From the NCBI GenBank assembly GCA_000989515.1, contig LBOM01000003.1:111833-175832 (forward strand): 64,000 nt of DNA. The letters are read 5' to 3'. This document shows, piece by piece, positions 1-64,000 of the stretch. The notes below the pieces were generated by a model that was not told where the DNA came from, searched no databases, and saw nothing but the letters and a program-made list of their open reading frames with translations. Made by a program: the position numbers and the translations under genes. Numbering within the stretch: position 1 is the stretch's first letter; every line of letters starts with the position of its first letter. Source of the stretch: Candidatus Nomurabacteria bacterium GW2011_GWE1_32_28 (lineage in GTDB: Bacteria > Patescibacteriota > Minisyncoccia > Phycocordibacterales > UBA9973).

Positions 1-1319
1 CGTATTTGCCTTACGAGAAAGTTGTAAATAATCTAGTCCAACATCAAGCATAAATTGAAGTCGTGCTTCTATCTCACGAACGACTGGTAGAGATATTTCT
101 TTTTCTTGCTCTGAAAGTTTTAATGTCTTAAAAAATTCTACTGCATCTTCTATTGAAAGAGAAGAAATCTCTAAAATATTTTTACGCTTACTTTCTGTTC
201 CAGTTGAATACAAAAAAACATTTAAGGCTTCTTTGCGTAATCGCGCACCATTACAACCATCACATGGTTCATCTCCAAGAAAATATTTTGAACCTAATCC
301 ATGACAAACTTCACAAGCACCATATGGAGAATTAAAAGAAAAAAGACGTGGCTCAATTTCTGGAAAGGAAAAACCATCATTTTTGCATGCAAATTTTGCA
401 GACATAGTAAATTCACCCATAACAGAAACATCCTCAGAGGAGTATTCGCTATAACCAGATAAATCTTGCCCTTCCAAGATAGTGTGCGAACGACGGCGAG
501 AATGTTTCTGTTCTGGGGAATCAAAAGATACAGTAACCAATCCATCAGATTCAACAAGAGCTCGTTCTAATGCTTCTGCTAGTCTCATTCGACTTTCATC
601 TTTATTATTAGAAAATTCATGTACAGCAAAACAATCAACCAAAATATCAATATTGTGTGCTTTGTTTTTTGATAAAACTATTTGTTCACGTAGTTTCTTT
701 GTCTTTCCATCTAAGCGGATTTCTGAAAAACCCTTACCAAGTAGATCATAAAGCAATTGATAATATTCTCCCTTGCGCCCACGAACAACTGGAGAAAAAA
801 TGCTAATCTTTGTTTCATCCCATTTTACCCCCATGACTGATTTTTTATTCTTTTTACTTTTTTCAAAAGTCTTAACTTTTTCTAAAACAAAATTTAAAAT
901 TTCTTCATTGGAAAGTTTTTTAATTTCTTCACCACACAATGGACAGTGTGGATGACCAATACGTGCATACATTACTCTTAAATAATCATATATTTCTGTT
1001 ATTGTCGCTACAGTAGAACGAGGATTATTAGAACGAGATTTTTGATCTATAGAAATAGCTGGTGAAAGTCCAGTGATTTCGTCCACATCTGGCTTTGGCA
1101 TTTGATTTAAAAATTGCCTTGCATAAGAAGACAATGATTCAATATATCTTCTCTGCCCTTCGGCAAAGATGGTATCAAAAGCAAGAGAAGATTTTCCAGA
1201 ACCAGACACACCAGTAATTGCTACCATACTATTACGTGGTATCTCAATACTTATATTCTTTAGGTTGTGGGTTCTAGCCCCCTTAATTATTATTTTATCT
1301 ATATTTTTATCTGATTTCA
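1..1319 (-). CDS. uvrA: Excinuclease ABC subunit A, N-terminal part (runs off window start)
   Basis: Minus-strand translation from the ATG at 1317-1319 reads [30 protein letters not shown]...[34 protein letters not shown]...[10 protein letters not shown], which are classic UvrA N-terminal motifs. It is absent from the ORF track because there is no stop inside the window. It carries an in-frame GC-rich insertion at ~435-500. Confidence 0.85.
435..500 (-). repeat. Family-A GC-rich inserted element, in-frame in uvrA (encodes ...[23 protein letters not shown]...)
   Basis: ~66 nt GC-rich patch in an AT-rich gene. It is near-identical to 6705-6775 (polA) and 50836-50900 (cca). It contains the small hairpin ATCTTG-N6-CAAGAT. 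Confidence 0.7.
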
Positions 1320-1407
1320 TATAAATTTACTTTATACTTCTATACATAACAAAACTAACCCCGCCATCGTCCATAGGGGGTGTCTATCAATACAATTTAA
1401 CATATTG

Positions 1408-3660
1408 TTATTTTTTCTCCAATCGTGTTTTTAATACAACTATCTCATCGCGAAGTATTGCGGCTGTCTCGAAATCTAGTTCTTTAACTGCTTTATTCAT
1501 TTCTTTCTCTTTCATTTTTATTATTTTTTCATAGACAATTTTATTTCTTTCTTCATCTGAAAGCATTGTATTTTTTATAGAATCTGACTCATTTTTCCCC
1601 TTATTACTTTTATCTTTTATGAATGCTTTTTTAAACAATTCAATATCTAATTGAAGTTCTGTATTTACAGCTTTTCCATGTTCGCTTTCCATTTCTTGTG
1701 TGATATCTTTTATTTTTTTTATTATCGTTTTTGGAGTGATTCCATGTTTTTTATTATAAGCAAGTTGAATATTACGACGTCGAACAGTCTCTTCTATCGC
1801 CCTCTCCATAGAACCAGTAACTATATCTGCATAAAGAATAACTTTACCTTCACTATTACGAGCTGCACGTCCAATGGTTTGTATCAATGCTGTGTCTGAA
1901 CGCAGAAATCCTTCTTTGTCAGCATCCAATATTCCTATCAATGCTACTTCAGGTAAATCAAGTCCTTCGCGAAGAAGATTTACCCCCACCAAAACATCAA
2001 ACTCTCCTTTTCTAAATTGTGTTAATATTTTTATTCTATCTATTGTTTTTACATCACTATGTAAATATTCTGCTTTAATTTTTTTTTCTTTTAGATAAAG
2101 AGACAAATCTTCTGCCATTTTTTTTGTAAGCGTAGTCGCCAAAACTCGAAAACCTTTTTTAATTGTTTTTTCTGCTTCTTTTATAAAATCCTGAATCTGA
2201 CCAGGAAAAGGCAAAGACTTTTCTTTTTGGGGTGTCTCGCAGACTGACGAGTCGAGAGGCAGCGCTGAGCGAGCACGCTCAGACAGCGACCCCAAAAAGG
2301 AAGATTCTTTGCCTTTTCCTAAAATCATTTTTTCTGAAATTGGACGAACTAAAATCTCAGGATCTATAAGCCCTGTCGGACGAATAATTTGTTCTACCAT
2401 TTGTTCACTTAATGTGCGCTCTTGTTCGCTTGGTGTAGCGCTAGTATAGATAACTGGCCCTATCTTTTTACTAAATTCTTCATATTTTAAAGGTCTATTA
2501 TCTTTAGCAGAAGGTAAACGAAAACCATATTCTACAAGAGTATTCTTGCGAGAAGCATCTCCTGCATACATTCCCTGAAGTTGCGGTAATGTCACATGTG
2601 ATTCATCTATGATAGTTAAAAAATCAGGTTCCCCTTCACCTGGTGACGGGGAAAAGTGTGGAAAATAAGATAATAATGTCTCTGGTGGCTCACCTTCTTT
2701 TTTGTCAGACAAATGACGAGAATAATTTTCTATACCATTACAATAACCAACTTCTTTTATCATCGCCAGGTCATAATTTGTTCTTCTTTTTATTCTCTCA
2801 GCTTCTAAGAGCTTTCCTTCTTTCTCAAATTTTTTTAATTGTTTTGTTAATTCTTTTTTTATTTCTATTAAAGCCTTTTTCTTTTTAACATCCTCAGTAA
2901 TAAAATGTTTTGTTGGAAAAATAAAAATTTCTTCTTCTTCTTTTATTATCTGCGAAGAAATAGGGTCAATTTTTTTTATTTCTGATATTTTATTATTTAA
3001 TATTTCTATCTGATACATTATAGTATCTGAAACTGGCATAAATTCAACACGAGAGCCAATAGATCGAAATTGTCCAGGACTTAGGTCTGCATTTGTACGC
3101 TCAAAATGAATTTCAATCAATTTTTTCATTAAAGTCATTCTATCTATCTTCCTTTTAATCTTTAATTTTAAATTAACCTTTTTATATTCTTCAGGGGAAC
3201 CCAAACCATAAATACAAGAAACAGACGCAACTATTATTACATCACGTCTTGTAAGTAGTGCAGCTGTAGTAGCATGACGTAGGCGATCTATCTCTTTATT
3301 TATTTGTGCATCTTTTTCAATATAAGTATCAGAAGCCGGCATGTAAGCTTCTGGTTGATAATAATCATAATAAGACACAAAATAATGTACAGCAGCACTT
3401 GGAAAAAATTCTCTAAATTCAGAAGCAAGCTGTGCTGCAAGAGTTTTATTATGTGCTATTACAAGAGTCGGTTTATTATATTTTGCTATTACATTAGCAA
3501 TAGTAAAAGTCTTACCGGTCCCTGTGGCACCTATCAATGTCTGTTTGCTCATCCCTTTTTTAAGTCCATCTAAAAGCTCTAAAATAGCCCTAGGTTGATC
3601 ACCTGCGGGCTGAAATGGATTGTGTAATTTAAAAATATTTTTTTCTTTTTTTTGAATCAT
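1408..3660 (-). CDS. uvrB: Excinuclease ABC subunit B
   Basis: 750 aa. N-terminus HNPFQPAGDQPRAILELLDGL...LIGATGTGKTFTIANVI plus helicase motifs and a C-terminal UvrB/UvrC interaction helix (ILRDEIVVLK). It contains a GC-rich in-frame insertion at 2224-2298. Confidence 0.95.
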   Translation of the reverse strand: MIQKKEKNIFKLHNPFQPAGDQPRAILELLDGLKKGMSKQTLIGATGTGKTFTIANVIAKYNKPTLVIAHNKTLAAQLASEFREFFPSAAVHYFVSYYDYYQPEAYMPASDTYIEKDAQINKEIDRLRHATTAALLTRRDVIIVASVSCIYGLGSPEEYKKVNLKLKIKRKIDRMTLMKKLIEIHFERTNADLSPGQFRSIGSRVEFMPVSDTIMYQIEILNNKISEIKKIDPISSQIIKEEEEIFIFPTKHFITEDVKKKKALIEIKKELTKQLKKFEKEGKLLEAERIKRRTNYDLAMIKEVGYCNGIENYSRHLSDKKEGEPPETLLSYFPHFSPSPGEGEPDFLTIIDESHVTLPQLQGMYAGDASRKNTLVEYGFRLPSAKDNRPLKYEEFSKKIGPVIYTSATPSEQERTLSEQMVEQIIRPTGLIDPEILVRPISEKMILGKGKESSFLGSLSERARSALPLDSSVCETPQKEKSLPFPGQIQDFIKEAEKTIKKGFRVLATTLTKKMAEDLSLYLKEKKIKAEYLHSDVKTIDRIKILTQFRKGEFDVLVGVNLLREGLDLPEVALIGILDADKEGFLRSDTALIQTIGRAARNSEGKVILYADIVTGSMERAIEETVRRRNIQLAYNKKHGITPKTIIKKIKDITQEMESEHGKAVNTELQLDIELFKKAFIKDKSNKGKNESDSIKNTMLSDEERNKIVYEKIIKMKEKEMNKAVKELDFETAAILRDEIVVLKTRLEKK
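2224..2298 (-). repeat. Family-B GC-rich palindromic element, in-frame in uvrB
   Basis: tttttggggtgtctcgcagactgacgagtcgagaggcagcgctgagcgagcacgctcagacagcgaccccaaaaa has 10-bp terminal inverted repeats TTTTTGGGGT/ACCCCAAAAA. The core matches the reverse complement of 43124-43188 inside uvrD. Confidence 0.7.
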
Positions 3661-3684
3661 ATCCGTAAAAAATATTTTAATTAT

Positions 3685-3810
3685 TTATTGAAGATAGAGA
3701 CCTTCATCGGGAAAACTATCATATGCTCTTACTACAATCATATAAGCAAAAAGGGAGGCTATTATTGTAAGAATAAGCATATACATTAATGATTTGTTAA
3801 GTAATGACAT
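3685..3810 (-). CDS. Possible 41-aa small hydrophobic protein upstream of uvrB
   Basis: ATG..TAA ORF translating to MSLLNKSLMYMLILTIIASLFAYMIVVRAYDSFPDEGLYLQ, which is TM-like. It is below the ORF-track size cutoff and has no homology support. Confidence 0.2.
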   Translation of the reverse strand: MSLLNKSLMYMLILTIIASLFAYMIVVRAYDSFPDEGLYLQ

Positions 3811-3929
3811 TGCTATTTTAGTCTATCATTTATTTGTTACATTGTTAATATTTTTTAAATTACCTTGATTTTTGGTACTTTTTATTATATATTTGAATTA
3901 TTCTGTTTTTTGTGTGAAAATAAAAAAAT

Positions 3930-3958
3930 GCGCCCGTAGTTCAGTTGTAGCGGATTCA
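3930..3958 (+). pseudogene. tRNA 5' fragment (acceptor + D-arm copy of tRNA-Lys) 45 nt upstream of the intact tRNA-Lys
   Basis: gcgcccgtagttcagttgtagcgg matches gcgcccgtagctcagctggtagagca at the 5' end, then diverges with no anticodon or T arm. Confidence 0.4.
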
Positions 3959-4002
3959 ACTAACTACTCACAAAATGTTATTATTGTGTATAAGTAAGAA
4001 AT

Positions 4003-4075
4003 GCGCCCGTAGCTCAGCTGGTAGAGCAGATCCCTTTTAAGGATAAGGTCCTCGGTTCGATCCCGAGCGGGCGCA
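4003..4075 (+). tRNA. tRNA-Lys (anticodon UUU)
   Basis: Cloverleaf: acceptor GCGCCCG/CGGGCGC, D-arm AGCTCAGCTGGTAGAGC, anticodon loop CTTTTAA, T-arm CTCGGTTCGATCCCGAG, discriminator A. No CCA is encoded. Confidence 0.85.
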
Positions 4076-4106
4076 CAGAATTAAGAGAGACCTACTATAT
4101 AAATTT

Positions 4107-4754
4107 TTAAAAAGCCTCAAGTAAAAACTGTTCAAAAACAGACTCAGCATCTTTTGCTTCTTTTCTTGCTTCAGGTAATAAATAAGAAATTTTTGATATA
4201 AATTCTACAAGCTCTCTTTCAGAAAATTTTTTAAAGTCTTTTTTAAGAATCATATCTTTAGCTTTCCAAAAAAGAATACCAACAAGTTCCTCCATTCCCA
4301 CACCAACATTTATCGCTTGTCTAAAATGAATCCATAAATTTAATTTATCTCTTTTTTCAAAATCATATGCTAATAAAAAATTATTATACTTCTCTTTCTT
4401 TTCTTTTGATAATTCAAAAATATTAATTTCTGCTTTATTTTTTTTAAAAACATCTAAAATAGGTTTGCTTAATTTACTTTCTAAAAAAACAAAATCATTA
4501 TTAGATTCACTCATTAAATCTAATTTACTTAAAACAAAACTCAATATATCTTCTCTTTCAAAAATATTTGTAAAAACAACAATGCACTTGGCAAAAAAAA
4601 GTCCTGCCCCAGAATAAAAACTTTCCACAGTCATTGATTCAAAATTATTTTTACCAATAAAAAAAACCTCCATGTCACCTGAAATAGATTTTAAAAAAAT
4701 ATCATACCCGTTATGTTTATTTTTGGCGTCATCACCACAAAAAAGATAAATCAT
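4107..4754 (-). CDS. holA: DNA polymerase III delta subunit-like (short)
   Basis: 215 aa. The MIYLFCGDD start and overall helical pattern resemble HolA. Weak similarity only. Confidence 0.45.
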   Translation of the reverse strand: MIYLFCGDDAKNKHNGYDIFLKSISGDMEVFFIGKNNFESMTVESFYSGAGLFFAKCIVVFTNIFEREDILSFVLSKLDLMSESNNDFVFLESKLSKPILDVFKKNKAEINIFELSKEKKEKYNNFLLAYDFEKRDKLNLWIHFRQAINVGVGMEELVGILFWKAKDMILKKDFKKFSERELVEFISKISYLLPEARKEAKDAESVFEQFLLEAF

Positions 4755-4755
4755 C

Positions 4756-5244
4756 TTAAAATTTAACTGCTTTTTTATACTCTATATATGAATCACCATA
4801 TTTAAGAGTTAAAACTTCTTCCTCTTTTTTTATAAAAACTAATTTAGTAACAACAAAAGAAATTACTGAAATAATAATTAAAAATAAAGCATTTGCTAAA
4901 ATCCCAAAACCAAACATTAAAAAGAAAAGTCCAAAATGTGTTGGGGTCCTAGTATAACGATAAGGTCCACAAAAAAACATTTCTTTTTTAGAATTATCTA
5001 CTTTTAATTTGTGAGAAGACTTTTGTGACCAAATTATTAAAAAAGTTCCAAAAACTAAAAACACAAAACCTGTCGAGAGAATGGCAAGATTTTCAAAAAC
5101 TATAAGTGGAAAGATAAAATCTAGCAAAAGACCCACTAAAAATGAAACGAAAAAAAACAAATAGGAGTGTACTAAAATTCTATGTACTCTATTTTTATGA
5201 ATACTAATGTTATTAAATTCTTCTACTTTGTCTTCTATGTCCAT
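4756..5244 (-). CDS. Isoprenylcysteine carboxyl / phospholipid methyltransferase-family membrane protein
   Basis: 162 aa, multiple TM helices, with motif GPYRYTRTPTHFG matching the ICMT/PEMT signature (GxYxxVRHPxY). Confidence 0.55.
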   Translation of the reverse strand: MDIEDKVEEFNNISIHKNRVHRILVHSYLFFFVSFLVGLLLDFIFPLIVFENLAILSTGFVFLVFGTFLIIWSQKSSHKLKVDNSKKEMFFCGPYRYTRTPTHFGLFFLMFGFGILANALFLIIISVISFVVTKLVFIKKEEEVLTLKYGDSYIEYKKAVKF

Positions 5245-5269
5245 ATAATAATTATATCACAAAAAACAG

Positions 5270-7762
5270 CTACTTAACTTCTCCAAAATTATTTCCAAAA
5301 CCAGAATGTACTATCAATGGAATGTCTGTTTTATATTGCAAATAAGATCTCTGAAGAACAGATTCCATTGCATTTTTAATAATTATCTCGACATTTTCAA
5401 GAATATCTTCTTCTACTTCATAAACTAATTCATCGTGTATCTGAAGAACAAGATGGGCTTTCTCTAAAAATCCTTCCCTCTTTAAATCTTCTTCAGAATA
5501 TCTTATCGCGAGTTTTATTATATCAGCAGTCGCTGTACCCTGAATTGGTGCATTGATGGCTGTGCGTTCAGCCATATTTTTTAAAAATGGAATTCTAGAA
5601 TTTATATTAGGAAAGTATCTTCTTCTATTAAACAATGTCTCTGTATATAAATGTCTTGTCGCAAAAATCTTTACACTTTCTAAATAATTTTTTACACCAG
5701 AAAATTGATTAAAATAATTATCATAAAATTTCTGTGCTTCTTCACGAGTACCACCTAAGCTCTTGCGTAAAGATGAAACACCCATACCATAAATAATTCC
5801 AAAATTTATTACTTTTGCCTTACGGCGCATCTCACCATCTACTTTTTCAAGTGGAACACCAAAAACAAAAGAAGCTACTCCAGAATGAATGTCTTTACCA
5901 TCACAAAATATTTGTGTCATTTTTGGGTCTCCCGAGAGCATAGCAGCGACACGAAGCTCTATTTGACTATAATCAAAAGTCAAAAGTTTATATCCTTTTC
6001 CTGCTATAAAACCATTTCGTATCTTTTTACCTAATTCTGTTTTAATAGGTAAATTTTGCAAATTTGGATCTTGAGAAGAAAATCTCCCCGTTGTTGTGCC
6101 GTTTTGTAAAAATTTTGCATGCAAACGATCATCTTCATCTGTCATTTTAGGAATTACATCAATATAAGTAGAAAGTAATTTCTGTAATTCTCTATAAGCT
6201 AATATTTCTTTTATTATTGGATTATTTTCTTCAAGTTCTTCTAATACAGAAACTTTTGTAGAAAAAGACCCACTCGCATTTTTCTTTTTGCTTGATTTCA
6301 TTCCCATTTTATCAAACAAAACTTCTCCTAATTGTTTTGGGGAATTTATGTTAAATTCTAAACCAGACATCTTATATATCTTTTGAGTTAATTTATCTAA
6401 TTCCTTGTGATACTCTTTTGATAAATTTTCAAAATATTTCTTATCTATCAGAATTCCATGGTCCTGCATTTTTTTTACCATGGGTATTATAGGTTTTTCT
6501 ATTTCTTTATATATTTTTTCTAATCCCTTATCTTTTAATTCTTTAAACACATATTCTTTTGCTATTTCAAAAGAATCAGTATTTGCATAATGCAAAACAT
6601 CATCTAGTGTTGGATTTGTAATATCTGAATTTATAATCCAAAGTGCAATTGCTGTTTCTTGTAATTTGTTTTTATCTATAATAATTGGCTTTTGGTGGAC
6701 GTGCTCAGAGGAGTATTCGCTACTACCAGATAAATCTTGCCCTTCCAAGATAGAGTGCGAACGACGGCGAGCATCGTCGCCAGAAGCCAAATTATTATTT
6801 TCATCAAAAAAACTTTTTAATCTTGAATATAGACTTCTAAATTCAAACACTGAAAACATATTTTCAATTTTTTTCAAATCTGCATTCTCCCAAAAAGTTT
6901 TTTCTTGTAATTTAAAATCAACAGGTGCATCAGTTCTTATTTTTGCTAATGTTTTTGAAAATAAAGCTTCTTCTTCGTTATCTTTCAAAAGTTGTATTAT
7001 ACGATCTGTAAGTCCTAATTTTTTAAATTCTAATTCGTAATTCGTAATTCGTAATTGTCTATAAATTTCTTCTATTGTTCCAAAATTAACAATCAAATTC
7101 GTCGCCGTCTTCTCACCAATTCCTTTAATACCAATAATATTATCAGATGGATCTCCTCTCAATCCTTTATAGTCTGGCAACAACTTCGGTTTAAAACCAA
7201 ACCTATCAATCATTTTTTCTTCATCATATAAAATAGTGTCATTAATCCCCTTCTTTAAAGTATAAACTTGTACTTTTTTACCATCAACTAATTGCATCGT
7301 GTCCATATCTCCTGATGCAATAATTATATTTATATCTGGAATTTTTTTTCCGCCAGAGGCGGATCCGCCTCTGGCGGAAATTTTCTCTACAATCGTACCT
7401 AATACATCATCAGCCTCAAAGCCTGGCGCATCATAAATAGGAATATTAAATGCATCAAAGATTTGTCGAGAGTTTTTTAGTTGTAAAATTAAAGCATCTT
7501 CAGTTTTTGCTCTCCCTAATTTATACCCATCGTATGCTTCATGCCTAAAAGTCTTTTGCGGTAAATCATAACAAGCAACAATATAATCTGGTTTTAGATC
7601 AGTAATTATTTTCATTAACATACTAGAAAGACCATACAATGCCCCAGTAGGCTCACCCTTAGAAGACAAAAACTCAGGCAATGCATGATAAGCACGATGT
7701 ATTATCGCATGAGCATCTAATAATACTAATGTTTTTGATAAATTTTTATTATTTTTGACCAT
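5270..7762 (-). CDS. polA: DNA polymerase I (5'-3' exonuclease plus polymerase domains; 3'-5' exo domain reduced)
   Basis: 830 aa. N-terminal 5' nuclease (LVLLDAHAIIHRAYHAL...) and C-terminal pol motifs (DYSQIELR, RRKAKVINFGIIYGM, QIHDELVYEV). It carries three foreign in-frame segments: a perfect palindrome at 7347-7380, a family-A element at 6705-6775 and a heptad repeat at 7026-7057. Confidence 0.95.
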   Translation of the reverse strand: MVKNNKNLSKTLVLLDAHAIIHRAYHALPEFLSSKGEPTGALYGLSSMLMKIITDLKPDYIVACYDLPQKTFRHEAYDGYKLGRAKTEDALILQLKNSRQIFDAFNIPIYDAPGFEADDVLGTIVEKISARGGSASGGKKIPDINIIIASGDMDTMQLVDGKKVQVYTLKKGINDTILYDEEKMIDRFGFKPKLLPDYKGLRGDPSDNIIGIKGIGEKTATNLIVNFGTIEEIYRQLRITNYELEFKKLGLTDRIIQLLKDNEEEALFSKTLAKIRTDAPVDFKLQEKTFWENADLKKIENMFSVFEFRSLYSRLKSFFDENNNLASGDDARRRSHSILEGQDLSGSSEYSSEHVHQKPIIIDKNKLQETAIALWIINSDITNPTLDDVLHYANTDSFEIAKEYVFKELKDKGLEKIYKEIEKPIIPMVKKMQDHGILIDKKYFENLSKEYHKELDKLTQKIYKMSGLEFNINSPKQLGEVLFDKMGMKSSKKKNASGSFSTKVSVLEELEENNPIIKEILAYRELQKLLSTYIDVIPKMTDEDDRLHAKFLQNGTTTGRFSSQDPNLQNLPIKTELGKKIRNGFIAGKGYKLLTFDYSQIELRVAAMLSGDPKMTQIFCDGKDIHSGVASFVFGVPLEKVDGEMRRKAKVINFGIIYGMGVSSLRKSLGGTREEAQKFYDNYFNQFSGVKNYLESVKIFATRHLYTETLFNRRRYFPNINSRIPFLKNMAERTAINAPIQGTATADIIKLAIRYSEEDLKREGFLEKAHLVLQIHDELVYEVEEDILENVEIIIKNAMESVLQRSYLQYKTDIPLIVHSGFGNNFGEVK
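6705..6775 (-). repeat. Family-A GC-rich inserted element, in-frame in polA (encodes ...[25 protein letters not shown]...)
   Basis: Near-identical to 435-500 (uvrA), in the same orientation relative to the coding strand. Confidence 0.7.
7026..7057 (-). repeat. (AATTCGT)n heptad tandem repeat, in-frame in polA (encodes LRITNYELEF)
   Basis: aattctaattcgtaattcgtaattcgtaattg. It belongs to the dispersed heptad family seen in intergenic regions and other genes across the window. Confidence 0.8.
7347..7380 (-). repeat. 34-bp perfect GC-rich palindrome inside polA (encodes ISARGGSASGGKKI)
   Basis: TTTCCGCCAGAGGCGGATCCGCCTCTGGCGGAAA is a perfect inverted repeat centred on GGATCC. Confidence 0.8.
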
Positions 7763-7827
7763 TCTTTGTATTATAGCATTTTTACAGTTGGTTATTCACC
7801 ATAAAATATTGTATTATTAAAAGATAA

Positions 7828-9525
7828 ATGACGATATTTGACGAAGAAAAACAAAATAAACAATTAAATGAAATACGAAAACAAGAAGAAGAAGAACTCG
7901 TGGCCGTGTTGGCAGAATCAAAATATAAATTACCATATATTGATTTGTCTCGTTTGGGCATAGACAATGAGGCACTTAGACATATTTCTGAAAAAGATGC
8001 TCGTGAATTAAAAATTGGGCCCTTTAAACTTTTTGGTAAAAATATTTTTATAGCAATACATTCTCCTTCAGATAATCTCTTAATAAAATTAAAAGACGAA
8101 ATGGAAAGACAAAACTTAATTCCTACTTTTTATATGGTATCTACAGCTTCTTTGGAAAAAATTTGGGATAGATATAGTGAGCTTTCTTCTGCAGAAAATT
8201 CAAAGATTGGAGGTATTGATATTTCTGGAGAAGTTTTAAATAAAATTTCAAAAGATATAAAAATAATAGATGATATAGAAAAATTAATTACAGACACAAT
8301 GTCTGGGAGCTCTGTACACAAAATCTCTCATCTACTAGAAATAATATTAGCAGGAGCAATATCTATAAAAGCATCTGACATACACATAGAACCAGAAAAA
8401 GACAGAAGCAGATTGAGACTTAGACTGGATGGAATACTTCATGATGTTATATTTTTTGAAAATAATATTTATCATTTACTTAATTCACGAATTAAACTTT
8501 TATCTGGATTAAAATTAACTTCAAAAATAGCACAAGACGGACGTTTTAGTATTATGGAAGAAAAAGAAGAATTAAATATACGTACTTCTCTTATTCCCGG
8601 TGCCTATGGTGAATCAATAGTTATGAGAATTCTTGACCCAAAATCCATTCAGGTAAAGCTTGAGGAAATGGGAATAGAGCCTTTTTTGTTTTCTGTTATA
8701 GAAAAAGAAATAACAAAACCAAATGGAATGATTTTAGTTACAGGTCCTACTGGTTCAGGAAAAACGACTACACTATATGCTTTTTTAAGAAAAATATATT
8801 CACCAGAAATTAAAATAATAACAATTGAAGACCCAATAGAATATCATCTAAATGGAATAACACAGACACAAACAAACTCAGAAAAAGGATACACTTTTTT
8901 AGAAGGACTACGTTCGGCTCTACGCCAAGATCCAGATGTTGTCATGGTTGGAGAAATACGCGACATAGAAACTGCAAAAACTGCCATAGAATCAGCATTA
9001 ACTGGGCATATGGTATTCTCTACTCTTCACACCAACAATGCAGCTGGTGTCATTCCACGTTTAATTGATCTTGGTGTAAATCCTAAAATAATGGTCTCAG
9101 CATTATCATTATCAATAGCTCAACGTTTAGTGCGCAAACTTTGTTCGTCTTGTAAAATAGAAAAAATTCCAACAGAAAAAGAAACAACAACAATAAAACT
9201 AGTAATGGACAGCATAAAAGAAGAAGGAAAAAATCTTTTAAATTATAATATAAACCCAGATAATCCAATAAAATTATTTTCTCCTGTAGGTTGTGAAAAA
9301 TGCAACATGATAGGCTATAGAGGACGAGTAGGTATTTTTGAAGCTATTAAAACAGACGAGGCTATAGAAAAAATAATGCCACAAAACCCAAGTGAAAGAG
9401 AAATTAAAAAAGTTGCCAGGGCACAAGGAATACTTTCAATGCGCCAAGATGGTGTAGTAAAAATATTAAATGGTATCACATCTCTTGAGGAAGTATTAAG
9501 CGTCGTTGATCTAAATGAAGAATAA
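7828..9525 (+). CDS. pilB: Type IV pilus / type II secretion assembly ATPase (GspE/PilB family)
   Basis: 565 aa. Walker A LVTGPTGSGKTTTLYAFL, Asp/His boxes, and C-terminal tetracysteine CSSC...CEKC. Confidence 0.85.
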   Translation: MTIFDEEKQNKQLNEIRKQEEEELVAVLAESKYKLPYIDLSRLGIDNEALRHISEKDARELKIGPFKLFGKNIFIAIHSPSDNLLIKLKDEMERQNLIPTFYMVSTASLEKIWDRYSELSSAENSKIGGIDISGEVLNKISKDIKIIDDIEKLITDTMSGSSVHKISHLLEIILAGAISIKASDIHIEPEKDRSRLRLRLDGILHDVIFFENNIYHLLNSRIKLLSGLKLTSKIAQDGRFSIMEEKEELNIRTSLIPGAYGESIVMRILDPKSIQVKLEEMGIEPFLFSVIEKEITKPNGMILVTGPTGSGKTTTLYAFLRKIYSPEIKIITIEDPIEYHLNGITQTQTNSEKGYTFLEGLRSALRQDPDVVMVGEIRDIETAKTAIESALTGHMVFSTLHTNNAAGVIPRLIDLGVNPKIMVSALSLSIAQRLVRKLCSSCKIEKIPTEKETTTIKLVMDSIKEEGKNLLNYNINPDNPIKLFSPVGCEKCNMIGYRGRVGIFEAIKTDEAIEKIMPQNPSEREIKKVARAQGILSMRQDGVVKILNGITSLEEVLSVVDLNEE

Positions 9526-9526
9526 A

Positions 9527-9557
9527 AAAGTTGGTAGTATAAATACAACCAACTTTA
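9527..9557. terminator. Hairpin between convergent pilB and the 9555-9749 ORF
   Basis: AAAGTTGGT-N13-ACCAACTTT stem followed by an AT-rich tract. Modest stability. Confidence 0.4.
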
Positions 9558-9749
9558 ATAATTATTTAATTTTCTTTCTAAAATTTTGAAAAATACTCCT
9601 TCCTTCTTTAAAAAGGCCAAAATATTTCCAGTATTAACCTCTTCTATTTTTATTAAAGATATATCCTTTCCTTTCAAAATTTCAGCAAGACTTTTAAGCT
9701 TCCTGCTTAAAAGGAAATCTTCGTCAGAAGAATAGATTGAGTTACACAT
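9555..9749 (-). CDS. Hypothetical small protein
   Basis: 64-aa ORF with no recognisable motif. Confidence 0.25.
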   Translation of the reverse strand: MCNSIYSSDEDFLLSRKLKSLAEILKGKDISLIKIEEVNTGNILAFLKKEGVFFKILERKLNNY

Positions 9750-9855
9750 ATATACTCCAATTTGTTTTTATAATTTAAAAAACTATTTTTTATATCTACT
9801 TAAAGAATAAACCAATTATTCAACAAAGTTAATTTTTTTAACGTTTATCTTATAA

Positions 9856-9884
9856 TTGAGACTTTTTGTAAAATCTGTTAAAAT
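9856..9884 (+). promoter_or_regulatory. Sigma70-like promoter for the 9892 gene
   Basis: TTGAGA, 17-nt spacer, TAAAAT. The -10 ends 7 nt before the ATG, giving a leaderless-type arrangement. Confidence 0.4.
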
Positions 9885-9891
9885 ATGAAAT

Positions 9892-10551
9892 ATGATAAAA
9901 ATACAATCAATTGTACGAGATATTGTATTAGCAGAAATAGAGGCTTATTTTGCACTCACAAATGACTATATGAATATGAGTAGTTATGCATATCGTATAC
10001 GTCCAAAGGTAGAAGAACTTACAAAAAAACAAGTAACCATAACTAGTCTAGTGGTTTCACTGTCTCGTCTAAAAAAAGAATTTAAAAAGATGAAACCATT
10101 GATACATAATGTAGCTATAAAAAATATAACAACCAAGCTCCCTCTCTCAGAACTAATATATAAAAATACAAATGAGTTTATAAAAGAATTAGAGTCGCTT
10201 CATAAGAATATATCAATATCTCAAGAAGATTTTTTCACTACGACGATAAGTACAACAGAAATAGACATTCTCTGTTCTACTATACTAGAAGACAAAATAT
10301 TAAAACATTTTAAAAATAAACCAAAAACAACAAATCACAACCTTGCAGCGATAGGTATCTCTTTTGGGTCAGAAGTCTTTGATACTCCAAATGTTTTTTT
10401 CTCTCTCCTTTCTGTCACCGCCCGCGCAAGTATAAACATAGAAGAATTGGTTTCTACACCAACTGAATTTATTTTAATAGTTGCTGAAAAAGATTTCAGT
10501 AAAACCGTTGCTTTGTTTTCAAACCTATACAGAGAAGTAAATAAAATATAA
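9892..10551 (+). CDS. Hypothetical protein
   Basis: 219-aa ORF with coding-like composition and no recognisable family. Confidence 0.5.
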   Translation: MIKIQSIVRDIVLAEIEAYFALTNDYMNMSSYAYRIRPKVEELTKKQVTITSLVVSLSRLKKEFKKMKPLIHNVAIKNITTKLPLSELIYKNTNEFIKELESLHKNISISQEDFFTTTISTTEIDILCSTILEDKILKHFKNKPKTTNHNLAAIGISFGSEVFDTPNVFFSLLSVTARASINIEELVSTPTEFILIVAEKDFSKTVALFSNLYREVNKI

Positions 10552-10576
10552 AATTATTATCTACCCAATAAAAAAA

Positions 10577-10716
10577 GCATTAATCTCTAAACAATCCTTT
10601 TAAAGCTAAACCCTAAAAGTAACAAATTCTTGAAGGATAGACCCAGAAACCCAAAAGGTACCAAGACGTCCTACGCAAACCTATATAACCGATGGCTGAT
10701 TGCTTAGAGATTAATG
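10577..10716. repeat. 140-nt element with 20-bp terminal inverted repeats (candidate MITE or structured ncRNA) upstream of ruvB
   Basis: GCATTAATCTCTAAACAATC at 10577-10596 and GATTGCTTAGAGATTAATGC at 10697-10716 match 19/20 as an inverted repeat and flank a ~100-nt core. Confidence 0.4.
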
Positions 10717-10859
10717 CCCTCTTAAAACAAAAAAGGTCTTAAACCTCTGTAGATAATTATACTATATTATCAACTAATCAAATGCTATAATGTGTATAGC
10801 AATGTGGATAGCGTGTTAATAATTAGCTACATATAGAAGCATAGCATACTATAAAAAAA

Positions 10860-11894
10860 ATGTCAAGTAAAAATACTAATAAAAAAACAGAAGATAGAAA
10901 AAATAACAATGAAAACAATAATGATTCTGTTCTCGACCAAGTGCTACGTCCCTCTAGCTGGAATGAATACATAGGCCAAAAACACATAAAAGATAACATA
11001 AAAATTCTTTTAACAGCAGCAGAAGAGCGTGGTCACATACCAGAGCATATTTTATTTTATGGACCACCAGGACTAGGAAAAACAACGCTTGCACACCTTA
11101 TAGCAAAAGAAACTGGAAAACAAATGAAAATAACATCTGGTCCTGCTATTGAAAAAGTAGGAGATCTTGCCTCTATTCTTACAAATCTTTCTCCTGGTGA
11201 TATTCTTTTTATTGATGAAATTCATCGACTTAATAAAATGGTTGAGGAAATACTTTACCCAGCGATGGAATCTGGTGTTTTAGATATTATTATTGGAAAA
11301 GGTCCTTCTGCGAGAACAATCCAGCTAGATTTACCACCATTCACATTAATAGCAGCTACCACACGTGTAGCGCTCGTATCTTCCCCTCTTCGTTCACGTT
11401 TTTCTGGTGGAGTTTTTAGATTAGAATTTTATTCAAATGAAGAAATAGCAGAAATAGTGCGCAGGTCTAGCAAGTTGTTAAAAACAGAACTAGACGAAGG
11501 GGCACTAGAAGAAATAGCTAAACGAAGCAGGTTTACTCCTCGTACAGCAAATTATTTTTTAAAAAGGGCACGAGACTTTGCACAAGTGAACAAAAAAAAT
11601 CTAGATCAAAAAACAGTAAACGATGCACTCAATATGCTCGCAATTGATGATATTGGTTTAAATTCTTCTGATAGAAAATTTTTAGAAATATTAATTGAAA
11701 AATTTAATGGTGGACCAGTGGGATTAAAAACAATAGGGGCTGCAATGTCTGAAGAAGAAGCTACAGTAGAAGAAGTAATAGAACCATATTTAATACAACT
11801 TGGTCTACTAGAAAGAACAGCTCGTGGACGTGTCGCTACAGAGAAAGCTTATAATCATCTAGGTTTTGAATACAAACAAAATAAACTAATTTAA
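10860..11894 (+). CDS. ruvB: Holliday junction branch migration helicase RuvB
   Basis: LRPSSWNEYIGQ...ILFYGPPGLGKTTLAHLIA, AAA+ motifs and a C-terminal winged helix. Confidence 0.95.
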   Translation: MSSKNTNKKTEDRKNNNENNNDSVLDQVLRPSSWNEYIGQKHIKDNIKILLTAAEERGHIPEHILFYGPPGLGKTTLAHLIAKETGKQMKITSGPAIEKVGDLASILTNLSPGDILFIDEIHRLNKMVEEILYPAMESGVLDIIIGKGPSARTIQLDLPPFTLIAATTRVALVSSPLRSRFSGGVFRLEFYSNEEIAEIVRRSSKLLKTELDEGALEEIAKRSRFTPRTANYFLKRARDFAQVNKKNLDQKTVNDALNMLAIDDIGLNSSDRKFLEILIEKFNGGPVGLKTIGAAMSEEEATVEEVIEPYLIQLGLLERTARGRVATEKAYNHLGFEYKQNKLI

Positions 11895-11898
11895 TTAT

Positions 11899-12438
11899 AT
11901 GTCAGGACATAATAAATGGTCACAAATAAAACACAAAAAGGGCATCACAGATGCGAAAAAGAGTAAAATTTTTTCTAAACTTGTGCGTTTTATATCAGTA
12001 GAAGCAAAGCTTGCAAGCGGAGATGTAAATGCACCAGGACTTAGAGCTGCAATAGAAAAAGCCAAAAAAGTAAATATGCCTTCTGAAAACATAGAAAGAG
12101 CAATAAAGAAAGCCTCAGAAACAGGAGCACAAATGGAGTCTATTGTATACGAAACTTATGGGCCAGGAGGTGTTGGTATTATAATTGAAACATTAACAGA
12201 CAGTAGAAACAGAACAGCTCAAGACATAAAGCACATCCTGAGTAAAAATAATTTTATGCTCGGTGGAATAGGATCAGTAGCCTGGTCTTTTACTAAAGAA
12301 AAAACAGAAGAAGGAATATTGTGGAAACCAAATATGTTTATATCAATTTCTGATGATGATTTGGTGTTATTAGATAAACTTGTAGAAGAACTAGAAGAAA
12401 ATGATGATGTGCAAGATATCTACACAAATGCAGAATAG
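11899..12438 (+). CDS. yebC: YebC/PmpR-family transcriptional regulator (short form)
   Basis: MSGHNKWSQIKHKKG...KIFSKL at the N-terminus is diagnostic for YebC. Confidence 0.85.
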   Translation: MSGHNKWSQIKHKKGITDAKKSKIFSKLVRFISVEAKLASGDVNAPGLRAAIEKAKKVNMPSENIERAIKKASETGAQMESIVYETYGPGGVGIIIETLTDSRNRTAQDIKHILSKNNFMLGGIGSVAWSFTKEKTEEGILWKPNMFISISDDDLVLLDKLVEELEENDDVQDIYTNAE

Positions 12439-12443
12439 GAACA

Positions 12444-12476
12444 ATTACGAATTATCAATTACGAATTACGAATTTA
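12444..12476. repeat. Heptad repeat (AATTACG orientation) between yebC and ruvC
   Basis: caattacgaattatcaattacgaattacgaatt followed by TAAAATATAC and the ruvC ATG 11 nt later. Confidence 0.8.
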
Positions 12477-12486
12477 AAATATACTT

Positions 12487-12999
12487 ATGATAATTTTAGG
12501 AATAGATCCTGGTTTTGAGAGACTAGGAATCGCCATATTAGAAAAGAACAGTGGTGACAAAAAAGAAAAAGTACTATTTTCTAAATGTTTTTACACATCT
12601 GCAAAATTAGAGTTTTCTGAAAGATTGGTTTTAATAGGAAAAGAAGTAAAAAGTATAATAAAAGAATTTAAACCAGATATTTTATCTATTGAAACTTTAT
12701 TCTTAACAACTAATCATAAAACAGTAATGCATGTAGCAGAGGCACGTGGTGTTGTTATATATGAAGCATCTTGTCGCGGATTAAAAATATTTGAAGCTTC
12801 TCCTCCACAAATAAAAATAGCTACAACTGGTTATGGAAAAGCAAACAAAGAACAGATAATGAAAATGGTAAAAATATTGGTTGATATAAATCAAAACAAA
12901 ACCCATCCAAACAATAACTCCATGGTTAAAGAATCTGATGATGAGCTAGATGCTATTGCTATAGCACTAACTGCTTTTGCATACATTAAAAAAATGTGA
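12487..12999 (+). CDS. ruvC: Holliday junction resolvase RuvC
   Basis: MIILGIDPGFERLGIAILE... with the RuvC catalytic D/E pattern. Confidence 0.9.
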   Translation: MIILGIDPGFERLGIAILEKNSGDKKEKVLFSKCFYTSAKLEFSERLVLIGKEVKSIIKEFKPDILSIETLFLTTNHKTVMHVAEARGVVIYEASCRGLKIFEASPPQIKIATTGYGKANKEQIMKMVKILVDINQNKTHPNNNSMVKESDDELDAIAIALTAFAYIKKM

Positions 13000-13039
13000 T
13001 TTTTAAAAGCTTATTTTGGTTTTTTTATATTTCATTAGT

Positions 13040-13048
13040 TATCCACAT
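13040..13048 (+). promoter_or_regulatory. Perfect DnaA-box consensus TTATCCACA in the ruvC-tyrS intergenic region
   Basis: Exact 9-mer. The 15-mer ATTAGTTATCCACAT is repeated identically at 47171-47185. Confidence 0.4.
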
Positions 13049-13166
13049 ATTCTATCTTTACCTCTTGCTAAACAATTATATTTTTGATAAAAATAAAGAA
13101 AATAATTTTTATTATTAAAAAAATTGGTCGATTAATGTTTTTTTTAAAAAAAATATAAAATAATAT

Positions 13167-13295
13167 ATGAGTTACGATGATGAAGAAGAATTAACAATGG
13201 ATGATGAAATACTAGATGACGAAGAATCTTTGGATTTACCAAAGGAACCTTTGGAAGACGAAGAAGATTATGATCCAGAAAACAGATATCATTAA
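13167..13295 (+). CDS. Possible 42-aa highly acidic small protein
   Basis: ATG..TAA ORF translating to MSYDDEEELTMDDEILDDEESLDLPKEPLEDEEDYDPENRYH. It is followed directly by a strong terminator hairpin. Confidence 0.3.
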   Translation: MSYDDEEELTMDDEILDDEESLDLPKEPLEDEEDYDPENRYH

Positions 13296-13296
13296 A

Positions 13297-13331
13297 TAAA
13301 AAACCGCTCCAATTAAGGGGCGGTTTTTTAT
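13297..13331. terminator. Bidirectional rho-independent terminator (small ORF / tyrS)
   Basis: AAAAACCGCTCC-AATTA-AGGGGCGGTTTTTTAT hairpin flanked by A-run and T-run. It overlaps the tyrS stop codon. Confidence 0.7.
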
Positions 13332-14704
13332 TTAATCTTTATAAATTTTTTTTTACCTATTTTAAATTTCATTTTATTCTCTGGAACAAGATTAACATCT
13401 TCTATTTTTTTATTAGTATCAAGATCTGTAATAGCACCTTCTTCTACTAATCTTCTAAAATCACTTTTAGAAGATAAAATATTTGCCCTTACTAAAATAT
13501 CCATTAATGTTTCTTTGCTGTTTTTTTTAAGTTCTATCATTTCTTCAGGGACTTCCCTTTTTTGAAAAACATTAACAAAACTTTCTTCAGCTTTTTTGGC
13601 TTTATCTTCTCCGTGGTAAATAGCAACAATTTGACGAGCAAGATCCATTTTTAAATCCTTAGGATTAACTGATGCCTTTTCAAGTTTCTTTTTTATTTCT
13701 TCAACCTCATCTGTTGAAGTAAAGGTACATAATTCAAAATAATTTCCAATAGAAGAATCTGAAATAGACATTACTTTTCCATACATATCATTTGGTTCAT
13801 CAGTAATACCAATATAATTATCAAGGCTCTTAGACATTTTCTCTTTTCCGTCCGTTCCTTCGAGAAGCCTAAAAGAAAGAACTGACTGTGGTATTTTTTT
13901 ATTCATATCCATAACATCACGTCCAACAAGCATATTAAAAAGTTGATCAGTACCCCCAACCTCAAGATCACATGAACCATATATATTAGAAATAGCGTTT
14001 GAATCTATGCCTTGAATAACAGGATACATCATTTCATGCATAAAAACAGGCAAACCTTCCTTTATTCTATCTTGGAACATGTCTCTTTCAATTAGTCTAT
14101 TAAATGTAATTTTTCTTAAAATAGCTAATACACTTATTAAAGTATAACTATTAATATTATTCTTTTGCATTCTTGTAGCTTCCCAGTGGTGTGCCTTAGC
14201 TAAAATATGATTCCCTGGTAATACTGGTGTAGTAGCTACTGTTTTGTTTCCTATATTTATATTTATAATTTGATTATCTGGTGCAATAATATCATTAATA
14301 GAAACAAGCCAATCAGAATTCATTGTCCATGAAAAAACTTTCGGATCTTTAAGTAAAATTTTATCAACCTGATCTAAATAAGTTTTCATATTTTTTTGTA
14401 TTTCTATGTGTTCAATTTCTGGACGAATCTTACTTTTTCCTGTTGGATCTCCAATCATTGCTGTAATATCACCAACAAGAAAAACAACCCGACACCCCAA
14501 ATCTTGAAATTGTCGAAGTCTGTGCAAAACGACAGCATGACCTAAATGAATATCTGGACGATTTGGGTCAACACCAAATTTAATAACTATTTTTTCTGGA
14601 CTAGTCTCTAGTTTTTTACGAAAAATACCATTAGGATCAATGAATTCCCCTACCCCCCTACTAAATAACTCATCTATTTTTTCTTTATTTAAAGTTTTCC
14701 CCAT
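13328..14704 (-). CDS. tyrS: Tyrosyl-tRNA synthetase
   Basis: HLGH (DIHLGHAV) and KMSKS motifs, plus a C-terminal S4-like domain. Confidence 0.9.
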   Translation of the reverse strand: MGKTLNKEKIDELFSRGVGEFIDPNGIFRKKLETSPEKIVIKFGVDPNRPDIHLGHAVVLHRLRQFQDLGCRVVFLVGDITAMIGDPTGKSKIRPEIEHIEIQKNMKTYLDQVDKILLKDPKVFSWTMNSDWLVSINDIIAPDNQIININIGNKTVATTPVLPGNHILAKAHHWEATRMQKNNINSYTLISVLAILRKITFNRLIERDMFQDRIKEGLPVFMHEMMYPVIQGIDSNAISNIYGSCDLEVGGTDQLFNMLVGRDVMDMNKKIPQSVLSFRLLEGTDGKEKMSKSLDNYIGITDEPNDMYGKVMSISDSSIGNYFELCTFTSTDEVEEIKKKLEKASVNPKDLKMDLARQIVAIYHGEDKAKKAEESFVNVFQKREVPEEMIELKKNSKETLMDILVRANILSSKSDFRRLVEEGAITDLDTNKKIEDVNLVPENKMKFKIGKKKFIKIK

Positions 14705-14786
14705 AGAAAAGTATTATAACACAGATAAACAAATATATTAAAAAACAGATTACAAAATATTCATTTTTCTGATATGATTAAAGATA

Positions 14787-17303
14787 ATGAAAAAAAGATT
14801 TAATGGTACTAAAATTATTAAAAATACGCTATTTCTCGTGTTTGGTGTTTCTGTTTTAACAGCTGGAATAATAGTCTTTTGGCTTTCTACTTTAAAAATT
14901 CCAGATTTTCATTCTTTTGAAGACAGAAAAATTATAAATTCTACAAAAATTTATGATCGCACTGGAGAAATATTGCTATACGATATACACCAAGACATAA
15001 AAAGAACAAACATACCATTTGAAAAAATGGGTACAAATATTAAAAATACGACTATTGCCATAGAAGATTCTGAATTTTATAACCATGGAGGAATAAGAAT
15101 AACATCTATTATAAGAGCAGTTTTTTCTAATTTATTTAATATTGGAATAGGGGGTGGTGGTTCAACCATAACCCAACAGTTAGTTAAAAATACCCTTTTA
15201 ACACAAAAAGTGAGCTATATAAGAAAAATAAAAGAATGGTTTTTGGCAATCAAAATAGAAAAATCAATGTCTAAAGAAAAAATATTAGAAGCTTATCTAA
15301 ATGAAAATCCTTATGGAGGTAATATTTATGGAATAGCAGAAGCGTCTAAAACATATTTTAATAAAATTCCAGAAAATTTAACACTCGCAGAGGCTGCATA
15401 TTTAGCAGCAATACCACAGTCACCAACAGTACTTTCACCTTATGGTAAAAATAAAGACAAACTAGATACTAGAAAAAATCTAGTCCTTTCTAGGATGAAA
15501 ACACTTAACTTCATTTCTGAAGAAGAATATAATACTGCAAAAAATGAAGTTGTTGTCTTTACAACACAAGCAACTACTGGAATAAAAGCACCTCATTTTG
15601 TTTTTTTTATAAAAGACTATCTTGAACAAAAATATGGAAGTGATCTAATAGAAAAAGGAGGATTAAAAGTAATAACAACACTAGACTACACCCTACAAGA
15701 AAAAGGAGAAGCCATAGTAAAAGAAGGTGCTATTAAAAATGAAAAAGATTGGAATGGTAAAAATGCAGGACTTGTTGCAATAGACCCAAAAACAGGACAA
15801 ATATTAACAATGATCGGTTCAAGAGATTATTTTGATAAAACAATAGATGGTAACTATAACATAGCAACAGCATTGAGACAGCCAGGTTCTTCTTTTAAGC
15901 CATTTATATACGCCACAGCCTTCAATAAGGGGTTTACTCCGAATACAGTACTATTTGATTTACCTACTGAATTTCAAACGACCTGTAATGCTTATGGAAA
16001 TGCACTACCTGGACACAACCAAGGAGATTGTTATATGCCAGAAAATTATGATGGAAAAACAGTCGGACCAATAAGTCTTCGAAATGCATTAGCACAATCA
16101 AGAAATATTCCTGCTGTAAAACTTTTTTATCTATCAGGACTATCTGATTCACTAAAAACAGCAGAAGATATGGGAATCACTAGTTTAAAAGATATAAGTA
16201 GATATGGACTTACTCTTGTAATAGGAGGAGGTGAAGTATCCCTGCTTGATATAACATCAGCCTATGGGGTTTTTGCAAATGACGGTATAAGAAATAAACA
16301 TACAGGAATATTAAAAATTGAAGATATAAATGGAAATATTTTAGAAGAATATAATCCAAATGCAAAAGAAATATTACCAAAAAATACAGCGCTAACTATT
16401 TCCAATATACTTTCAGACAATATAGCACGTGCACCAACATTTGGATCATCTTCTGTGCTTTATATTCCTGGAAAAGATATTGCTGTAAAAACAGGAACAA
16501 CAAACAACAACAAGGATGCTTGGACAATAGGATATACACCATCAATATCTGTAGGTGTTTGGGCTGGCAATAATGACAATAATCCAATGAAAAAAGGTGG
16601 TTCTGCAGTAGCTGGACCAATTTGGAATGAATTTATTAATGAAGCACTAAAAATACTGCCAAATGAAAAATTTGAAAAACCAAATTTAGAAATAGATACA
16701 GCAACAACAAAACCAGTTATACGTGGATTTTGGCAAGGAAACGAAAACTTTTTTATAGACACAATTTCGGGCAAACTTGCGGGATATTTAACACCAAAAG
16801 AGACAAGGCAAGAAAAAATAATAACAAATGTTCATTCTATTCTTTATTGGATAGATAAAGACAATATCTTGGGCACAGCGCCATCAAACCCAGAAAACAA
16901 CCCACAGTTTAAACATTGGGAAATTCCAATCCAAAACTGGTGGTCAAAAAATGCATCAAAATACAAAATAACAACATGGTCAGAAAAGCCAACAGAAACA
17001 GACAATGTACATACAGAGTTATCAAAACCCATTATTTCAATAATCCAACCAGACACAACATCAGAATATTTTATAGACCAAAAAATACAACTTAAAATTT
17101 TAAGCTCTGGTTATTATCCACTACAAAAAATGGATATATTTATAAATAATACTTTTATAGATACAATAAAAGAACCCTTTAGTTTTTCTTTCATTCCAGG
17201 AGAGATAGAAAATATAAAAGAAAAAAATGAATTAAAAATAGTTTCTTATGATTCTATTTATAATAATTCAGAGAATGTAACTATATTCAAAATAAAACAA
17301 TAG
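14787..17303 (+). CDS. Class A penicillin-binding protein (glycosyltransferase + transpeptidase)
   Basis: N-terminal TM, GT51 motifs (EDSEFYNHGGI, TITQQLVKN) and transpeptidase SxxK (SSFKPFIYATAF), then a C-terminal extension. Confidence 0.9.
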   Translation: MKKRFNGTKIIKNTLFLVFGVSVLTAGIIVFWLSTLKIPDFHSFEDRKIINSTKIYDRTGEILLYDIHQDIKRTNIPFEKMGTNIKNTTIAIEDSEFYNHGGIRITSIIRAVFSNLFNIGIGGGGSTITQQLVKNTLLTQKVSYIRKIKEWFLAIKIEKSMSKEKILEAYLNENPYGGNIYGIAEASKTYFNKIPENLTLAEAAYLAAIPQSPTVLSPYGKNKDKLDTRKNLVLSRMKTLNFISEEEYNTAKNEVVVFTTQATTGIKAPHFVFFIKDYLEQKYGSDLIEKGGLKVITTLDYTLQEKGEAIVKEGAIKNEKDWNGKNAGLVAIDPKTGQILTMIGSRDYFDKTIDGNYNIATALRQPGSSFKPFIYATAFNKGFTPNTVLFDLPTEFQTTCNAYGNALPGHNQGDCYMPENYDGKTVGPISLRNALAQSRNIPAVKLFYLSGLSDSLKTAEDMGITSLKDISRYGLTLVIGGGEVSLLDITSAYGVFANDGIRNKHTGILKIEDINGNILEEYNPNAKEILPKNTALTISNILSDNIARAPTFGSSSVLYIPGKDIAVKTGTTNNNKDAWTIGYTPSISVGVWAGNNDNNPMKKGGSAVAGPIWNEFINEALKILPNEKFEKPNLEIDTATTKPVIRGFWQGNENFFIDTISGKLAGYLTPKETRQEKIITNVHSILYWIDKDNILGTAPSNPENNPQFKHWEIPIQNWWSKNASKYKITTWSEKPTETDNVHTELSKPIISIIQPDTTSEYFIDQKIQLKILSSGYYPLQKMDIFINNTFIDTIKEPFSFSFIPGEIENIKEKNELKIVSYDSIYNNSENVTIFKIKQ

Positions 17304-17308
17304 TATTT

Positions 17309-17566
17309 TTATACTATATTTTGTGGTGTTTTCTTGCCCAGATTTTCCCTTAATTTTAAAAAAATCTCGTCTTTCTTTAATAGAATTTCATTTTTATAAA
17401 TTGGTTTTATATTTAAATAAATTATATTATTTTTTATTTTTATGTCTTCTATTTTTATAGTTAGATTTAATACATCAAATAGTACACTTCTCAGTGTATC
17501 TATTTTTAAATTTTCAGAAATTAATAAATTATTAAATTTTAAAAGTAAATCTTTAATCTCTATCAT
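17309..17566 (-). CDS. Hypothetical small protein downstream of dnaN (possibly DUF721-like)
   Basis: 85-aa ORF. A DUF721 assignment rests only on its position after dnaN. Confidence 0.35.
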   Translation of the reverse strand: MIEIKDLLLKFNNLLISENLKIDTLRSVLFDVLNLTIKIEDIKIKNNIIYLNIKPIYKNEILLKKDEIFLKLRENLGKKTPQNIV

Positions 17567-17608
17567 TATTACTTTATACTTTATGAATTTTATAACCTTT
17601 TACTATAC

Positions 17609-18706
17609 TTATCTATTCATTGGCATTATAAGATAAGTAAATGAATTGTCAGAATTACCAGAGATTACCATTGGTTTAGAAGATTGATTTAATTTTATAG
17701 AAACACTATCTGTGTTTATGGACTGAAAACAATCAAGAAAATATTTATAATTAAAACCAAGAGTAGTATCACCACCCTTAACTGCAGCATCTAAATAAGT
17801 TTTATTTTCTCCAACGTCGTTATTTTGAGAAGATAATTCAAATACTTTTTCTTTTGTTTTAATTAAAAGATCTATTTGATTAAATTTGTCTGAAAAAATA
17901 TTTGAAAGCTTTAAAGCACTTAACAAGTCTTGCTTTAATACAATAGCCTCAACACCAAATTCTTTTGGGACTATTTGTCTATAGTCAGGAAATACACCAT
18001 CTATAATTCTAGATGTTAAATAAATATAATTAGAAGAAAAAGAAATTTGATTTTTGTTAAAACAAATTTTTATAGTATCCTGTACATCTCCAAAAATTCT
18101 TAATATTTCAGATATATTTTTAAAAGGTATAAGTATGCCCTTTATTTCTTCTATACCTTTAACCTTTATCTTCTTTTCAGCCAATCTAAAAGAATCAGTA
18201 GAAACAAATACTAAATTATCATCGTTTGTATAAATAAAAACACTAGAAATTTCTGGTTTTATATCTGATAAAGAAGAACTATAATATACAGATTTTATAC
18301 CTTCTATTAATTTTTTTGATTCTATTTCAAAAGTTGTTCCATCTACTATTGGTATTGTTGGAAAATCATCTGGAATTTGTCCTTTTAGTTTTATTCTACT
18401 TTTTTTTGATTTAATCATTAAATTACCATTTTCACTTTCAAGACTTACATTTTCATTTTGAAAAATATTAGAAAAAATTCCAGCCAATATTGTTCCAGAA
18501 ATAGCAACAATACCTTCTTTTTCAATTTTTGCAGGAATCTCTATTTCAATACCAAGACTTAAATTGGTTGCTCTAAGTTTTAATGATTTCCCTGATGCAA
18601 TTAATAATATTGAACTCAGAATGGGTAATGTTAAATTTTTACCCGTTATTTTTTCTACTTGCATAATTCCATTTTTAATTTTTTCTACTTCACAATCTAA
18701 TTTCAT
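17609..18706 (-). CDS. dnaN: DNA polymerase III beta sliding clamp
   Basis: 365 aa with a three-domain clamp pattern. N-terminus MKLDCEVEKIKNGIMQVEKI...LPILSSILL. Confidence 0.9.
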   Translation of the reverse strand: MKLDCEVEKIKNGIMQVEKITGKNLTLPILSSILLIASGKSLKLRATNLSLGIEIEIPAKIEKEGIVAISGTILAGIFSNIFQNENVSLESENGNLMIKSKKSRIKLKGQIPDDFPTIPIVDGTTFEIESKKLIEGIKSVYYSSSLSDIKPEISSVFIYTNDDNLVFVSTDSFRLAEKKIKVKGIEEIKGILIPFKNISEILRIFGDVQDTIKICFNKNQISFSSNYIYLTSRIIDGVFPDYRQIVPKEFGVEAIVLKQDLLSALKLSNIFSDKFNQIDLLIKTKEKVFELSSQNNDVGENKTYLDAAVKGGDTTLGFNYKYFLDCFQSINTDSVSIKLNQSSKPMVISGNSDNSFTYLIMPMNR

Positions 18707-18963
18707 ATGTTTATATATTATATATTTAATTTATTACTACTATTAGTGCTGTTGATAAGTGTATAAACTAAATATATCTTATTTTAAATGACTATTTTTA
18801 TAATTTATTTGTTAATTTTAATTATAATAACTATTTGTATTTTTTTATTTATTTTTTAAAATATATTTTTTTATATTTTATTTGTTTTTTATTAACAGTT
18901 TTTATTTAAATTATTCATTGTTTATTGTTGAGTTTTACTTAACTTTTACACACTTATAAACAG
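18707..18963. other. Candidate oriC: AT-rich dnaA-dnaN intergenic region with DnaA-box-like 9-mers
   Basis: 257-bp extremely AT-rich spacer between dnaA and dnaN. It has TGTTGATAA at 18750-18758 (one mismatch to TGTGGATAA) and TTTTACACA-like sites. Synteny is rpmH-rnpA-yidD-yidC-jag then dnaA-dnaN. Confidence 0.45.
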
Positions 18964-20307
18964 CTATTTAAACATAATTCTTATTTGCTCTATCTCTTGT
19001 AATAATTGTGGATCATTTTTTAGGTCTGTTTTTATTTTTAAATAGGAATGAATTACTGTTGTGTGGTCTTTTCCACCAAGTTTTTGTCCTATTAGTGGAT
19101 AGGACACATTAAAATCTTCTCTAAGAATATACATTACTATTTGTCTTGCTTTTACTATTTCTTTTCTTCTTGTCTTTTCATATATTGATGACTCCTCAAG
19201 AGAATAATAATCACTTATTGTTTTTACCACTTCTTTTATGGATACATTTTTCTTTTGTTTTATGTTATTTTTGAGTAAGTTTTTTACTTCTGGTATTGTA
19301 AGAGGTTTATTTTTGAGTCTATAGTGACAAACTATTGTATTTAAACTCCCCTCTAGCTCCCTTATGTTTCCTTGTATTGACTGTGCAACATATTCTATTA
19401 TTTCTTGACCCAAATCAATATTTTGTTCTTTTAATTTTACTTTTAATATTGCAAGACGTGATTCATATTCTGGTTCTGAAACATCAACTATCATTCCAGC
19501 TGCAAAACGGGATTTGAGACGATCTGCTAGTTCGGGAATATAGTTTGGATGTTTATCTGAAGAAAAAATAATTTGTTTATTGTTTTCGTAAAATGTATTA
19601 AATGTATGAAAAAGTTCTTCTTGTATTTTTTCCATTTTACCAATAAATTGTATGTCATCTATAATTAAAAGATCATATTTTCTATATTTTTCCTTAAAAG
19701 AGTTTGCTTTGTTATTTTGTAGTGAATTTACAAAATCAGTAGCAAATTTTTCTAGGGTTATATAGTGTACTTTTTTGTTTGGATATTTATCTTTTATTGA
19801 ATTCCCCACTGCTTGAATTAGATGTGTTTTTCCGAGCCCAGTTCCACCATAAACAAAGAAAGGGTTATACTTGGTACCAGGATTTTCTATTATTGCTTGA
19901 GATGCAGCGTGTGCGAGTTCATTAAAAGTTCCAACTATAAAAGAATTAAAATGATATCTAGGGTTTAGATTATCATCTGGATTTATATATAGATCTCTTA
20001 GTGGTAGTTCTTTGTTTACATAAGATTCGCTTACTTTTATTGGCTCTTGTTTATTTGTTTCTATCTTTGTAATAACATATTCTACCGCTCTCATGTTTTC
20101 ATATGAATCTGCTATGGTTTTTGTTATTAGTTTGTGATATTTATTTTTTAACCAATCACGTACAAACTCATTTGGTACTCCAACATAAACGATACCAATT
20201 TCCTCTTTTATAATACATGTATTTTTAAACCATGTGCTAAAGTTTGCCTTAGAAACACCACCTTCTATTTCTACTAGACAATTTTTCCAGAGTTGTTTTA
20301 TATCCAT
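18964..20307 (-). CDS. dnaA: Chromosomal replication initiator DnaA
   Basis: AAA+ Walker A GGTGLGKTHLIQAVGN, and a C-terminal DNA-binding domain with the DnaA signature (IGQKLGGKDHTTVIHS). Confidence 0.95.
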   Translation of the reverse strand: MDIKQLWKNCLVEIEGGVSKANFSTWFKNTCIIKEEIGIVYVGVPNEFVRDWLKNKYHKLITKTIADSYENMRAVEYVITKIETNKQEPIKVSESYVNKELPLRDLYINPDDNLNPRYHFNSFIVGTFNELAHAASQAIIENPGTKYNPFFVYGGTGLGKTHLIQAVGNSIKDKYPNKKVHYITLEKFATDFVNSLQNNKANSFKEKYRKYDLLIIDDIQFIGKMEKIQEELFHTFNTFYENNKQIIFSSDKHPNYIPELADRLKSRFAAGMIVDVSEPEYESRLAILKVKLKEQNIDLGQEIIEYVAQSIQGNIRELEGSLNTIVCHYRLKNKPLTIPEVKNLLKNNIKQKKNVSIKEVVKTISDYYSLEESSIYEKTRRKEIVKARQIVMYILREDFNVSYPLIGQKLGGKDHTTVIHSYLKIKTDLKNDPQLLQEIEQIRIMFK

Positions 20308-20480
20308 ATAGGTAAGATTATACTATAATATTTTTTAATACAAATTTATAAAAGGTATTAACTATGTTGATAAGCTGTGAATAAAAAGTCTTTTTATTAA
20401 TTTTATTTATGTATTAATAATGTTCTTTTAAAAGACATTAAGGGGTTGTATTATTTTCTTTGTTGTTATAGACTAATAGA

Positions 20481-20615
20481 ATGTCACAAACATATCAACC
20501 AAAAAAGAGAAAAAGAGCCAAAACTCATGGTTTTTTAGTTAGATCTAAAACCAAAACAGGTAAAAATGTACTCTTAAGAAGAAGGAGAAAGGGACGTGCC
20601 AAGCTTTCTGTTTAG
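20481..20615 (+). CDS. rpmH: 50S ribosomal protein L34
   Basis: [44 protein letters not shown], 44 aa, below the ORF-track cutoff. It sits at the canonical position before rnpA. Confidence 0.85.
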
Positions 20616-20684
20616 TTTTATCTGATGCTGAACTTTTAATTATTGGAAACATAAAAAGATTATTAATAAAGTTTTGTTTTTCAG

Positions 20685-21014
20685 ATGCTTTTAAAAAAAA
20701 ATAGAGTTGATAAAAGAGATATAGACCTTATTTTTAAAAAAGGAAATTTTATTAGTTTACCTAGTTTTACTTTTAAATTTATATTAAATAATAATAATTC
20801 TATCAAACCGCGTGTTTCTTTTATTGTATCTAAAAAAATAGTGAGACTCGCTGTTAGAAGAAACTCTTTAAGAAGAAGAGGTTATTCTGTTTTAAAAAAG
20901 TATATTAATCAATTCCCTCTTGGAATATTGGGTGTTTTTATTTTTAAAAAACCCCAGGAGAATATTTTAATAATCGAAAATGAAATTAAAGATACACTCA
21001 ATAAAATTAATTAA
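20685..21014 (+). CDS. rnpA: RNase P protein component
   Basis: 109 aa, basic. The FKF...RVSFIVSKKIVRLAVRRNSLRRR pattern (RNR motif region) is typical of RnpA. Confidence 0.8.
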   Translation: MLLKKNRVDKRDIDLIFKKGNFISLPSFTFKFILNNNNSIKPRVSFIVSKKIVRLAVRRNSLRRRGYSVLKKYINQFPLGILGVFIFKKPQENILIIENEIKDTLNKIN

Positions 21015-21228
21015 TTTTTATCAAAAGTTTTTATCACCTGTAATTACTGGGTTTTTGGATTATTTTGGATTATTAAAGAACAATTCATGTGTTTTTTATC
21101 CAACTTGCTCAGAATATACAAAAGAGGCTATAAAAAAGTATGGTATTTTGAAGGGCTCATGTCTTGGTTTTTTAAGAATTCTTCGTTGTCACCCATGGCA
21201 AAAGAACCACATAGATCAACTGAAATAA
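20980..21228 (+). CDS. yidD: Membrane protein insertion efficiency factor YidD
   Basis: FYQKFLSP...CVFYPTCSEYTKEAIKKYG...RILRCHPW is the YidD signature. The true start is probably an internal Met. Confidence 0.75.
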   Translation: MKLKIHSIKLINFYQKFLSPVITGFLDYFGLLKNNSCVFYPTCSEYTKEAIKKYGILKGSCLGFLRILRCHPWQKNHIDQLK

Positions 21229-21277
21229 TTAACAATTTCAAATTATGAATTATAAATTTAGAAATGTATTTGTATTT

Positions 21278-21312
21278 TAATTCGTAATTGATAATTCGTA
21301 ATTTGTAATTGA
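21278..21312. repeat. Heptad repeat between yidD and yidC (opposite orientation to the 12444 copy)
   Basis: tgtattttaattcgtaattgataattcgtaatttgtaattg, including the recurrent TGTATTTTAA flank. Confidence 0.8.
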
Positions 21313-21334
21313 ATCAATTTTCGTATAGAATAAG

Positions 21335-22066
21335 ATGATGTTAACTAATATTTGGGATACCATATTATATGGACCACTTTTAAATGCCTTGGCCTTTTTG
21401 GTTTCAATTATTCCTGGTGGTGATGTCGGTGTAGCTATTGTCATACTTACTCTTTTTGTTAAAACTATACTCTTTCCACTATCCCAGCGTTCTATTGAAA
21501 GCCAAATGAAGATGAATTTACTTGCCCCAGAACTTAAAAAAATAAAAGATAGTGGTAAAAGTAAAGAAGAACAAGCAAAACAAACTTTTGAATTATATAA
21601 GAATAATAAGACAAATCCTTTTTCTGGATGTCTTCTAGTTTTAATTCAAATTCCTATAATTTTTGCTCTTTATTATGTTTTTTTAAAAGGAATAAATCTT
21701 GAAAGTGGATTACTTTATTCGTTTATTAATCCACCAGAACATATAAATATGCTTTTTTTTGGTATTCTTGATATTGGTCAAAAAAGTATTGTTTTGGCTG
21801 TGCTTGCTGGTGTTTCTCAATATTTCCAGGCACGACTTATGCCTAAACCTGTCATTTCAGATGATAAAAATAGTTCTTTCCAAAATAATTTTGCCAAGAG
21901 TATGAGCACCCAAATGAAATATGTCTTTCCTTTTGTTATTGCATTTATTGCATACAGCATTTCTGGTGCGGTTGCATTATATTGGATTACGAGTAATATA
22001 TTTGCTGTAGGGCAACAGATGTATGCAAACAGAAAAAAGGAAATGGCACTTGAGGTTGTTAAATAA
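21335..22066 (+). CDS. yidC: Membrane protein insertase YidC (short form)
   Basis: 243 aa, multi-TM. The conserved hydrophilic-groove region is KQTFELYKNNKTNPFSGCLLVLIQIPIIFALY. Confidence 0.85.
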   Translation: MMLTNIWDTILYGPLLNALAFLVSIIPGGDVGVAIVILTLFVKTILFPLSQRSIESQMKMNLLAPELKKIKDSGKSKEEQAKQTFELYKNNKTNPFSGCLLVLIQIPIIFALYYVFLKGINLESGLLYSFINPPEHINMLFFGILDIGQKSIVLAVLAGVSQYFQARLMPKPVISDDKNSSFQNNFAKSMSTQMKYVFPFVIAFIAYSISGAVALYWITSNIFAVGQQMYANRKKEMALEVVK

Positions 22067-22070
22067 TATT

Positions 22071-22580
22071 ATGAATAAAAATGAAATTCAAAATTTAATA
22101 AAAGAACTTATAGAAAGGACCACAATATCTGTAAATAAAATTACCACAGATGAAGATAAGCCAGCCACTCTTCGTTCTGATCAAGACAATACTACGTGGT
22201 TTTCTGTGGAAGTAAATCAACCACATTATTTTTGGGATCGTGGAGGAGAAGCACTTTTTGCTATAAATCATTTAGTTCGCAGAATAATTGAAAACAAAAC
22301 TTCTCACAATGAAGAGTTAAACGAAAAACAACGTGGTCTTGGTATTCTGGTTGATGTTAATGGTTTTCAAAAGAAACGCATAGAGAATATTCATGCCACA
22401 GCACACATGATGGCAGAAAGAGCTAGATATTTTAAATCAAACATAGAGATTGATCCAATGCCAGCTTTTGAACGCAGGATAGTTCATGAATTTTTATCTG
22501 ACGCGACTGATTTGAAAACTGAATCACAAGGTGAGGGTTTTTCTCGTAGGGTAGTTATAAAGTACACGGGCTCAATTTAA
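22071..22580 (+). CDS. jag: Jag-like KH/R3H RNA-binding protein
   Basis: C-terminal R3H motif (RRIVHEFLSD...GEGFSRRVVIKY) in the canonical position after yidC. The start is taken at the ATG after the yidC stop. Confidence 0.75.
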   Translation: MNKNEIQNLIKELIERTTISVNKITTDEDKPATLRSDQDNTTWFSVEVNQPHYFWDRGGEALFAINHLVRRIIENKTSHNEELNEKQRGLGILVDVNGFQKKRIENIHATAHMMAERARYFKSNIEIDPMPAFERRIVHEFLSDATDLKTESQGEGFSRRVVIKYTGSI

Positions 22581-22650
22581 AATTACGAATTACGAATGAT
22601 CAATTGGGAATTCAAATTTAGGCATCTTTTTCAATTCGTAATTCGTAATT
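22581..22650. repeat. Inverted pair of heptad repeats forming a 17-bp-stem hairpin between convergent jag and the island's last gene
   Basis: AATTACGAATTACGAAT at 22581-22597 and ATTCGTAATTCGTAATT at 22634-22650 are perfect reverse complements, separated by 36 nt. Confidence 0.7.
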
Positions 22651-22682
22651 TGAAATTCTTAATTAATTAAAATAGATCTTAT

Positions 22683-24029
22683 TTATTTTGATTGTAGTTC
22701 CCAGAGATAAGAATCTTTTTTATTTATAAAAAATAGAAAATTTTCATCTTTATCTAATCCTAATTTTATACCATCTATCTCTTCCCCGTCCTCAACTGAA
22801 AGAGGGTCTATTATTTTTGTGGTAACTCCACTTTGAATATTTATTTTCCAGATTTCATCTGAGAAAGAAACTTCACCTTGATACCAAGAATCTGGATAAG
22901 TTAGATTATCTATATATTTAGGTACAGCACAATAAATAGTATCACTTTTGGATCCCCATGTACACTTTTCTGGTAGTGTCTTTAATCCGATCATATTATA
23001 ATCTCCTGTGCTTATATTAAAGACACTTAACGATAGGTTGTTGTCACCATAGAGAACTATTTCTCCGTTTGGGCTTGTTAAGGTAGTTAATCCATTTATT
23101 CCGCCCAATATTTTATCGAAGTCTTTTTTTTCTGTGTCTATTTTATACATATATCCAGGAACGTTGTATGAAGGTTTTGTTGTGACTGTAATTATTTTTT
23201 CATTAGGCCAGAAAGATAACCATTCTGTGAAAGATGAGTCAAATGCTTGAATTTTTGTATCTGATTGTAAAGATTGAATTATTCCAATTATATTATTTTC
23301 TACATTAAATAAATAAAATATTTTTTCTGTATTAGGAGAGATGCTTATATCAGAAACATTCTCTGGTAAAAATGAACCGTTTATTTCGTTCATTCCTATT
23401 GAATCTGCCCCTAAATATTCTTTTGGAAGAGTACCCATAAAAGTTTCTACTGTTTTATTATCTTTTTTAAAATATCTCATCATTATTGATTCTCCATTGT
23501 TTCCAAAAAAAGCATCATATACCTTAGGTATCATAGTAGAAGAGAATTTACGTTCATCTATTCTGTCTGCAAAAGTTTGATAAATATTTCCTGTAAATTT
23601 GTTTACATACCTTAATGCTGGTAAAAATTCTGTTGGTGGAGATATTGGTGTTGTTTCTACTTTTTCGATATTTGTTTTCTCTTCACCTGTATCGGTTGGT
23701 GTTGGGTTTGGATCTACTATGTTTTTAAATCTTTCTTTCGTAAATATTCCATAACCGGCTATTGGGAAGCTAGAAACCTTTTTTAATATTGAATTTTGAA
23801 TGTCTCCTTCTGATGTAGGTATATAACCAGAAACATCGACTGGTTGTGTTGTGTCTCCAGTGTTTGTATTTTTATTATTACCAAATGGTAAAAAATCTGA
23901 AAGGAAATTTATACTTTCTGTTACAACGCCACCTTGATTTGTTGGTTTATAAAAATAAAGAAATACAAAAGCACCGATTGTGATTATTAATAAAACTATT
24001 GTGAATAATATAATGTTTCTTTTTGACAT
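22683..24029 (-). CDS. Membrane-anchored secreted protein (N-terminal TM, Pro/Thr linker, beta-rich domain)
   Basis: 448 aa. Single N-terminal TM (ILFTIVLLIITIGAFVFLYFY), then a PTPTDTGEE linker. This is the first gene of the minus-strand island. Confidence 0.55.
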   Translation of the reverse strand: MSKRNIILFTIVLLIITIGAFVFLYFYKPTNQGGVVTESINFLSDFLPFGNNKNTNTGDTTQPVDVSGYIPTSEGDIQNSILKKVSSFPIAGYGIFTKERFKNIVDPNPTPTDTGEEKTNIEKVETTPISPPTEFLPALRYVNKFTGNIYQTFADRIDERKFSSTMIPKVYDAFFGNNGESIMMRYFKKDNKTVETFMGTLPKEYLGADSIGMNEINGSFLPENVSDISISPNTEKIFYLFNVENNIIGIIQSLQSDTKIQAFDSSFTEWLSFWPNEKIITVTTKPSYNVPGYMYKIDTEKKDFDKILGGINGLTTLTSPNGEIVLYGDNNLSLSVFNISTGDYNMIGLKTLPEKCTWGSKSDTIYCAVPKYIDNLTYPDSWYQGEVSFSDEIWKINIQSGVTTKIIDPLSVEDGEEIDGIKLGLDKDENFLFFINKKDSYLWELQSK

Positions 24030-24040
24030 AAAAATTAATT

Positions 24041-25417
24041 TTATTTAAAAGCCGAAGCACAAGCTGCTTTATCTCCAACCCAATCACCCTTGTTTGGATT
24101 TGCAGTAAGTAATTTTTTTGCTATGTTTAAGTTTGTCGCAGGATCTAATAATCTAGCCTTACAAGTATTATAAAGAGCTTCTTTTCCTGATAATAGACTA
24201 CACGTAAAACCACTAGTATATTTTGGTGCTATTGCGTCTTTTGATGATACTGGTCTATCAAACAAACCAACACAATCTGCTCCTGCAAGACTACCATTTG
24301 CTGCTAAATTAACCTGAAACAAACCAAAAGAAAAAGGTAGACTTTTTCCTGGTGGTTTACAATAGTCAGTACCACTACTAATAGGCCTACCCCCGCTTTC
24401 CATATTACAGATTTTTGACATAGCTGTTGCTGTTGCTGTATCGACTCCAAGAGCAGTGGTTAGATTTGTAACAGAACAAGGGCCTGATGTTAGTGGGGTA
24501 CAATTAATACTTTCACCACTTGCTTGTTTTGGATCATTTATACCTCTGTCATATAGAGGTTGTATTGTTATCTCTGCCTTAGGTAGATTATCCAAACAGG
24601 CGCTGAGCAATTGTGGATTTATTGTGTTTAAAATAAGGTAAGCACCCAATGCTATTAAAAGGCCGAATATCGCATTTTTTACTGTTTCTTTTCCAGCTTC
24701 TTTTCCTGATATTAATTCACTAGACATATACTCTACTCCCCCCATTGTGATCATTACCATGGCGAGTACTGCAGCCATACCAATGATTATTTTGATCATT
24801 ATGTTTAAATAGTTTCCAAACGGGCATGCATTTTTACTTGAATCTGTTTCAAATTCAGTTGGAAGTCCAGGTAAAGAAACCAGTGGAGTATATACTGTGT
24901 TTGTATCTATTCCTTTTCCATTATCTTTTATTGTTTCAGGTGCTGTACATACATTATTAATTATTTTTTCTGATGGGTCACAAACCTTTAGTGAAGTGGA
25001 GGCTGTATAAAAACCCTCGGATCCCTCTGTTGTTAAGGCTGTTGCTTCTATTTTTATGTCTCCAGAAAGTCCATCTGTGTTAAAACTAACATAGCAAGAT
25101 CTAACCCTTGGCGCTGTTGTTAATCCACTTGTGTTGGCTGAAATTGTGCATTTTGCATCTTCAGGTGTGAATCTAAGGTTGGTAAGCACCCCGGAGACAA
25201 TACCAAAAGAAATTGTTTCTCCACCAACAGGTGTAAAGATTTTAGCTGTTATTCTAGAACTCCCACCATTTATTACTGGTTGTTCTGCTTCTATTATAAA
25301 AGGAGTACTTTCATTTGGTTCTCCTGCATAAGTTTTATTAAAAGGAGTAAATAAACTAAATATAAATATTAGTAAATATGTAGAGGCTATTATTTTTTTA
25401 AATGTATTTAATTGCAT
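24041..25417 (-). CDS. Secreted protein with a TrbC/VirB2-pilin-like double-TM hairpin and a C-terminal SLT lytic transglycosylase-like (VirB1-like) domain
   Basis: Signal peptide. Central segment IIIGMAAVLAMVMITMGGVEYMSSELISGKEAGKETVKNAIFGLLIALGAYLIL has two hydrophobic helices with a short charged loop, as in conjugative pilins. The C-terminus has ICNMESGG...FSFGLFQVN, resembling the SLT E-S...GLMQ motif. Many Cys residues. Confidence 0.5.
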   Translation of the reverse strand: MQLNTFKKIIASTYLLIFIFSLFTPFNKTYAGEPNESTPFIIEAEQPVINGGSSRITAKIFTPVGGETISFGIVSGVLTNLRFTPEDAKCTISANTSGLTTAPRVRSCYVSFNTDGLSGDIKIEATALTTEGSEGFYTASTSLKVCDPSEKIINNVCTAPETIKDNGKGIDTNTVYTPLVSLPGLPTEFETDSSKNACPFGNYLNIMIKIIIGMAAVLAMVMITMGGVEYMSSELISGKEAGKETVKNAIFGLLIALGAYLILNTINPQLLSACLDNLPKAEITIQPLYDRGINDPKQASGESINCTPLTSGPCSVTNLTTALGVDTATATAMSKICNMESGGRPISSGTDYCKPPGKSLPFSFGLFQVNLAANGSLAGADCVGLFDRPVSSKDAIAPKYTSGFTCSLLSGKEALYNTCKARLLDPATNLNIAKKLLTANPNKGDWVGDKAACASAFK

Positions 25418-25422
25418 TATTT

Positions 25423-25484
25423 ATTCGTAATTAATTTTTTTGTATTTTAAATTCGTAATTCGTAATTGATAATTCGTAATTGAT
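25423..25484. repeat. Heptad repeat element upstream of the 24041-25417 gene
   Basis: ttttgtattttaaattcgtaattcgtaattgataattcgtaattgattt. In gene sense it reads ...AATTACGAATTACGAATTTAAAATACAAAA, resembling TTACGA-17nt-TAAAAT. Confidence 0.8.
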
Positions 25485-26474
25485 TTAAAAACTAACCTCT
25501 ATTTGTTTACTCATGCTTTGGAAAAGTGTATTTATATTGTTAATATCAATTTTAATTGTAGCATTTCCAGATTGTCCGGCTTCTGGTTTTATAGATAATA
25601 TATTTTTAGGATTTGGTGTTTCTATTTGTTCTTTATTTAAAAACCAATCAAACTTAAGACTTGAAGAATTTAAGTTTTTAGGAGAAAAAAAGTATGGTTC
25701 TATGGTAAGTATCTCTCCATTTGGGTTTATTCTGAATCCATTACTTAAAGCTGTTTCCCATCTTGTACCAGATTCTGGATCATTTTTATAAAAAATGATT
25801 TTAGGATTTGTTGTTTTTAGGGTTATTTTTCCAGAGGCATTTGTATATCCAGATATATCAGATACTTGTACTTCTATGACATTATCTTTATCTAGGTAGC
25901 TATTTATGAAAGTAAAAGAATTCTTACCCCACCCAGAAGATTTTGTCTGTATCTTGCCATCCTTTTTCCATGTGTAAGACAAATTGTTTATGTTTACTTT
26001 TCCATCTTGGTTTATCAAATTTGGTATTGCTGTTACTTTAAATGTTCCTTGACTTGGCGCTAATGCTTTTCCTTTATAAAATGGCGGGACATAAGAATCA
26101 GAGGCCTCCCATAGCATATCTACGTTTGCTGGGTTTATTGTTGTTGTTTTTAATATATTTTGTCCATCAATCGTATCTATTGATACAGACAAGATAGTAG
26201 AATATCCCATATCTTCCATCTTGAAATAAAAAGATTTTTTTCCAATGCCACTATTTTTTTCTTGACCATTTATTGACCAGACTATGTTTGCTTTATCAAG
26301 ATCGGTAGAGTAGCTGTTTAGTGTGGCAGTCACATCTTCTTTTGATTCTGGGTGTTCTGGTGAAATAGTTAAAACAAGATCTGTGCTACGTATTTGTGCA
26401 TTAGCAAAAAATCCTGCAAAAGCTATCATTAGTATGAGTGTAATTATTAAATTTTTATAATTTTTCTTCTGCAT
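25485..26474 (-). CDS. Secreted beta-rich protein
   Basis: 329 aa with an N-terminal signal peptide MQKKNYKNLIITLILMIAFAGFFANA. Confidence 0.5.
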   Translation of the reverse strand: MQKKNYKNLIITLILMIAFAGFFANAQIRSTDLVLTISPEHPESKEDVTATLNSYSTDLDKANIVWSINGQEKNSGIGKKSFYFKMEDMGYSTILSVSIDTIDGQNILKTTTINPANVDMLWEASDSYVPPFYKGKALAPSQGTFKVTAIPNLINQDGKVNINNLSYTWKKDGKIQTKSSGWGKNSFTFINSYLDKDNVIEVQVSDISGYTNASGKITLKTTNPKIIFYKNDPESGTRWETALSNGFRINPNGEILTIEPYFFSPKNLNSSSLKFDWFLNKEQIETPNPKNILSIKPEAGQSGNATIKIDINNINTLFQSMSKQIEVSF

Positions 26475-26493
26475 TTTTACTTTGTATCTTAAA

Positions 26494-26596
26494 CTCGTAA
26501 TTAATTTAATTATATCATTCGTAATTAATAATTCGTAATTGACCTCCCCTTTTTCTTTTTTAAATTCGTAATTCGTAATTGTTAATTCGTAATTGA
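26494..26596. repeat. Extended heptad repeat tract (~100 nt)
   Basis: aaactcgtaattaatttaattatatcattcgtaattaataattcgtaattgacc...taaattcgtaattcgtaattgttaattcgtaattgatt. Confidence 0.8.
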
Positions 26597-26606
26597 TTAT
26601 ATATTA

Positions 26607-28445
26607 TTATTTTCCGTCTGCTTCTTCTAGGTCTTGTTTTGCTTTTTTTATGGACAAAATTTGAGAAGGATCAGATGTTATTATTTGGTCTTCTGTGTAG
26701 GAGGATATTATTTTTATAGCAACATGTTTTAATCCTGCAAAAAATATTCCTTCCCCTACCCCAGACTCTAAAAGAAGATATTTTTCTTCGTCGGTAAGAT
26801 TGAATGTCTTTTGAAGAATATCTATGGTTGTTGGAGACTGTTTTAAAAGAATCTGTATGGAAGAGTTTGTTATTATAGGAATACCATAAGGAGATTTCAT
26901 AAAGTCTGCTGCATCTTGTGTAATAGTAGAAAGACCTAAATAATATTTTCTACCTCTTTTTGCCATAGAGTATAAGAAAGAAGCTGTATCTTCTGATTTC
27001 ATCATCCACCATGCTTCATCTACAACCAACAGGCGTTTTTTTAGATTTTTTCGTATTGTTATCCATATATAGTGCATGACTATATACATTGCAACTGGTT
27101 TTAATTCGTCTTCCATGTCTCTCACAGAAAATACTACAAATTTCTTATTTATGTCTACATTTGATGGTCTATTTAAAAAAGTAGACCAAGTGCCTTTTGT
27201 ATATTTTACCAATCTTTGCATAATAGAATCACTTCCCTCCATACCAGCTAGCACCATCTCAAAATCTGAAAGGAGCGGTGGTTCTATATTTGAAAAATTT
27301 GAATCAGGGGTTATGTCTTTCATTGCATAGGTCTCTGAAATAGCACGGTCAACCATTGAGTCTTCTTCTGGTGAGAGTCCTCCAAGCATTAGTCTAAAGA
27401 GCCCTACTAAGTTTATAATGTTTGACCTTAGTACATCTTCATTTGATTCGTCTTCACGTGGTATTGGTAAATCAAAAGGATTAATGTGGTGGTCTGAAGA
27501 AAGAGAAATATTGAAATACCTTCCACCGACAGCTTCAGCCAAATATTCATATTCCCTTTCAGGGTCTATTACTATTACATCTACGTCAAACATTAAAGAT
27601 CTTAATATTTCTAATTTTGTTGCATAACTTTTTCCTGAACCAGATTTTGCAAATGTTACAGAGTTGTAGTTTTCTAATGAAAATCTATCGAAAATAACTA
27701 AACTTGAATTGTGTCTATTTACACCATACAGTATTCCATTATCAGAAGTTAGATCAAAGGAAACAAATGGAAATACACTAGAAAGAGGCTCTGAATTTAA
27801 TTTCTGGTGAATATTTAGTAGATCATTACCGAGAGGCATTACACTTTTAAAACCTTCTTCTTGTTGGAAAATTGCTGGTTTAATATATATTAATTTTGAT
27901 TCTAGTATTGATTTTATTTCATTTTCAATTTTAAAAAGTTCGAGTTCATTGTCAGCATAGACTGTTATATAAATACTAACGTCAAACATTTTTTGTTGTG
28001 CTTGAATCAGGTTATCTCTCAAGCCTTCTAGGTCTTGGTATGCAGTATCAAGCATTGGGTCACGAACCATACCTTTCTTTTCACGTACATTTATTTGACT
28101 TTGTACCTCAGCTACCTTTTTTTGAAATTGTCGTAGTGCTAAAGATGTATCTATTGGGTGAATAAATATTGAAACATCAAAAACTTTATCTAGATTAATT
28201 ATTGGAGAAAACCAATTGTCACTTAAGAATCTAGGATAAGAAATAATAAAAAAAGTACGAGCTATCTTATCACCCAGATTAATAGATTTTGACTCTATTT
28301 TTAATGCCGAAGGGGCGACTATGTCTTGGAGCTCTAATTTTGCTGATTCATAGATTTCTTCTGGTAGTACTGCTAAAACTGAAGCATTTGCTCCTTTGTT
28401 TGTATCTGTATTCTTTTTTCCTAATAAGTTATCTAAAAATGACAT
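26607..28445 (-). CDS. VirB4/TrbE-family type IV secretion ATPase (C-terminal ATPase part)
   Basis: 612 aa. Walker A VTFAKSGSGKSYATKL and VirB4-type Walker B RLLVVDEAWWMM. Overall VirB4/CagE architecture. Confidence 0.8.
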   Translation of the reverse strand: MSFLDNLLGKKNTDTNKGANASVLAVLPEEIYESAKLELQDIVAPSALKIESKSINLGDKIARTFFIISYPRFLSDNWFSPIINLDKVFDVSIFIHPIDTSLALRQFQKKVAEVQSQINVREKKGMVRDPMLDTAYQDLEGLRDNLIQAQQKMFDVSIYITVYADNELELFKIENEIKSILESKLIYIKPAIFQQEEGFKSVMPLGNDLLNIHQKLNSEPLSSVFPFVSFDLTSDNGILYGVNRHNSSLVIFDRFSLENYNSVTFAKSGSGKSYATKLEILRSLMFDVDVIVIDPEREYEYLAEAVGGRYFNISLSSDHHINPFDLPIPREDESNEDVLRSNIINLVGLFRLMLGGLSPEEDSMVDRAISETYAMKDITPDSNFSNIEPPLLSDFEMVLAGMEGSDSIMQRLVKYTKGTWSTFLNRPSNVDINKKFVVFSVRDMEDELKPVAMYIVMHYIWITIRKNLKKRLLVVDEAWWMMKSEDTASFLYSMAKRGRKYYLGLSTITQDAADFMKSPYGIPIITNSSIQILLKQSPTTIDILQKTFNLTDEEKYLLLESGVGEGIFFAGLKHVAIKIISSYTEDQIITSDPSQILSIKKAKQDLEEADGK

Positions 28446-28448
28446 CTT

Positions 28449-28476
28449 CTTAATTCATAGTTCCTAATTGTTAATT
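28449..28476. repeat. Heptad-family repeat separating the two VirB4 parts
   Basis: ttaattcatagttcctaattgttaattcttaattga occupies the 32-nt gap between the stop of the N-terminal part (28478) and the ATG of the ATPase part (28445). The two parts are in different frames. Confidence 0.7.
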
Positions 28477-28477
28477 C

Positions 28478-29143
28478 TTAATTGATTTCAATTTTTCCCT
28501 CTAATTCTCCAGGGTTAAAAACTTTGTAGAATACTTCTACTACTTCTTCTGTTCCCAGCTGTGCTGATTTTATACCACAACGTGAAAGACCTTGTTGTAT
28601 TACACTCACTCTTTGTTCTAGTTGTGATCTTTTTTCTTCAAAATCAAGTTGGTTTTTCATTTCTTCTTCCTTTTTATTTCTTTTTGAAAACAAATTTGTA
28701 AACATTCCAGATTTTGGACCGAGGTTTGTGTGAGTATAAGGAATCACAACAAAGAAATTCTTTGTCATTATACTTACAGACTCCGTAAAGTTTTTTATAA
28801 ACTCCATATATTCTTTTGTTTGTAATTTGAGTAATGGTTCACTTTGTACTTTCATCCTATTTTCTAAAAGCAAGAGATATCTTCTGATGTCTAATTTTCT
28901 TGATTGTATGGATATTTGTACAGAAAAATCTAATGTGTTTAAAAAGTTTTGAAATTGAAGTATCGTTGCTCTTTGTTCATCGTCTGATTTTAAAGACAAA
29001 TTTACTGAATTTGCAAGTATAATTGCCCTGATTCCTCCATCTTTTAAAACGACAATACCATCACGGACTTCCTTGATTGGTACAAATTCTTGAGTTGGTT
29101 TTGCATTTATCATTTTTTTAAGTCTAGGACATCTAAGCTCCAA
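28478..29143 (-). CDS. VirB4 N-terminal domain-like protein (split from the ATPase part, or a genuine two-gene arrangement)
   Basis: 221 aa. PIKEVRDGIVVLKDGGIRAIILANSVNLSLKSDDEQRA matches the conserved VirB4 N-terminal region. Together with the next ORF it totals 833 aa, a typical VirB4 length. Confidence 0.55.
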   Translation of the reverse strand: MELRCPRLKKMINAKPTQEFVPIKEVRDGIVVLKDGGIRAIILANSVNLSLKSDDEQRATILQFQNFLNTLDFSVQISIQSRKLDIRRYLLLLENRMKVQSEPLLKLQTKEYMEFIKNFTESVSIMTKNFFVVIPYTHTNLGPKSGMFTNLFSKRNKKEEEMKNQLDFEEKRSQLEQRVSVIQQGLSRCGIKSAQLGTEEVVEVFYKVFNPGELEGKIEIN

Positions 29144-29520
29144 GCTAAATCTCTTAATTTGCTTCCACTTAATTGTCTTCTATCATTCGTAATTATCTTC
29201 TCTTTATTCGTAATTCGTAATTGTTCATTCGTAATTTTATTCATATGTCTTTTCCAGATATAAAGTTTGTCTTGCATTGCGAATTTCAATCCAGATTCAA
29301 TCATATCAATGAAAGGTTTACCATTTGGATGATAAAATGTGAGCAAGGCTGATAATCCTGCAATTATTAGTATTGGTATGGCACCGAGCCATATTCCTAA
29401 TGATTTAAATAATATATAACATATTCCAGCACCACCTGCTAAATAGGCAAATTCTTTAAAAGTGAATGGGCCAAAAATTTTGTCTTCTATTTCTAAAAAT
29501 TGTGGAACCTTGAATTGCAT
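29110..29520 (-). CDS. VirB3-like small membrane protein, with C-terminus extended by translated heptad repeat
   Basis: 136 aa. Two TM helices (EFAYLAGGAGICYILFKSLGIWLGAIPILIIAGLSALLTF) lie directly upstream of VirB4. The C-terminal ...ITNEQLRITNKEKIITND is encoded by AATTCGT repeats and overlaps the next gene. Confidence 0.4.
   Translation of the reverse strand: MQFKVPQFLEIEDKIFGPFTFKEFAYLAGGAGICYILFKSLGIWLGAIPILIIAGLSALLTFYHPNGKPFIDMIESGLKFAMQDKLYIWKRHMNKITNEQLRITNKEKIITNDRRQLSGSKLRDLAWSLDVLDLKK
29184..29237. repeat. Heptad repeat inside the 3' end of the VirB3-like ORF
   Basis: cattcgtaattatcttctctttattcgtaattcgtaattgttcattcgtaatttt. Confidence 0.8.
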
Positions 29521-29581
29521 ACTGGGTAGTTAAAAGTTTATAAAGTTTGTAAAGTCATAAAGTTAACTGATGAAGTTTAAA
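29521..29581. repeat. Second repeat family: (AAAGTTTAT / CATAAAGTT)-type nonamer tandem
   Basis: aaagtttataaagtttgtaaagtcataaagttaactgatgaagtttaaaag. Related tracts lie at 29950-29990 (actttatgaactttatgaactttatgaac) and 34190-34230. Confidence 0.7.
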
Positions 29582-29601
29582 AGATAATTAAGTTAATAAT
29601 A

Positions 29602-29949
29602 TTAATCTAGAGACTTGATAAAACCTGATAATAACTTAGAAATCTCTATGCTTAAATTATACATTATTTTGAAATCTTTTTCATGGATATACTTTAATTC
29701 TAATCCCAAATCTAACATAGATCTAGTTTCTCCAGTAGATCCTTTTGCTATAAAAAGAAAGTTTCTTAATTCTTTATTTGTTCTTCTTTCAAATCCTTCT
29801 GCAATATTGTTCATTATCGAGACAGAGGCTCTTTCTATTTGATTTTTAAAACTGAAATCTTTACATGTTTTGAATACACTATAGACAAGAAGTGTTAATT
29901 CCTTTCCTTTTTTCCAAGCTATGATATCTTCAAATTTTTCTATTTTCAT
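29602..29949 (-). CDS. Four-helix-bundle protein of the 23S rRNA IVS / Avd family
   Basis: 115 aa. ASVSIMNNIAEGFERRTNKELRNFLFIAKGSTGE matches the PF05635-type signature (ASxSIxxNIAEG...F..A.GS). Confidence 0.65.
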   Translation of the reverse strand: MKIEKFEDIIAWKKGKELTLLVYSVFKTCKDFSFKNQIERASVSIMNNIAEGFERRTNKELRNFLFIAKGSTGETRSMLDLGLELKYIHEKDFKIMYNLSIEISKLLSGFIKSLD

Positions 29950-29990
29950 TTGCTTTCTACTTTATGAACTTTATGAACTTTATGAACTTT
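29950..29990. repeat. Nonamer tandem repeat (ACTTTATGA)x3-4 directly upstream of the Avd-like gene
   Basis: ctactttatgaactttatgaactttatgaacttttt. Confidence 0.75.
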
Positions 29991-30716
29991 TTACTCTATG
30001 GGCATTCTATAAGGGTCAACTCGTGTAAGTTCAGGTTTATTTCTTTCAGAAATTTTAGTAACATTTGGAATTGAATGATTCGTCTCAACTGTTGGAATAT
30101 TAAAAGATCCTGAAAGTTTTTGTGACAATAATGAAGGTGTATCTTTCTTTTTTTCTTCTAAATTTGTAATTGGTAATTGACCATTCGTAATTGATTTATC
30201 TTTTCCATCTGTTATTTCTAATTCGAAATTTGTAATTCCTAATTGTTTTTTATCTTTATCTTCATTCGTAATTCGTAATTCGTAATTGTTAATTGATTGT
30301 GTGTTTTCAATATGTTTTAACATTTCCTCCCTGCTTTCTATTAAATTTTCATTTATGTTTTCTGTGTTTTTGTTAGTTTTTTTATTTTTTTCAACACGCA
30401 TTACAAGTTCTTCGCGGATTTTTCTAAAAACTTTTTCGTTTATTTCATTTACTAGTTCATCTATTTGAGCTTTTGGTAGATTCATTCTAGTCTCCAATTC
30501 TTTTGGATAGTTTTCTGTATTAGTGAGCCCACAAAGCAATAATTCTGTTTCAATTTCAAGATTTTCTAGTTGTTCAAAGCTATATCCTTTTTCTTCTCGC
30601 ATTTTTATTATTATTGATTTCCAATCAACTGCATCAATAGCTTCTATCGTTTCTTTTGGCAATTCTTCTCTAGCTTTATTTATTTTTATTTGTAGCAAAT
30701 CTATTGTTGTATTCAT
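29991..30716 (-). CDS. Hypothetical acidic protein with a C-terminal segment encoded by heptad repeats
   Basis: 241 aa. C-terminal NNYELRITNEDKDKKQLGITNFELEITDGKDKSITNGQLPITNLEEK is translated from AATTCGT-family repeats at 30161-30296. Confidence 0.5.
   Translation of the reverse strand: MNTTIDLLQIKINKAREELPKETIEAIDAVDWKSIIIKMREEKGYSFEQLENLEIETELLLCGLTNTENYPKELETRMNLPKAQIDELVNEINEKVFRKIREELVMRVEKNKKTNKNTENINENLIESREEMLKHIENTQSINNYELRITNEDKDKKQLGITNFELEITDGKDKSITNGQLPITNLEEKKKDTPSLLSQKLSGSFNIPTVETNHSIPNVTKISERNKPELTRVDPYRMPIE
30161..30296. repeat. Three patches of heptad-family repeats (AATTNNT units) inside the 29991-30716 ORF
   Basis: aaatttgtaattggtaattgaccattcgtaattga ... tctaattcgaaatttgtaattcctaattg ... 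cattcgtaattcgtaattcgtaattgttaattgattg. Confidence 0.8.
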
Positions 30717-30740
30717 AATGTTTATTATATATTAATTATT

Positions 30741-33272
30741 TTATTTTTTTTCTTCTTTTATCCCTGAAAGAATTTTATTAGATGCTTCTCTTTCACCAGC
30801 AAATGAATGTTGCCCACCGGACATTATGAAACTAATAGTTTGTGCCACAGGAGTTAGGTTTGACTTAGCAAAATTTTCTCTTCTTGTTCTGTTTTCTGAA
30901 ATAATTAAGTTTTCAGCTATTTTTAGTGCTTTTTCAGCATCCTTTATAGGTCTTTCAGCAGTCTTGAGATTAGTTTTTGCTTCATCTAAACCTCCTACAC
31001 CAGAAGTAAGGTTGTCTCTTATATTAACTTTAGCAGTTCTATTGGCTCTAGCGGTATCTGCTTCGGTGCTTGCAGCACCAAACTTGTCTATTGTATCTTT
31101 TAATTCTCTTTCAGCTTTTATAACTTCTCTATCTGCTAAAGCAACATCTTTTTCTCTGTCTGCTATATCTTTTGTATATTGTGTTATATTAGCTTGGGTT
31201 GTTAAATCAGATTTTGCTTTATCAAGATCATTTTGTTTAGCGTGTACATCTTGTTTTAGTGTTTCATCTTCACCAACTTCTAATTCTTTTGCTCTCTTTT
31301 GTCTCTTTTCTACTTGGTCTGCTCGTCTCTTTACAAAACCACCCTCATTTTGTTTACCAAAAGTATTTACCTTAAGTCCTGTTGAAGCTAAATCTTTACC
31401 AGCAATTTTAATTCCACGAGCATCAAAACTTCCACTGCCAGTAAATTTACTAAAGCTTCTAAGTTGTTTAGCACCAAAAACTCCTCTAGCTTCTGCTGAT
31501 TTTAGTGTAGCTGAGTTTGCCATTGCAGCACCAGCTCTACCAAGTGTTGCTCTTCCTGCCATTGCCATTCCACCCGTAGCAGCACCGAGAGCTACGCCAC
31601 CTATCATTTTTGCTCCAGTCATTACAGCCTTCCCCATTTCACCAGAATATTTTACTACTAGTGACTTTGACTTTGTTAGGAGCATCATAAGTATAATAAA
31701 AGGTATTGTTATGCTCATCACATGCTGCATTGCATTCTGCCAAGAACTCATATCTGGATTATCTGCATATTTTACGACACTAGTAAGAAAACCAGTAAAC
31801 ATTACTATTATATAAAGCATAAAAGTGAATAGTGGTGCGAGGAATGCATTTTTTAGTAGATCATCCCACCATTCTTTGTGTCCAAAACCAGGAATATCAA
31901 AAGGTACTGTATATGAAACAAAAGCAAGTGGAGAGAATATCATAGAAATCCAAAGTGAAACAACTCTAGCCACAAAAAGAATAGCAATAGAGAAAAATAT
32001 ATATGCAGCATAGAGAGTGATGGCAATAAGTAAAAGTACTATAAAAATAGCATAACCCAATCCAAGGCCAGCGTTGTATGCATCTGAGACAATAGACTGA
32101 GGATTAAATTTACTAATTAGCCCTACTGAGATGGACTTTTGTCCACCAGCTTCAGCTTCAGATGTGTTTCCTTTTGTATCTTTTGAAACTATATTATTAT
32201 AAAATATTTTTGCCAGGATGTTTGATCCATCTATGACGATTTTTGTAGTGAATAAACTGAAATTTATAATTAGAGCTATTATAACAACGTATCCAATTAA
32301 TTTTTTATTATCTGTGACATTTAGATTAAGTATTGTCTTTATAGCCACGTAAAGAAGAGCAACTATGAAGAATATATTTGCTACATCTCTCACAGCACTC
32401 CATGCTTTTTCAATAAATATATTGCTATAAGAGGAGCTATTTGTTGCATAATAAACAAAAAAATCTAAAAAAGATCCTGCTAACATACCAACAAAAAAAG
32501 ATGCTTTCCAAATATAGTTAAATCCTTCTAAAATACAACCTCCAACGTTAACTGGATAAACAAAACTACAATTAAAACTTTCTGTTACATCTGTTCCAGT
32601 ATTACTGTATGAGTTTGATGTATCTGTAAAATTATTTTTTTCATCAGTAGGATTATATGCAGTTGTTGTGAATTCTTGTGATTTTATTATATCCTCATTA
32701 GTAAAATCAACCCAGTTCCAAATACTTTGTTTGGTTCCTGTCCCTTCATAAACCTCGAGTGATAATATATATGTAGTATTTGGTTTAAATGGAAATTTAT
32801 CTGTTCCAGTTTGTAAGTTTATGATTTCATTACTTGATGTACCCAACAAAAAAGGCAAAGCTAGTTCTCTCCAAGATAGACATTTTGGATCGTTTGGGTC
32901 ACTTTTTTCTTTATAACATATAAAGACTCCTTCTTGAGATATATTTTCTATTGCACCCTCTATTAAAAGGTAAGCATCATATATTGGTACTTTATTAGTA
33001 TCAATTTCACGTTGTGTATTAAATTCTTTATCATTAGTATCTTCGCTAATAATAACGCCTGCACTAAAGTTTACTGAGTTAGAACTTATAGAATTAATTT
33101 TTATATAAGAATTTTTATCTAAATATTCTGCTATATTTATTGCTTCAGCTTTTTTTATTTCTATTCCGAGGGTTAAATATTTATCACTTATTTTAATGTT
33201 TAAAGAAATAGGCACTATAAAAATAGCTACCATGACTATCGATATTAGAATTTTTGATAAATATTTTTGCAT
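30741..33272 (-). CDS. Large polytopic membrane protein, VirB6/TrbL-like candidate (signal/TM, extracellular domain, >=6 TM, C-terminal Gly-rich coiled-coil)
   Basis: 843 aa. TM cluster FFVGMLAGSFLDFFVYYA...IALIINFSLFTTKIVIDG...AIFIVLLLIAITLYAAYIFFSIAILFVARVV...PLFTFMLYIIVMFTGFL, then Gly/Ala-rich GAKMIGGVALGAATGGMAMAG and a coiled-coil tail. The VirB6 assignment is by topology only. Confidence 0.4.
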   Translation of the reverse strand: MQKYLSKILISIVMVAIFIVPISLNIKISDKYLTLGIEIKKAEAINIAEYLDKNSYIKINSISSNSVNFSAGVIISEDTNDKEFNTQREIDTNKVPIYDAYLLIEGAIENISQEGVFICYKEKSDPNDPKCLSWRELALPFLLGTSSNEIINLQTGTDKFPFKPNTTYILSLEVYEGTGTKQSIWNWVDFTNEDIIKSQEFTTTAYNPTDEKNNFTDTSNSYSNTGTDVTESFNCSFVYPVNVGGCILEGFNYIWKASFFVGMLAGSFLDFFVYYATNSSSYSNIFIEKAWSAVRDVANIFFIVALLYVAIKTILNLNVTDNKKLIGYVVIIALIINFSLFTTKIVIDGSNILAKIFYNNIVSKDTKGNTSEAEAGGQKSISVGLISKFNPQSIVSDAYNAGLGLGYAIFIVLLLIAITLYAAYIFFSIAILFVARVVSLWISMIFSPLAFVSYTVPFDIPGFGHKEWWDDLLKNAFLAPLFTFMLYIIVMFTGFLTSVVKYADNPDMSSWQNAMQHVMSITIPFIILMMLLTKSKSLVVKYSGEMGKAVMTGAKMIGGVALGAATGGMAMAGRATLGRAGAAMANSATLKSAEARGVFGAKQLRSFSKFTGSGSFDARGIKIAGKDLASTGLKVNTFGKQNEGGFVKRRADQVEKRQKRAKELEVGEDETLKQDVHAKQNDLDKAKSDLTTQANITQYTKDIADREKDVALADREVIKAERELKDTIDKFGAASTEADTARANRTAKVNIRDNLTSGVGGLDEAKTNLKTAERPIKDAEKALKIAENLIISENRTRRENFAKSNLTPVAQTISFIMSGGQHSFAGEREASNKILSGIKEEKK

Positions 33273-33310
33273 TTTGTTTCTAACTTTTTTCCTTCTCTAT
33301 TTATTTACTT

Positions 33311-33356
33311 TCTGTATTTTAAATTCGTAATTCGTAATTGTTAATTCGTAATTGAC
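33311..33356. repeat. Heptad element with conserved flank TTCTGTATTTTAAATTCGTAATTCGTAATTGTTAATTCGTAATTGAC
   Basis: The 50-nt string is identical to 34236-34282 and closely related to 40769-40800, 26556-26596 and 25441-25470. It lies ~45 nt upstream (gene sense) of the 30741-33272 start. Confidence 0.85.
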
Positions 33357-34183
33357 TTACCTTTTTTCTTCTCCAAGAAGTTATCTTTTGTAACCACTGA
33401 ATGTCCTAACCTTTTTTCTAATTTTTTACGTGCTCCACCAGCTATATTTCCTCCTGCTTTTGCATCAGATTTTAATTTTGAAATTCCTTTGGAATGCTCT
33501 TTCTTGTGTATTTCTGTCGTTGCTGTTTCAGCAAGCATATTTAACACAAGTTCAAGATTCGTCATATTATCTCTCAGACTTTGTTTTTTTAATTCTTTAA
33601 GATTTTTATATTCTTTTGTCGTGAGTCCTGCCCAAGCCTTCGTGATCTCATCTGTTAGTATAGCAAATTCTTTGCCTTCCTTTACTCCACGGTTTTCCCA
33701 TTCATCAGTTAATGATTTTCGGATTTCAATACTTTTTAATCTTTGATTTATCCAGTTTTGACTATATCCTTTTTGTAGATATGTTTTTAACGCACGATTT
33801 ATAGAAAGCTCTGGGTCTGCTGTTTCTTCTAATCTCTCATAGCCTACACGAGCAAGCCAGAGTTTAAATGGTTCAGCTTTTGGTGATGGAATAGATTGAA
33901 TTAAACGGAACATTACTTCTGTGTCAGCTACATCAGTAATATAATATTTACCATCTGATGCTTGCATTTTCAGATGGTGACATTTTGTCACCATCTCACT
34001 ACCTTCGTCACGAAGTCTTTGAGCTAGCTTGTTCCAGTATTTTCTTGCATCAATACTTTCTGTTAAAACTTTAACTACATCAACAACCGAAAAATACCAT
34101 AATTCTTTTTCAGCATCCCAGTGTCTGCGAATTTCTTTGTTGTCAAAAATTGCTATTTTATTTTTTGTATTTTTCTTTTGCAT
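33341..34183 (-). CDS. Bro-N / DinD-family protein (phage antirepressor-like, DNA-damage-inducible protein D family)
   Basis: 280 aa. N-terminal Bro-N pattern KIAIFDNKEIRRHWDAEKELWYFSVVDVVKVLTES. The C-terminal half parallels E. coli DinD. Paralog of 62223-63065. Confidence 0.65.
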   Translation of the reverse strand: MQKKNTKNKIAIFDNKEIRRHWDAEKELWYFSVVDVVKVLTESIDARKYWNKLAQRLRDEGSEMVTKCHHLKMQASDGKYYITDVADTEVMFRLIQSIPSPKAEPFKLWLARVGYERLEETADPELSINRALKTYLQKGYSQNWINQRLKSIEIRKSLTDEWENRGVKEGKEFAILTDEITKAWAGLTTKEYKNLKELKKQSLRDNMTNLELVLNMLAETATTEIHKKEHSKGISKLKSDAKAGGNIAGGARKKLEKRLGHSVVTKDNFLEKKKGKSITN

Positions 34184-34235
34184 TTTACTTTCTAACTTTA
34201 TAAACTTTATGACTTTCTACTCTCTCCTGTTCTTT

Positions 34236-34282
34236 TTCTGTATTTTAAATTCGTAATTCGTAATTGTTAATTCGTAATTGAC
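34236..34282. repeat. Heptad element (identical copy of 33311-33356)
   Basis: ttctgtattttaaattcgtaattcgtaattgttaattcgtaattgactta. Confidence 0.85.
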
Positions 34283-36712
34283 TTATCGTTTTTTGAAGTA
34301 GTATTCGTAATCAGAAGCATCTTTGAGTATCGTAGATGTGTTTCTTATGTCTATAATCTTATCATAATAATATTCATACACTGTTAATTTATTTCCAATG
34401 AGCTGGAGCTGATATGCTGCCACGTCTGGTTCACTTACACGTATTTCTCTACCGTCTTCAGTGACATAACCAAACATCCTTGCAATTTGATCTGATAGAT
34501 ACCATGCAAAATTTTGTAAATCTGTGCCTTCTTCATAGCCATATAATTTAGCGAATTCTTTGTCTGCCATTATTTGTCTTGTAAAAACTGTTTCTATTCC
34601 TTCATGATATCGCACAACATCACCTTCTCGTGGAGTCACTTTTTGTCCCAATGTAAGAGGTGTTGTATTTATTATACCAGTATTGTTTGTATTATTATTT
34701 CCAGTATTGTTTGTATTGTTGCCGGTTACTCCAGGGATCCAAACACCAGCTACCCATGTTCCAGGAGTCCAAGCATCGTCTACCCAAGATACTGGAGTCC
34801 AAGCACCATCCATCCAAGCTGTAGGAATCCATGTATTGTTTTCCCAAATCTCAGCAATCCATGTACCATTTTCCCAAGATCCATTAGTCCATCCATCGTC
34901 TCCAGTCCAGTCTGTGTCTCCGTTGGTATCAACATAAATATATGCATTGCCACTTGCTGTTCCCTTGTCTCCATTACAAGATACAGAAAAAGATGTTGAA
35001 GATGCAGGACGAACTCTTTGTTGTCCATTTAGACCAACAGAGATTCCATCAAATTTACAAGAAGTAGTGTTTTCAGATGACCAAGTTATCGTTGCTGGGC
35101 CATCTTTTTCTGATAGATAATAAGAGTCTGCTGTTACTCTGACCTTGGGTAATGATTTATAATAATCATCTTCGCCATCTCCACCCTCTCCTTCTCCGCT
35201 AGTATTAACATAAACATATGCATTAGCACTTGCTGTTCCGTTAGGGCCACTACATGTTATTGAATAAGAAGTAGATGATGTAGGTTGAACAATCGCTGGT
35301 TTTCCTGCGCTATTTGTTGCTACTGTATTTTTTACTTCTTTATCTCCAAAAGAACAGGAAGTGGTGTTTGTTGATGTCCAATTTATTGTTGAAGAATCAC
35401 CAGGAGAAATTGTATAAGGATTTGCTGAAAGGATTACTGTAGGGAAAATATTATTATAGATACAAAAAGTTTTTGATTCATTTAAAATATATGGAGGAGT
35501 ACATGTAGGAGTATATCCATAACTATCACACGTAGGATAATTAATAGCACCATTTGTACAATAATCCCAACCAGTACCATTATCACTTCCATCACCCCAA
35601 TTAGAGCCATCGTCTCCTCCATAAGGAGTATTCTTCGGTGCAGCTTTTGTTGTGAAACTAAAAGTAGAACCAGTAATTTTTACAGTATCTTCTCCTGTCG
35701 CCATAAAAATATATTTTGTAGATGGTCTTAATCCTGATAATGAAAAACTTATATTTCCATAAATATTACTACGGTTACCTATGGTGTAAGATTTTTCTCC
35801 GACATCCTTCCAAGAGGGAGCTACTTCTTTAAATGCATATATTTCAGTATATGGTCTATCTTCTTTATATCGGAAATAAGTTTTTAGGTCCTTAACGGAA
35901 TTATAAGAACCATTTAATTTTGCGGACGTTGAAGTTATTTGTGTCGCATCTTTTGTTTCAATTATTGTTTTTAATGGGGCTGTGCGGAAGTCTTTTACTA
36001 TACTGTCTCCACCATAGGCTATATTATTCTTATTAGAAATAATTGCACAATAATAATAAGTAGTATCTGGTATTAAGTTTTCAATTTCTTGAGAAAAAGT
36101 CTGTTCTCCTGTAATTAATTTTAAAAATAAATCTTTTGTTGATTTCATTTTTGTTCCATAGATATCATTACAAAAAATAGGGGCTATTTTTTCTTTTGAA
36201 TATCTAAAATATGCAGTAATTGGGAGTGTTGGATTTGTAGTAGTATAGCCACCCTTTCCCCATAATCTTGCGGTAGTTTGTGTTACCTCATCTGCACCTA
36301 TTGTTTGTATGGAGAGCTTAGAAGTATCTGAAGGAGAAGATACTGGTATATTTTTTACATTTATTGTTATTGTTCTTGGTCCTACTTCTACTTCTGTATT
36401 TCTTTCTTCGTCATACCCATAACAATTAAGTGTGTATACACTTTCTTTTTCATTTGGGGTAACTACTAAATTTCCACTTCCACTTAATGACGACGTATCA
36501 TTTATTTTACAAGATGTTGAATAGTCAGATGAAGACGAAGACCAAGAAAGAGTGACTGACTCTCCATTGTTTATTGAGTAAGAAGAAGCTACAAAGTTAT
36601 TTATATAAAGAAAAAAGGTGTTGTATTCTTGTTGTGCAGAAACATTGTTTATATAAAATGCACTTAAAATAAATATGAATATTATTAGAATTTTTAGTAT
36701 GTTTTTTTTCAT
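34283..36712 (-). CDS. Large secreted repeat protein (Ig/FN-like modules, Trp-rich tandem repeats)
   Basis: 809 aa with a signal peptide. Repeated Cys-containing modules (YTLNCYGYDEE / YSITCSGPNGTASANAYVYV / FSVSCNGDKGTASGNAYIYV) and a W-rich tract WIAEIWENNTWIPTAWMDGAWTPVSWVDDAWTPGTWVAGVWIPG. Confidence 0.55.
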   Translation of the reverse strand: MKKNILKILIIFIFILSAFYINNVSAQQEYNTFFLYINNFVASSYSINNGESVTLSWSSSSSDYSTSCKINDTSSLSGSGNLVVTPNEKESVYTLNCYGYDEERNTEVEVGPRTITINVKNIPVSSPSDTSKLSIQTIGADEVTQTTARLWGKGGYTTTNPTLPITAYFRYSKEKIAPIFCNDIYGTKMKSTKDLFLKLITGEQTFSQEIENLIPDTTYYYCAIISNKNNIAYGGDSIVKDFRTAPLKTIIETKDATQITSTSAKLNGSYNSVKDLKTYFRYKEDRPYTEIYAFKEVAPSWKDVGEKSYTIGNRSNIYGNISFSLSGLRPSTKYIFMATGEDTVKITGSTFSFTTKAAPKNTPYGGDDGSNWGDGSDNGTGWDYCTNGAINYPTCDSYGYTPTCTPPYILNESKTFCIYNNIFPTVILSANPYTISPGDSSTINWTSTNTTSCSFGDKEVKNTVATNSAGKPAIVQPTSSTSYSITCSGPNGTASANAYVYVNTSGEGEGGDGEDDYYKSLPKVRVTADSYYLSEKDGPATITWSSENTTSCKFDGISVGLNGQQRVRPASSTSFSVSCNGDKGTASGNAYIYVDTNGDTDWTGDDGWTNGSWENGTWIAEIWENNTWIPTAWMDGAWTPVSWVDDAWTPGTWVAGVWIPGVTGNNTNNTGNNNTNNTGIINTTPLTLGQKVTPREGDVVRYHEGIETVFTRQIMADKEFAKLYGYEEGTDLQNFAWYLSDQIARMFGYVTEDGREIRVSEPDVAAYQLQLIGNKLTVYEYYYDKIIDIRNTSTILKDASDYEYYFKKR

Positions 36713-36735
36713 TTTTTGTTTGAGATTCTTTCTGT

Positions 36736-39639
36736 TTAATAAATTCCTATAATACTTTCAAATTGACCACTTTGGTATTTGCCATATATATTTGTTCCTA
36801 AGGCTCTTTTTATATTACCCCTAAATGCTTCTTCTTCATCATTTCCAGTAGACCCTTTTCCATCGTGTATTTTTAATGGTATCAAATCACCAATTAGTAG
36901 TCTGTCAGGGAAATCAGAAAAATTACTACCTTGGAACAATACAAAGCTTAAGAATCCTGGGCCCAGTTTATCATTTGTTTCAACCTCAGTCGTTTCTGGC
37001 ATTTTATTTTTAAAACCTACTTCTCCTTCTTTTGTCCAAGGATCTGGTATATCACTTCCATTTTCATAAAGATTATAATCGTAGAGTATAGGGAAAGGAT
37101 ATGTCATTCTCTTTACAGATAGGACGTTGTATCCAATCCATGGAGTTTTGCTTACTATTTCTTTCGTTTCTTCTCTTGATGGGGTGGCGTATCTGTCTGC
37201 GCTATAGGTGTAGGTTTTGTAGTCTTTTGAGATTGTAAATCCTTTTTGTTCTGATTCCGCAAGAGATTTTTCACAACCGTAAGGTCCTTTTAGTAGGTTT
37301 TTATATATATCATCTTTTTTATCTTTGATTTGTTGTAATAGATCGTCTGCACTCGCTATGTCATTTCCATTTACCATATTCATAGACAGTCTACCAAAAG
37401 TATCTATTTGTAGTTTTAATTCATTTTCATAATTTTCTCCACCATCTGGATATTTCTTGTTTAAGTTGTTTACTTCTTCTTTTATTTGACCTAATATATT
37501 TACGATACTTTTTATTTGAACTATTTTATCTTCATTGTTTTTTACCATCTGCCCATAGCCAGTTAATCGATTGAAATTTAATGCTGCTGCTTTTGCAGCT
37601 TCAGGTAATAATTCTGATTTATTTGAAAAATATGTATCATTCATAATTTCAATATATCTGTCTAAAATTCGATTTAACACATTTACGACACCTCCCTTGC
37701 TTGAGATGTTGAGTGCAGCTGAACGGTTTGGTGACCCGTAGTCAGCCAGGATACCAGTAAAGGCTTTAATAATTGATGAATAATAAATTCTGACTTTTCT
37801 TGCATCTGCATCTGAATCATCAGAAAATAAGCTTGTGATGTAACCTATTACTACCCCAAGCGCTGCACCTATTATTGTACCTACGATTGGGACTGCTGAT
37901 CCAAGTGTTGCACCGAGAGCCGCACCACCCAACCATCCTGCTATTACTGTCGCACCGACAGCTGCACCAGCCATTGGTAATAGAGATTGTACTAATCCGC
38001 CAACCTTATCTTCACTTATGTTTTTAAGGCTATTTTCTGTTTCTGGTAAAATGGTATCTGTCACAGCGGCCAATACTTTTCTAGAATCATTCTCCCATCC
38101 TGGATGAGGACCTGGTATACAATAATCTAATTGAGATATTAACGGTATGAGTCCATATGCATTAGATTGTCCATACGTGGCCGAGTTTTTATCAGTATTA
38201 ATTGCGTAGTTTTTCCCGTCCGTTGTAGAAAAGAGTTCTTTGTTTTGTTCTTCAAGTTTATCAGAATATGTTCGCTGTTCATCTATTAAGGCTTGTGTGA
38301 GGTCTGTACGAATATCAAAATTTGGATTGGCTTTTAGCCAAGAACTTGAAAGCTGAGATGGCATAAAATCTTTTTCTGTTTTACTTCTATATTTTTCAGT
38401 TGAACCACTTGTATCAAAGACGAGATTTCCATTAGATCCATCATTTCCTATATTTGCAAATCCTTTTTCCATAATATTAGAAGAGAATTGAGCCAAAAGA
38501 GCATCTAATACAGCAGCAACTGAATCATTTAAATCTTCTACATTTAAATAAGAATTATTTGGATAGTCTATGACATTTGTGGCTGCATCGGAAATCATTT
38601 TTCCTGGAGTTACATATTCCCAATTTCCTCCTCTTGCCTTACATGGATCTTCTTCTCCTGCTTCTAGCGCGGCGTCTACATCAGTTTGTGTCATTTTAGA
38701 ATCGACACTGCAACGCATGTCACCCAAGAACCCATTTGCCTGAGACAGTGCTTCGTGTACATTTTCTGCAGTAGATTGTACTGTTCCTTGTAGTCTACTT
38801 TGTATTTCATTATCAGCCATTATTTTAAAACCAATAGGGTTATTTGCTGGAGATTGTGTCATAGCTGTCCATGCGTCCCACCCACCCTGGCTGAAATCTA
38901 GTTGAAAAGTTTTAGCAGAGTATTCTGGATTAGTGTTTTGAATAAGTTCATTAAGGGAATATCGTGCATTGTCTTGGAATTTATTATTGAAAGCTGTAGC
39001 TGTATTTTGCATCCAAGCTTTTCCAAATGGAAATAATTCTGGATTATTTATTTCTGCACCAAATTGTAGTATTTCATTTTTTGCTATGTCATTAAAAAAT
39101 TTTCCAGGATTTTGTATAAATGCAGGACTGCCATCAAAACCACTATTAATCCAATTGACAGTACTCACTGTTAATTTTTGTAAAAGCATTTTGATGATTA
39201 ATCTTCCAATGCTTTGAATACAAGTAGAGTTTGCATTTAATGAAGCAGTACTTGTTTCAATCTTATCTATTTTTGCTTTGATTTCGTTAAGTTTTTCTGT
39301 ATTAGTAGGATCATTGACTTGAATAGATTCAAAATCTGTTGTTAAGGTTTCTGCTTCTTGTTCCAAGAGTCTTTTTTCTATATCAGCATTATGTTCAGCA
39401 TAAAAATCACCAAGTCCGTCTGTAAGTCCACTTCCGATTCCACTAAATAGATCATTTATTCCACTATTTATTATTTCTTGGCATTGTGGCAAGGCGGCGA
39501 TAGCAGGAGCAAGACCACTCGTGTAAGCTCCAAAACTTTGTGCTTCTACTTTCTTAGGCAAAAAACCTAAAGGCATCAAGGTTATACTTAAGACAAGAAT
39601 AAAAGAAATTATTGAATTTTTAAAATTTTTCTGTTGCAT
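36736..39639 (-). CDS. Large secreted/membrane protein with central glycine-zipper TM segment
   Basis: 967 aa with a signal peptide. Central LLPMAGAAVGATVIAGWLGGAALGATLGSAVPIVGTIIGAALGVVIGYITSLF. No enzymatic motif recognised. Confidence 0.55.
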   Translation of the reverse strand: MQQKNFKNSIISFILVLSITLMPLGFLPKKVEAQSFGAYTSGLAPAIAALPQCQEIINSGINDLFSGIGSGLTDGLGDFYAEHNADIEKRLLEQEAETLTTDFESIQVNDPTNTEKLNEIKAKIDKIETSTASLNANSTCIQSIGRLIIKMLLQKLTVSTVNWINSGFDGSPAFIQNPGKFFNDIAKNEILQFGAEINNPELFPFGKAWMQNTATAFNNKFQDNARYSLNELIQNTNPEYSAKTFQLDFSQGGWDAWTAMTQSPANNPIGFKIMADNEIQSRLQGTVQSTAENVHEALSQANGFLGDMRCSVDSKMTQTDVDAALEAGEEDPCKARGGNWEYVTPGKMISDAATNVIDYPNNSYLNVEDLNDSVAAVLDALLAQFSSNIMEKGFANIGNDGSNGNLVFDTSGSTEKYRSKTEKDFMPSQLSSSWLKANPNFDIRTDLTQALIDEQRTYSDKLEEQNKELFSTTDGKNYAINTDKNSATYGQSNAYGLIPLISQLDYCIPGPHPGWENDSRKVLAAVTDTILPETENSLKNISEDKVGGLVQSLLPMAGAAVGATVIAGWLGGAALGATLGSAVPIVGTIIGAALGVVIGYITSLFSDDSDADARKVRIYYSSIIKAFTGILADYGSPNRSAALNISSKGGVVNVLNRILDRYIEIMNDTYFSNKSELLPEAAKAAALNFNRLTGYGQMVKNNEDKIVQIKSIVNILGQIKEEVNNLNKKYPDGGENYENELKLQIDTFGRLSMNMVNGNDIASADDLLQQIKDKKDDIYKNLLKGPYGCEKSLAESEQKGFTISKDYKTYTYSADRYATPSREETKEIVSKTPWIGYNVLSVKRMTYPFPILYDYNLYENGSDIPDPWTKEGEVGFKNKMPETTEVETNDKLGPGFLSFVLFQGSNFSDFPDRLLIGDLIPLKIHDGKGSTGNDEEEAFRGNIKRALGTNIYGKYQSGQFESIIGIY

Positions 39640-39647
39640 TTTAGTTT

Positions 39648-39778
39648 ACAATTCGTAATTGATTTTATTATATCATTCCTAATTACTAATTTGTAATTAG
39701 TTTCCCACTTTTTTGTATTTTCAATTCGTAATTTGTAATTGACTTCCACTCTTCTTTTTTTTCTAATTCGTAATTGAC
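39648..39778. repeat. Extended heptad repeat tract (~130 nt) between island genes
   Basis: caattcgtaattgatttt...cattcctaattactaatttgtaattag...tgtattttcaattcgtaatttgtaattgacttcc...ttctaattcgtaattgacc. Confidence 0.8.
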
Positions 39779-39781
39779 CTC

Positions 39782-40711
39782 CTATTGTTTTAATAAATAT
39801 TTTTCTAAATCTATTACAGCTTTTATTAGATCTTCACTGTATTTTTGATATTGAGAAAGTCCAGAAAGACCTATGATCGTATCATCTGCAATTTTTTCCA
39901 TATTAGAGACGCTTATTCCAGTATTATTGGAGCTATTTGCTATTTGTAGATGATAGTATTTTAAACTTTTTGGTACATTTGTTTTTATAACTTCTTTCGC
40001 AAAATTCTGATAAGAAATTGCTATTGTTGATAATTCGTTATATTTATCACCGTCATTTGATGTTTTACTTGAAGCAAGTCCGTTGCTTACAATGCTTAGC
40101 TCTCTTCCTATTCCTTCTGTTTGATATTTTTTAAATATTTTTTTTATATTTATGTAATATTCCTCTCTTGAGGTAGTGTCGTCTTTTTCATTTATTTTTA
40201 TATCTATTTCTGAATAACGATCAATCAAATTAGGGTCTATTATTTTTTGTCCCAAAGCATTGGAAAAGCTATCTATCGTATCTTTATCAACTTCCCCCGA
40301 TGATCTCATTGCATTATAACTAGTAAAGAATTGTCTAGCGAATTTTTCAGTTTCTGTTAATTTTGTTTCATTGATGCTTGTTTTTTGTTCTATATTTAAT
40401 TCTTTCTTTTTGTTTTCTATGTATGTTGCATCTGTCATGTCACCGAAAGTTATTTTTGTATTTTTATCTGTACCCCACAAAGCTTCTTCCCAATCAGCTA
40501 TGCCATCACCATCGGTATCATTTTGTATTAATTCTGAAATAGTCTGATTCTCTACTTTAAGTTTGGCTGAACTTTTTTTATTTTCAGTAAGAAAATTCTC
40601 ACCTGAAGATGACATAAAGAAAACTATAAAAACAATTATTCCTAAAATAACAATACCCACTGTTATTAATATAAATTTTTTACTTGGTAGATATTTAAAA
40701 TATTTTTGCAT
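39782..40711 (-). CDS. Membrane-anchored protein with a DxDGDG calcium-binding-like motif
   Basis: 309 aa. N-terminal TM. NDTDGDGIADWEEALWGTD is a thrombospondin-type-3/dockerin-like motif. Confidence 0.5.
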   Translation of the reverse strand: MQKYFKYLPSKKFILITVGIVILGIIVFIVFFMSSSGENFLTENKKSSAKLKVENQTISELIQNDTDGDGIADWEEALWGTDKNTKITFGDMTDATYIENKKKELNIEQKTSINETKLTETEKFARQFFTSYNAMRSSGEVDKDTIDSFSNALGQKIIDPNLIDRYSEIDIKINEKDDTTSREEYYINIKKIFKKYQTEGIGRELSIVSNGLASSKTSNDGDKYNELSTIAISYQNFAKEVIKTNVPKSLKYYHLQIANSSNNTGISVSNMEKIADDTIIGLSGLSQYQKYSEDLIKAVIDLEKYLLKQ

Positions 40712-40768
40712 TTTGATTAGTAATTAATTTATTTTTTATTCTCTTCTTTAAATTCCTGATTGATTTTT

Positions 40769-40800
40769 TTCTGTATTTTAAATTCGTAATTCGTAATTGA
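40769..40800. repeat. Heptad element with TTCTGTATTTTAAATTCG flank
   Basis: ttctgtattttaaattcgtaattcgtaattga. Confidence 0.85.
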
Positions 40801-40801
40801 C

Positions 40802-41194
40802 CTACCTGCTTGTTCCAAAAAGGTCTATTCTCTCTAGTGAGACCATTTTTGATGGCCCTGATTCATGAAAACAAGTTATTAATTCTATTCCCCCGTACCT
40901 ACCTAGTATGAGTTGCCCTGTTCTTAATGCATTTCCAGTTTTTGATATTGTGCTATATGGAATGAAGTAATTCATTGGTGTTCCAGGGGGTGAACCGATC
41001 GTTGAAATCGAGATCGAAGTACCAGGCACATAACAGAGATAGCCAGCACCTTCTAGTGTTTCTATCTCAATGGCTTTTGTGCTTAGTATCTTTCCTCCAA
41101 AAAATCCACCAAAAGAAGAATAAGCAAGAACTATTTTTGTTCCAATAAATAAAAATGAAATAGTTAGCAAAAATAAAATGATGCCTTTTTTCAT
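40802..41194 (-). CDS. Small secreted protein
   Basis: 130 aa with signal peptide MKKGIILFLLTISFLFIGTKIVLA. This is the start-proximal gene of the island. Confidence 0.45.
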   Translation of the reverse strand: MKKGIILFLLTISFLFIGTKIVLAYSSFGGFFGGKILSTKAIEIETLEGAGYLCYVPGTSISISTIGSPPGTPMNYFIPYSTISKTGNALRTGQLILGRYGGIELITCFHESGPSKMVSLERIDLFGTSR

Positions 41195-41226
41195 GTATAT
41201 ATTATAACAATATTAAAAGAACAGTG

Positions 41227-42174
41227 CTACTCTTTTTTGTTGATATCTATGATTTTTGTGAGATTGATCCAATCTGAGAGAGTTAAATTTTCTGCTCTTT
41301 TGTTTCCAAGAGATTCTAACTTAATCATCGAGTCAAGGGCGGAGGCAATTCCTCCGCCCTTGAGAAATGTTTTTAAATTTGAGGAGAGTTTTTTTCTTTT
41401 ATGGGCAAAGCCAGTATGTATTATTTCCCAAAATTTCTCTTCATTTAGTTTATTTTTGATAAAAATTTTTCTTGAGATGTTTTTTATAGCGATTATTGCG
41501 GAATCTACCTTTGGGGCAGGAGAAAAATACCTTGAAGGCACCTTCATAATTATTTTAGGGCTCCCATATGCCTTTACTGATATGGATAAAATACTTTCCT
41601 TGCCGTCGCGTGCGACTATTCTCTTTGCTACTTCGTTTTGTACCATCAAGATCATCATCTCTGGTTGTTCTTTTTCTGAAAGAAACTTTTTCAATATGGC
41701 ACCAGTTATATTATAGGGAATATTAGCGATAATTTTATAAGAAAAATAATGAGGAATATTATTTTTAAAACCACACATATTTCCCTGCTGGGAAATTGCT
41801 ATGCTCGGCTCGACAGCCTGCGCAATGCTTTTAAAAACAACATTCCTCATTATTTTTCTAATTTGTAATTTGTAATTTGTAATTTGTAATTTTAGTATGT
41901 CATCATTTATTAAAATTAATTTCTGGTTTTTTATTTCTTCAGAGAATTTAATTTTTAGAAGTTCATAAAGTTCGTAGTCTTTTTCTATGGCTACAACACA
42001 GCCTGCTTTTTCTAAAAGTTTTTCTGTTAAGGCACCCTTTCCGGGTCCTATTTCTAGTATAATATCTCGAGAAGAAACTTCTCCAGCCTCTACTATTTTT
42101 TTTAATGCGATAGTAGATTTTAAGAAATTTTGACCTAATGATTTTTTTGCTTTGTGTATTTTCTGCATTTTCAA
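41227..42174 (-). CDS. rsmA: 16S rRNA (adenine1518/1519-N6)-dimethyltransferase
   Basis: SLGQNFL...ILEIGPGKGALTEKL... is the KsgA family signature. It has two foreign in-frame segments: a palindrome at 41333-41363 (encodes LKGGGIASAL) and an (AATTTGT)n repeat at 41858-41892 (encodes LKLQITNYKLQI). Confidence 0.9.
   Translation of the reverse strand: MKMQKIHKAKKSLGQNFLKSTIALKKIVEAGEVSSRDIILEIGPGKGALTEKLLEKAGCVVAIEKDYELYELLKIKFSEEIKNQKLILINDDILKLQITNYKLQIRKIMRNVVFKSIAQAVEPSIAISQQGNMCGFKNNIPHYFSYKIIANIPYNITGAILKKFLSEKEQPEMMILMVQNEVAKRIVARDGKESILSISVKAYGSPKIIMKVPSRYFSPAPKVDSAIIAIKNISRKIFIKNKLNEEKFWEIIHTGFAHKRKKLSSNLKTFLKGGGIASALDSMIKLESLGNKRAENLTLSDWINLTKIIDINKKE
41333..41363 (-). repeat. 31-bp GC-rich palindrome inside ksgA
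   Basis: TCAAGGGCGGAGG-CAATT-CCTCCGCCCTTGA is a perfect 13-bp inverted repeat. Confidence 0.8.
41858..41892 (-). repeat. (AATTTGT)5 heptad tandem repeat, in-frame in ksgA
   Basis: ctaatttgtaatttgtaatttgtaatttgtaatttt. Confidence 0.8.
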
Positions 42175-42206
42175 TTCGTAATTCGTAATTCGTAATTGTT
42201 AATTTG
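42173..42206. repeat. Heptad repeat between uvrD end and ksgA start
   Basis: caattcgtaattcgtaattcgtaattgttaatttg begins immediately after the ksgA start codon. Confidence 0.8.
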
Positions 42207-42210
42207 TAGT

Positions 42211-44244
42211 TTATATATAAATTGTTTTTATTCCTCCTTCCTCACCTTCTTTCTCTAGTATATCACTTGGAATATCTGAAATAAATTCAGATGGAGCATT
42301 TATTTGTCTAGAGCCAAATATTGTACGGAAATTTGCAAATGATAAAAATAATTTTTCACGAGCTCTTGTGATTGCTACGTAAAAAAGTCTACGTTCTTCT
42401 TCTTTGTCTTCTCCATTTTTACTCTCATTATTTCTTCTGTGTGGAAAAAGTCCATCTTCTAATCCTGTAGTAAAAATATATTTAAATTCAAGACCTTTTG
42501 ATGCATGCACTGTCATTAATTTGACAGCATTTGTTTCTGTTTTTTTATTTTCAGCAATCATCATTGAGTCTTGATCTGAGGCTAATGACGCATCTTCTAA
42601 AAGTTTCTCTATTCCCAATCCGTCCTTTGAATTATCATATTTTAGAGCCAATGTTACTAATTCTTTTATGTTTTCTAATCTTTCCATGTCTTCTTCTGTG
42701 CCGGTTGAAAGCTCCGTCTCTATTCCAGATTTTTTTACTGCGAACCTAATGACTTCAGATGCTTTTGAACTTTTAATTTTTTCTTTTATTTCTTCTAATA
42801 TTTTATAAAAATTATCTATCTTTATTTTTACTTTTATTGGTAGATTTTCCTTTTCTCCAGAAAAAAGTTTTATCAATGTTACTTTCCCTATTCCCCTAAC
42901 AGGGAAATTTATTATTCTTTTTATTTCAGAAAGACTTTCAGGATTTAGTGCGCAACGTAAATAAGCGAGAGTATCTTTTATTTCTTTTCTTTCAAAAAAT
43001 TTAACACCCAAAACTTGGTATGGAATATTGTATCGTAGCAATGCTTCTTCTAGAGCGCGGGATTGAAAATTTGCACGATAGAGGATGGCAACGTCAGACA
43101 AAATTATGGATGCTACCTTAGAAGGGTCGCTGTCTAGGTCTGTTGACCTAGCGCTGCCTCTCGGCTCGTCAGCCTGCGAGACACCCTTCAAAGGTACATC
43201 CGTAATTTTGTCTAAAAGTTCTAAAATTTTTGTTGCGACGAAATCAGCTTCATCATTTTCATCTAATGCTTCATATAGTCCTATCTTCTCTCCAGTTTTA
43301 TTTTTGGTAAATAAATTTTTATCAGGCCTGTATACATTCTTTTTTATTACCTCATTTGCTGCCTCTAATATGTTTTGAGTTGATCTATAATTCTCTTCAA
43401 GTAATATTATTTTTGTTTCTTTTCCATAATCTTTTTCAAAACTTAAAATATTTTTTAAATTTGCTCCACGCCAAGAATAAATATTTTGATCGGCATCTCC
43501 AACTACACAAATATTTTTATTTTTTTCAGAAAGCAAACGTGACATCAAATATTGTACTTCATTTGTGTCTTGATATTCATCTATGTGTATGTATTCCCAT
43601 TTTTCTTGATAGATTTTTCTTATTTCTTCTTTTTCTTTTAATAGTTTTGTTGCTTTTAAAAGTAGATCATCAAAATCTAAAGAATTCTCTTTAGCTTTTT
43701 TCTTTTCATATAGGGCCCAGACTTGAGCTACTAGTTTACTTAAATAGTCATACACTTTTTCCTCATAATCTTTTAAATGTGTGAATTTACCTTTTTCTCT
43801 ACTTATTATATTTTTTATTTTTCTAGGATCATATTGTTTTGGATCTATTCCTAATTCTTTTAGTGATTCTTTGATCAATGTAGTGGAATCAGAATCATCT
43901 AATATTGTAAAATGTCTAGTAAGACCCAAAATATGGGCATTTTCTTTGATTATATAGACTCCTAGTGAGTGAAAAGTAGACACAAAAGGAACAGAATCTT
44001 GACCTTTTATATGTTTTTTTATTTCTGAAATTATTCGTTCACGCATTTCTTTTGCTGCCTTGTTTGTGAATGTCACAGCTAAGATTTTATCTGGAGATAT
44101 TCCATTTTTAATTAAATTCAATATTCTATGTGTTATTGTCTTCGTTTTTCCTGCACCAGCTCCAGCGACAATCAAAATAGGACCATTCATATGAATGGCA
44201 GCTTCTCTTTGCATAGCATTTAGTCCTTTTAAGTGTTCTTCCAT
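42211..44244 (-). CDS. uvrD: UvrD/PcrA-family ATP-dependent DNA helicase
   Basis: LNAMQREAAIHMNGPILIVAGAGAGKTKTITHRI... with helicase motifs I-VI. The start is taken at MEEHLKG (ATG 44242-44244) immediately after TATAAT. The ORF-track start is at 44268. It has a family-B GC-rich insertion at 43124-43188. Confidence 0.9.
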   Translation of the reverse strand: MEEHLKGLNAMQREAAIHMNGPILIVAGAGAGKTKTITHRILNLIKNGISPDKILAVTFTNKAAKEMRERIISEIKKHIKGQDSVPFVSTFHSLGVYIIKENAHILGLTRHFTILDDSDSTTLIKESLKELGIDPKQYDPRKIKNIISREKGKFTHLKDYEEKVYDYLSKLVAQVWALYEKKKAKENSLDFDDLLLKATKLLKEKEEIRKIYQEKWEYIHIDEYQDTNEVQYLMSRLLSEKNKNICVVGDADQNIYSWRGANLKNILSFEKDYGKETKIILLEENYRSTQNILEAANEVIKKNVYRPDKNLFTKNKTGEKIGLYEALDENDEADFVATKILELLDKITDVPLKGVSQADEPRGSARSTDLDSDPSKVASIILSDVAILYRANFQSRALEEALLRYNIPYQVLGVKFFERKEIKDTLAYLRCALNPESLSEIKRIINFPVRGIGKVTLIKLFSGEKENLPIKVKIKIDNFYKILEEIKEKIKSSKASEVIRFAVKKSGIETELSTGTEEDMERLENIKELVTLALKYDNSKDGLGIEKLLEDASLASDQDSMMIAENKKTETNAVKLMTVHASKGLEFKYIFTTGLEDGLFPHRRNNESKNGEDKEEERRLFYVAITRAREKLFLSFANFRTIFGSRQINAPSEFISDIPSDILEKEGEEGGIKTIYI
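43124..43188 (-). repeat. Family-B GC-rich element, in-frame in uvrD (encodes ...ADEPRGSARSTDLDSDPSK...)
   Basis: gggtcgctgtctaggtctgttgacctagcgctgcctctcggctcgtcagcctgcgagacaccc matches the reverse complement of the uvrB insertion at 2224-2298, apart from the internal mini-hairpin. Confidence 0.7.
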
Positions 44245-44319
44245 AATTATAATATTAGCACATAACAAAAATAGCCCACCATTTTTTATTATGAGTTATT
44301 TTTGAGTAAGTTTTTTAGA

Positions 44320-46704
44320 TTATTTTAATCTAAGGTCTTCTAATTTACCCATTTCTCCAGCTTTATGTAGTGCACGATTTACGTATTTGTGTACTGTTTC
44401 TGATGATTGAAAGAATGAGCCTTCTTTAGGTTTAAGTCCAGTTACTTCTTGTAGTTTATGTAAATAAGTATTTAATCCAGTAAGTTGTCCAGGATTTTCT
44501 GCTTTCAATACATCTCTTGCTGAAAGTCCTCCTTTTTCTAACCAATCACCTGATGGAAAAAGATGTTTAATATTTTTTATATATACATCTTGTCCGTGTT
44601 CTTCTACATTTTCAAAATTTGGTTTTACCTTATTGTTTTCAATTAAGGTTTTTTCTCCTGTATCAATAGAATTATTTTCTATATCTGGACCTGTTCCTGT
44701 GTTGTCTCCATATTCAATTATATTTGTATGATCTCCACTTACAGCTTCTTGTGTTTTATCTATCTGATTTAATATTTCTTGACCACTTCCAGTTTCAACA
44801 CTATTGTCTGTTGTTACACCACCATATTCCTCGGGTATGCTATCTAATGCTGAAGTATATCTTGTGGTGGTTGAAGTATTATGTGAATATTCATAAGGAC
44901 TATTTACTCCACCAGTCCCCGATGGTTTGCCTTCAAAATATTCTTGTATTGAGGGTTTTCCAGAAGCATCTATATCAAGCACATAAGCAGGGTTTCCTTT
45001 TGGTCCAGTTTCACCCATATCCTGCACCCATGATTCTGTTCCTCCCTTTATATATCCTTGATCTATCGCTATAAGATGTGCTTTTCCTCCAGACCATTCG
45101 TGAATTGCTGTTTTGTCTCCTATATCCCCATCGAATCCAAATTTTTCTGGACTCATTTCAAGTTGACGTCTAAGTACATGTTCTACCCCTTCTCCATTAC
45201 CTATTGTGGCTATTTTTAGGTCGTTTGGGTTTAGTTCTGGTCTAGATGTTTTTGGTAGTACTTCTGTTTCAGGTGGTATAACACCTCCTTCTTTATGTGG
45301 AGTATTTTCTGGTGTATCTGTTGTCATTCCTCCATGTGCGGGGAAAATACCAAGCATTCCTGGACCAGCAAGCCAATCTGCTGTCATCTGTGCACCCTTT
45401 CCTCCCGCCACACCAGCGACTACTGTACCAAGGACATTGTTTGCAATGAAATATTTTTTATCTCTACGTATTCTTTCTGAATATTTAGCACATAATTCAA
45501 TATTAAAGTCAGCTATTTTGCCTAGTATTTTTTCTCTTTCTGTTGGGTCTGTTTCGCCCCTTGAAAGTTCTTCAAAGTGGGTCATTTCTTTTGATGTAGT
45601 TGCTTCTTCTTGTTGAGCTTTTAATGTTTTAGCAGAATCATGCTCGTATGCTTTTCTTGCTATTGGTTGAAAAACTTTTTTTGAAAGAAAATAACCAAAT
45701 GTACCACCCATAAGACTACGTGCCATTTTATATCCTACAAAAGCTGCCGCACTAGCACCAGCTGCGACAGAAGCAGGAAGCCATAATGCAGTACCTGCTC
45801 CGATGATTGCAGCATTTAGTGCCATTCTTTTTCCTCTTCCCATTCCCATATATCCTTTTGACAATTTATTTTCAGATATTCCACCTATTCCTCTTTTGAA
45901 GAAATTCTTTACATGGTCCCACCCAGTTGGATTAAGTGCACTGTTTGAAGAAATTTTTGCATCTTGATATCGGATTGTTTCTGTTTGTATCATAGAAAGT
46001 GCAAAAAGTTCAGCATCTTCTGTCTTTTCTTTAAAATCCGCATGATCACGGTATTTTTCTAAGTTTATTAGTTGGCTATCTAGGTTTGCTATTTTGAGTT
46101 CACGAAGAAGCGGATTATAGTCATTATCTATAAGTCGTATTTCTCTTTTTATATTTTGAATTTGTTGATCATATTTAGCTTTTACTGTAGATATTTCTGC
46201 ATTTGGATTATCTCTCGCTGTTTTATATTCTTCCTTTATTCTTTTTAGGCGATCTTCAAGACCAAACATTTCATTTCTTTTTCCAGAAACATTAACAGCT
46301 GCTGTTATCTCTCTTTCAGAATGTTTTTCTTTCAGTTCAAGGAGAGCTCTTTCTTGTGCTATTTGTTGTTCTTCTGGTGTTTTATTAAAAAATGCAGCTG
46401 GGTTGTATTTACAGAAAATTTCTGCAGCATTTAAGAGCTCTTCACGAGAATATTGTTCTTTGTTTTCTTTTGTTTCTTTTTTGTCAGTATTATTTTCTTC
46501 TTTTGTAACTGTTTTGGTTTCTTCTGTTTCAGTTTCAATTACCTCTTTTATTTCTTTACCCTCAATATTGTTTTCTTTTTTCCATGCAATGTTTCCATCT
46601 ACTGCCAATGGCTGTTTTGATTTTTTATCATCTTGTACTAATTTTTCATTTTTAGGATTTGGTGTTATTCTATTTTTTGATTCTGGTATTTGTTCTTTTG
46701 GCAT
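44320..46704 (-). CDS. Hypothetical large protein (Lys/Glu-rich coiled-coil N-terminus, one central TM, Gly-rich C-terminal domain)
   Basis: 794-aa ORF with TM NAAIIGAGTALWLPASVAAGASAAAFVGY. Confidence 0.5.
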   Translation of the reverse strand: MPKEQIPESKNRITPNPKNEKLVQDDKKSKQPLAVDGNIAWKKENNIEGKEIKEVIETETEETKTVTKEENNTDKKETKENKEQYSREELLNAAEIFCKYNPAAFFNKTPEEQQIAQERALLELKEKHSEREITAAVNVSGKRNEMFGLEDRLKRIKEEYKTARDNPNAEISTVKAKYDQQIQNIKREIRLIDNDYNPLLRELKIANLDSQLINLEKYRDHADFKEKTEDAELFALSMIQTETIRYQDAKISSNSALNPTGWDHVKNFFKRGIGGISENKLSKGYMGMGRGKRMALNAAIIGAGTALWLPASVAAGASAAAFVGYKMARSLMGGTFGYFLSKKVFQPIARKAYEHDSAKTLKAQQEEATTSKEMTHFEELSRGETDPTEREKILGKIADFNIELCAKYSERIRRDKKYFIANNVLGTVVAGVAGGKGAQMTADWLAGPGMLGIFPAHGGMTTDTPENTPHKEGGVIPPETEVLPKTSRPELNPNDLKIATIGNGEGVEHVLRRQLEMSPEKFGFDGDIGDKTAIHEWSGGKAHLIAIDQGYIKGGTESWVQDMGETGPKGNPAYVLDIDASGKPSIQEYFEGKPSGTGGVNSPYEYSHNTSTTTRYTSALDSIPEEYGGVTTDNSVETGSGQEILNQIDKTQEAVSGDHTNIIEYGDNTGTGPDIENNSIDTGEKTLIENNKVKPNFENVEEHGQDVYIKNIKHLFPSGDWLEKGGLSARDVLKAENPGQLTGLNTYLHKLQEVTGLKPKEGSFFQSSETVHKYVNRALHKAGEMGKLEDLRLK

Positions 46705-46719
46705 ATTTTTATTTTAAAA

Positions 46720-47034
46720 TTATTTAACTTTTGCCAATAACATGGATTTATAATTTGCGACTTCTTCTTTCGCTAGATCTTCATAATTTGGTATCTCTTT
46801 TTTAATAAAATTTGCAATAGCTTCAGCATTTTCAGAGTCATTTTTTAATATATTTGCGAGTTCGTTTTGTTTTTCTTCACTTAGGCTTTCTATTATTTTG
46901 ATCCAAATACCTCGAGTGATTACATACCCGGCATCATCTAAAATAGTTTGTTTAATTTCTGGTTCAATATCTTCAAGATTAAGTTCTTTGAATAGGTCTG
47001 TGCTTAAAAGTTTTTCTATTTCTTTTTTATCCAT
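46720..47034 (-). CDS. Hypothetical small acidic protein
   Basis: 104-aa ORF, tightly linked downstream of 44320-46704. Confidence 0.4.
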   Translation of the reverse strand: MDKKEIEKLLSTDLFKELNLEDIEPEIKQTILDDAGYVITRGIWIKIIESLSEEKQNELANILKNDSENAEAIANFIKKEIPNYEDLAKEEVANYKSMLLAKVK

Positions 47035-47177
47035 ATATTTATATTTTTTATCTTAATTTTTAATAACTTTATTATAACACTACCCAAAAAAATGCCAAGC
47101 TTCTTTGAGATAAGAAGAAAAAGGGACTTTTTTAGGTCTAATTAGTACACATTGTTTAGTTTAATCTGTCAAATTAG

Positions 47178-47186
47178 TTATCCACA
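47178..47186 (+). promoter_or_regulatory. Perfect DnaA-box consensus TTATCCACA in the ~400-bp untranslated region upstream of the M23 peptidase gene
   Basis: Exact 9-mer. Same 15-mer context as 13034-13048. Confidence 0.4.
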
Positions 47187-47432
47187 TTTGAGTTGACTTG
47201 TGGCTCTCCTTGAGCTACCCTAATAGTATCCCTGGGCAAGAAGTATGGTACAAGTTAGCAGAATAAACAGAAATGACAGTAACCATCGTAAGAACCTTAT
47301 TCTACAGTACAATTCGGTCGTCCTGTAATTCTATCCTTATTTTAAAAGGCTAGAAAAGAAATCTTACGGTAATTAGTTTGTTTTATAAAACCTAAATTTA
47401 ACATATTCAGCTCTATTCTATCCTCTTTCATA

Positions 47433-48497
47433 TTGTTTGGAATGCTTTTTACGCCTATTGGCGCGAAGGCAAGTTTCTTATCTTCAATTTTAGGGAATGA
47501 GGTTTCTGCTGACACTGTTGAATCTATAAGTAGTGCTGAAATTGTAAATAATTCTCAAACCATAGCTCTTCTTCAGGCTGATGTTTCGTCTGCTTCATTT
47601 TTAGAAGAGAAAACAGCTGAAATAAAAGAAAGCATTAGTACAAATATTGTTTCTGAGAATGCTCTTTTGGCAACAGCCAGTCCGATGAGTCTATCAAGTG
47701 GACTTATGGAAGATAGTATTCCCTTTTCTGATCAGATGAGTGTATATGTGGTAAGAAAAGGAGATTCTATTTCTCAAATAGCTGAAATGTTTGGTGTTTC
47801 TGTAAATACTATACTTTGGGCTAACGATATGAAGAAAAACGACAAGCTGTCTCCTGATGATTTACTTTTTATCTTACCAATTTCTGGACTAGAGCATACT
47901 ATTACAAAAGGACAGACCTTAAATAGCATCGCCAAGCTCTACAAGGCAGATATTTCAGATATAGCTCGATTTAATGGTATTACAGAAGAAACGAAGCTTA
48001 ATATTGGAGATAAGATCATTGTTCCAGGTGGAGAAATATATGTTGATGGTCCTACTACTACACAAAAGACTACTTCAGTTAATAAAACATATCCAAAAAC
48101 ATCAGTTAAAAACCTAGCTGGATACTTTATTAATCCAGTCCCTGGTTATGTCAAAACTCAAGGACTTCATGGTAAAAACGCTGTAGATCTAGCTGCTCCA
48201 ATAGGCACACCTATATATGCTGCTGCTTCAGGAACAGTTTTGCTTGCACGTACTGGTTGGAATGGTGCTTATGGAAATATGGTAATCATTCAACATCCAA
48301 ATGGTACAAAAACCCTATATTCTCACCTTTCAAAATTAGGAAGTAAAACTGGCCAAGCTGTAAAACAAGGTGAAATAATAGGCTATGTTGGTAATACAGG
48401 ACGAGTAAGGCCATCTAAGGGTGGAAATGGAGCACATTTACACTTTGAAGTTTATAATGCAAAGAATCCTGGTGTTGATGGATCTTGGAAGTATTAA
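47433..48497 (+). CDS. LysM-domain M23 family peptidase
   Basis: Two LysM motifs (VYVVRKGDSISQIAEMFGVS..., HTITKGQTLNSIAKLYKADISDIARFNGI) and a C-terminal M23 domain (GLHGKNAVDLAAPIGTPIYAAASG...HLHFEV). Confidence 0.85.
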   Translation: MFGMLFTPIGAKASFLSSILGNEVSADTVESISSAEIVNNSQTIALLQADVSSASFLEEKTAEIKESISTNIVSENALLATASPMSLSSGLMEDSIPFSDQMSVYVVRKGDSISQIAEMFGVSVNTILWANDMKKNDKLSPDDLLFILPISGLEHTITKGQTLNSIAKLYKADISDIARFNGITEETKLNIGDKIIVPGGEIYVDGPTTTQKTTSVNKTYPKTSVKNLAGYFINPVPGYVKTQGLHGKNAVDLAAPIGTPIYAAASGTVLLARTGWNGAYGNMVIIQHPNGTKTLYSHLSKLGSKTGQAVKQGEIIGYVGNTGRVRPSKGGNGAHLHFEVYNAKNPGVDGSWKY

Positions 48498-48525
48498 ATA
48501 TCTAAATAAAAAATATAAAATAAAA

Positions 48526-48560
48526 AATACCCCCGACTACTACTGTCGGGGGTATTTTTT
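48526..48560 (+). terminator. Rho-independent terminator after the M23 peptidase gene
   Basis: TACCCCCGAC-TACTACT-GTCGGGGGTA followed by TTTTTT. Confidence 0.8.
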
Positions 48561-48648
48561 AAGTTGTTTATTTTAAAAACTAGAGCTTAATAATATCATT
48601 TAACTAATACGTGAACATAATTATACATATAATATTATTATTGTATTG

Positions 48649-48719
48649 TGCGGGATGGGAGAATCGAACTCCCAACCTCAGTTTGGAAAACTGACGTTTT
48701 ACCATTAAACTAATCCCGC
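48649..48719 (-). tRNA. tRNA-Gly (anticodon UCC)
   Basis: Minus-strand cloverleaf GCGGGAT..GTTTAATGGTAAAAC..TCAGTTTTCCAAACTGA..GGGAGTTCGATTCTCCC..ATCCCGC-A. No CCA. Confidence 0.85.
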
Positions 48720-48765
48720 TTTCGCTAAAGCTTCAGCGAGGCAGACCCGCAACGGCTTTAACTGG

Positions 48766-48836
48766 TCGGGCTGCTGGGAATCGAACCCAGTCTAAACGCT
48801 CCCAAAGCGCTTGTACTACCGGTATACTACAGCCCG
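48766..48836 (-). tRNA. tRNA-Pro (anticodon UGG)
   Basis: Minus-strand cloverleaf CGGGCTG..anticodon stem AGCGC/GCGTT with loop TTTGGGA..CTGGGTTCGATTCCCAG..CAGCCCG-A. Confidence 0.8.
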
Positions 48837-48870
48837 AAAATTAATTATTATATTCTAGTTTTTGATTATA

Positions 48871-49329
48871 TCATAAAATAATATCACTTACCACTTTTAT
48901 TCTTACTTTTTTTTCTTTTGGACACAAATATACAACAAGTAAATCAACTTGCCATTCTTTTTCTTCGTCAACATTCTTATTTAGGAGATAAGTTTGAATT
49001 GTCCTTGATAAACGTTTCATTTTCCATGGGTGCATATTGTCTTCAGCTCGATAAGAATCTTTTTCTTCACTTCTATCAATATTTTCTATATTTTTTTTAT
49101 TAAGTAGCGGTTCACGTGTAACATCAACAGTTAAAGTTTCACAAGAAACACTTTTTACTTCAACAAAATAGAGTTTCCCTTCTTTTTCTGCGACTATATC
49201 TATTTCGCCCCATTTTTTGGTGTAGTTACGATCTAAAATTGAAAAATTGTGTTTCATGAGGAACCTTGTAGCAATGCTTTCACCTATTTCCCCAGTTTTT
49301 TGTGTTTCTGATGTAAAAACTTTAGGCAT
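48871..49329 (-). CDS. yraN: YraN/UPF0102-family endonuclease
   Basis: GEIGESIATRFLMKHNFSILDRNYTKKWGEIDIVAEKEGKLYFVEVKS is the UPF0102 signature (GE.AE..A..YL...G..IL.RN.R...GEIDII...VFVEVK). Confidence 0.7.
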   Translation of the reverse strand: MPKVFTSETQKTGEIGESIATRFLMKHNFSILDRNYTKKWGEIDIVAEKEGKLYFVEVKSVSCETLTVDVTREPLLNKKNIENIDRSEEKDSYRAEDNMHPWKMKRLSRTIQTYLLNKNVDEEKEWQVDLLVVYLCPKEKKVRIKVVSDIIL

Positions 49330-49339
49330 AATAGTAATC

Positions 49340-49363
49340 GATTACGAATTAATAATTACGAAT
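49340..49363. repeat. Short heptad repeat (AATTACG orientation) upstream of yraN
   Basis: gattacgaattaataattacgaat. Confidence 0.7.
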
Positions 49364-49428
49364 AAAAAAGATAGATATTTGGTTCCTTTTTGTCTTTCAG
49401 GAAGTAGTTTCATAAGAAACATCTTTAA

Positions 49429-49450
49429 TTTCGTTTCACGTGAAACGAAA
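49429..49450. promoter_or_regulatory. 22-bp perfect palindrome TTTCGTTTCACGTGAAACGAAA (candidate operator)
   Basis: Perfect dyad centred on CACGTG, ~100 bp upstream of the yraN start. Confidence 0.35.
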
Positions 49451-49562
49451 GGCTTAATTTTATGTCTTTTATTAAAATATCCTTATTTTGTAAGGTATTC
49501 TTATCAAAAAGGTCTTTACAGACAAGAATTTTTAGTGTCCTTTATAAACAGTACCAACATGG

Positions 49563-49571
49563 TTATCCACA
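49563..49571 (+). promoter_or_regulatory. Perfect DnaA-box consensus TTATCCACA
   Basis: Exact 9-mer (GGTTATCCACAG) in the intergenic region next to tRNA-Gly(GCC). Confidence 0.35.
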
Positions 49572-49636
49572 GTTTTTGATAAAATCCTTATAAACTAAGA
49601 TTAAAATAAAAGGACAGACCTTTAAGATATTTTTTG

Positions 49637-49707
49637 TGCGGCTAGGGAGAATCGAACTCCCGTCTCATCCTTGGCAAGGACGTGTTCTACCACTAAACCA
49701 TAACCGC
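49637..49707 (-). tRNA. tRNA-Gly (anticodon GCC)
   Basis: Minus-strand cloverleaf GCGGTTA..GTTTAGTGGTAGAAC..CGTCCTTGCCAAGGATG..GGGAGTTCGATTCTCCC..TAGCCGC-A. Confidence 0.85.
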
Positions 49708-49840
49708 TTTTTTAAAAAAAATAAATATAATTTATATTTTTAGATTATATTCTATTATAATATTTTAATTAAACTATTGCAATTTTTTTGTGGAATTTTA
49801 ATAAAAGTGTATAATTATATTATTATTAAATAATAAAAAA

Positions 49841-49912
49841 GCACCCGTGGTGAAATGGATATCATAACTGCCTTCGAAGCAGTCGTTCCAGGTTCGACCC
49901 CTGGCGGGTGCA
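49841..49912 (+). tRNA. tRNA-Arg (anticodon UCG)
   Basis: GCACCCG..GTGAAATGGATATCAT..ACTGCCTTCGAAGCAGT..CCAGGTTCGACCCCTGG..CGGGTGC-A. No CCA. It ends 10 nt before the cca start codon. Confidence 0.85.
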
Positions 49913-49922
49913 CAAAATATAG

Positions 49923-51512
49923 ATGAGCCCTTTAGAACTCAAAAACTTAATATCTAAAATTCCCAAAAAAGTTTTATTTGTAACGGACACGCTTGAAGAA
50001 GCAGGTTTTGAAGCGTACCTTGTTGGTGGGTGTATAAGGGATATTCTTATAGGTAGAGAACCAAAGGATTGGGACATAACGACAAATGCTAAACCAGAAC
50101 AAATTATTGGGCTTTTTGAAAAAACGGTATATGAGAATGAATTTGGTACTGTAATGGTTATTCAAGAAGATGTTTCACAAGAAACATTACGTCAAATAGA
50201 GGTTACACCATATAGAATTGAGGCAAAATATACTGATTTTAGGCACCCAGACGGGGTTTTATTTAGTAATGACATAGAAGATGATCTTAAGAGACGTGAT
50301 TTTACAGTAAATGCAATGGCTTTTAGACCTAAAGGACATGATAAAAACTTTGTAGATATATTTGGTGGTCTAAAGGACATAAAAGATAAAATATTAAAAG
50401 CGGTAGGCGAGCCTGATGATCGTTTTGTCGAAGATCCGCTTCGGATGCTTCGAGCCATTCGTATTGCTTTACAGCTTGGTTTTTCTATATCCTATGAAAG
50501 CAGTGAAAGTATTTTAAAAAATGCAGACTTAATAAAAAAAATATCACCAGAAAGAATTCGTGATGAATTTATAAAAATAATTATTTCACCAAATCCATCT
50601 GTTGGAATAGTGATGTTGCAAAAATTTGGATTATTAAAAAACATTATTCCAGAACTAGAAGAGGGAATAGGTTGTGAACAATCTGGGGAACATATCTATG
50701 ATGTGTGGAACCATTTACTTCATGCATTACAACATGCGGCAGATAAAGATTGGCCTTTAGAAGTAAGGCTCGCAGCCCTTTTTCATGATATTGGAAAACC
50801 AAAATCTAGGAGATCTATAGAAATAGAAGGAAATGCTCTCCGTCGTTCGCACACTATCTTGGAAGGGCAAGATCAAAAACTTTCGCAGCGAATACTCCTG
50901 CAAGCACATCCTTCTATTTCTAAGAAAAAATATACTTTTTATGGTCATGAAGTGATAGGGTACAGAATGGCAAAGAAAATATTAGAACGATTAAAATTTT
51001 CAAAAAAAGAAATTGAATTAATTGAAAAACTTGTTCGCAATCATATGTTTTTTTCTGATACAGAATTGATTACGCTTTCTGCTGTACGTAGAATTATTTC
51101 AAAAGTAGGAAAAGAAAATATTTGGCTTCTTATGGATGTCCGTGAGTGTGATAGAGTAGGCATGAAAAAAAAGGAAGCACCCTATCGTCTACGTAAATAT
51201 TTTGCAATGATAGAGGAAGCTCTACATGATCCTATATCTGTAGGACAGCTAAAAATAGATGGAGAATTCATGATTAAGGAACTTAAAATTAAGCCAGGCC
51301 CTAGAATGGGATGGATTTTACACGCTCTTTTGGAAGAAGTCTTAGATGACCCAACGAAGAATGATAAAGGACATCTTAGCCTTTTAGTTGAATCATTAAA
51401 TATGCTCGGTGATAATGAATTAAGGACATTGGGTGAAAGGGGAAAAGAAAAAAAGGATGAGCTAGAGATAGAAGAGATCGATAAATTAAAAAAGAGACAT
51501 GGAGTGAAGTAA
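49923..51512 (+). CDS. cca: CCA-adding tRNA nucleotidyltransferase with HD domain
   Basis: Pol-beta NTase head LVGGCIRDILIGREPKDWDITT, HD motif LFHDIGKP. It has a family-A GC-rich in-frame insertion at 50836-50900 (encodes ...[26 protein letters not shown]...). Confidence 0.9.
   Translation: MSPLELKNLISKIPKKVLFVTDTLEEAGFEAYLVGGCIRDILIGREPKDWDITTNAKPEQIIGLFEKTVYENEFGTVMVIQEDVSQETLRQIEVTPYRIEAKYTDFRHPDGVLFSNDIEDDLKRRDFTVNAMAFRPKGHDKNFVDIFGGLKDIKDKILKAVGEPDDRFVEDPLRMLRAIRIALQLGFSISYESSESILKNADLIKKISPERIRDEFIKIIISPNPSVGIVMLQKFGLLKNIIPELEEGIGCEQSGEHIYDVWNHLLHALQHAADKDWPLEVRLAALFHDIGKPKSRRSIEIEGNALRRSHTILEGQDQKLSQRILLQAHPSISKKKYTFYGHEVIGYRMAKKILERLKFSKKEIELIEKLVRNHMFFSDTELITLSAVRRIISKVGKENIWLLMDVRECDRVGMKKKEAPYRLRKYFAMIEEALHDPISVGQLKIDGEFMIKELKIKPGPRMGWILHALLEEVLDDPTKNDKGHLSLLVESLNMLGDNELRTLGERGKEKKDELEIEEIDKLKKRHGVK
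50836..50900 (+). repeat. Family-A GC-rich inserted element, in-frame in cca
   Basis: ctccgtcgttcgcacactatcttggaagggcaagatc...cgcagcgaatactcctgcaag is the reverse complement of the uvrA/polA copies. Orientation relative to the coding strand is the same in all three genes. Confidence 0.7.
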
Positions 51513-51581
51513 AAACAGAATAAAAAATAAATTAGTAATGACTATACGAGTGTCTAGTATTTTTATTGTTTTTATAATATG

Positions 51582-51610
51582 TTGACAAATAGAGCAACAT
51601 GTGCTAATGT
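51582..51610 (+). promoter_or_regulatory. Sigma70-like promoter TTGACA-17-TAATGT for the 51683 gene
   Basis: Consensus -35 TTGACA at 51582-51587, 17-nt spacer, TAATGT at 51605-51610. GGAG lies 8 nt before the ATG. Confidence 0.5.
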
Positions 51611-51682
51611 TTTGTTTAGAATTGTGAGCATAGCTCGTCCAAGGTGGATTAGGTGTTCATTGTTAAAAGAATGGAGTAAAGA

Positions 51683-52225
51683 ATGAAAAGAATGTTTGTA
51701 TTTGTTGTTGCTGTTCTTTTTTTGGTAGTTATGCCATTAAAAGCTCAGTATGTAAAAACTGGTGAAATACTTTCACTTGATTATTTATGGGCGTTGTTAA
51801 ATATTGTGTTTTTTTCTATTTTTATGGTTGGATATATATATTATAAAAAAAATCCAACTGAGTGGAGACCTGTTGTTATTGGTGGTCTAAAAAACAAGGA
51901 AGATACATTAATTATCTTTTCCCAACAATCTAAGGACAAGGAATTCTCTCTCGTTCTTGGTAGTCAAAGAAGAGTTCGTATTTCTGGTTTTTGGAATACA
52001 CAGCATCCTGGAATTTTAGTGTCAATTCTTCATCATTATGATCAAGAAAAAGCTTGGGTTGCAAGATTTCGTGGTAGTGATGGCCTTGAAGAAGAAAGAT
52101 ATATACTTCAGTCATGTGGCAATAGTGTTCTGAGGGCTTGGCATATTCTTTCAATTGGTGCTTCTGTATTAGAAGGTTGGAATGAGAAGACAGATTATGT
52201 TAATTTTAAAGTATGTTACAACTAA
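51683..52225 (+). CDS. Secreted hypothetical protein
   Basis: 180 aa. Signal peptide MKRMFVFVVAVLFLVVMPLKAQ plus a further TM. Confidence 0.5.
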   Translation: MKRMFVFVVAVLFLVVMPLKAQYVKTGEILSLDYLWALLNIVFFSIFMVGYIYYKKNPTEWRPVVIGGLKNKEDTLIIFSQQSKDKEFSLVLGSQRRVRISGFWNTQHPGILVSILHHYDQEKAWVARFRGSDGLEEERYILQSCGNSVLRAWHILSIGASVLEGWNEKTDYVNFKVCYN

Positions 52226-52231
52226 TATTTT

Positions 52232-52273
52232 GAACCAGAAATTTCTAAAGAAATTTCTGGTTCTTTTTTTTTT
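52232..52273 (+). terminator. Rho-independent terminator
   Basis: GAACCAGAAATTTCT-AA-AGAAATTTCTGGTTC is a perfect 15-bp stem followed by T10. Confidence 0.85.
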
Positions 52274-52378
52274 ATATAAATTAAATTTACATAAACCCTG
52301 ATAATTTTTTTATATATTTTAGAATTTTTTTTGAATATAACAATATTACTAATTTTAAAATATGCTATTATTTATAAT

Positions 52379-53338
52379 ATGAAAATTGGGATTTTTGATT
52401 CGGGGTTAGGAGGATTAATTATTGCGAAGGCAATAAGAAAAGTGATGCCAGAATATGACTATGTATATTTGGGAGACACAAAAAGAGTGCCTTATGGTAA
52501 TAGGTCGCATGAAGCTATTTATGAATTTACTCGTGAGGCGGTAGATTATTTATTTAAAAAAGAAGATTGCGCGATTATTATTATTGCTTGCAACACTGCA
52601 TCTGCAAGAGCACTAAGAAGAATTCAACAAGAATATTTAGTTGAATACAATGCGACACGTAGATTGATGGGGGATTATGAAAGAAAAATATTAGGTGTAC
52701 TTATTCCAGCTGCAGAAGAAGCTGCAAGATATAAGAGAGTAGGAATATTAGGAACTTTGGGAACAGTAAATTCAAATTCTTTTCCTAATGAAATTCAAAA
52801 AATAAATTTAGAAAAGAAAAAAAAATTAGAAAAAAATAATTATTTGTCCTTTTTTCAGCATACGCAACATTGTATTAGTAAACCATATTCAGGTTCGAGT
52901 GCGGGCTGTGAAAAAGGAGCAAATACTTATTTTTTAGATGAGATTGAAAATGATACAAAAGTATTTCAAAATTCTGCACCATTGCTCGTGCCTTTAATAG
53001 AAGAAGGGGAGAAAGTTTTAGCAGTACAATTTATTAAAAAATATTTGAAAACACTTCAAGTTAAAAAACTTGATGCATTAGTTCTCGGCTGTACACATTA
53101 TCCTTTTTATAAAAAAGAGATTAAAAAGATACTTGGTTCTAAAATTAAAGTAATCTCTCAAGATGAAATTGTTCCTAAAAAATTGAAAGATTATTTTGTT
53201 AACTATCCTGAAATTGAGAAAAAACTTTCTAAAAATAAAAAAGCAAAAATATTAGTGACAGATATAACTCCTAATATAAAAAAGTTATCTCAAAAATGGT
53301 TTGGGAAAAATACAGAATTGGAATTAATTGAATTTTAA
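52379..53338 (+). CDS. murI: Glutamate racemase, with a ~45-aa internal insertion
   Basis: MKIGIFDSGLGGLIIAK...ACNTASA...GCTHYP. The start is taken at the ATG right after TTTATAAT. The insertion SKPYSGSSAGCEKGAN is encoded by GC-rich element family E at 52883-52916. Confidence 0.85.
   Translation: MKIGIFDSGLGGLIIAKAIRKVMPEYDYVYLGDTKRVPYGNRSHEAIYEFTREAVDYLFKKEDCAIIIIACNTASARALRRIQQEYLVEYNATRRLMGDYERKILGVLIPAAEEAARYKRVGILGTLGTVNSNSFPNEIQKINLEKKKKLEKNNYLSFFQHTQHCISKPYSGSSAGCEKGANTYFLDEIENDTKVFQNSAPLLVPLIEEGEKVLAVQFIKKYLKTLQVKKLDALVLGCTHYPFYKKEIKKILGSKIKVISQDEIVPKKLKDYFVNYPEIEKKLSKNKKAKILVTDITPNIKKLSQKWFGKNTELELIEF
52883..52916. repeat. Family-E GC-rich element, in-frame in murI
   Basis: ccatattcaggttcgagtgcgggctgtgaaaaag matches the reverse complement of 55121-55155 (the intergenic hairpin arm) at 30/34 positions. 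Confidence 0.65.
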
Positions 53339-54123
53339 ATCTCTATCCAAATAGGGCAGTGGTCTGAGCCATGATAATCGGAAAGTATTCCTGTTTTTTT
53401 TATTCCTGTTTTTTTATTAAGAAAGTATTTGTCTGCAAAAAAGTAGTCTAGACGCCAGCCAACATTTCTGTCTCTTGCTCGAGTTTTTTGATCCCAGTAA
53501 GTATAAGAATCTTTTTTCTCTGGATAAAAATATCTAAAAACATCTATAAAATTATTTTTTATTACTTTACTAATCCATGCACGTTCTATGGGCAAGAATC
53601 CAGTATTCTCTTCATTTGCTTTTGGACGTGCGAGGTCTATCGCTTCGTGTGCTGTGTTTATATCTCCACAAAAAATAACGTGCTCGCCATTTTTGCGAAG
53701 TTTTAAAATAAATTTTAAGAAAGCATCATAAAATTCTAATTTGTATTTTAATCTATGTGGACCACTTCCACCGTTTGGAAAATACCCAGTGATGATTGTT
53801 GTTTTTTTATTTTTGTTTTCATATTTGGCAATTAATAATCTGCCTTCATCGTCGAATTTTTTTATTCCCATTCCATATAAAACTTCCTTTGGTTTTTCTT
53901 TTGAATAAATTCCCACACCACTATATCCTTTTCTTAATTTAGAATATGCAAAGTAAGAATGATATGGAGGAATGTTTCTCACATCTTCGTGTAACTGGTC
54001 TGGTTCTACTTTTGTTTCTTGTAAGCATAAAATATCTACTTTCCCTTTATCAAATAAGGGTATAAGAAAGCCTTGTTTTGCCGTTGCCCTTAATCCATTT
54101 GTGTTCCACGAAACTATTTTCAT
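53335..54123 (-). CDS. xth: Exodeoxyribonuclease III
   Basis: MKIVSWNTNGLRA...DILCLQETK...GDINTAH...SDHCP are the ExoIII/APE1 catalytic motifs. Confidence 0.9.
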   Translation of the reverse strand: MKIVSWNTNGLRATAKQGFLIPLFDKGKVDILCLQETKVEPDQLHEDVRNIPPYHSYFAYSKLRKGYSGVGIYSKEKPKEVLYGMGIKKFDDEGRLLIAKYENKNKKTTIITGYFPNGGSGPHRLKYKLEFYDAFLKFILKLRKNGEHVIFCGDINTAHEAIDLARPKANEENTGFLPIERAWISKVIKNNFIDVFRYFYPEKKDSYTYWDQKTRARDRNVGWRLDYFFADKYFLNKKTGIKKTGILSDYHGSDHCPIWIEI

Positions 54124-54124
54124 A

Positions 54125-55042
54125 TTATTTTTTAGAATGAAACTTTCTGTGAACTTCTTGCAATTGTTTGTCGGTCACGTGTGTGTAGATTTGTGTCGTT
54201 GCTATATTAGAATGTCCCAACATTATTTGCACACTTCTTATGTCTGCACCATTTTGTAAAAGATCAGTAGCAAAACAATGTCTTATAATATGAGGAGTAA
54301 CTTTTTTTGAGATACCAGCTTTTATAGCATAATGTTTTACTATCCTCTCTATCGATCTTCTTGCTAGTCCTTCTTTTTCATTTATACTTTTTTCTTTTGA
54401 TACTTTTACAAACAGAGCATCATCCATATCTTTTCTATTTTTTAAATATTCATTTATACATTTATTTGCTTCTTCTGAAACAAAAACTACTCTGACCTTG
54501 CTTCCTTTTCCTCGTATTGAAAATTCCCCAGCAGAGAAAGCCATATCTCTGGTGAGTGAACATAATTCAGAGACACGAAGACCAGTAGAAAAAAGTAATT
54601 GTAGTATCGCTCTGTCACGAAGTGATTTGATATCGTTTCCTTCTGGCGCAGAGAGTAGACGTTCGAGTTCTGTATGGGTTATCAAGTCAAGTTGTCTCTC
54701 AGGTACTTTTGCTAATTCTATTCTTTCAGCAGGAAGGGACTCTATCTTTTTCTTTGCTAAATATTTGAGAAATCCTCGTATACCTATCAGATAATAATTT
54801 TGAGTTTTCTTTTTTAATGTTTCACCATTTTGTCTGTTATTCCCGGCGCATTGTCTGTTTAGAAAAAGTCTAAATTCTCTCACGTTTTCATCGGTTATAT
54901 CTTTTACATCTTTTACTTTTATAAATTCTAAAAAACGAGTTATGTATCTGTCGTAATTTTCTACAGTTTTTAAACTTGAGCCTTTTTCAATTTCTAAATA
55001 TTCTAAAAATTCTCTTTTTAATTTATACACATCAGAGATCAT
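54125..55042 (-). CDS. xerD: Tyrosine site-specific recombinase XerC/XerD family
   Basis: C-terminal catalytic region PHIIRHCFATDLLQNGADIRSVQIMLGHSNIATTQIYTH (R..H..R...Y) and an N-terminal core-binding domain. Confidence 0.85.
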   Translation of the reverse strand: MISDVYKLKREFLEYLEIEKGSSLKTVENYDRYITRFLEFIKVKDVKDITDENVREFRLFLNRQCAGNNRQNGETLKKKTQNYYLIGIRGFLKYLAKKKIESLPAERIELAKVPERQLDLITHTELERLLSAPEGNDIKSLRDRAILQLLFSTGLRVSELCSLTRDMAFSAGEFSIRGKGSKVRVVFVSEEANKCINEYLKNRKDMDDALFVKVSKEKSINEKEGLARRSIERIVKHYAIKAGISKKVTPHIIRHCFATDLLQNGADIRSVQIMLGHSNIATTQIYTHVTDKQLQEVHRKFHSKK

Positions 55043-55109
55043 TTATTGATTATATCATGCCTGCCTGCCTTCTAGTGGGTTGCACAATATTTAAAGAATT
55101 TATTAAAAA

Positions 55110-55201
55110 TTGCAAGGTAGTATTTTTCACGGCCCGCACTCGAACTTGAACATGGTTTATCATCTTTATGAAGCGTATGCCGAAAAAACACTACCTTGCA
55201 A
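55110..55201. repeat. ~92-nt hairpin element (19-bp terminal inverted repeats) in the xerD-rpsO divergent intergenic region, containing family-E sequence
   Basis: TTGCAAGGTAGTATTTTTC ... GAAAAAACACTACCTTGCAA. The internal cacggcccgcactcgaacttgaacatgg is shared with the murI insertion. Confidence 0.6.
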
Positions 55202-55230
55202 TTTCTTCAGCTTTATGCTAAGATAATCCA

Positions 55231-55494
55231 ATGTTAACTACAAAGAAAAAGCAGTTAGTTATAAAGAAAAATCAAGTTCACGAAAAAGACACAGGATCTT
55301 CTGTTGTTCAAGTTGCTATATTGTCTACTCAAATAGACGAACTAGCAAAGCATTTAAAGAAGCACAAAAAAGATAATAATTCTCGTCGTGGTCTTATCAA
55401 AATGGTAGCAGATAGACGAATTCATTTAAAATATTTAGAACGAAAAAATAAACCTCAATACAATGCAGTTGTTAAAAAAATGAAACTTGCTTAA
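55231..55494 (+). CDS. rpsO: 30S ribosomal protein S15
   Basis: 87 aa. ...GSSVVQVAILSTQIDELAKHLKKHKKDNNSRRGLIKMVADRRIHLKYL is the S15 signature. Confidence 0.9.
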   Translation: MLTTKKKQLVIKKNQVHEKDTGSSVVQVAILSTQIDELAKHLKKHKKDNNSRRGLIKMVADRRIHLKYLERKNKPQYNAVVKKMKLA

Positions 55495-55500
55495 TTGATC

Positions 55501-55532
55501 GAGCCCCCTGTCGGGGGCTTTTGTTTCTTTTG
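55501..55532 (+). terminator. rpsO terminator / attenuator hairpin
   Basis: GAGCCCCC-TGTC-GGGGGCTT followed by TTGTTTCTTTT. Confidence 0.7.
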
Positions 55533-55573
55533 CAAGATAGAGTTGAGACAGACTTCTGTGTTATAATAAATAT

Positions 55574-56083
55574 ATGACAGTTATAAAAAATAAAGAACAG
55601 AGAGTGGGTGTTTTTATTGATACTCAAAATTTATATCATTCAGCTCGCAACTTGTATAAGGCGAGAGTAAATTTTGGTGCTGTTTTGAAAGAAGCAGTAG
55701 CTGGCAGAAAGCTTGTTCGTGCGGTAGCTTATGTTATCACTTCTGAGGCAGGAGATGAAAAGAATTTTTTTGAAGCACTTGAAAAGTTGGGAATTGAAAC
55801 TAAGACAAAAGACTTACAGGTGTATTATGGTGGTTTTAAAAAAGGTGATTGGGACGTCGGTCTTGCTGTCGATGCTATTAAATTTGCACCGAAGCTCGAT
55901 GCTGTCGTATTAGTCGCTGGTGATGGGGATTATGTGCCTATGGTAGAATATATTCAGAGTATGGGAGTACAAGTAGAGGCAATTTCATTTGGTAAATCAA
56001 CTTCTGGTAAGCTTCGTGAAGCAGTTGATGATTTTATAGATCTTTCTTTGAATCCAAAGAAATATTTAATAGGAATGAGGTAG
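55574..56083 (+). CDS. NYN-domain (LabA-like / DUF88) protein inserted between rpsO and pnp
   Basis: 169 aa. GVFIDTQNLYHS...GDWDVGLAVDAI...VLVAGDGDYVPMVEYIQSMGVQVEAI is the NYN/LabA PIN-like pattern. Confidence 0.7.
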   Translation: MTVIKNKEQRVGVFIDTQNLYHSARNLYKARVNFGAVLKEAVAGRKLVRAVAYVITSEAGDEKNFFEALEKLGIETKTKDLQVYYGGFKKGDWDVGLAVDAIKFAPKLDAVVLVAGDGDYVPMVEYIQSMGVQVEAISFGKSTSGKLREAVDDFIDLSLNPKKYLIGMR

Positions 56084-56199
56084 TAATTATAAATTAATCG
56101 GTTCGCGTTTAGACAGAAAGTAGTGTTCTCAATATTGAGGAACAATACTGTAGTCTCAACACGAACCAAAACCTTGAATTTTTTTGAGGTAAAAATAAT

Positions 56200-58344
56200 A
56201 TGCAAAAAAAAGAGTATTCGGTAGAGATAGGTGGTAAGATATTAACCGCTATTTTCTCAAATTTAGCAGAACAAGCACATGGTTCAGTAATTTTAAAATA
56301 TGGTGAGACTATTGTGCTCGCTACGGCTTGTATGTCTAAAGACAGACAAGATGGTTTAGGGTTTTTTAATTTAACAGTAGATTATTTAGAAAAATATTAT
56401 GCTGTTGGAAAAATTTTAGGTTCTAGGTTTATGCACAGAGAAGGTAAACCATCAGAGGATGCAGTGCTCGCTTGTCGAGTAATAGACAGGACACTACGTC
56501 CACTTTTTGATCAGTCCATGCGTCATGCAGTGCAGATAATAGTTTCTGTCCTATCCTTAGACCAGGAAGATCCTACTATTTTGGCTGTGAATGCAGCTTC
56601 TCTTGCTCTTGCTGTCTCTGATATTCCTTGGGCAGGTCCTGTAGGAGCTGTACGTATTGGTAAATATGATAGTGATATTTTAACAGTGAGTCCCGCACAG
56701 AGTCTGAGAGAAGATGATTCTAAATATAAATTTGATCTTACTATTTGTGGAAAGGGTGGCAATATAAACATGATTGAAGCTGCTTCTCATCAGGTAAGAG
56801 AAGAAGAATTAGAAGAAGCATTTAAAAAAGCAAGTGAAGAAATAACAAAATTAGAAGATTTTCAAAAAAAGATAGTTGCAGAAATAGGTATCCCTAAAAG
56901 AGTAATAGAAAAAGAAAAGATAAGTGAAGAATCTATAAAATTATTTAATGAAAATATTTTGCCTAAAATGGAAGGAGCTTTGTTTTATGGTGTTGGTAAA
57001 AAGAAAATAGACGAATTACATAGTATTTGGAATAAAATGGTAAAGGATAATTATCCAGATAGGAAAGATTTTTCTCCTGAAGATGATCTTTTTGATAATA
57101 CAGAAAACGAAATGTTGCATAAAAAAGCTATTGATGAAGATAAGCGTGCTGATGGTAGAAAAATGGATGAACTTCGTGATCTATATGCTCAAGCTGGAGG
57201 ACTTTCTTCTATATTGCATGGTAGTGGGATTTTTTATCGTGGTGGAACACATGTACTTTCTGTTCTTACTCTTGGTGGTCCAGAGGATAAACTTTTGATA
57301 GATGGAATGGAAGCAAAAGAAGAAAAAAGATTTATGCATCATTATAATTTTCCTCCTTACTCAGGTGGTGAAGTCGGACGTACCGGTAATACTAATCGTA
57401 GAGAAGTAGGACATGGTGCTCTTGCTGAAAAAGCCTTGGCGATGGTACTGCCCTCTGTGGAAGAATTTCCTTATACTATGCGTTTAGTTTCTGAATCTAT
57501 GGCTTCCAATGGTTCTACCTCTCAAGCTTCTATTTGTGCTTCTGTTCTTGCACTTATGGATGGTGGAGTACCAATAAAAGCACCAGTTGGTGGTATTGCT
57601 ATGGGACTTATGATGGAATCAATTACGAATGAGCAATTACGAATTACGAAAGAACCTAGATACAAAATACTTACAGACATACAAGGACCAGAAGACCATC
57701 ATGGTGATATGGATTTTAAAGTTGCTGGTACAAGAGAAGGAGTGACAGCTATTCAACTTGATGTAAAAGTGGAAGGAGTACCAATAAAAATATTAGCTGA
57801 AGCTATGATTCAAGCTAAAATTGCAAGACTTGCTATTATAGATAGAATTGAAAAAGAAATTCCAAAAGCTAGAACTGAAATTTCTAAAAATGCCCCAAAG
57901 ATTTTAATTATAAAAATTAAGCCAGACCAAATAGGTATGGTTATAGGTGGAGGTGGAAAAACTATTAAAGATATAAAAGAAAGAACTGGTGCTGAAATAA
58001 CTATTGAAGATGATGGAACGGTATATCTAACAGGAAAAGATGATAAGGCAGAAATGGCAAAGAAAATAATTGAAGAAATGACACATGAATTTAATATTGG
58101 AGAAATTCTAAAAGGTGAAGTTGTAAGAATTGCAGATTTTGGAGCTTTCGTGAGACTTAATCCTTTTACTGATGGTATGGTTCATATTTCTGAAATGGCA
58201 CCATTTCGCGTAGAAAGAGTTAGTGATATTATAAAGGAAGGTATGATAGTGCCTGTGAAGATTTTGAAAGTTGATAGAGAGCAAGGCAAAATAAGTTTGT
58301 CTATCAAAGAAGCAGATAAAGATTTCTTCGCACCTAAAAAGTAA
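56200..58344 (+). CDS. pnp: Polynucleotide phosphorylase
   Basis: 714 aa. Two RNase PH domains, KH (IGMVIGGGGKTIK) and S1 (GEVVRIADFGAFVRL). It carries an in-frame heptad repeat at 57619-57650 encoding ESITNEQLRITKE. Confidence 0.95.
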   Translation: MQKKEYSVEIGGKILTAIFSNLAEQAHGSVILKYGETIVLATACMSKDRQDGLGFFNLTVDYLEKYYAVGKILGSRFMHREGKPSEDAVLACRVIDRTLRPLFDQSMRHAVQIIVSVLSLDQEDPTILAVNAASLALAVSDIPWAGPVGAVRIGKYDSDILTVSPAQSLREDDSKYKFDLTICGKGGNINMIEAASHQVREEELEEAFKKASEEITKLEDFQKKIVAEIGIPKRVIEKEKISEESIKLFNENILPKMEGALFYGVGKKKIDELHSIWNKMVKDNYPDRKDFSPEDDLFDNTENEMLHKKAIDEDKRADGRKMDELRDLYAQAGGLSSILHGSGIFYRGGTHVLSVLTLGGPEDKLLIDGMEAKEEKRFMHHYNFPPYSGGEVGRTGNTNRREVGHGALAEKALAMVLPSVEEFPYTMRLVSESMASNGSTSQASICASVLALMDGGVPIKAPVGGIAMGLMMESITNEQLRITKEPRYKILTDIQGPEDHHGDMDFKVAGTREGVTAIQLDVKVEGVPIKILAEAMIQAKIARLAIIDRIEKEIPKARTEISKNAPKILIIKIKPDQIGMVIGGGGKTIKDIKERTGAEITIEDDGTVYLTGKDDKAEMAKKIIEEMTHEFNIGEILKGEVVRIADFGAFVRLNPFTDGMVHISEMAPFRVERVSDIIKEGMIVPVKILKVDREQGKISLSIKEADKDFFAPKK
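57619..57650 (+). repeat. Heptad repeat (AATTACG orientation), in-frame in pnp
   Basis: tcaattacgaatgagcaattacgaattacgaa. Confidence 0.8.
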
Positions 58345-58387
58345 TTATATTTACTAAATATATTCACAAGTTGAACTTGCCTGAGTT

Positions 58388-59305
58388 TTGGGTTTTTTGA
58401 GTAAATTTTCTATAAATGTTAAAATAAACAAAATGGAAAGTGATAACAAATTAAAAAATAAAAATGTAGAAACTTTTGCTGGAGATATGGTGAAAGCTAT
58501 AGAAAGCGATAGGGGTGGATTAATTAAAAAAATAATTCAGGAAGAAGAAAAAAAAGAAGCTCAAAAGAAAAATTTATCTCCAAAATCAGCTCAGAATAAA
58601 ACTTTCTTGATTGTAGGTTTTTTACTTTTAATAATAACCTTTTTAATTTTGATATTTTTGTTTGTTTTTAATAAAAATGTTGGTACAGCATTAATCCCAT
58701 TACAACATACTTCAGTTATTTTTACTGATCAAACAATTTTTAAGGAGATTGATAGTTTGTCAAAAGACAAGATAGCGAATGTCGTTCTGAATGAAAAAAA
58801 TAATACTAAAACAAAGATTGGAGGTATTGAAAGTATTTATCTTACAGAAAATAAAAAAGTTATAGATTTTAGTAGATTTATCTTGCTTATAAAAGGTAGT
58901 TTAAATTCTGACCAACTTCGTCTTTTTTATGATAATTTTTTGCTTGGTATATTTAAAAGTGGTTTAAACTCTTCTTCTCCTGATGCAGGAGATTTATTTA
59001 TTTTATTAAAGGTCAAATCTTTTACTGATATATTTCCCATAATGCAGGTCTGGGAAAATAAAATGTTGTATGATTTCTATGAGTTTTTTGAAATAAAAAT
59101 TTCTCCAGAAACTAATTATTTGTTTACCAAAGATTGGGAAGAAGATATTGTTAGTAATAAAAATGCACGAATTCTTAGAGATAATACTGGAAAAATTATT
59201 TTGATGTATGTATATGCTGATGATAATTCTATTATTGTAACTGATTCAGAAAATGCAATAAACGAAGTAGTTTTAAGGCTTAATTCTAGTAAGATAAAGA
59301 AATAA
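58388..59305 (+). CDS. Hypothetical single-TM membrane protein
   Basis: 305 aa with TM FLIVGFLLLIITFLILIFLFVF. The start may be the internal Met at 58433. Confidence 0.45.
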   Translation: MGFLSKFSINVKINKMESDNKLKNKNVETFAGDMVKAIESDRGGLIKKIIQEEEKKEAQKKNLSPKSAQNKTFLIVGFLLLIITFLILIFLFVFNKNVGTALIPLQHTSVIFTDQTIFKEIDSLSKDKIANVVLNEKNNTKTKIGGIESIYLTENKKVIDFSRFILLIKGSLNSDQLRLFYDNFLLGIFKSGLNSSSPDAGDLFILLKVKSFTDIFPIMQVWENKMLYDFYEFFEIKISPETNYLFTKDWEEDIVSNKNARILRDNTGKIILMYVYADDNSIIVTDSENAINEVVLRLNSSKIKK

Positions 59306-59375
59306 AAATAATGGAAAAAGGTCTTTTCTTGAAGAGTATCCGCCAGCTGGTGGAGATGGGAAAAAGAAAGACCTT

Positions 59376-62156
59376 GTGGAGTTTGTGTGGTATTATTTAT
59401 TTATGGATAAAGAGCTTGTAAAACAGAATGTTCAAAAACTTGTAGAAAAATATGAAATTGTAAAGAGAGATGGAAAATTAAGAACTTATTCCGAAGAGGA
59501 TACGATTCAAGGATTTGTTTTACCTCTTCTTGAAATACTTGGTTGGAATATTAGAGATAAAAACGAAGTTTCTTCTCAAGATCATATAAAAGGTTCTGGT
59601 AGACCTGATCACACACTTAAAATAAATGGAATAACTCAATTTTACTTAGAATCAAAAAAACTCAGTGTTGATTTAGATGACGAAATATTTTCAAAACAAG
59701 TAATAAATTATTCTTGGAATACTGGTGTAACCTATGCTATTTTAACTGATTTTGAAAGTATTAAGGTTTTTAATGCACAAAGAATAGATAAGACTGATTT
59801 AATGGACAAACTTGTTTTTGAACTTTCTTATAATAAATACGTTTCAGATTTTGAAATTTTATGGCTTCTATCAAAAGAATCTTTTCAAAAGAAAACTTTA
59901 GATGAATATGCTGAAAAAATTGGGAAAAAAGAAAAATCTGTGCAAGTTTCCACTGTTATAAAAAAAATTAATGAGGATATTCAAGATTGTAGAGAATGGC
60001 TCACTAACGAATTTAAAACTTGGAATGAAAAGCTAAATCTTTCAAAAGATATGATTGATGAAGGAGTACAAAAACTCTTAGATAGGTTAATTTTTCTTCG
60101 TGTTGCCGAAGATAGAGAGGTAGAACCAAATATTTTAAAAAATTTATTGAGAGAAGCTGAAAAAAGTAAAAGTTATAAGCCATTTCAGGCGATGTCTATA
60201 ATTTTTAGAGAGTTAGATAAAATTTATAACTCTAATCTTTTTTCACCTCATCCTTTCGAAAGTTGGGAAATAGTAGATGACAAAGGATTTGAAAAAATGA
60301 TAGAAAAACTTTATGGCAAGAAAGGTCAATATGAATATAATTTTAAAGAAATGCCCGCTGATGTACTAGGGACTGTTTATGAAAATTATTTAAATTATAA
60401 ACTTACTCAATCAAAAAAAGGTGTAAATGTTGAAAAAGATGTTAAAAAAAGAAAAGAGCAGGGAATTTTTTATACTCCCACTTTTGTGGTGGATTATATT
60501 GTTAGAAATGCGTTAAAACCAGTTTTAGATAATTGCAAAAGTGTGGCTGACCTGAAAAAGATAAAGGTATTAGATCCTGCTTGTGGTTCTGGGTCTTTTC
60601 TTATTAGAGCACTTGAAGCTATCACAGAAAAGTATAAAGAATTTGGAATTGATGGATCTGTAAAAAGACAAATAATTTTAGAAAATCTTTTTGGTGTTGA
60701 TTTAGATATGCAAGCAGTAGAGATTGCTCGTCTTAATTTACTTATCAATTCTCTTGATTTAAAAGAAATTTTACCAAAATTAAATAATAATATAAAAAAT
60801 GGAAATTCTCTAATTTCTGGAACTGATGAAGAAATGGAAAAACAATTTGGCAAAAATTGGAAAGATAAAAAACCATTCAATTGGCAAGAAGAATTTCCTG
60901 ATGTGTTCAAACAGGGTGGTTTTGATGTAATTATCGGTAATCCTCCTTATGTTAGGCAAGAAGAAATAAAAGAAGACAAAGAAATATTTTCACAACTTTT
61001 TCCAAATGTGGCGAATGGTACCGCTGATTTGTATGTTTATTTTTTTGAAAGAGCGATACAACTATTAAAAAATAGTGGATATCTAGGTTTTATCATTTCA
61101 AATAAATTTATAAAAGCTGGATATGGGAAGAATTTAAGGAAATATTTAAAAGAAAGTTTGAGTATTAAACAACTAATTGATCAATTTAATAAAAAGGTTT
61201 TTGAAGATGCAGTTGTTGATCCTTGTACGATTATAATTAAGAAAGAAAAACCACTAAAAAATAGCCATATTTTATACAATTATGAAACAAATATTCTACA
61301 AGCTAATCTTAATGAAAGTGGATGGACTTTTGCAAATGAAGAATCTTTAGATTTAAAAAGTAAAATTGAAGAAAAAGGTAAAAAAATAAAAGATTGGGAG
61401 GGGGTCAATATAAGAAGAGGAATTGTTACAGGATTAAATGAAGCTTTTATATTAAATTTAGACAACAAAGAGAGGTTTATTGAAGAAGATAAAAATTGTG
61501 ATGTTTTAATAAAACCTTTATTAGCTGGAAGAAACATAAAAAGGTATCTTGCTGGTTTTGATAATAAATTTTTGTTAAAAATTATTCAAGGGAGCAATAT
61601 TGATGATTGTGAACCTATAAAAAATCACTTATTAAAGTTTAAAGATGAATTGTCTGAACGATGGGAACCAAAAAATGGAAAAATAAAATGGTTTGAGTTA
61701 AGGTCATGTGTTTACTATGAAGAATTTGAAAAACCAAAAATAATTTATCCTGATATATCTGATACTGGTGGTTTTTATTGGGACGATGAAGGATATTTTT
61801 TAAATAATACTATATATATGATTACTGGTAATATTAAAAAATCATGGGTTGGTTTATTAAATTCTAGATTAATTAGTTGGTATTATAAAAAGATAGCTTC
61901 TGGCCTTGGTGAAGGAGGAGTGAGATATTTCACTCAATTTGTTAAAGAATTACCAATTCCAGAAAATACTGAATCATTAGATAATTTGACTCAAAAAATG
62001 CTTGATTTAAATAAAGAATTAAAAAAAATATTAGAAAACTCAAATGAATGGGAAAATATAAAATCTGAAATTGAAAAAACTGATAAAAAGATTAATGAAG
62101 AAGTTTATGGTCTTTATGGATTAAATGAAAAAGAAATAAAAATTATAGAGAAATAA
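59376..62156 (+). CDS. Type IIG/IIL restriction-modification fusion enzyme (MmeI-like: N-terminal PD-(D/E)xK nuclease, gamma-class N6-adenine methyltransferase, C-terminal target-recognition domain)
   Basis: 926 aa. N-terminal ...GRPDHTL...FYLESKKL (D...ExK). MTase motif I VLDPACGSGSFL and motif IV IIGNPPYV. Size and architecture match single-chain MmeI-family enzymes. Confidence 0.7.
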   Translation: MEFVWYYLFMDKELVKQNVQKLVEKYEIVKRDGKLRTYSEEDTIQGFVLPLLEILGWNIRDKNEVSSQDHIKGSGRPDHTLKINGITQFYLESKKLSVDLDDEIFSKQVINYSWNTGVTYAILTDFESIKVFNAQRIDKTDLMDKLVFELSYNKYVSDFEILWLLSKESFQKKTLDEYAEKIGKKEKSVQVSTVIKKINEDIQDCREWLTNEFKTWNEKLNLSKDMIDEGVQKLLDRLIFLRVAEDREVEPNILKNLLREAEKSKSYKPFQAMSIIFRELDKIYNSNLFSPHPFESWEIVDDKGFEKMIEKLYGKKGQYEYNFKEMPADVLGTVYENYLNYKLTQSKKGVNVEKDVKKRKEQGIFYTPTFVVDYIVRNALKPVLDNCKSVADLKKIKVLDPACGSGSFLIRALEAITEKYKEFGIDGSVKRQIILENLFGVDLDMQAVEIARLNLLINSLDLKEILPKLNNNIKNGNSLISGTDEEMEKQFGKNWKDKKPFNWQEEFPDVFKQGGFDVIIGNPPYVRQEEIKEDKEIFSQLFPNVANGTADLYVYFFERAIQLLKNSGYLGFIISNKFIKAGYGKNLRKYLKESLSIKQLIDQFNKKVFEDAVVDPCTIIIKKEKPLKNSHILYNYETNILQANLNESGWTFANEESLDLKSKIEEKGKKIKDWEGVNIRRGIVTGLNEAFILNLDNKERFIEEDKNCDVLIKPLLAGRNIKRYLAGFDNKFLLKIIQGSNIDDCEPIKNHLLKFKDELSERWEPKNGKIKWFELRSCVYYEEFEKPKIIYPDISDTGGFYWDDEGYFLNNTIYMITGNIKKSWVGLLNSRLISWYYKKIASGLGEGGVRYFTQFVKELPIPENTESLDNLTQKMLDLNKELKKILENSNEWENIKSEIEKTDKKINEEVYGLYGLNEKEIKIIEK

Positions 62157-62222
62157 TTAAAGTATTATTTGAGACAGATAAATTAATGAAAAAAATTGAT
62201 GAAATTGAGGTATAATAGATTT

Positions 62223-63065
62223 ATGAAAACTGAAATAATAAAATCACTTTTAAATAAATTTGAATCTTGTGCCCACAAAACGGATCAAGGGATAGAATTT
62301 TGGTTGGCAAGAGACTTGCAACAACTTTTAGGTTATACAAAATGGGATAATTTTTTAGCTGTTATTTCAAAGGCTAAAATATCTTGTGAAGTAATGGAAC
62401 ATAAGGTATTAGACCATTTTGCTGATGTCGGGAAAATGGTCAAAATAGGATCTGAAAGTGAAAGAGAAATAGACGATATAATGCTTACAAGACTTGCTTG
62501 TTATTTTGTTGCTCAGAACGGAGATTCTAGAAAAGAAGAAATTGTTTTTGCAAAAAATTATTTTGCTGTTCAAGCTAGGAAGTTTGAAATAATTGAAAAA
62601 AGAATACAAGAGTTTGAAAGAGTTAGAGCTAGACATAAATTAATTGAAACAGAAAAAGAATTATCTAGTGTTATTTATCAACAAACAAAAAATGATAAAA
62701 ACTTCGGATTAATTCGTAGTAAAGGAGATAAGGCTTTGTTTGGATATACAACTCAAGAAATGAAAAGTCGGTTAAAAATTCCCGATAATCGTGCTTTGGC
62801 AGATTTTCAACCAACTATTTTATTGAAAGCTAAAGACTTTGCAACAGAAATAACAATTTTTAATACAAAAAATAAAGAATTAAAAACTGAACAAGCAATC
62901 TCGGAAGAACACATTATAAATAATAGAAGTGTCAGAAAAACTTTGATTAGTCGTGGTATCCGTCCAGAAAATTTACCAATAGAAGAAGATATTAAAAAAA
63001 TTGAAAGAAAAATTGAATCTGAAAATAAAAAAAGTTTAAAAAAGCCGGATAAATTAGAAAAGTGA
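62223..63065 (+). CDS. dinD: DNA-damage-inducible protein D (DinD, Bro-N family)
   Basis: EFWLARDLQQLLGYTKWDNFLAVISKA and LTRLACYFVAQNGDSRKEEIVFAKNYFAVQARKFEI align with the E. coli DinD blocks (EFWSARELAPLLDYRDWRNFQKVLARA; LSRYACYLVVQNGDPAKP...TYFAIQTRRQEL). The start is taken at the ATG 7 nt after TATAAT. The ORF-track start is at 62196. Confidence 0.8.
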   Translation: MKTEIIKSLLNKFESCAHKTDQGIEFWLARDLQQLLGYTKWDNFLAVISKAKISCEVMEHKVLDHFADVGKMVKIGSESEREIDDIMLTRLACYFVAQNGDSRKEEIVFAKNYFAVQARKFEIIEKRIQEFERVRARHKLIETEKELSSVIYQQTKNDKNFGLIRSKGDKALFGYTTQEMKSRLKIPDNRALADFQPTILLKAKDFATEITIFNTKNKELKTEQAISEEHIINNRSVRKTLISRGIRPENLPIEEDIKKIERKIESENKKSLKKPDKLEK

Positions 63066-63102
63066 TAGTTTCAGTTGCCTTTTTAATTGAAAGTGTTAGT
63101 AT

Positions 63103-63465
63103 TTGTGTATGTTAGATAAGAAAAAAATTAAAGAAAAGTTGGAGAAAGAGAGAGATATGCTTCTTGGGCAGATTCGTGATATTGGAAAATTAAATCCTGA
63201 GACAAATGAATGGGAAGCAATTCCAGAAGAAAGAGATTGTAGAGAATCAGATCAAAATGATATGGCTGATAGATTTGAAGATTTTGAAGCTAGAAGTACT
63301 ATGATAAAAGTTTTAGAAACTAGATTAAATAACATTTTGGGTTCGCTTGATGGATTAAATAAAGTATCTTTTGGTAAATGTGAGGTATGTAAAAAAGATA
63401 TTGAGATGGCTCGCATGGAAGTTAACCCTGCTGCAAAAACATGCAAAAAGCATTTGAATAATTAG
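63103..63465 (+). CDS. DksA/TraR-family C4 zinc-finger protein
   Basis: 120 aa. N-terminal coiled-coil, acidic tip (EERDCRESDQND) and C-terminal CEVCKKDIEMARMEVNPAAKTCKKH. Confidence 0.65.
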   Translation: MCMLDKKKIKEKLEKERDMLLGQIRDIGKLNPETNEWEAIPEERDCRESDQNDMADRFEDFEARSTMIKVLETRLNNILGSLDGLNKVSFGKCEVCKKDIEMARMEVNPAAKTCKKHLNN

Positions 63466-63587
63466 TATAAGAATATCTAAAACAAACTACAAAATTCAAA
63501 AAATTTTTAAGCCTTCATCCCTAGAGCAAGAAGGACAGGGGACCCGTGACTTTAAAAATTTTTTAATCTTATGGTTTCTATAAAATT

Positions 63588-64000
63588 ATGAGTTTTGCAA
63601 AAGTTTATTCAGCACAAGTAAATCTTCTATATGGACAAATTGTAACGGTTGAAGTTGATTTGTCGAAGGGTATGCATACATTTAATGTGGTGGGTCTTCC
63701 TGATAAGGCAGTAGATGAATCTAAAGACAGGGTAAGTTCAGCTATTAAAAATTCTGGTTTTAAATCACCTAAAGCTAAGAATCAAAAGATAATAGTTTCA
63801 CTTTCACCTGCTGATCTTAAAAAAGAAGGGCCATTTTTTGATCTTGCTATTGCTCTTGCCTATATGCTTGCATCTAATTATTTAAAATTTAATCCAGAGA
63901 AAAAGATTTTTTTAGGTGAGCTTGGACTTGATGGAACATTACGATGTATTAGGGGTGCATTGCCTCTTGTAATGGAAGCTAAACGTGCTGGATATGAAGA
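63588..64000 (+). CDS. comM: YifB/ComM-family Mg-chelatase-like ATPase (N-terminal part, runs off window end)
   Basis: MSFAKVYSAQVNLLYGQIVTVEVDLSKGMHTFNVVGLPDKAVDESKDRV...LSPADLKKEGPFFDLAIALA is the ComM/YifB N-terminal Lon-like domain. Confidence 0.8.
   Translation, partial: MSFAKVYSAQVNLLYGQIVTVEVDLSKGMHTFNVVGLPDKAVDESKDRVSSAIKNSGFKSPKAKNQKIIVSLSPADLKKEGPFFDLAIALAYMLASNYLKFNPEKKIFLGELGLDGTLRCIRGALPLVMEAKRAGYE

Follow-up and report, generated by a model that had tools for sequence, protein, structure and literature searches.

In Escherichia coli, DinD is LexA-regulated (PMC6590174), and a passage of PMC4849656, with Uranga et al. 2011 among its references, names it among the regulators ensuring the removal of RecA filaments. 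The family is also known from restriction-modification (RM) loci: publications already mention fusions of DinD with HsdS as well as DinD genes lying within Type I loci (PMC4996451, PMC9881135), and the HsdS-DinD fusion Btr190I stays active (PMC4996451). RM-embedded DinD is moreover the PADLOC candidate PDC-S13, the PDC sets being candidates found by guilt-by-embedding (bioRxiv 10.1101/2024.01.29.577857). The original prediction, according to which an RM enzyme combined with DinD and a TraR-like regulator is not a described system, was thus half true. DdrC, which is induced by DNA damage and senses nicks and double-strand breaks, is described as having no identifiable sequence homologues beyond Deinococcus (PMC11347143).

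The window analysed here is a stretch of 64,000 nucleotides. Its host, Candidatus Nomurabacteria, is a tiny, uncultured groundwater bacterium. A four-gene islet next to comM had been proposed in it, encoding a membrane protein, a Type IIG enzyme, a DinD protein and a TraR/DksA-like protein. All four open reading frames are present at that place on the + strand, but each start had been set too far upstream, and exact-sequence look-ups with those starts gave no match. The membrane-protein and DksA-like frames now begin further downstream, at 58433 and 63109. The large frame is real, but it encodes 917 aa instead of 926, from ATG 59403, as indicated by conserved MDKE/MNK N-termini in 17 homologues and by database gene calls. 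The DinD frame is likewise real and has 280 aa, not 289, from ATG 62223, a start on which homologue alignments and the databases' gene calls agree. Of the four family assignments, three are upheld. The locus comprises the following features:

58433..59305, + strand: single-TM protein, 290 aa, TM segment aa 58-79 (nt 58604-58669), flanking, outside the insertion
59310..63074, + strand: inserted segment of ~3.77 kb with the Type IIG and DinD genes, missing from the syntenic site of related genomes
59320..59373, + strand: G+C-rich hairpin in the gap between the membrane-protein and Type IIG genes, just within the insertion
59403..62156, + strand: single-chain Type IIG restriction-modification enzyme, 917 aa, with an Eco57I-type methyltransferase core
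62157..62222, + strand: 66-nt spacer between the Type IIG and DinD genes, breakpoint between the histories of both
62223..63065, + strand: DinD-family protein, 280 aa, DNA-binding N-terminal domain of Bro-N/KilA-N type, then a long helix, then a helical C-terminal domain
63075..63102, + strand: promoter-like motif of the dksA-like gene (TTGCCT, 16 nt, then TGnTAGTAT), right edge of the insertion
63109..63465, + strand: DksA-like protein, 118 aa, DxxDxA tip, CxxC...CxxH zinc finger, flanking, outside the insertion

The insertion consists of two genes, those of the Type IIG enzyme and DinD, and not of four. In the window it interrupts the order rpsO-NYN-pnp-membrane protein, dksA-like-comM-...-S24 peptidase-hup-rny between the membrane-protein and dksA-like genes. 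Gene maps of three related Nomurabacteria/Paceibacteria contigs share the array rpsO-NYN-pnp-membrane protein-dksA-like-comM, and neither an RM gene nor DinD occurs in it there. In the empty-site relatives L083, L085/L086 and L087, the membrane-protein gene directly adjoins the dksA-like gene, followed by comM. The breakpoints were mapped by blastn against L083, L085 and L087, with left-arm homology stopping at 59308-59309 and right-arm homology restarting at 63075. PNPase is 82-83% identical to that of the relatives, and the insertion site carries other cargo in relatives. The RNA fold of 59306-59402 has a minimum free energy of -23.9 kcal/mol (z = -2.47), and the hairpin within it could represent a terminator or what is left of the cassette end. 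Both inserted genes are of kinds already catalogued.

The large protein had been called MmeI-like, which stands only for its fused architecture. Pfam places it with the Eco57I type (Eco57I, 155 bits; also N6_Mtase, TaqI_C and MmeI_Mtase), while the domains MmeI_N, MmeI_hel, MmeI_TRD and MmeI_C gave no Pfam match; in the 926-aa numbering, Eco57I spans 436-609 and N6_Mtase 329-642. The PADLOC model REase_MTase_IIG was matched at 1.9e-111. Conservation was assessed in 17 homologues of 46-82% identity, and the enzyme is laid out as follows:

59403..59897, + strand: N-terminal PD-(D/E)xK nuclease domain, aa 1-165
59493-59495, + strand: nuclease residue E31, invariant in 17 homologues
59607-59609, + strand: nuclease residue D69, invariant in 17 homologues
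59649-59657, + strand: nuclease residues E83-S-K85, with E83 and K85 invariant in 17 homologues
59697-59711, + strand: QxxxY motif Q99-Y103, with Q99 and Y103 invariant in 17 homologues
59898..60407, + strand: helical linker from nuclease to methyltransferase, aa ~166-335, from the AF2 model
60408..61322, + strand: gamma-class N6-adenine methyltransferase domain, aa ~336-640
60573-60599, + strand: methyltransferase motif I, DPACGSGSF, invariant in 17 homologues, verified by translation
60939-60950, + strand: methyltransferase motif IV, NPPY, with NPP invariant in 17 homologues, verified by translation
61323..62156, + strand: target-recognition domain (TRD) of TaqI_C type (Pfam, 2e-16) and conserved C-terminal helix

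The AF2 model of the nuclease domain (pLDDT 87.8) has an alpha-beta-beta-beta-alpha-beta core. Its best Foldseek matches in the PDB are DrdV (7lo5), BpuSI (3s1s), HsdR (3h1t), RecU, Hjc and EcoR124I HsdR, a coherent set with numerically modest scores (best E 6e-4, TM 0.3). Precomputed PF04313 (HSDR_N) matches are present in most homologues, and the nuclease is assigned to the HsdR-N type. The linker is modelled as all-helical across residues 182-304, and the whole N-terminal region aligns with DrdV over 316 columns (Foldseek). Among PDB sequences, the methyltransferase part matches CamA (1.4e-30), M.BseCI and BrxX. The TRD region is swapped between homologues that are otherwise 60-70% identical, e.g., P0250, P0264, P0296 and P0309, a pattern typical of active specificity evolution. 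As had been proposed, nuclease, gamma-class methyltransferase and specificity domain are fused in one chain, and no second methyltransferase gene lies within ~10 kb on either side. Because the nuclease and methyltransferase residues are invariant, the predicted fold is nuclease-like and the Pfam and PADLOC models are matched, the enzyme looks intact and self-sufficient; with its nuclease domain present, it is not an orphan methyltransferase. By analogy with characterised Type IIG enzymes, from which we infer its activity and one-strand methylation, the single polypeptide would read an asymmetric site, methylate an adenine within it and so mark self DNA, and cut unmethylated incoming DNA at a fixed distance.

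The assignment of the second inserted gene to the DinD family was confirmed by NCBIfam NF008573 (330 bits, cut-off 242) and by a full-length match to PADLOC PDC-S13 (5e-108, 358 bits), and Pfam Bro-N was found at 5.5e-09. Searches that included Pfam, NCBIfam, PADLOC and PHROG revealed neither an enzymatic nor a toxin domain. The protein is 62-79% identical to homologues in Patescibacteria, Proteobacteria, Verrucomicrobia, Planctomycetes, Bacteroidetes and Cyanobacteria. Its identity with E. coli K-12 DinD is only 33% over 257 aa, so the RecA biochemistry of the latter may not be transferable. The AF2 model is of mixed quality (mean pLDDT 61; the N-terminal 125 residues below 50). DdrC chains take the first six places among its Foldseek matches in the PDB (E 1e-4 to 3e-2, probability 1.00), and the best match after them has E 0.6; the superpositions have an rmsd of 12-13 A, TM 0.37-0.47 and 16-17% identity, and no sequence similarity between DinD and DdrC was detectable. 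The predicted DinD thus resembles the two-domain architecture of DdrC, a new lead from a mixed-confidence model.

As a family, DinD is strongly linked to RM genes. In a sample of 75 loci from different species, an RM gene lies within two genes of DinD in 44 (59%), namely Type III Res+Mod in 25, Type I in 15 and DpnI-like in two. The RM share is 46-48% at one gene's distance, 8-13% at two and at most 2% past four, on either side. The commonest context is Type III Res-DinD-Mod, and the DinD start often overlaps the preceding RM gene by 4 bp. One PADLOC Specificity_I model includes a DinD-like N-terminus. Since the RM partner type varies while DinD remains 62-79% identical across phyla, the target of DinD would be universal. 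DinD can also work without an RM partner, because the other 31 of the 75 loci have no RM gene nearby and the E. coli dinD gene is solitary, between yicC and yicG. The window DinD belongs to a very highly conserved, horizontally mobile subfamily whose members regularly lie within RM operons, whatever the type. The association of DinD with RM genes, as originally suggested, is therefore real in general.

For the locus itself, we consider it probable that a two-gene variable insertion occupies a hot spot in a conserved housekeeping array, an intact Type IIG enzyme and a mobile, RM-associated DinD with separate histories being flanked by core genes. The expected conserved neighbourhood of DinD and this enzyme was not found. 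The enzyme's relatives of 81%, 60%, 60% and 57% identity have no DinD beside them, and among 80 more distant loci a single one has a fragment of it. In the sister genome L089, DinD is present at the same site (86% aa identity) with the same DinD-dksA junction, and a TrmB-HTH gene and an NDT-like gene stand upstream in place of the Type IIG gene. Homology between the window and L089 begins at 62201, 22 nt before the DinD ATG (83.7% identity, blastn), which places the breakpoint between the two histories in the spacer; a blastn of the window against L089 gave no Type IIG remnant. As the two genes have separate histories here, functional coupling between them is plausible but not obligatory.

These observations also favour a plain coincidence at the hot spot, in which DinD is a stand-alone genome-maintenance protein as in E. 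coli and the Type IIG gene landed or was swapped in later, with no interaction. The other cargo at this site in relatives, the solitary E. coli gene and the 31 RM-free loci point the same way. We nevertheless regard this account as doubtful, since the window DinD belongs to the 62-79% subfamily with its frequent RM neighbours and stop/start overlaps, DpnI-like restriction genes follow DinD in another Nomurabacteria genome and in a Saccharibacteria genome, and here the two genes lie on the same strand, 66 nt apart.

It is less likely still that DinD is a second-line effector of abortive-infection type which guards the RM enzyme, as in the PrrC/EcoprrI model, staying inactive while restriction works and being released when a phage inhibits it. 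Within Type I and Type III operons, DinD does sit where RhuM, Fic/Doc and further embedded genes are also found, and Fic and RhuM turned up in the same slots in the sampled loci; guilt-by-embedding has put it among PADLOC's phage defence candidates, and close relatives of the Type IIG gene carry a Fic (SoFic-like) or Cas4-like nuclease gene in the equivalent downstream slot. However, such an effector is hard to reconcile with a protein in which no enzymatic or toxin domain was detected and which persists in many loci without any RM gene, and its extreme conservation across RM types speaks against a partner-specific latch.

The flanking genes are ordinary core syntenic genes, apparently unconnected with the insertion, because their array is kept in relatives that have neither the RM gene nor DinD. 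Orthologues of the membrane protein (58-63% identity) come directly after pnp in relatives whether or not these carry the insertion; as had been noted, the protein is uncharacterised, with one TM segment and no match in Pfam, NCBIfam, PADLOC or PHROG. The dksA-like gene lies between membrane-protein or variable-cargo genes and comM in four of four related genomic contexts, and its product is 81-88% identical to the relatives' orthologues. comM is indeed next door, starting at 63590. The claim of a TraR/DksA-like C4 finger holds in part: zf-dskA_traR is matched at 26.1 bits (cut-off 24.9) and the DksA tip motif DxxDxA is present, but the protein falls below every NCBIfam DksA and TraR cut-off and its finger reads CxxC...CxxH instead of C4, without exception in 120 homologues. 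Homologues number 1115, nearly all of ~118 aa and from Nomurabacteria/Paceibacterota. The promoter-like motif is the same in the window, L083 and L085, with a variant form in L087 and L089. The products of both inserted genes match PADLOC models, those of the two flanking genes none. DksA-family proteins are transcription regulators, DinD carries a DNA-binding Bro-N domain and all four genes lie on one strand with short spacers, yet the originally proposed regulated defence/stress cassette of membrane sensor, Type IIG enzyme, DinD and TraR/DksA regulator is contradicted by the empty-site synteny, by the dksA-like gene's own conserved promoter-like motif and lineage-wide homologues and by the two proteins without PADLOC models, and it is hardly credible even in the weaker version with DinD as a C-protein-like controller of RM transcription, as a controller bound to a specific sequence would not keep 62-79% identity from one unrelated RM operon to the next.

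Within the two-gene insertion that we favour, DinD probably does not serve one particular partner as its subunit or regulator. Most likely, it would be a sequence-independent binder of DNA or DNA breaks that acts downstream of cleavage, and it could bind restriction-generated ends and/or restrain their RecA-dependent processing. We infer this whole role from the published inhibition of RecA filaments by E. coli DinD, the Bro-N/KilA-N fold and the predicted DdrC-like architecture; going by the title of Uranga et al. 2011, it is the postsynaptic RecA filaments that DinD reportedly inhibits.

Among known systems, the enzyme compares best with Eco57I-type, DrdV- and BpuSI-like Type IIG enzymes, which likewise run from nuclease through helical linker and gamma-class N6-adenine methyltransferase to specificity domain, and the predicted N-terminal fold is closest to DrdV and BpuSI. 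Eco57I has the companion M.Eco57I, whereas the window enzyme has no companion methyltransferase, and the N-terminal, spacer, TRD and C-terminal domains of the MmeI family were undetected in it. The nearest sequences to its methyltransferase and specificity part are the orphan methylase CamA and M.BseCI. E. coli DinD (PcsA), an SOS-induced RecA modulator, falls in the same NCBIfam equivalog as the window DinD, but it is only 33% identical, solitary and LexA-regulated, while the window gene stands beside a Type IIG gene. DdrC of Deinococcus radiodurans and the predicted DinD are built similarly, with a winged-helix-like domain at the N-terminus joined by a long helix to a helical bundle at the C-terminus, and both are DNA-damage-response proteins; the two have no detectable sequence similarity, and the N-terminal model of DinD is poor. 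Like PrrC/EcoprrI, RhuM and Fic/Doc, DinD is an accessory gene that shares the strand of the RM genes which surround or adjoin it, but it differs from PrrC/EcoprrI and other RM-embedded genes in showing no nuclease, ATPase or toxin domain. PDC-S13 (Payne et al., bioRxiv 10.1101/2024.01.29.577857) is likewise RM-adjacent and its HMM is matched by the window DinD over the full length; the PDC candidates were derived from Type I RM, BREX and DISARM systems, as genes lying within them, whereas the partner of DinD in the window is a single-gene Type IIG enzyme.

The four open reading frames lie on the same strand, enclosed by pnp (56200-58344) and comM (start 63590). The alignments of homologues and the database gene calls showed that the starts first proposed were too far upstream for all four ORFs. 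The proteins with those starts had no exact-sequence match in the database, and the versions beginning at the ATG codons were matched. Identical 917-aa and 280-aa proteins are also encoded on contig DPKL01000005.1 of assembly GCA_003542535.1 and on about two dozen further contigs. As had been proposed, the first ORF encodes an uncharacterised single-TM protein, and it was without a family in every library searched. The locus contains the following features (window positions):

55574-56083: NYN-domain gene (predicted RNase), 169 aa, between rpsO and pnp, kept in all relatives examined
58433-59305, + strand: membrane-protein gene
59320-59373: G+C-rich hairpin GGTCTTTTCTT...AAGAAAGACC around the near-palindrome CCGCCAGCTGGTGG, within the insertion and close to its left boundary
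59403-62156, + strand: Type IIG gene, start ATG 59403, 917 aa
60573-60599, + strand: gamma-class N6-adenine methyltransferase motif I, DPACGSGSF
60939-60950, + strand: gamma-class N6-adenine methyltransferase motif IV, NPPY
62223-63065, + strand: DinD gene, start ATG 62223, 280 aa
63075-63111: TTGCCT-16 nt-TGnTAGTAT motif of the dksA-like gene, the -10 element ending 6 nt before ATG 63109
63109-63465, + strand: dksA-like gene

Relatives with an empty site were found on contigs of relatives of the DksA-like protein, which has 1115 homologues, nearly all of about 118 aa and from Nomurabacteria/Paceibacterota. Three of them (L083, L085/L086 and L087) carry the array rpsO-NYN-pnp-(272-304-aa protein)-dksA-like-comM-64 aa-S24 peptidase-hup-rny-clpP-tig, within which no restriction-modification (RM) gene and no DinD gene is present. 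In this array the window membrane protein is represented by the 272-304-aa protein, its orthologue (58-63% identity); for the same relatives, the identities are 82-83% for PNPase and 81-88% for the DksA-like protein. In the blastn comparison, the left homology arm reached window position 59309 and the right arm began at 63075, where it opens with the promoter-like TTGCCT motif, which is conserved at the empty sites. The two arms and the gene order of the empty sites thus place the insertion at 59310-63074, with the Type IIG and DinD genes only. The genes of the membrane protein and the DksA-like protein belong to the core and only happen to border a hot spot, and the original prediction of a single four-gene islet fails, as the relatives have these two genes adjacent, with neither a Type IIG nor a DinD gene. 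Of the proposed set of defence and stress genes, the four ORFs and the Type IIG and DinD calls stand; by synteny two of the genes are core flanks, and the relatives show that the remaining pair is not conserved for this enzyme.

Base composition showed no clear difference between the insertion (GC 0.23-0.30) and the adjacent membrane-protein gene (0.25-0.26), so that composition does not delimit the insertion. The region of the hairpin (59306-59402) folds with an MFE of -23.9 kcal/mol (z -2.5), and the hairpin could be a terminator or the relic of a cassette end. The promoter and terminator consensus scan of 58200-63700 was uninformative, since in this A+T-rich DNA the number of promoter-like sites (32) equals the expectation from shuffles (29.6).

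The core array has features of its own. The rpsO-pnp arrangement is a classical gene pair, and the NYN gene between the two is an unusual insertion. In L087 (3091-6961), the NYN gene and pnp are separated by an insertion of a RelB/YafQ toxin-antitoxin pair plus two small genes, and pnp itself is called as two ORFs (403 and 312 aa), perhaps through a frameshift or an error of assembly. An S24-peptidase (LexA-like) gene of 192 aa lies two genes downstream of comM, about 3 kb past the window end (16038-16616 of L001, the database contig matching this locus), and it is conserved across all relatives examined.

The description of the fourth ORF as a TraR/DksA-like C4 zinc-finger protein is only partly borne out. 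The protein barely passed the Pfam zf-dskA_traR cut-off (26.1 vs 24.9), and it carries DxxDxA, the coiled-coil tip motif of DksA, which was found in 118 of the 120 closest homologues. However, it missed the NCBIfam cut-offs of DksA_like (41.7 vs 105), dksA (30 vs 115.5) and TraR (23.4 vs 59.7), and its finger is CxxC...CxxH (C3H), as in all 120 homologues, while the canonical finger of DksA/TraR proteins is C4. As the -10 element ends so close to the ATG, the dksA-like mRNA may be leaderless.

The large ORF matched the Pfam families Eco57I (PF07669, 2.6e-45, 155 bits), N6_Mtase, TaqI_C and MmeI_Mtase (59 bits), as well as the PADLOC model REase_MTase_IIG (1.9e-111). Residues E31, D69, E83, K85, Q99 and Y103 are invariant across 17 homologues of 46-82% identity, and they form a PD...ExK motif plus QxxxY, the pattern of HsdR-type nuclease domains. 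The same homologues also share DPACGSGSF and NPP(Y), the methyltransferase motifs, without variation. A PD-(D/E)xK nuclease, methyltransferase motifs I (xDPACGxGxF) and IV and a specificity domain are therefore all found in one polypeptide. A sequence profile of the N-terminal 310 residues had no meaningful match in the PDB, and the nuclease relatives were seen by fold comparison only. Precomputed HSDR_N matches exist for most homologues. The AlphaFold (AF2) model of the N-terminal region (pLDDT 87.8) has an alpha-beta-beta-beta-alpha-beta core, and its best Foldseek matches in the PDB were DrdV (7lo5), BpuSI (3s1s), the HsdR fragment 3h1t, RecU, Hjc and the HsdR of EcoR124I. In its methyltransferase and specificity part, the enzyme aligns with CamA, M.BseCI and BrxX. 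Homologues that are 60-70% identical over the first two-thirds bear unrelated specificity domains, the usual sign of specificity swapping.

The prediction of a nuclease domain in this ORF was thus confirmed by the invariant residues and the fold, which rule out an orphan methyltransferase. Likewise, no other methyltransferase gene lies within about 10 kb, in agreement with the proposed absence of a separate one. Taken together, the invariant motifs, the nuclease fold, the specificity domains and the lack of a second methyltransferase identify the ORF as an intact single-chain Type IIG enzyme, for which we infer activity and strand-specific methylation. Enzymes of the MmeI family (Type IIL) modify one strand and have no separate methyltransferase. 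The label MmeI-like is true of the fused architecture and not of the family: only MmeI_Mtase matched, and MmeI_N, MmeI_hel, MmeI_TRD and MmeI_C had no match at E <= 0.01, so that this domain content rules out membership. Weak MmeI_N and MmeI_hel matches, below the cut-off, were present in a distant relative (L161).

The proposal that DinD is a conserved neighbour was not borne out for the relatives of this enzyme. Downstream of the closest relative found (81% identity) lies a small gene in the opposite orientation, and the next genes after relatives at 60%, 60% and 57% identity encode a SoFic-like Fic protein or a Cas4-like PDDEXK_1 protein, or are small ORFs. In the two loci with 60% identical enzymes, the slot of DinD holds a 448-aa Fic protein (L170, 7898-9244; PADLOC SoFic 3e-42) and a Cas4-like PDDEXK_1 protein with a 176-aa ORF (L171, 7760-8991), a pattern suggesting that the place downstream of this enzyme family is an accessory position of variable content. 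Among 80 metagenome loci with more distant relatives, DinD was matched in one, as an 87-aa fragment two genes downstream. In this locus (L161, 5923-11262), the Type IIG gene is followed by a 378-aa protein without a family call, a DUF5131 protein, the DinD fragment and nuo genes; it is the only other Type IIG and DinD islet found, and it is degenerate.

In a sister genome (L089, 119-5068; DksA-like protein 88% identical), a DinD gene (protein 86% identical) is found at this site too, and its junction with dksA is the same. The place of the Type IIG gene upstream of it is taken by a TrmB-HTH gene and a nucleoside-deoxyribosyltransferase (NDT)-like gene: between the membrane-protein and dksA-like genes lie the NDT-like gene (minus strand), the gene of the 254-aa TrmB-HTH protein and DinD. 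DNA homology with the window begins 22 nt ahead of the DinD ATG, and tblastn found no Type IIG remnant in L089. L089 has a further insertion after pnp and before the membrane-protein gene, which encodes a 571-aa protein without a family; neither this nor the NDT-like and TrmB-HTH proteins had a PADLOC match. The four genes are therefore not co-inherited, with DinD present in L089 without Type IIG and Type IIG relatives present elsewhere without DinD, and the two inserted genes have separate histories at this locus. These histories would fit a purely coincidental juxtaposition of the two genes at a hot spot, to which we give a minor though appreciable chance, set against the RM association of DinD as a family.

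The third ORF belongs to the DinD family as predicted. It scored 330 bits against the NCBIfam equivalog NF008573 (PRK11525; cut-off 242 bits, profile positions 1-288), contains a Bro-N domain and matched the PADLOC phage defence candidate PDC-S13 (PDLC04919; 5.4e-108) over positions 1-277 of 281. A scan with one genome per species gave at least 481 relatives. The best 80 of these are 61-79% identical to the window protein, and they come from Patescibacteria, Proteobacteria, Verrucomicrobia, Planctomycetes, Bacteroidetes, Cyanobacteria, Nitrospirae and others. In Pfam scans, the genes immediately upstream of DinD matched ResIII (12 loci) and N6_Mtase/HsdM (7), and those immediately downstream N6_N4_Mtase (20), Methylase_S (5), HsdR (4-5), DpnI (2) and Eco57I (1). 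The RM genes, labelled by iterated searches from six seeds, were counted by gene offset.

RM gene share of positions by offset from DinD
Offset +/-1: 46-48%
Offset +/-2: 8-13%
Beyond +/-4: <=2%

An RM gene lies within two genes of DinD in 44 of 75 loci (25 Type III Res-DinD-Mod, 15 Type I and two DpnI-like). The Type III arrangement, in 25 of 75 species genomes, consists of a Res helicase-nuclease (about 1020 aa), DinD and a Mod methylase (about 940-990 aa), in which a stop codon often overlaps the next start by 4 bp (L017, L031-L034, L043, L059, L070, L073, L077, L079, L082 and others, with DinD at about 10001-10840 in each). In L070, for example, DinD is flanked by a ResIII and RE_endonuc protein and by a PADLOC MTase_III (1427 bits). 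The start of DinD overlaps the stop of the upstream gene by 4 bp in many loci, and one PADLOC Type I specificity model has a DinD-like N-terminus.

DinD is thus, as a family, strongly RM-linked. An active HsdS-DinD fusion is on record (PMC4996451), DinD/RhuM genes sit between Type I core genes (PMC9881135), and the PADLOC PDC sets comprise 145 candidates, listed as untested, that derive from 'guilt-by-embedding' in Type I RM, BREX and DISARM systems (bioRxiv 10.1101/2024.01.29.577857). No relevant paper came up in the literature searches for PDC-S13 by name, for DinD with RhuM, for DdrC with DinD or for DinD together with type III restriction. The counts and these records show that the link is real but already catalogued, so that the statement that this is not a described system holds only in part. 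The predominance of Type III embedding in this sample goes somewhat beyond the existing catalogue: Res-DinD-Mod outnumbers the embedding in Type I loci, the arrangement on record in published work.

No enzymatic domain was detected in DinD by Pfam, PADLOC, NCBIfam and further searches, and neither the single sequence nor a profile had a match in the PDB. Across phyla, DinD is very highly conserved while the type of its RM partners varies, which points to a universal target, such as DNA structure or RecA; an action through a partner-specific interface or operator is unlikely. The E. coli DinD is LexA-regulated (PMC6590174), and a passage of PMC4849656, which has Uranga et al. 2011 in its references, cites it among the proteins ensuring RecA filament removal. 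The AlphaFold model, from a shallow alignment, has a mean pLDDT of 61 (good for residues 130-250, poor at the N-terminus). Its six best PDB matches were all DdrC chains (E 1e-4 to 3e-2, probability 1.00, about 225 aligned columns), and the next match had an E of 0.6; the BFVD viral structure library gave weak matches only, to KilA-N proteins. DNA damage induces DdrC, a homodimer in which a long helix connects a winged-helix-like N-terminal domain to a helical C-terminal domain. It traps nicks or double-strand ends in pairs and has been described as without identifiable sequence homologues outside Deinococcus (PMC11347143).

On balance, the locus probably combines a Type IIG enzyme with a mobile, RM-associated DinD between unrelated flanks; our confidence in this anatomy is high, and in the mechanism of DinD it is low. 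The stand-alone enzyme would mark self DNA by adenine methylation and cut foreign DNA, DinD would probably act after cleavage, on DNA breaks or RecA, and the flanking genes would be unrelated to either. A bolder and rather unlikely extension is that RM-embedded DinD is a DdrC-like nick or end sensor and a universal, type-independent restriction co-factor. It would attach to the breaks that Type I, IIG, IIM and III enzymes introduce, and would either prevent the RecA-mediated rescue of cleaved invader DNA or soften the damage done by self-restriction. The position of DinD beside RM genes would also suit a PrrC-like second-line effector guarding the RM enzyme, a role that we consider doubtful for a protein with no detected enzymatic domain. 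The regulated four-gene cassette, or a C-protein-like role for DinD, is highly improbable given the core nature of the flanking genes and the changing RM partners.

Little of the finding as first proposed is left: the Type IIG enzyme is ordinary, RM-linked DinD is a defence candidate already catalogued as untested, and the other two genes are neighbours with housekeeping roles. The locus shows, with cleanly defined boundaries, how genes turn over at a hot spot of a reduced Candidate Phyla Radiation genome, the slot holding different cargo in sister genomes. Moreover, the neighbourhood counts provide quantitative evidence of a highly conserved DinD subfamily inside RM operons of several types, with Type III Res-DinD-Mod as the commonest context, beyond the Type I, BREX and DISARM basis of the PADLOC candidate. 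The structural lead may tie DinD to the DNA-break sensor DdrC; such a link would suggest an accessory protein able to serve any restriction enzyme by working on the breaks and not on the enzyme. If the co-factor role were true, the long-unexplained SOS gene dinD would gain a physiological part in anti-phage defence, and the 'Deinococcus-only' DdrC would have relatives across bacteria.

Compared with known systems, the window enzyme shares its predicted nuclease fold with DrdV (Type IIL) and BpuSI (Type IIG), and its methyltransferase core is of the same type as in the Eco57I system. Unlike that system, which has a separate M.Eco57I-like methyltransferase gene, the window enzyme is without one in L001, and its neighbours are the membrane-protein gene and DinD. 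The DinD of E. coli K-12 is 33% identical to the window protein, and its gene is solitary there, between yicC and yicG. Finally, the predicted secondary-structure elements of DinD appear in the same order as those of DdrC.
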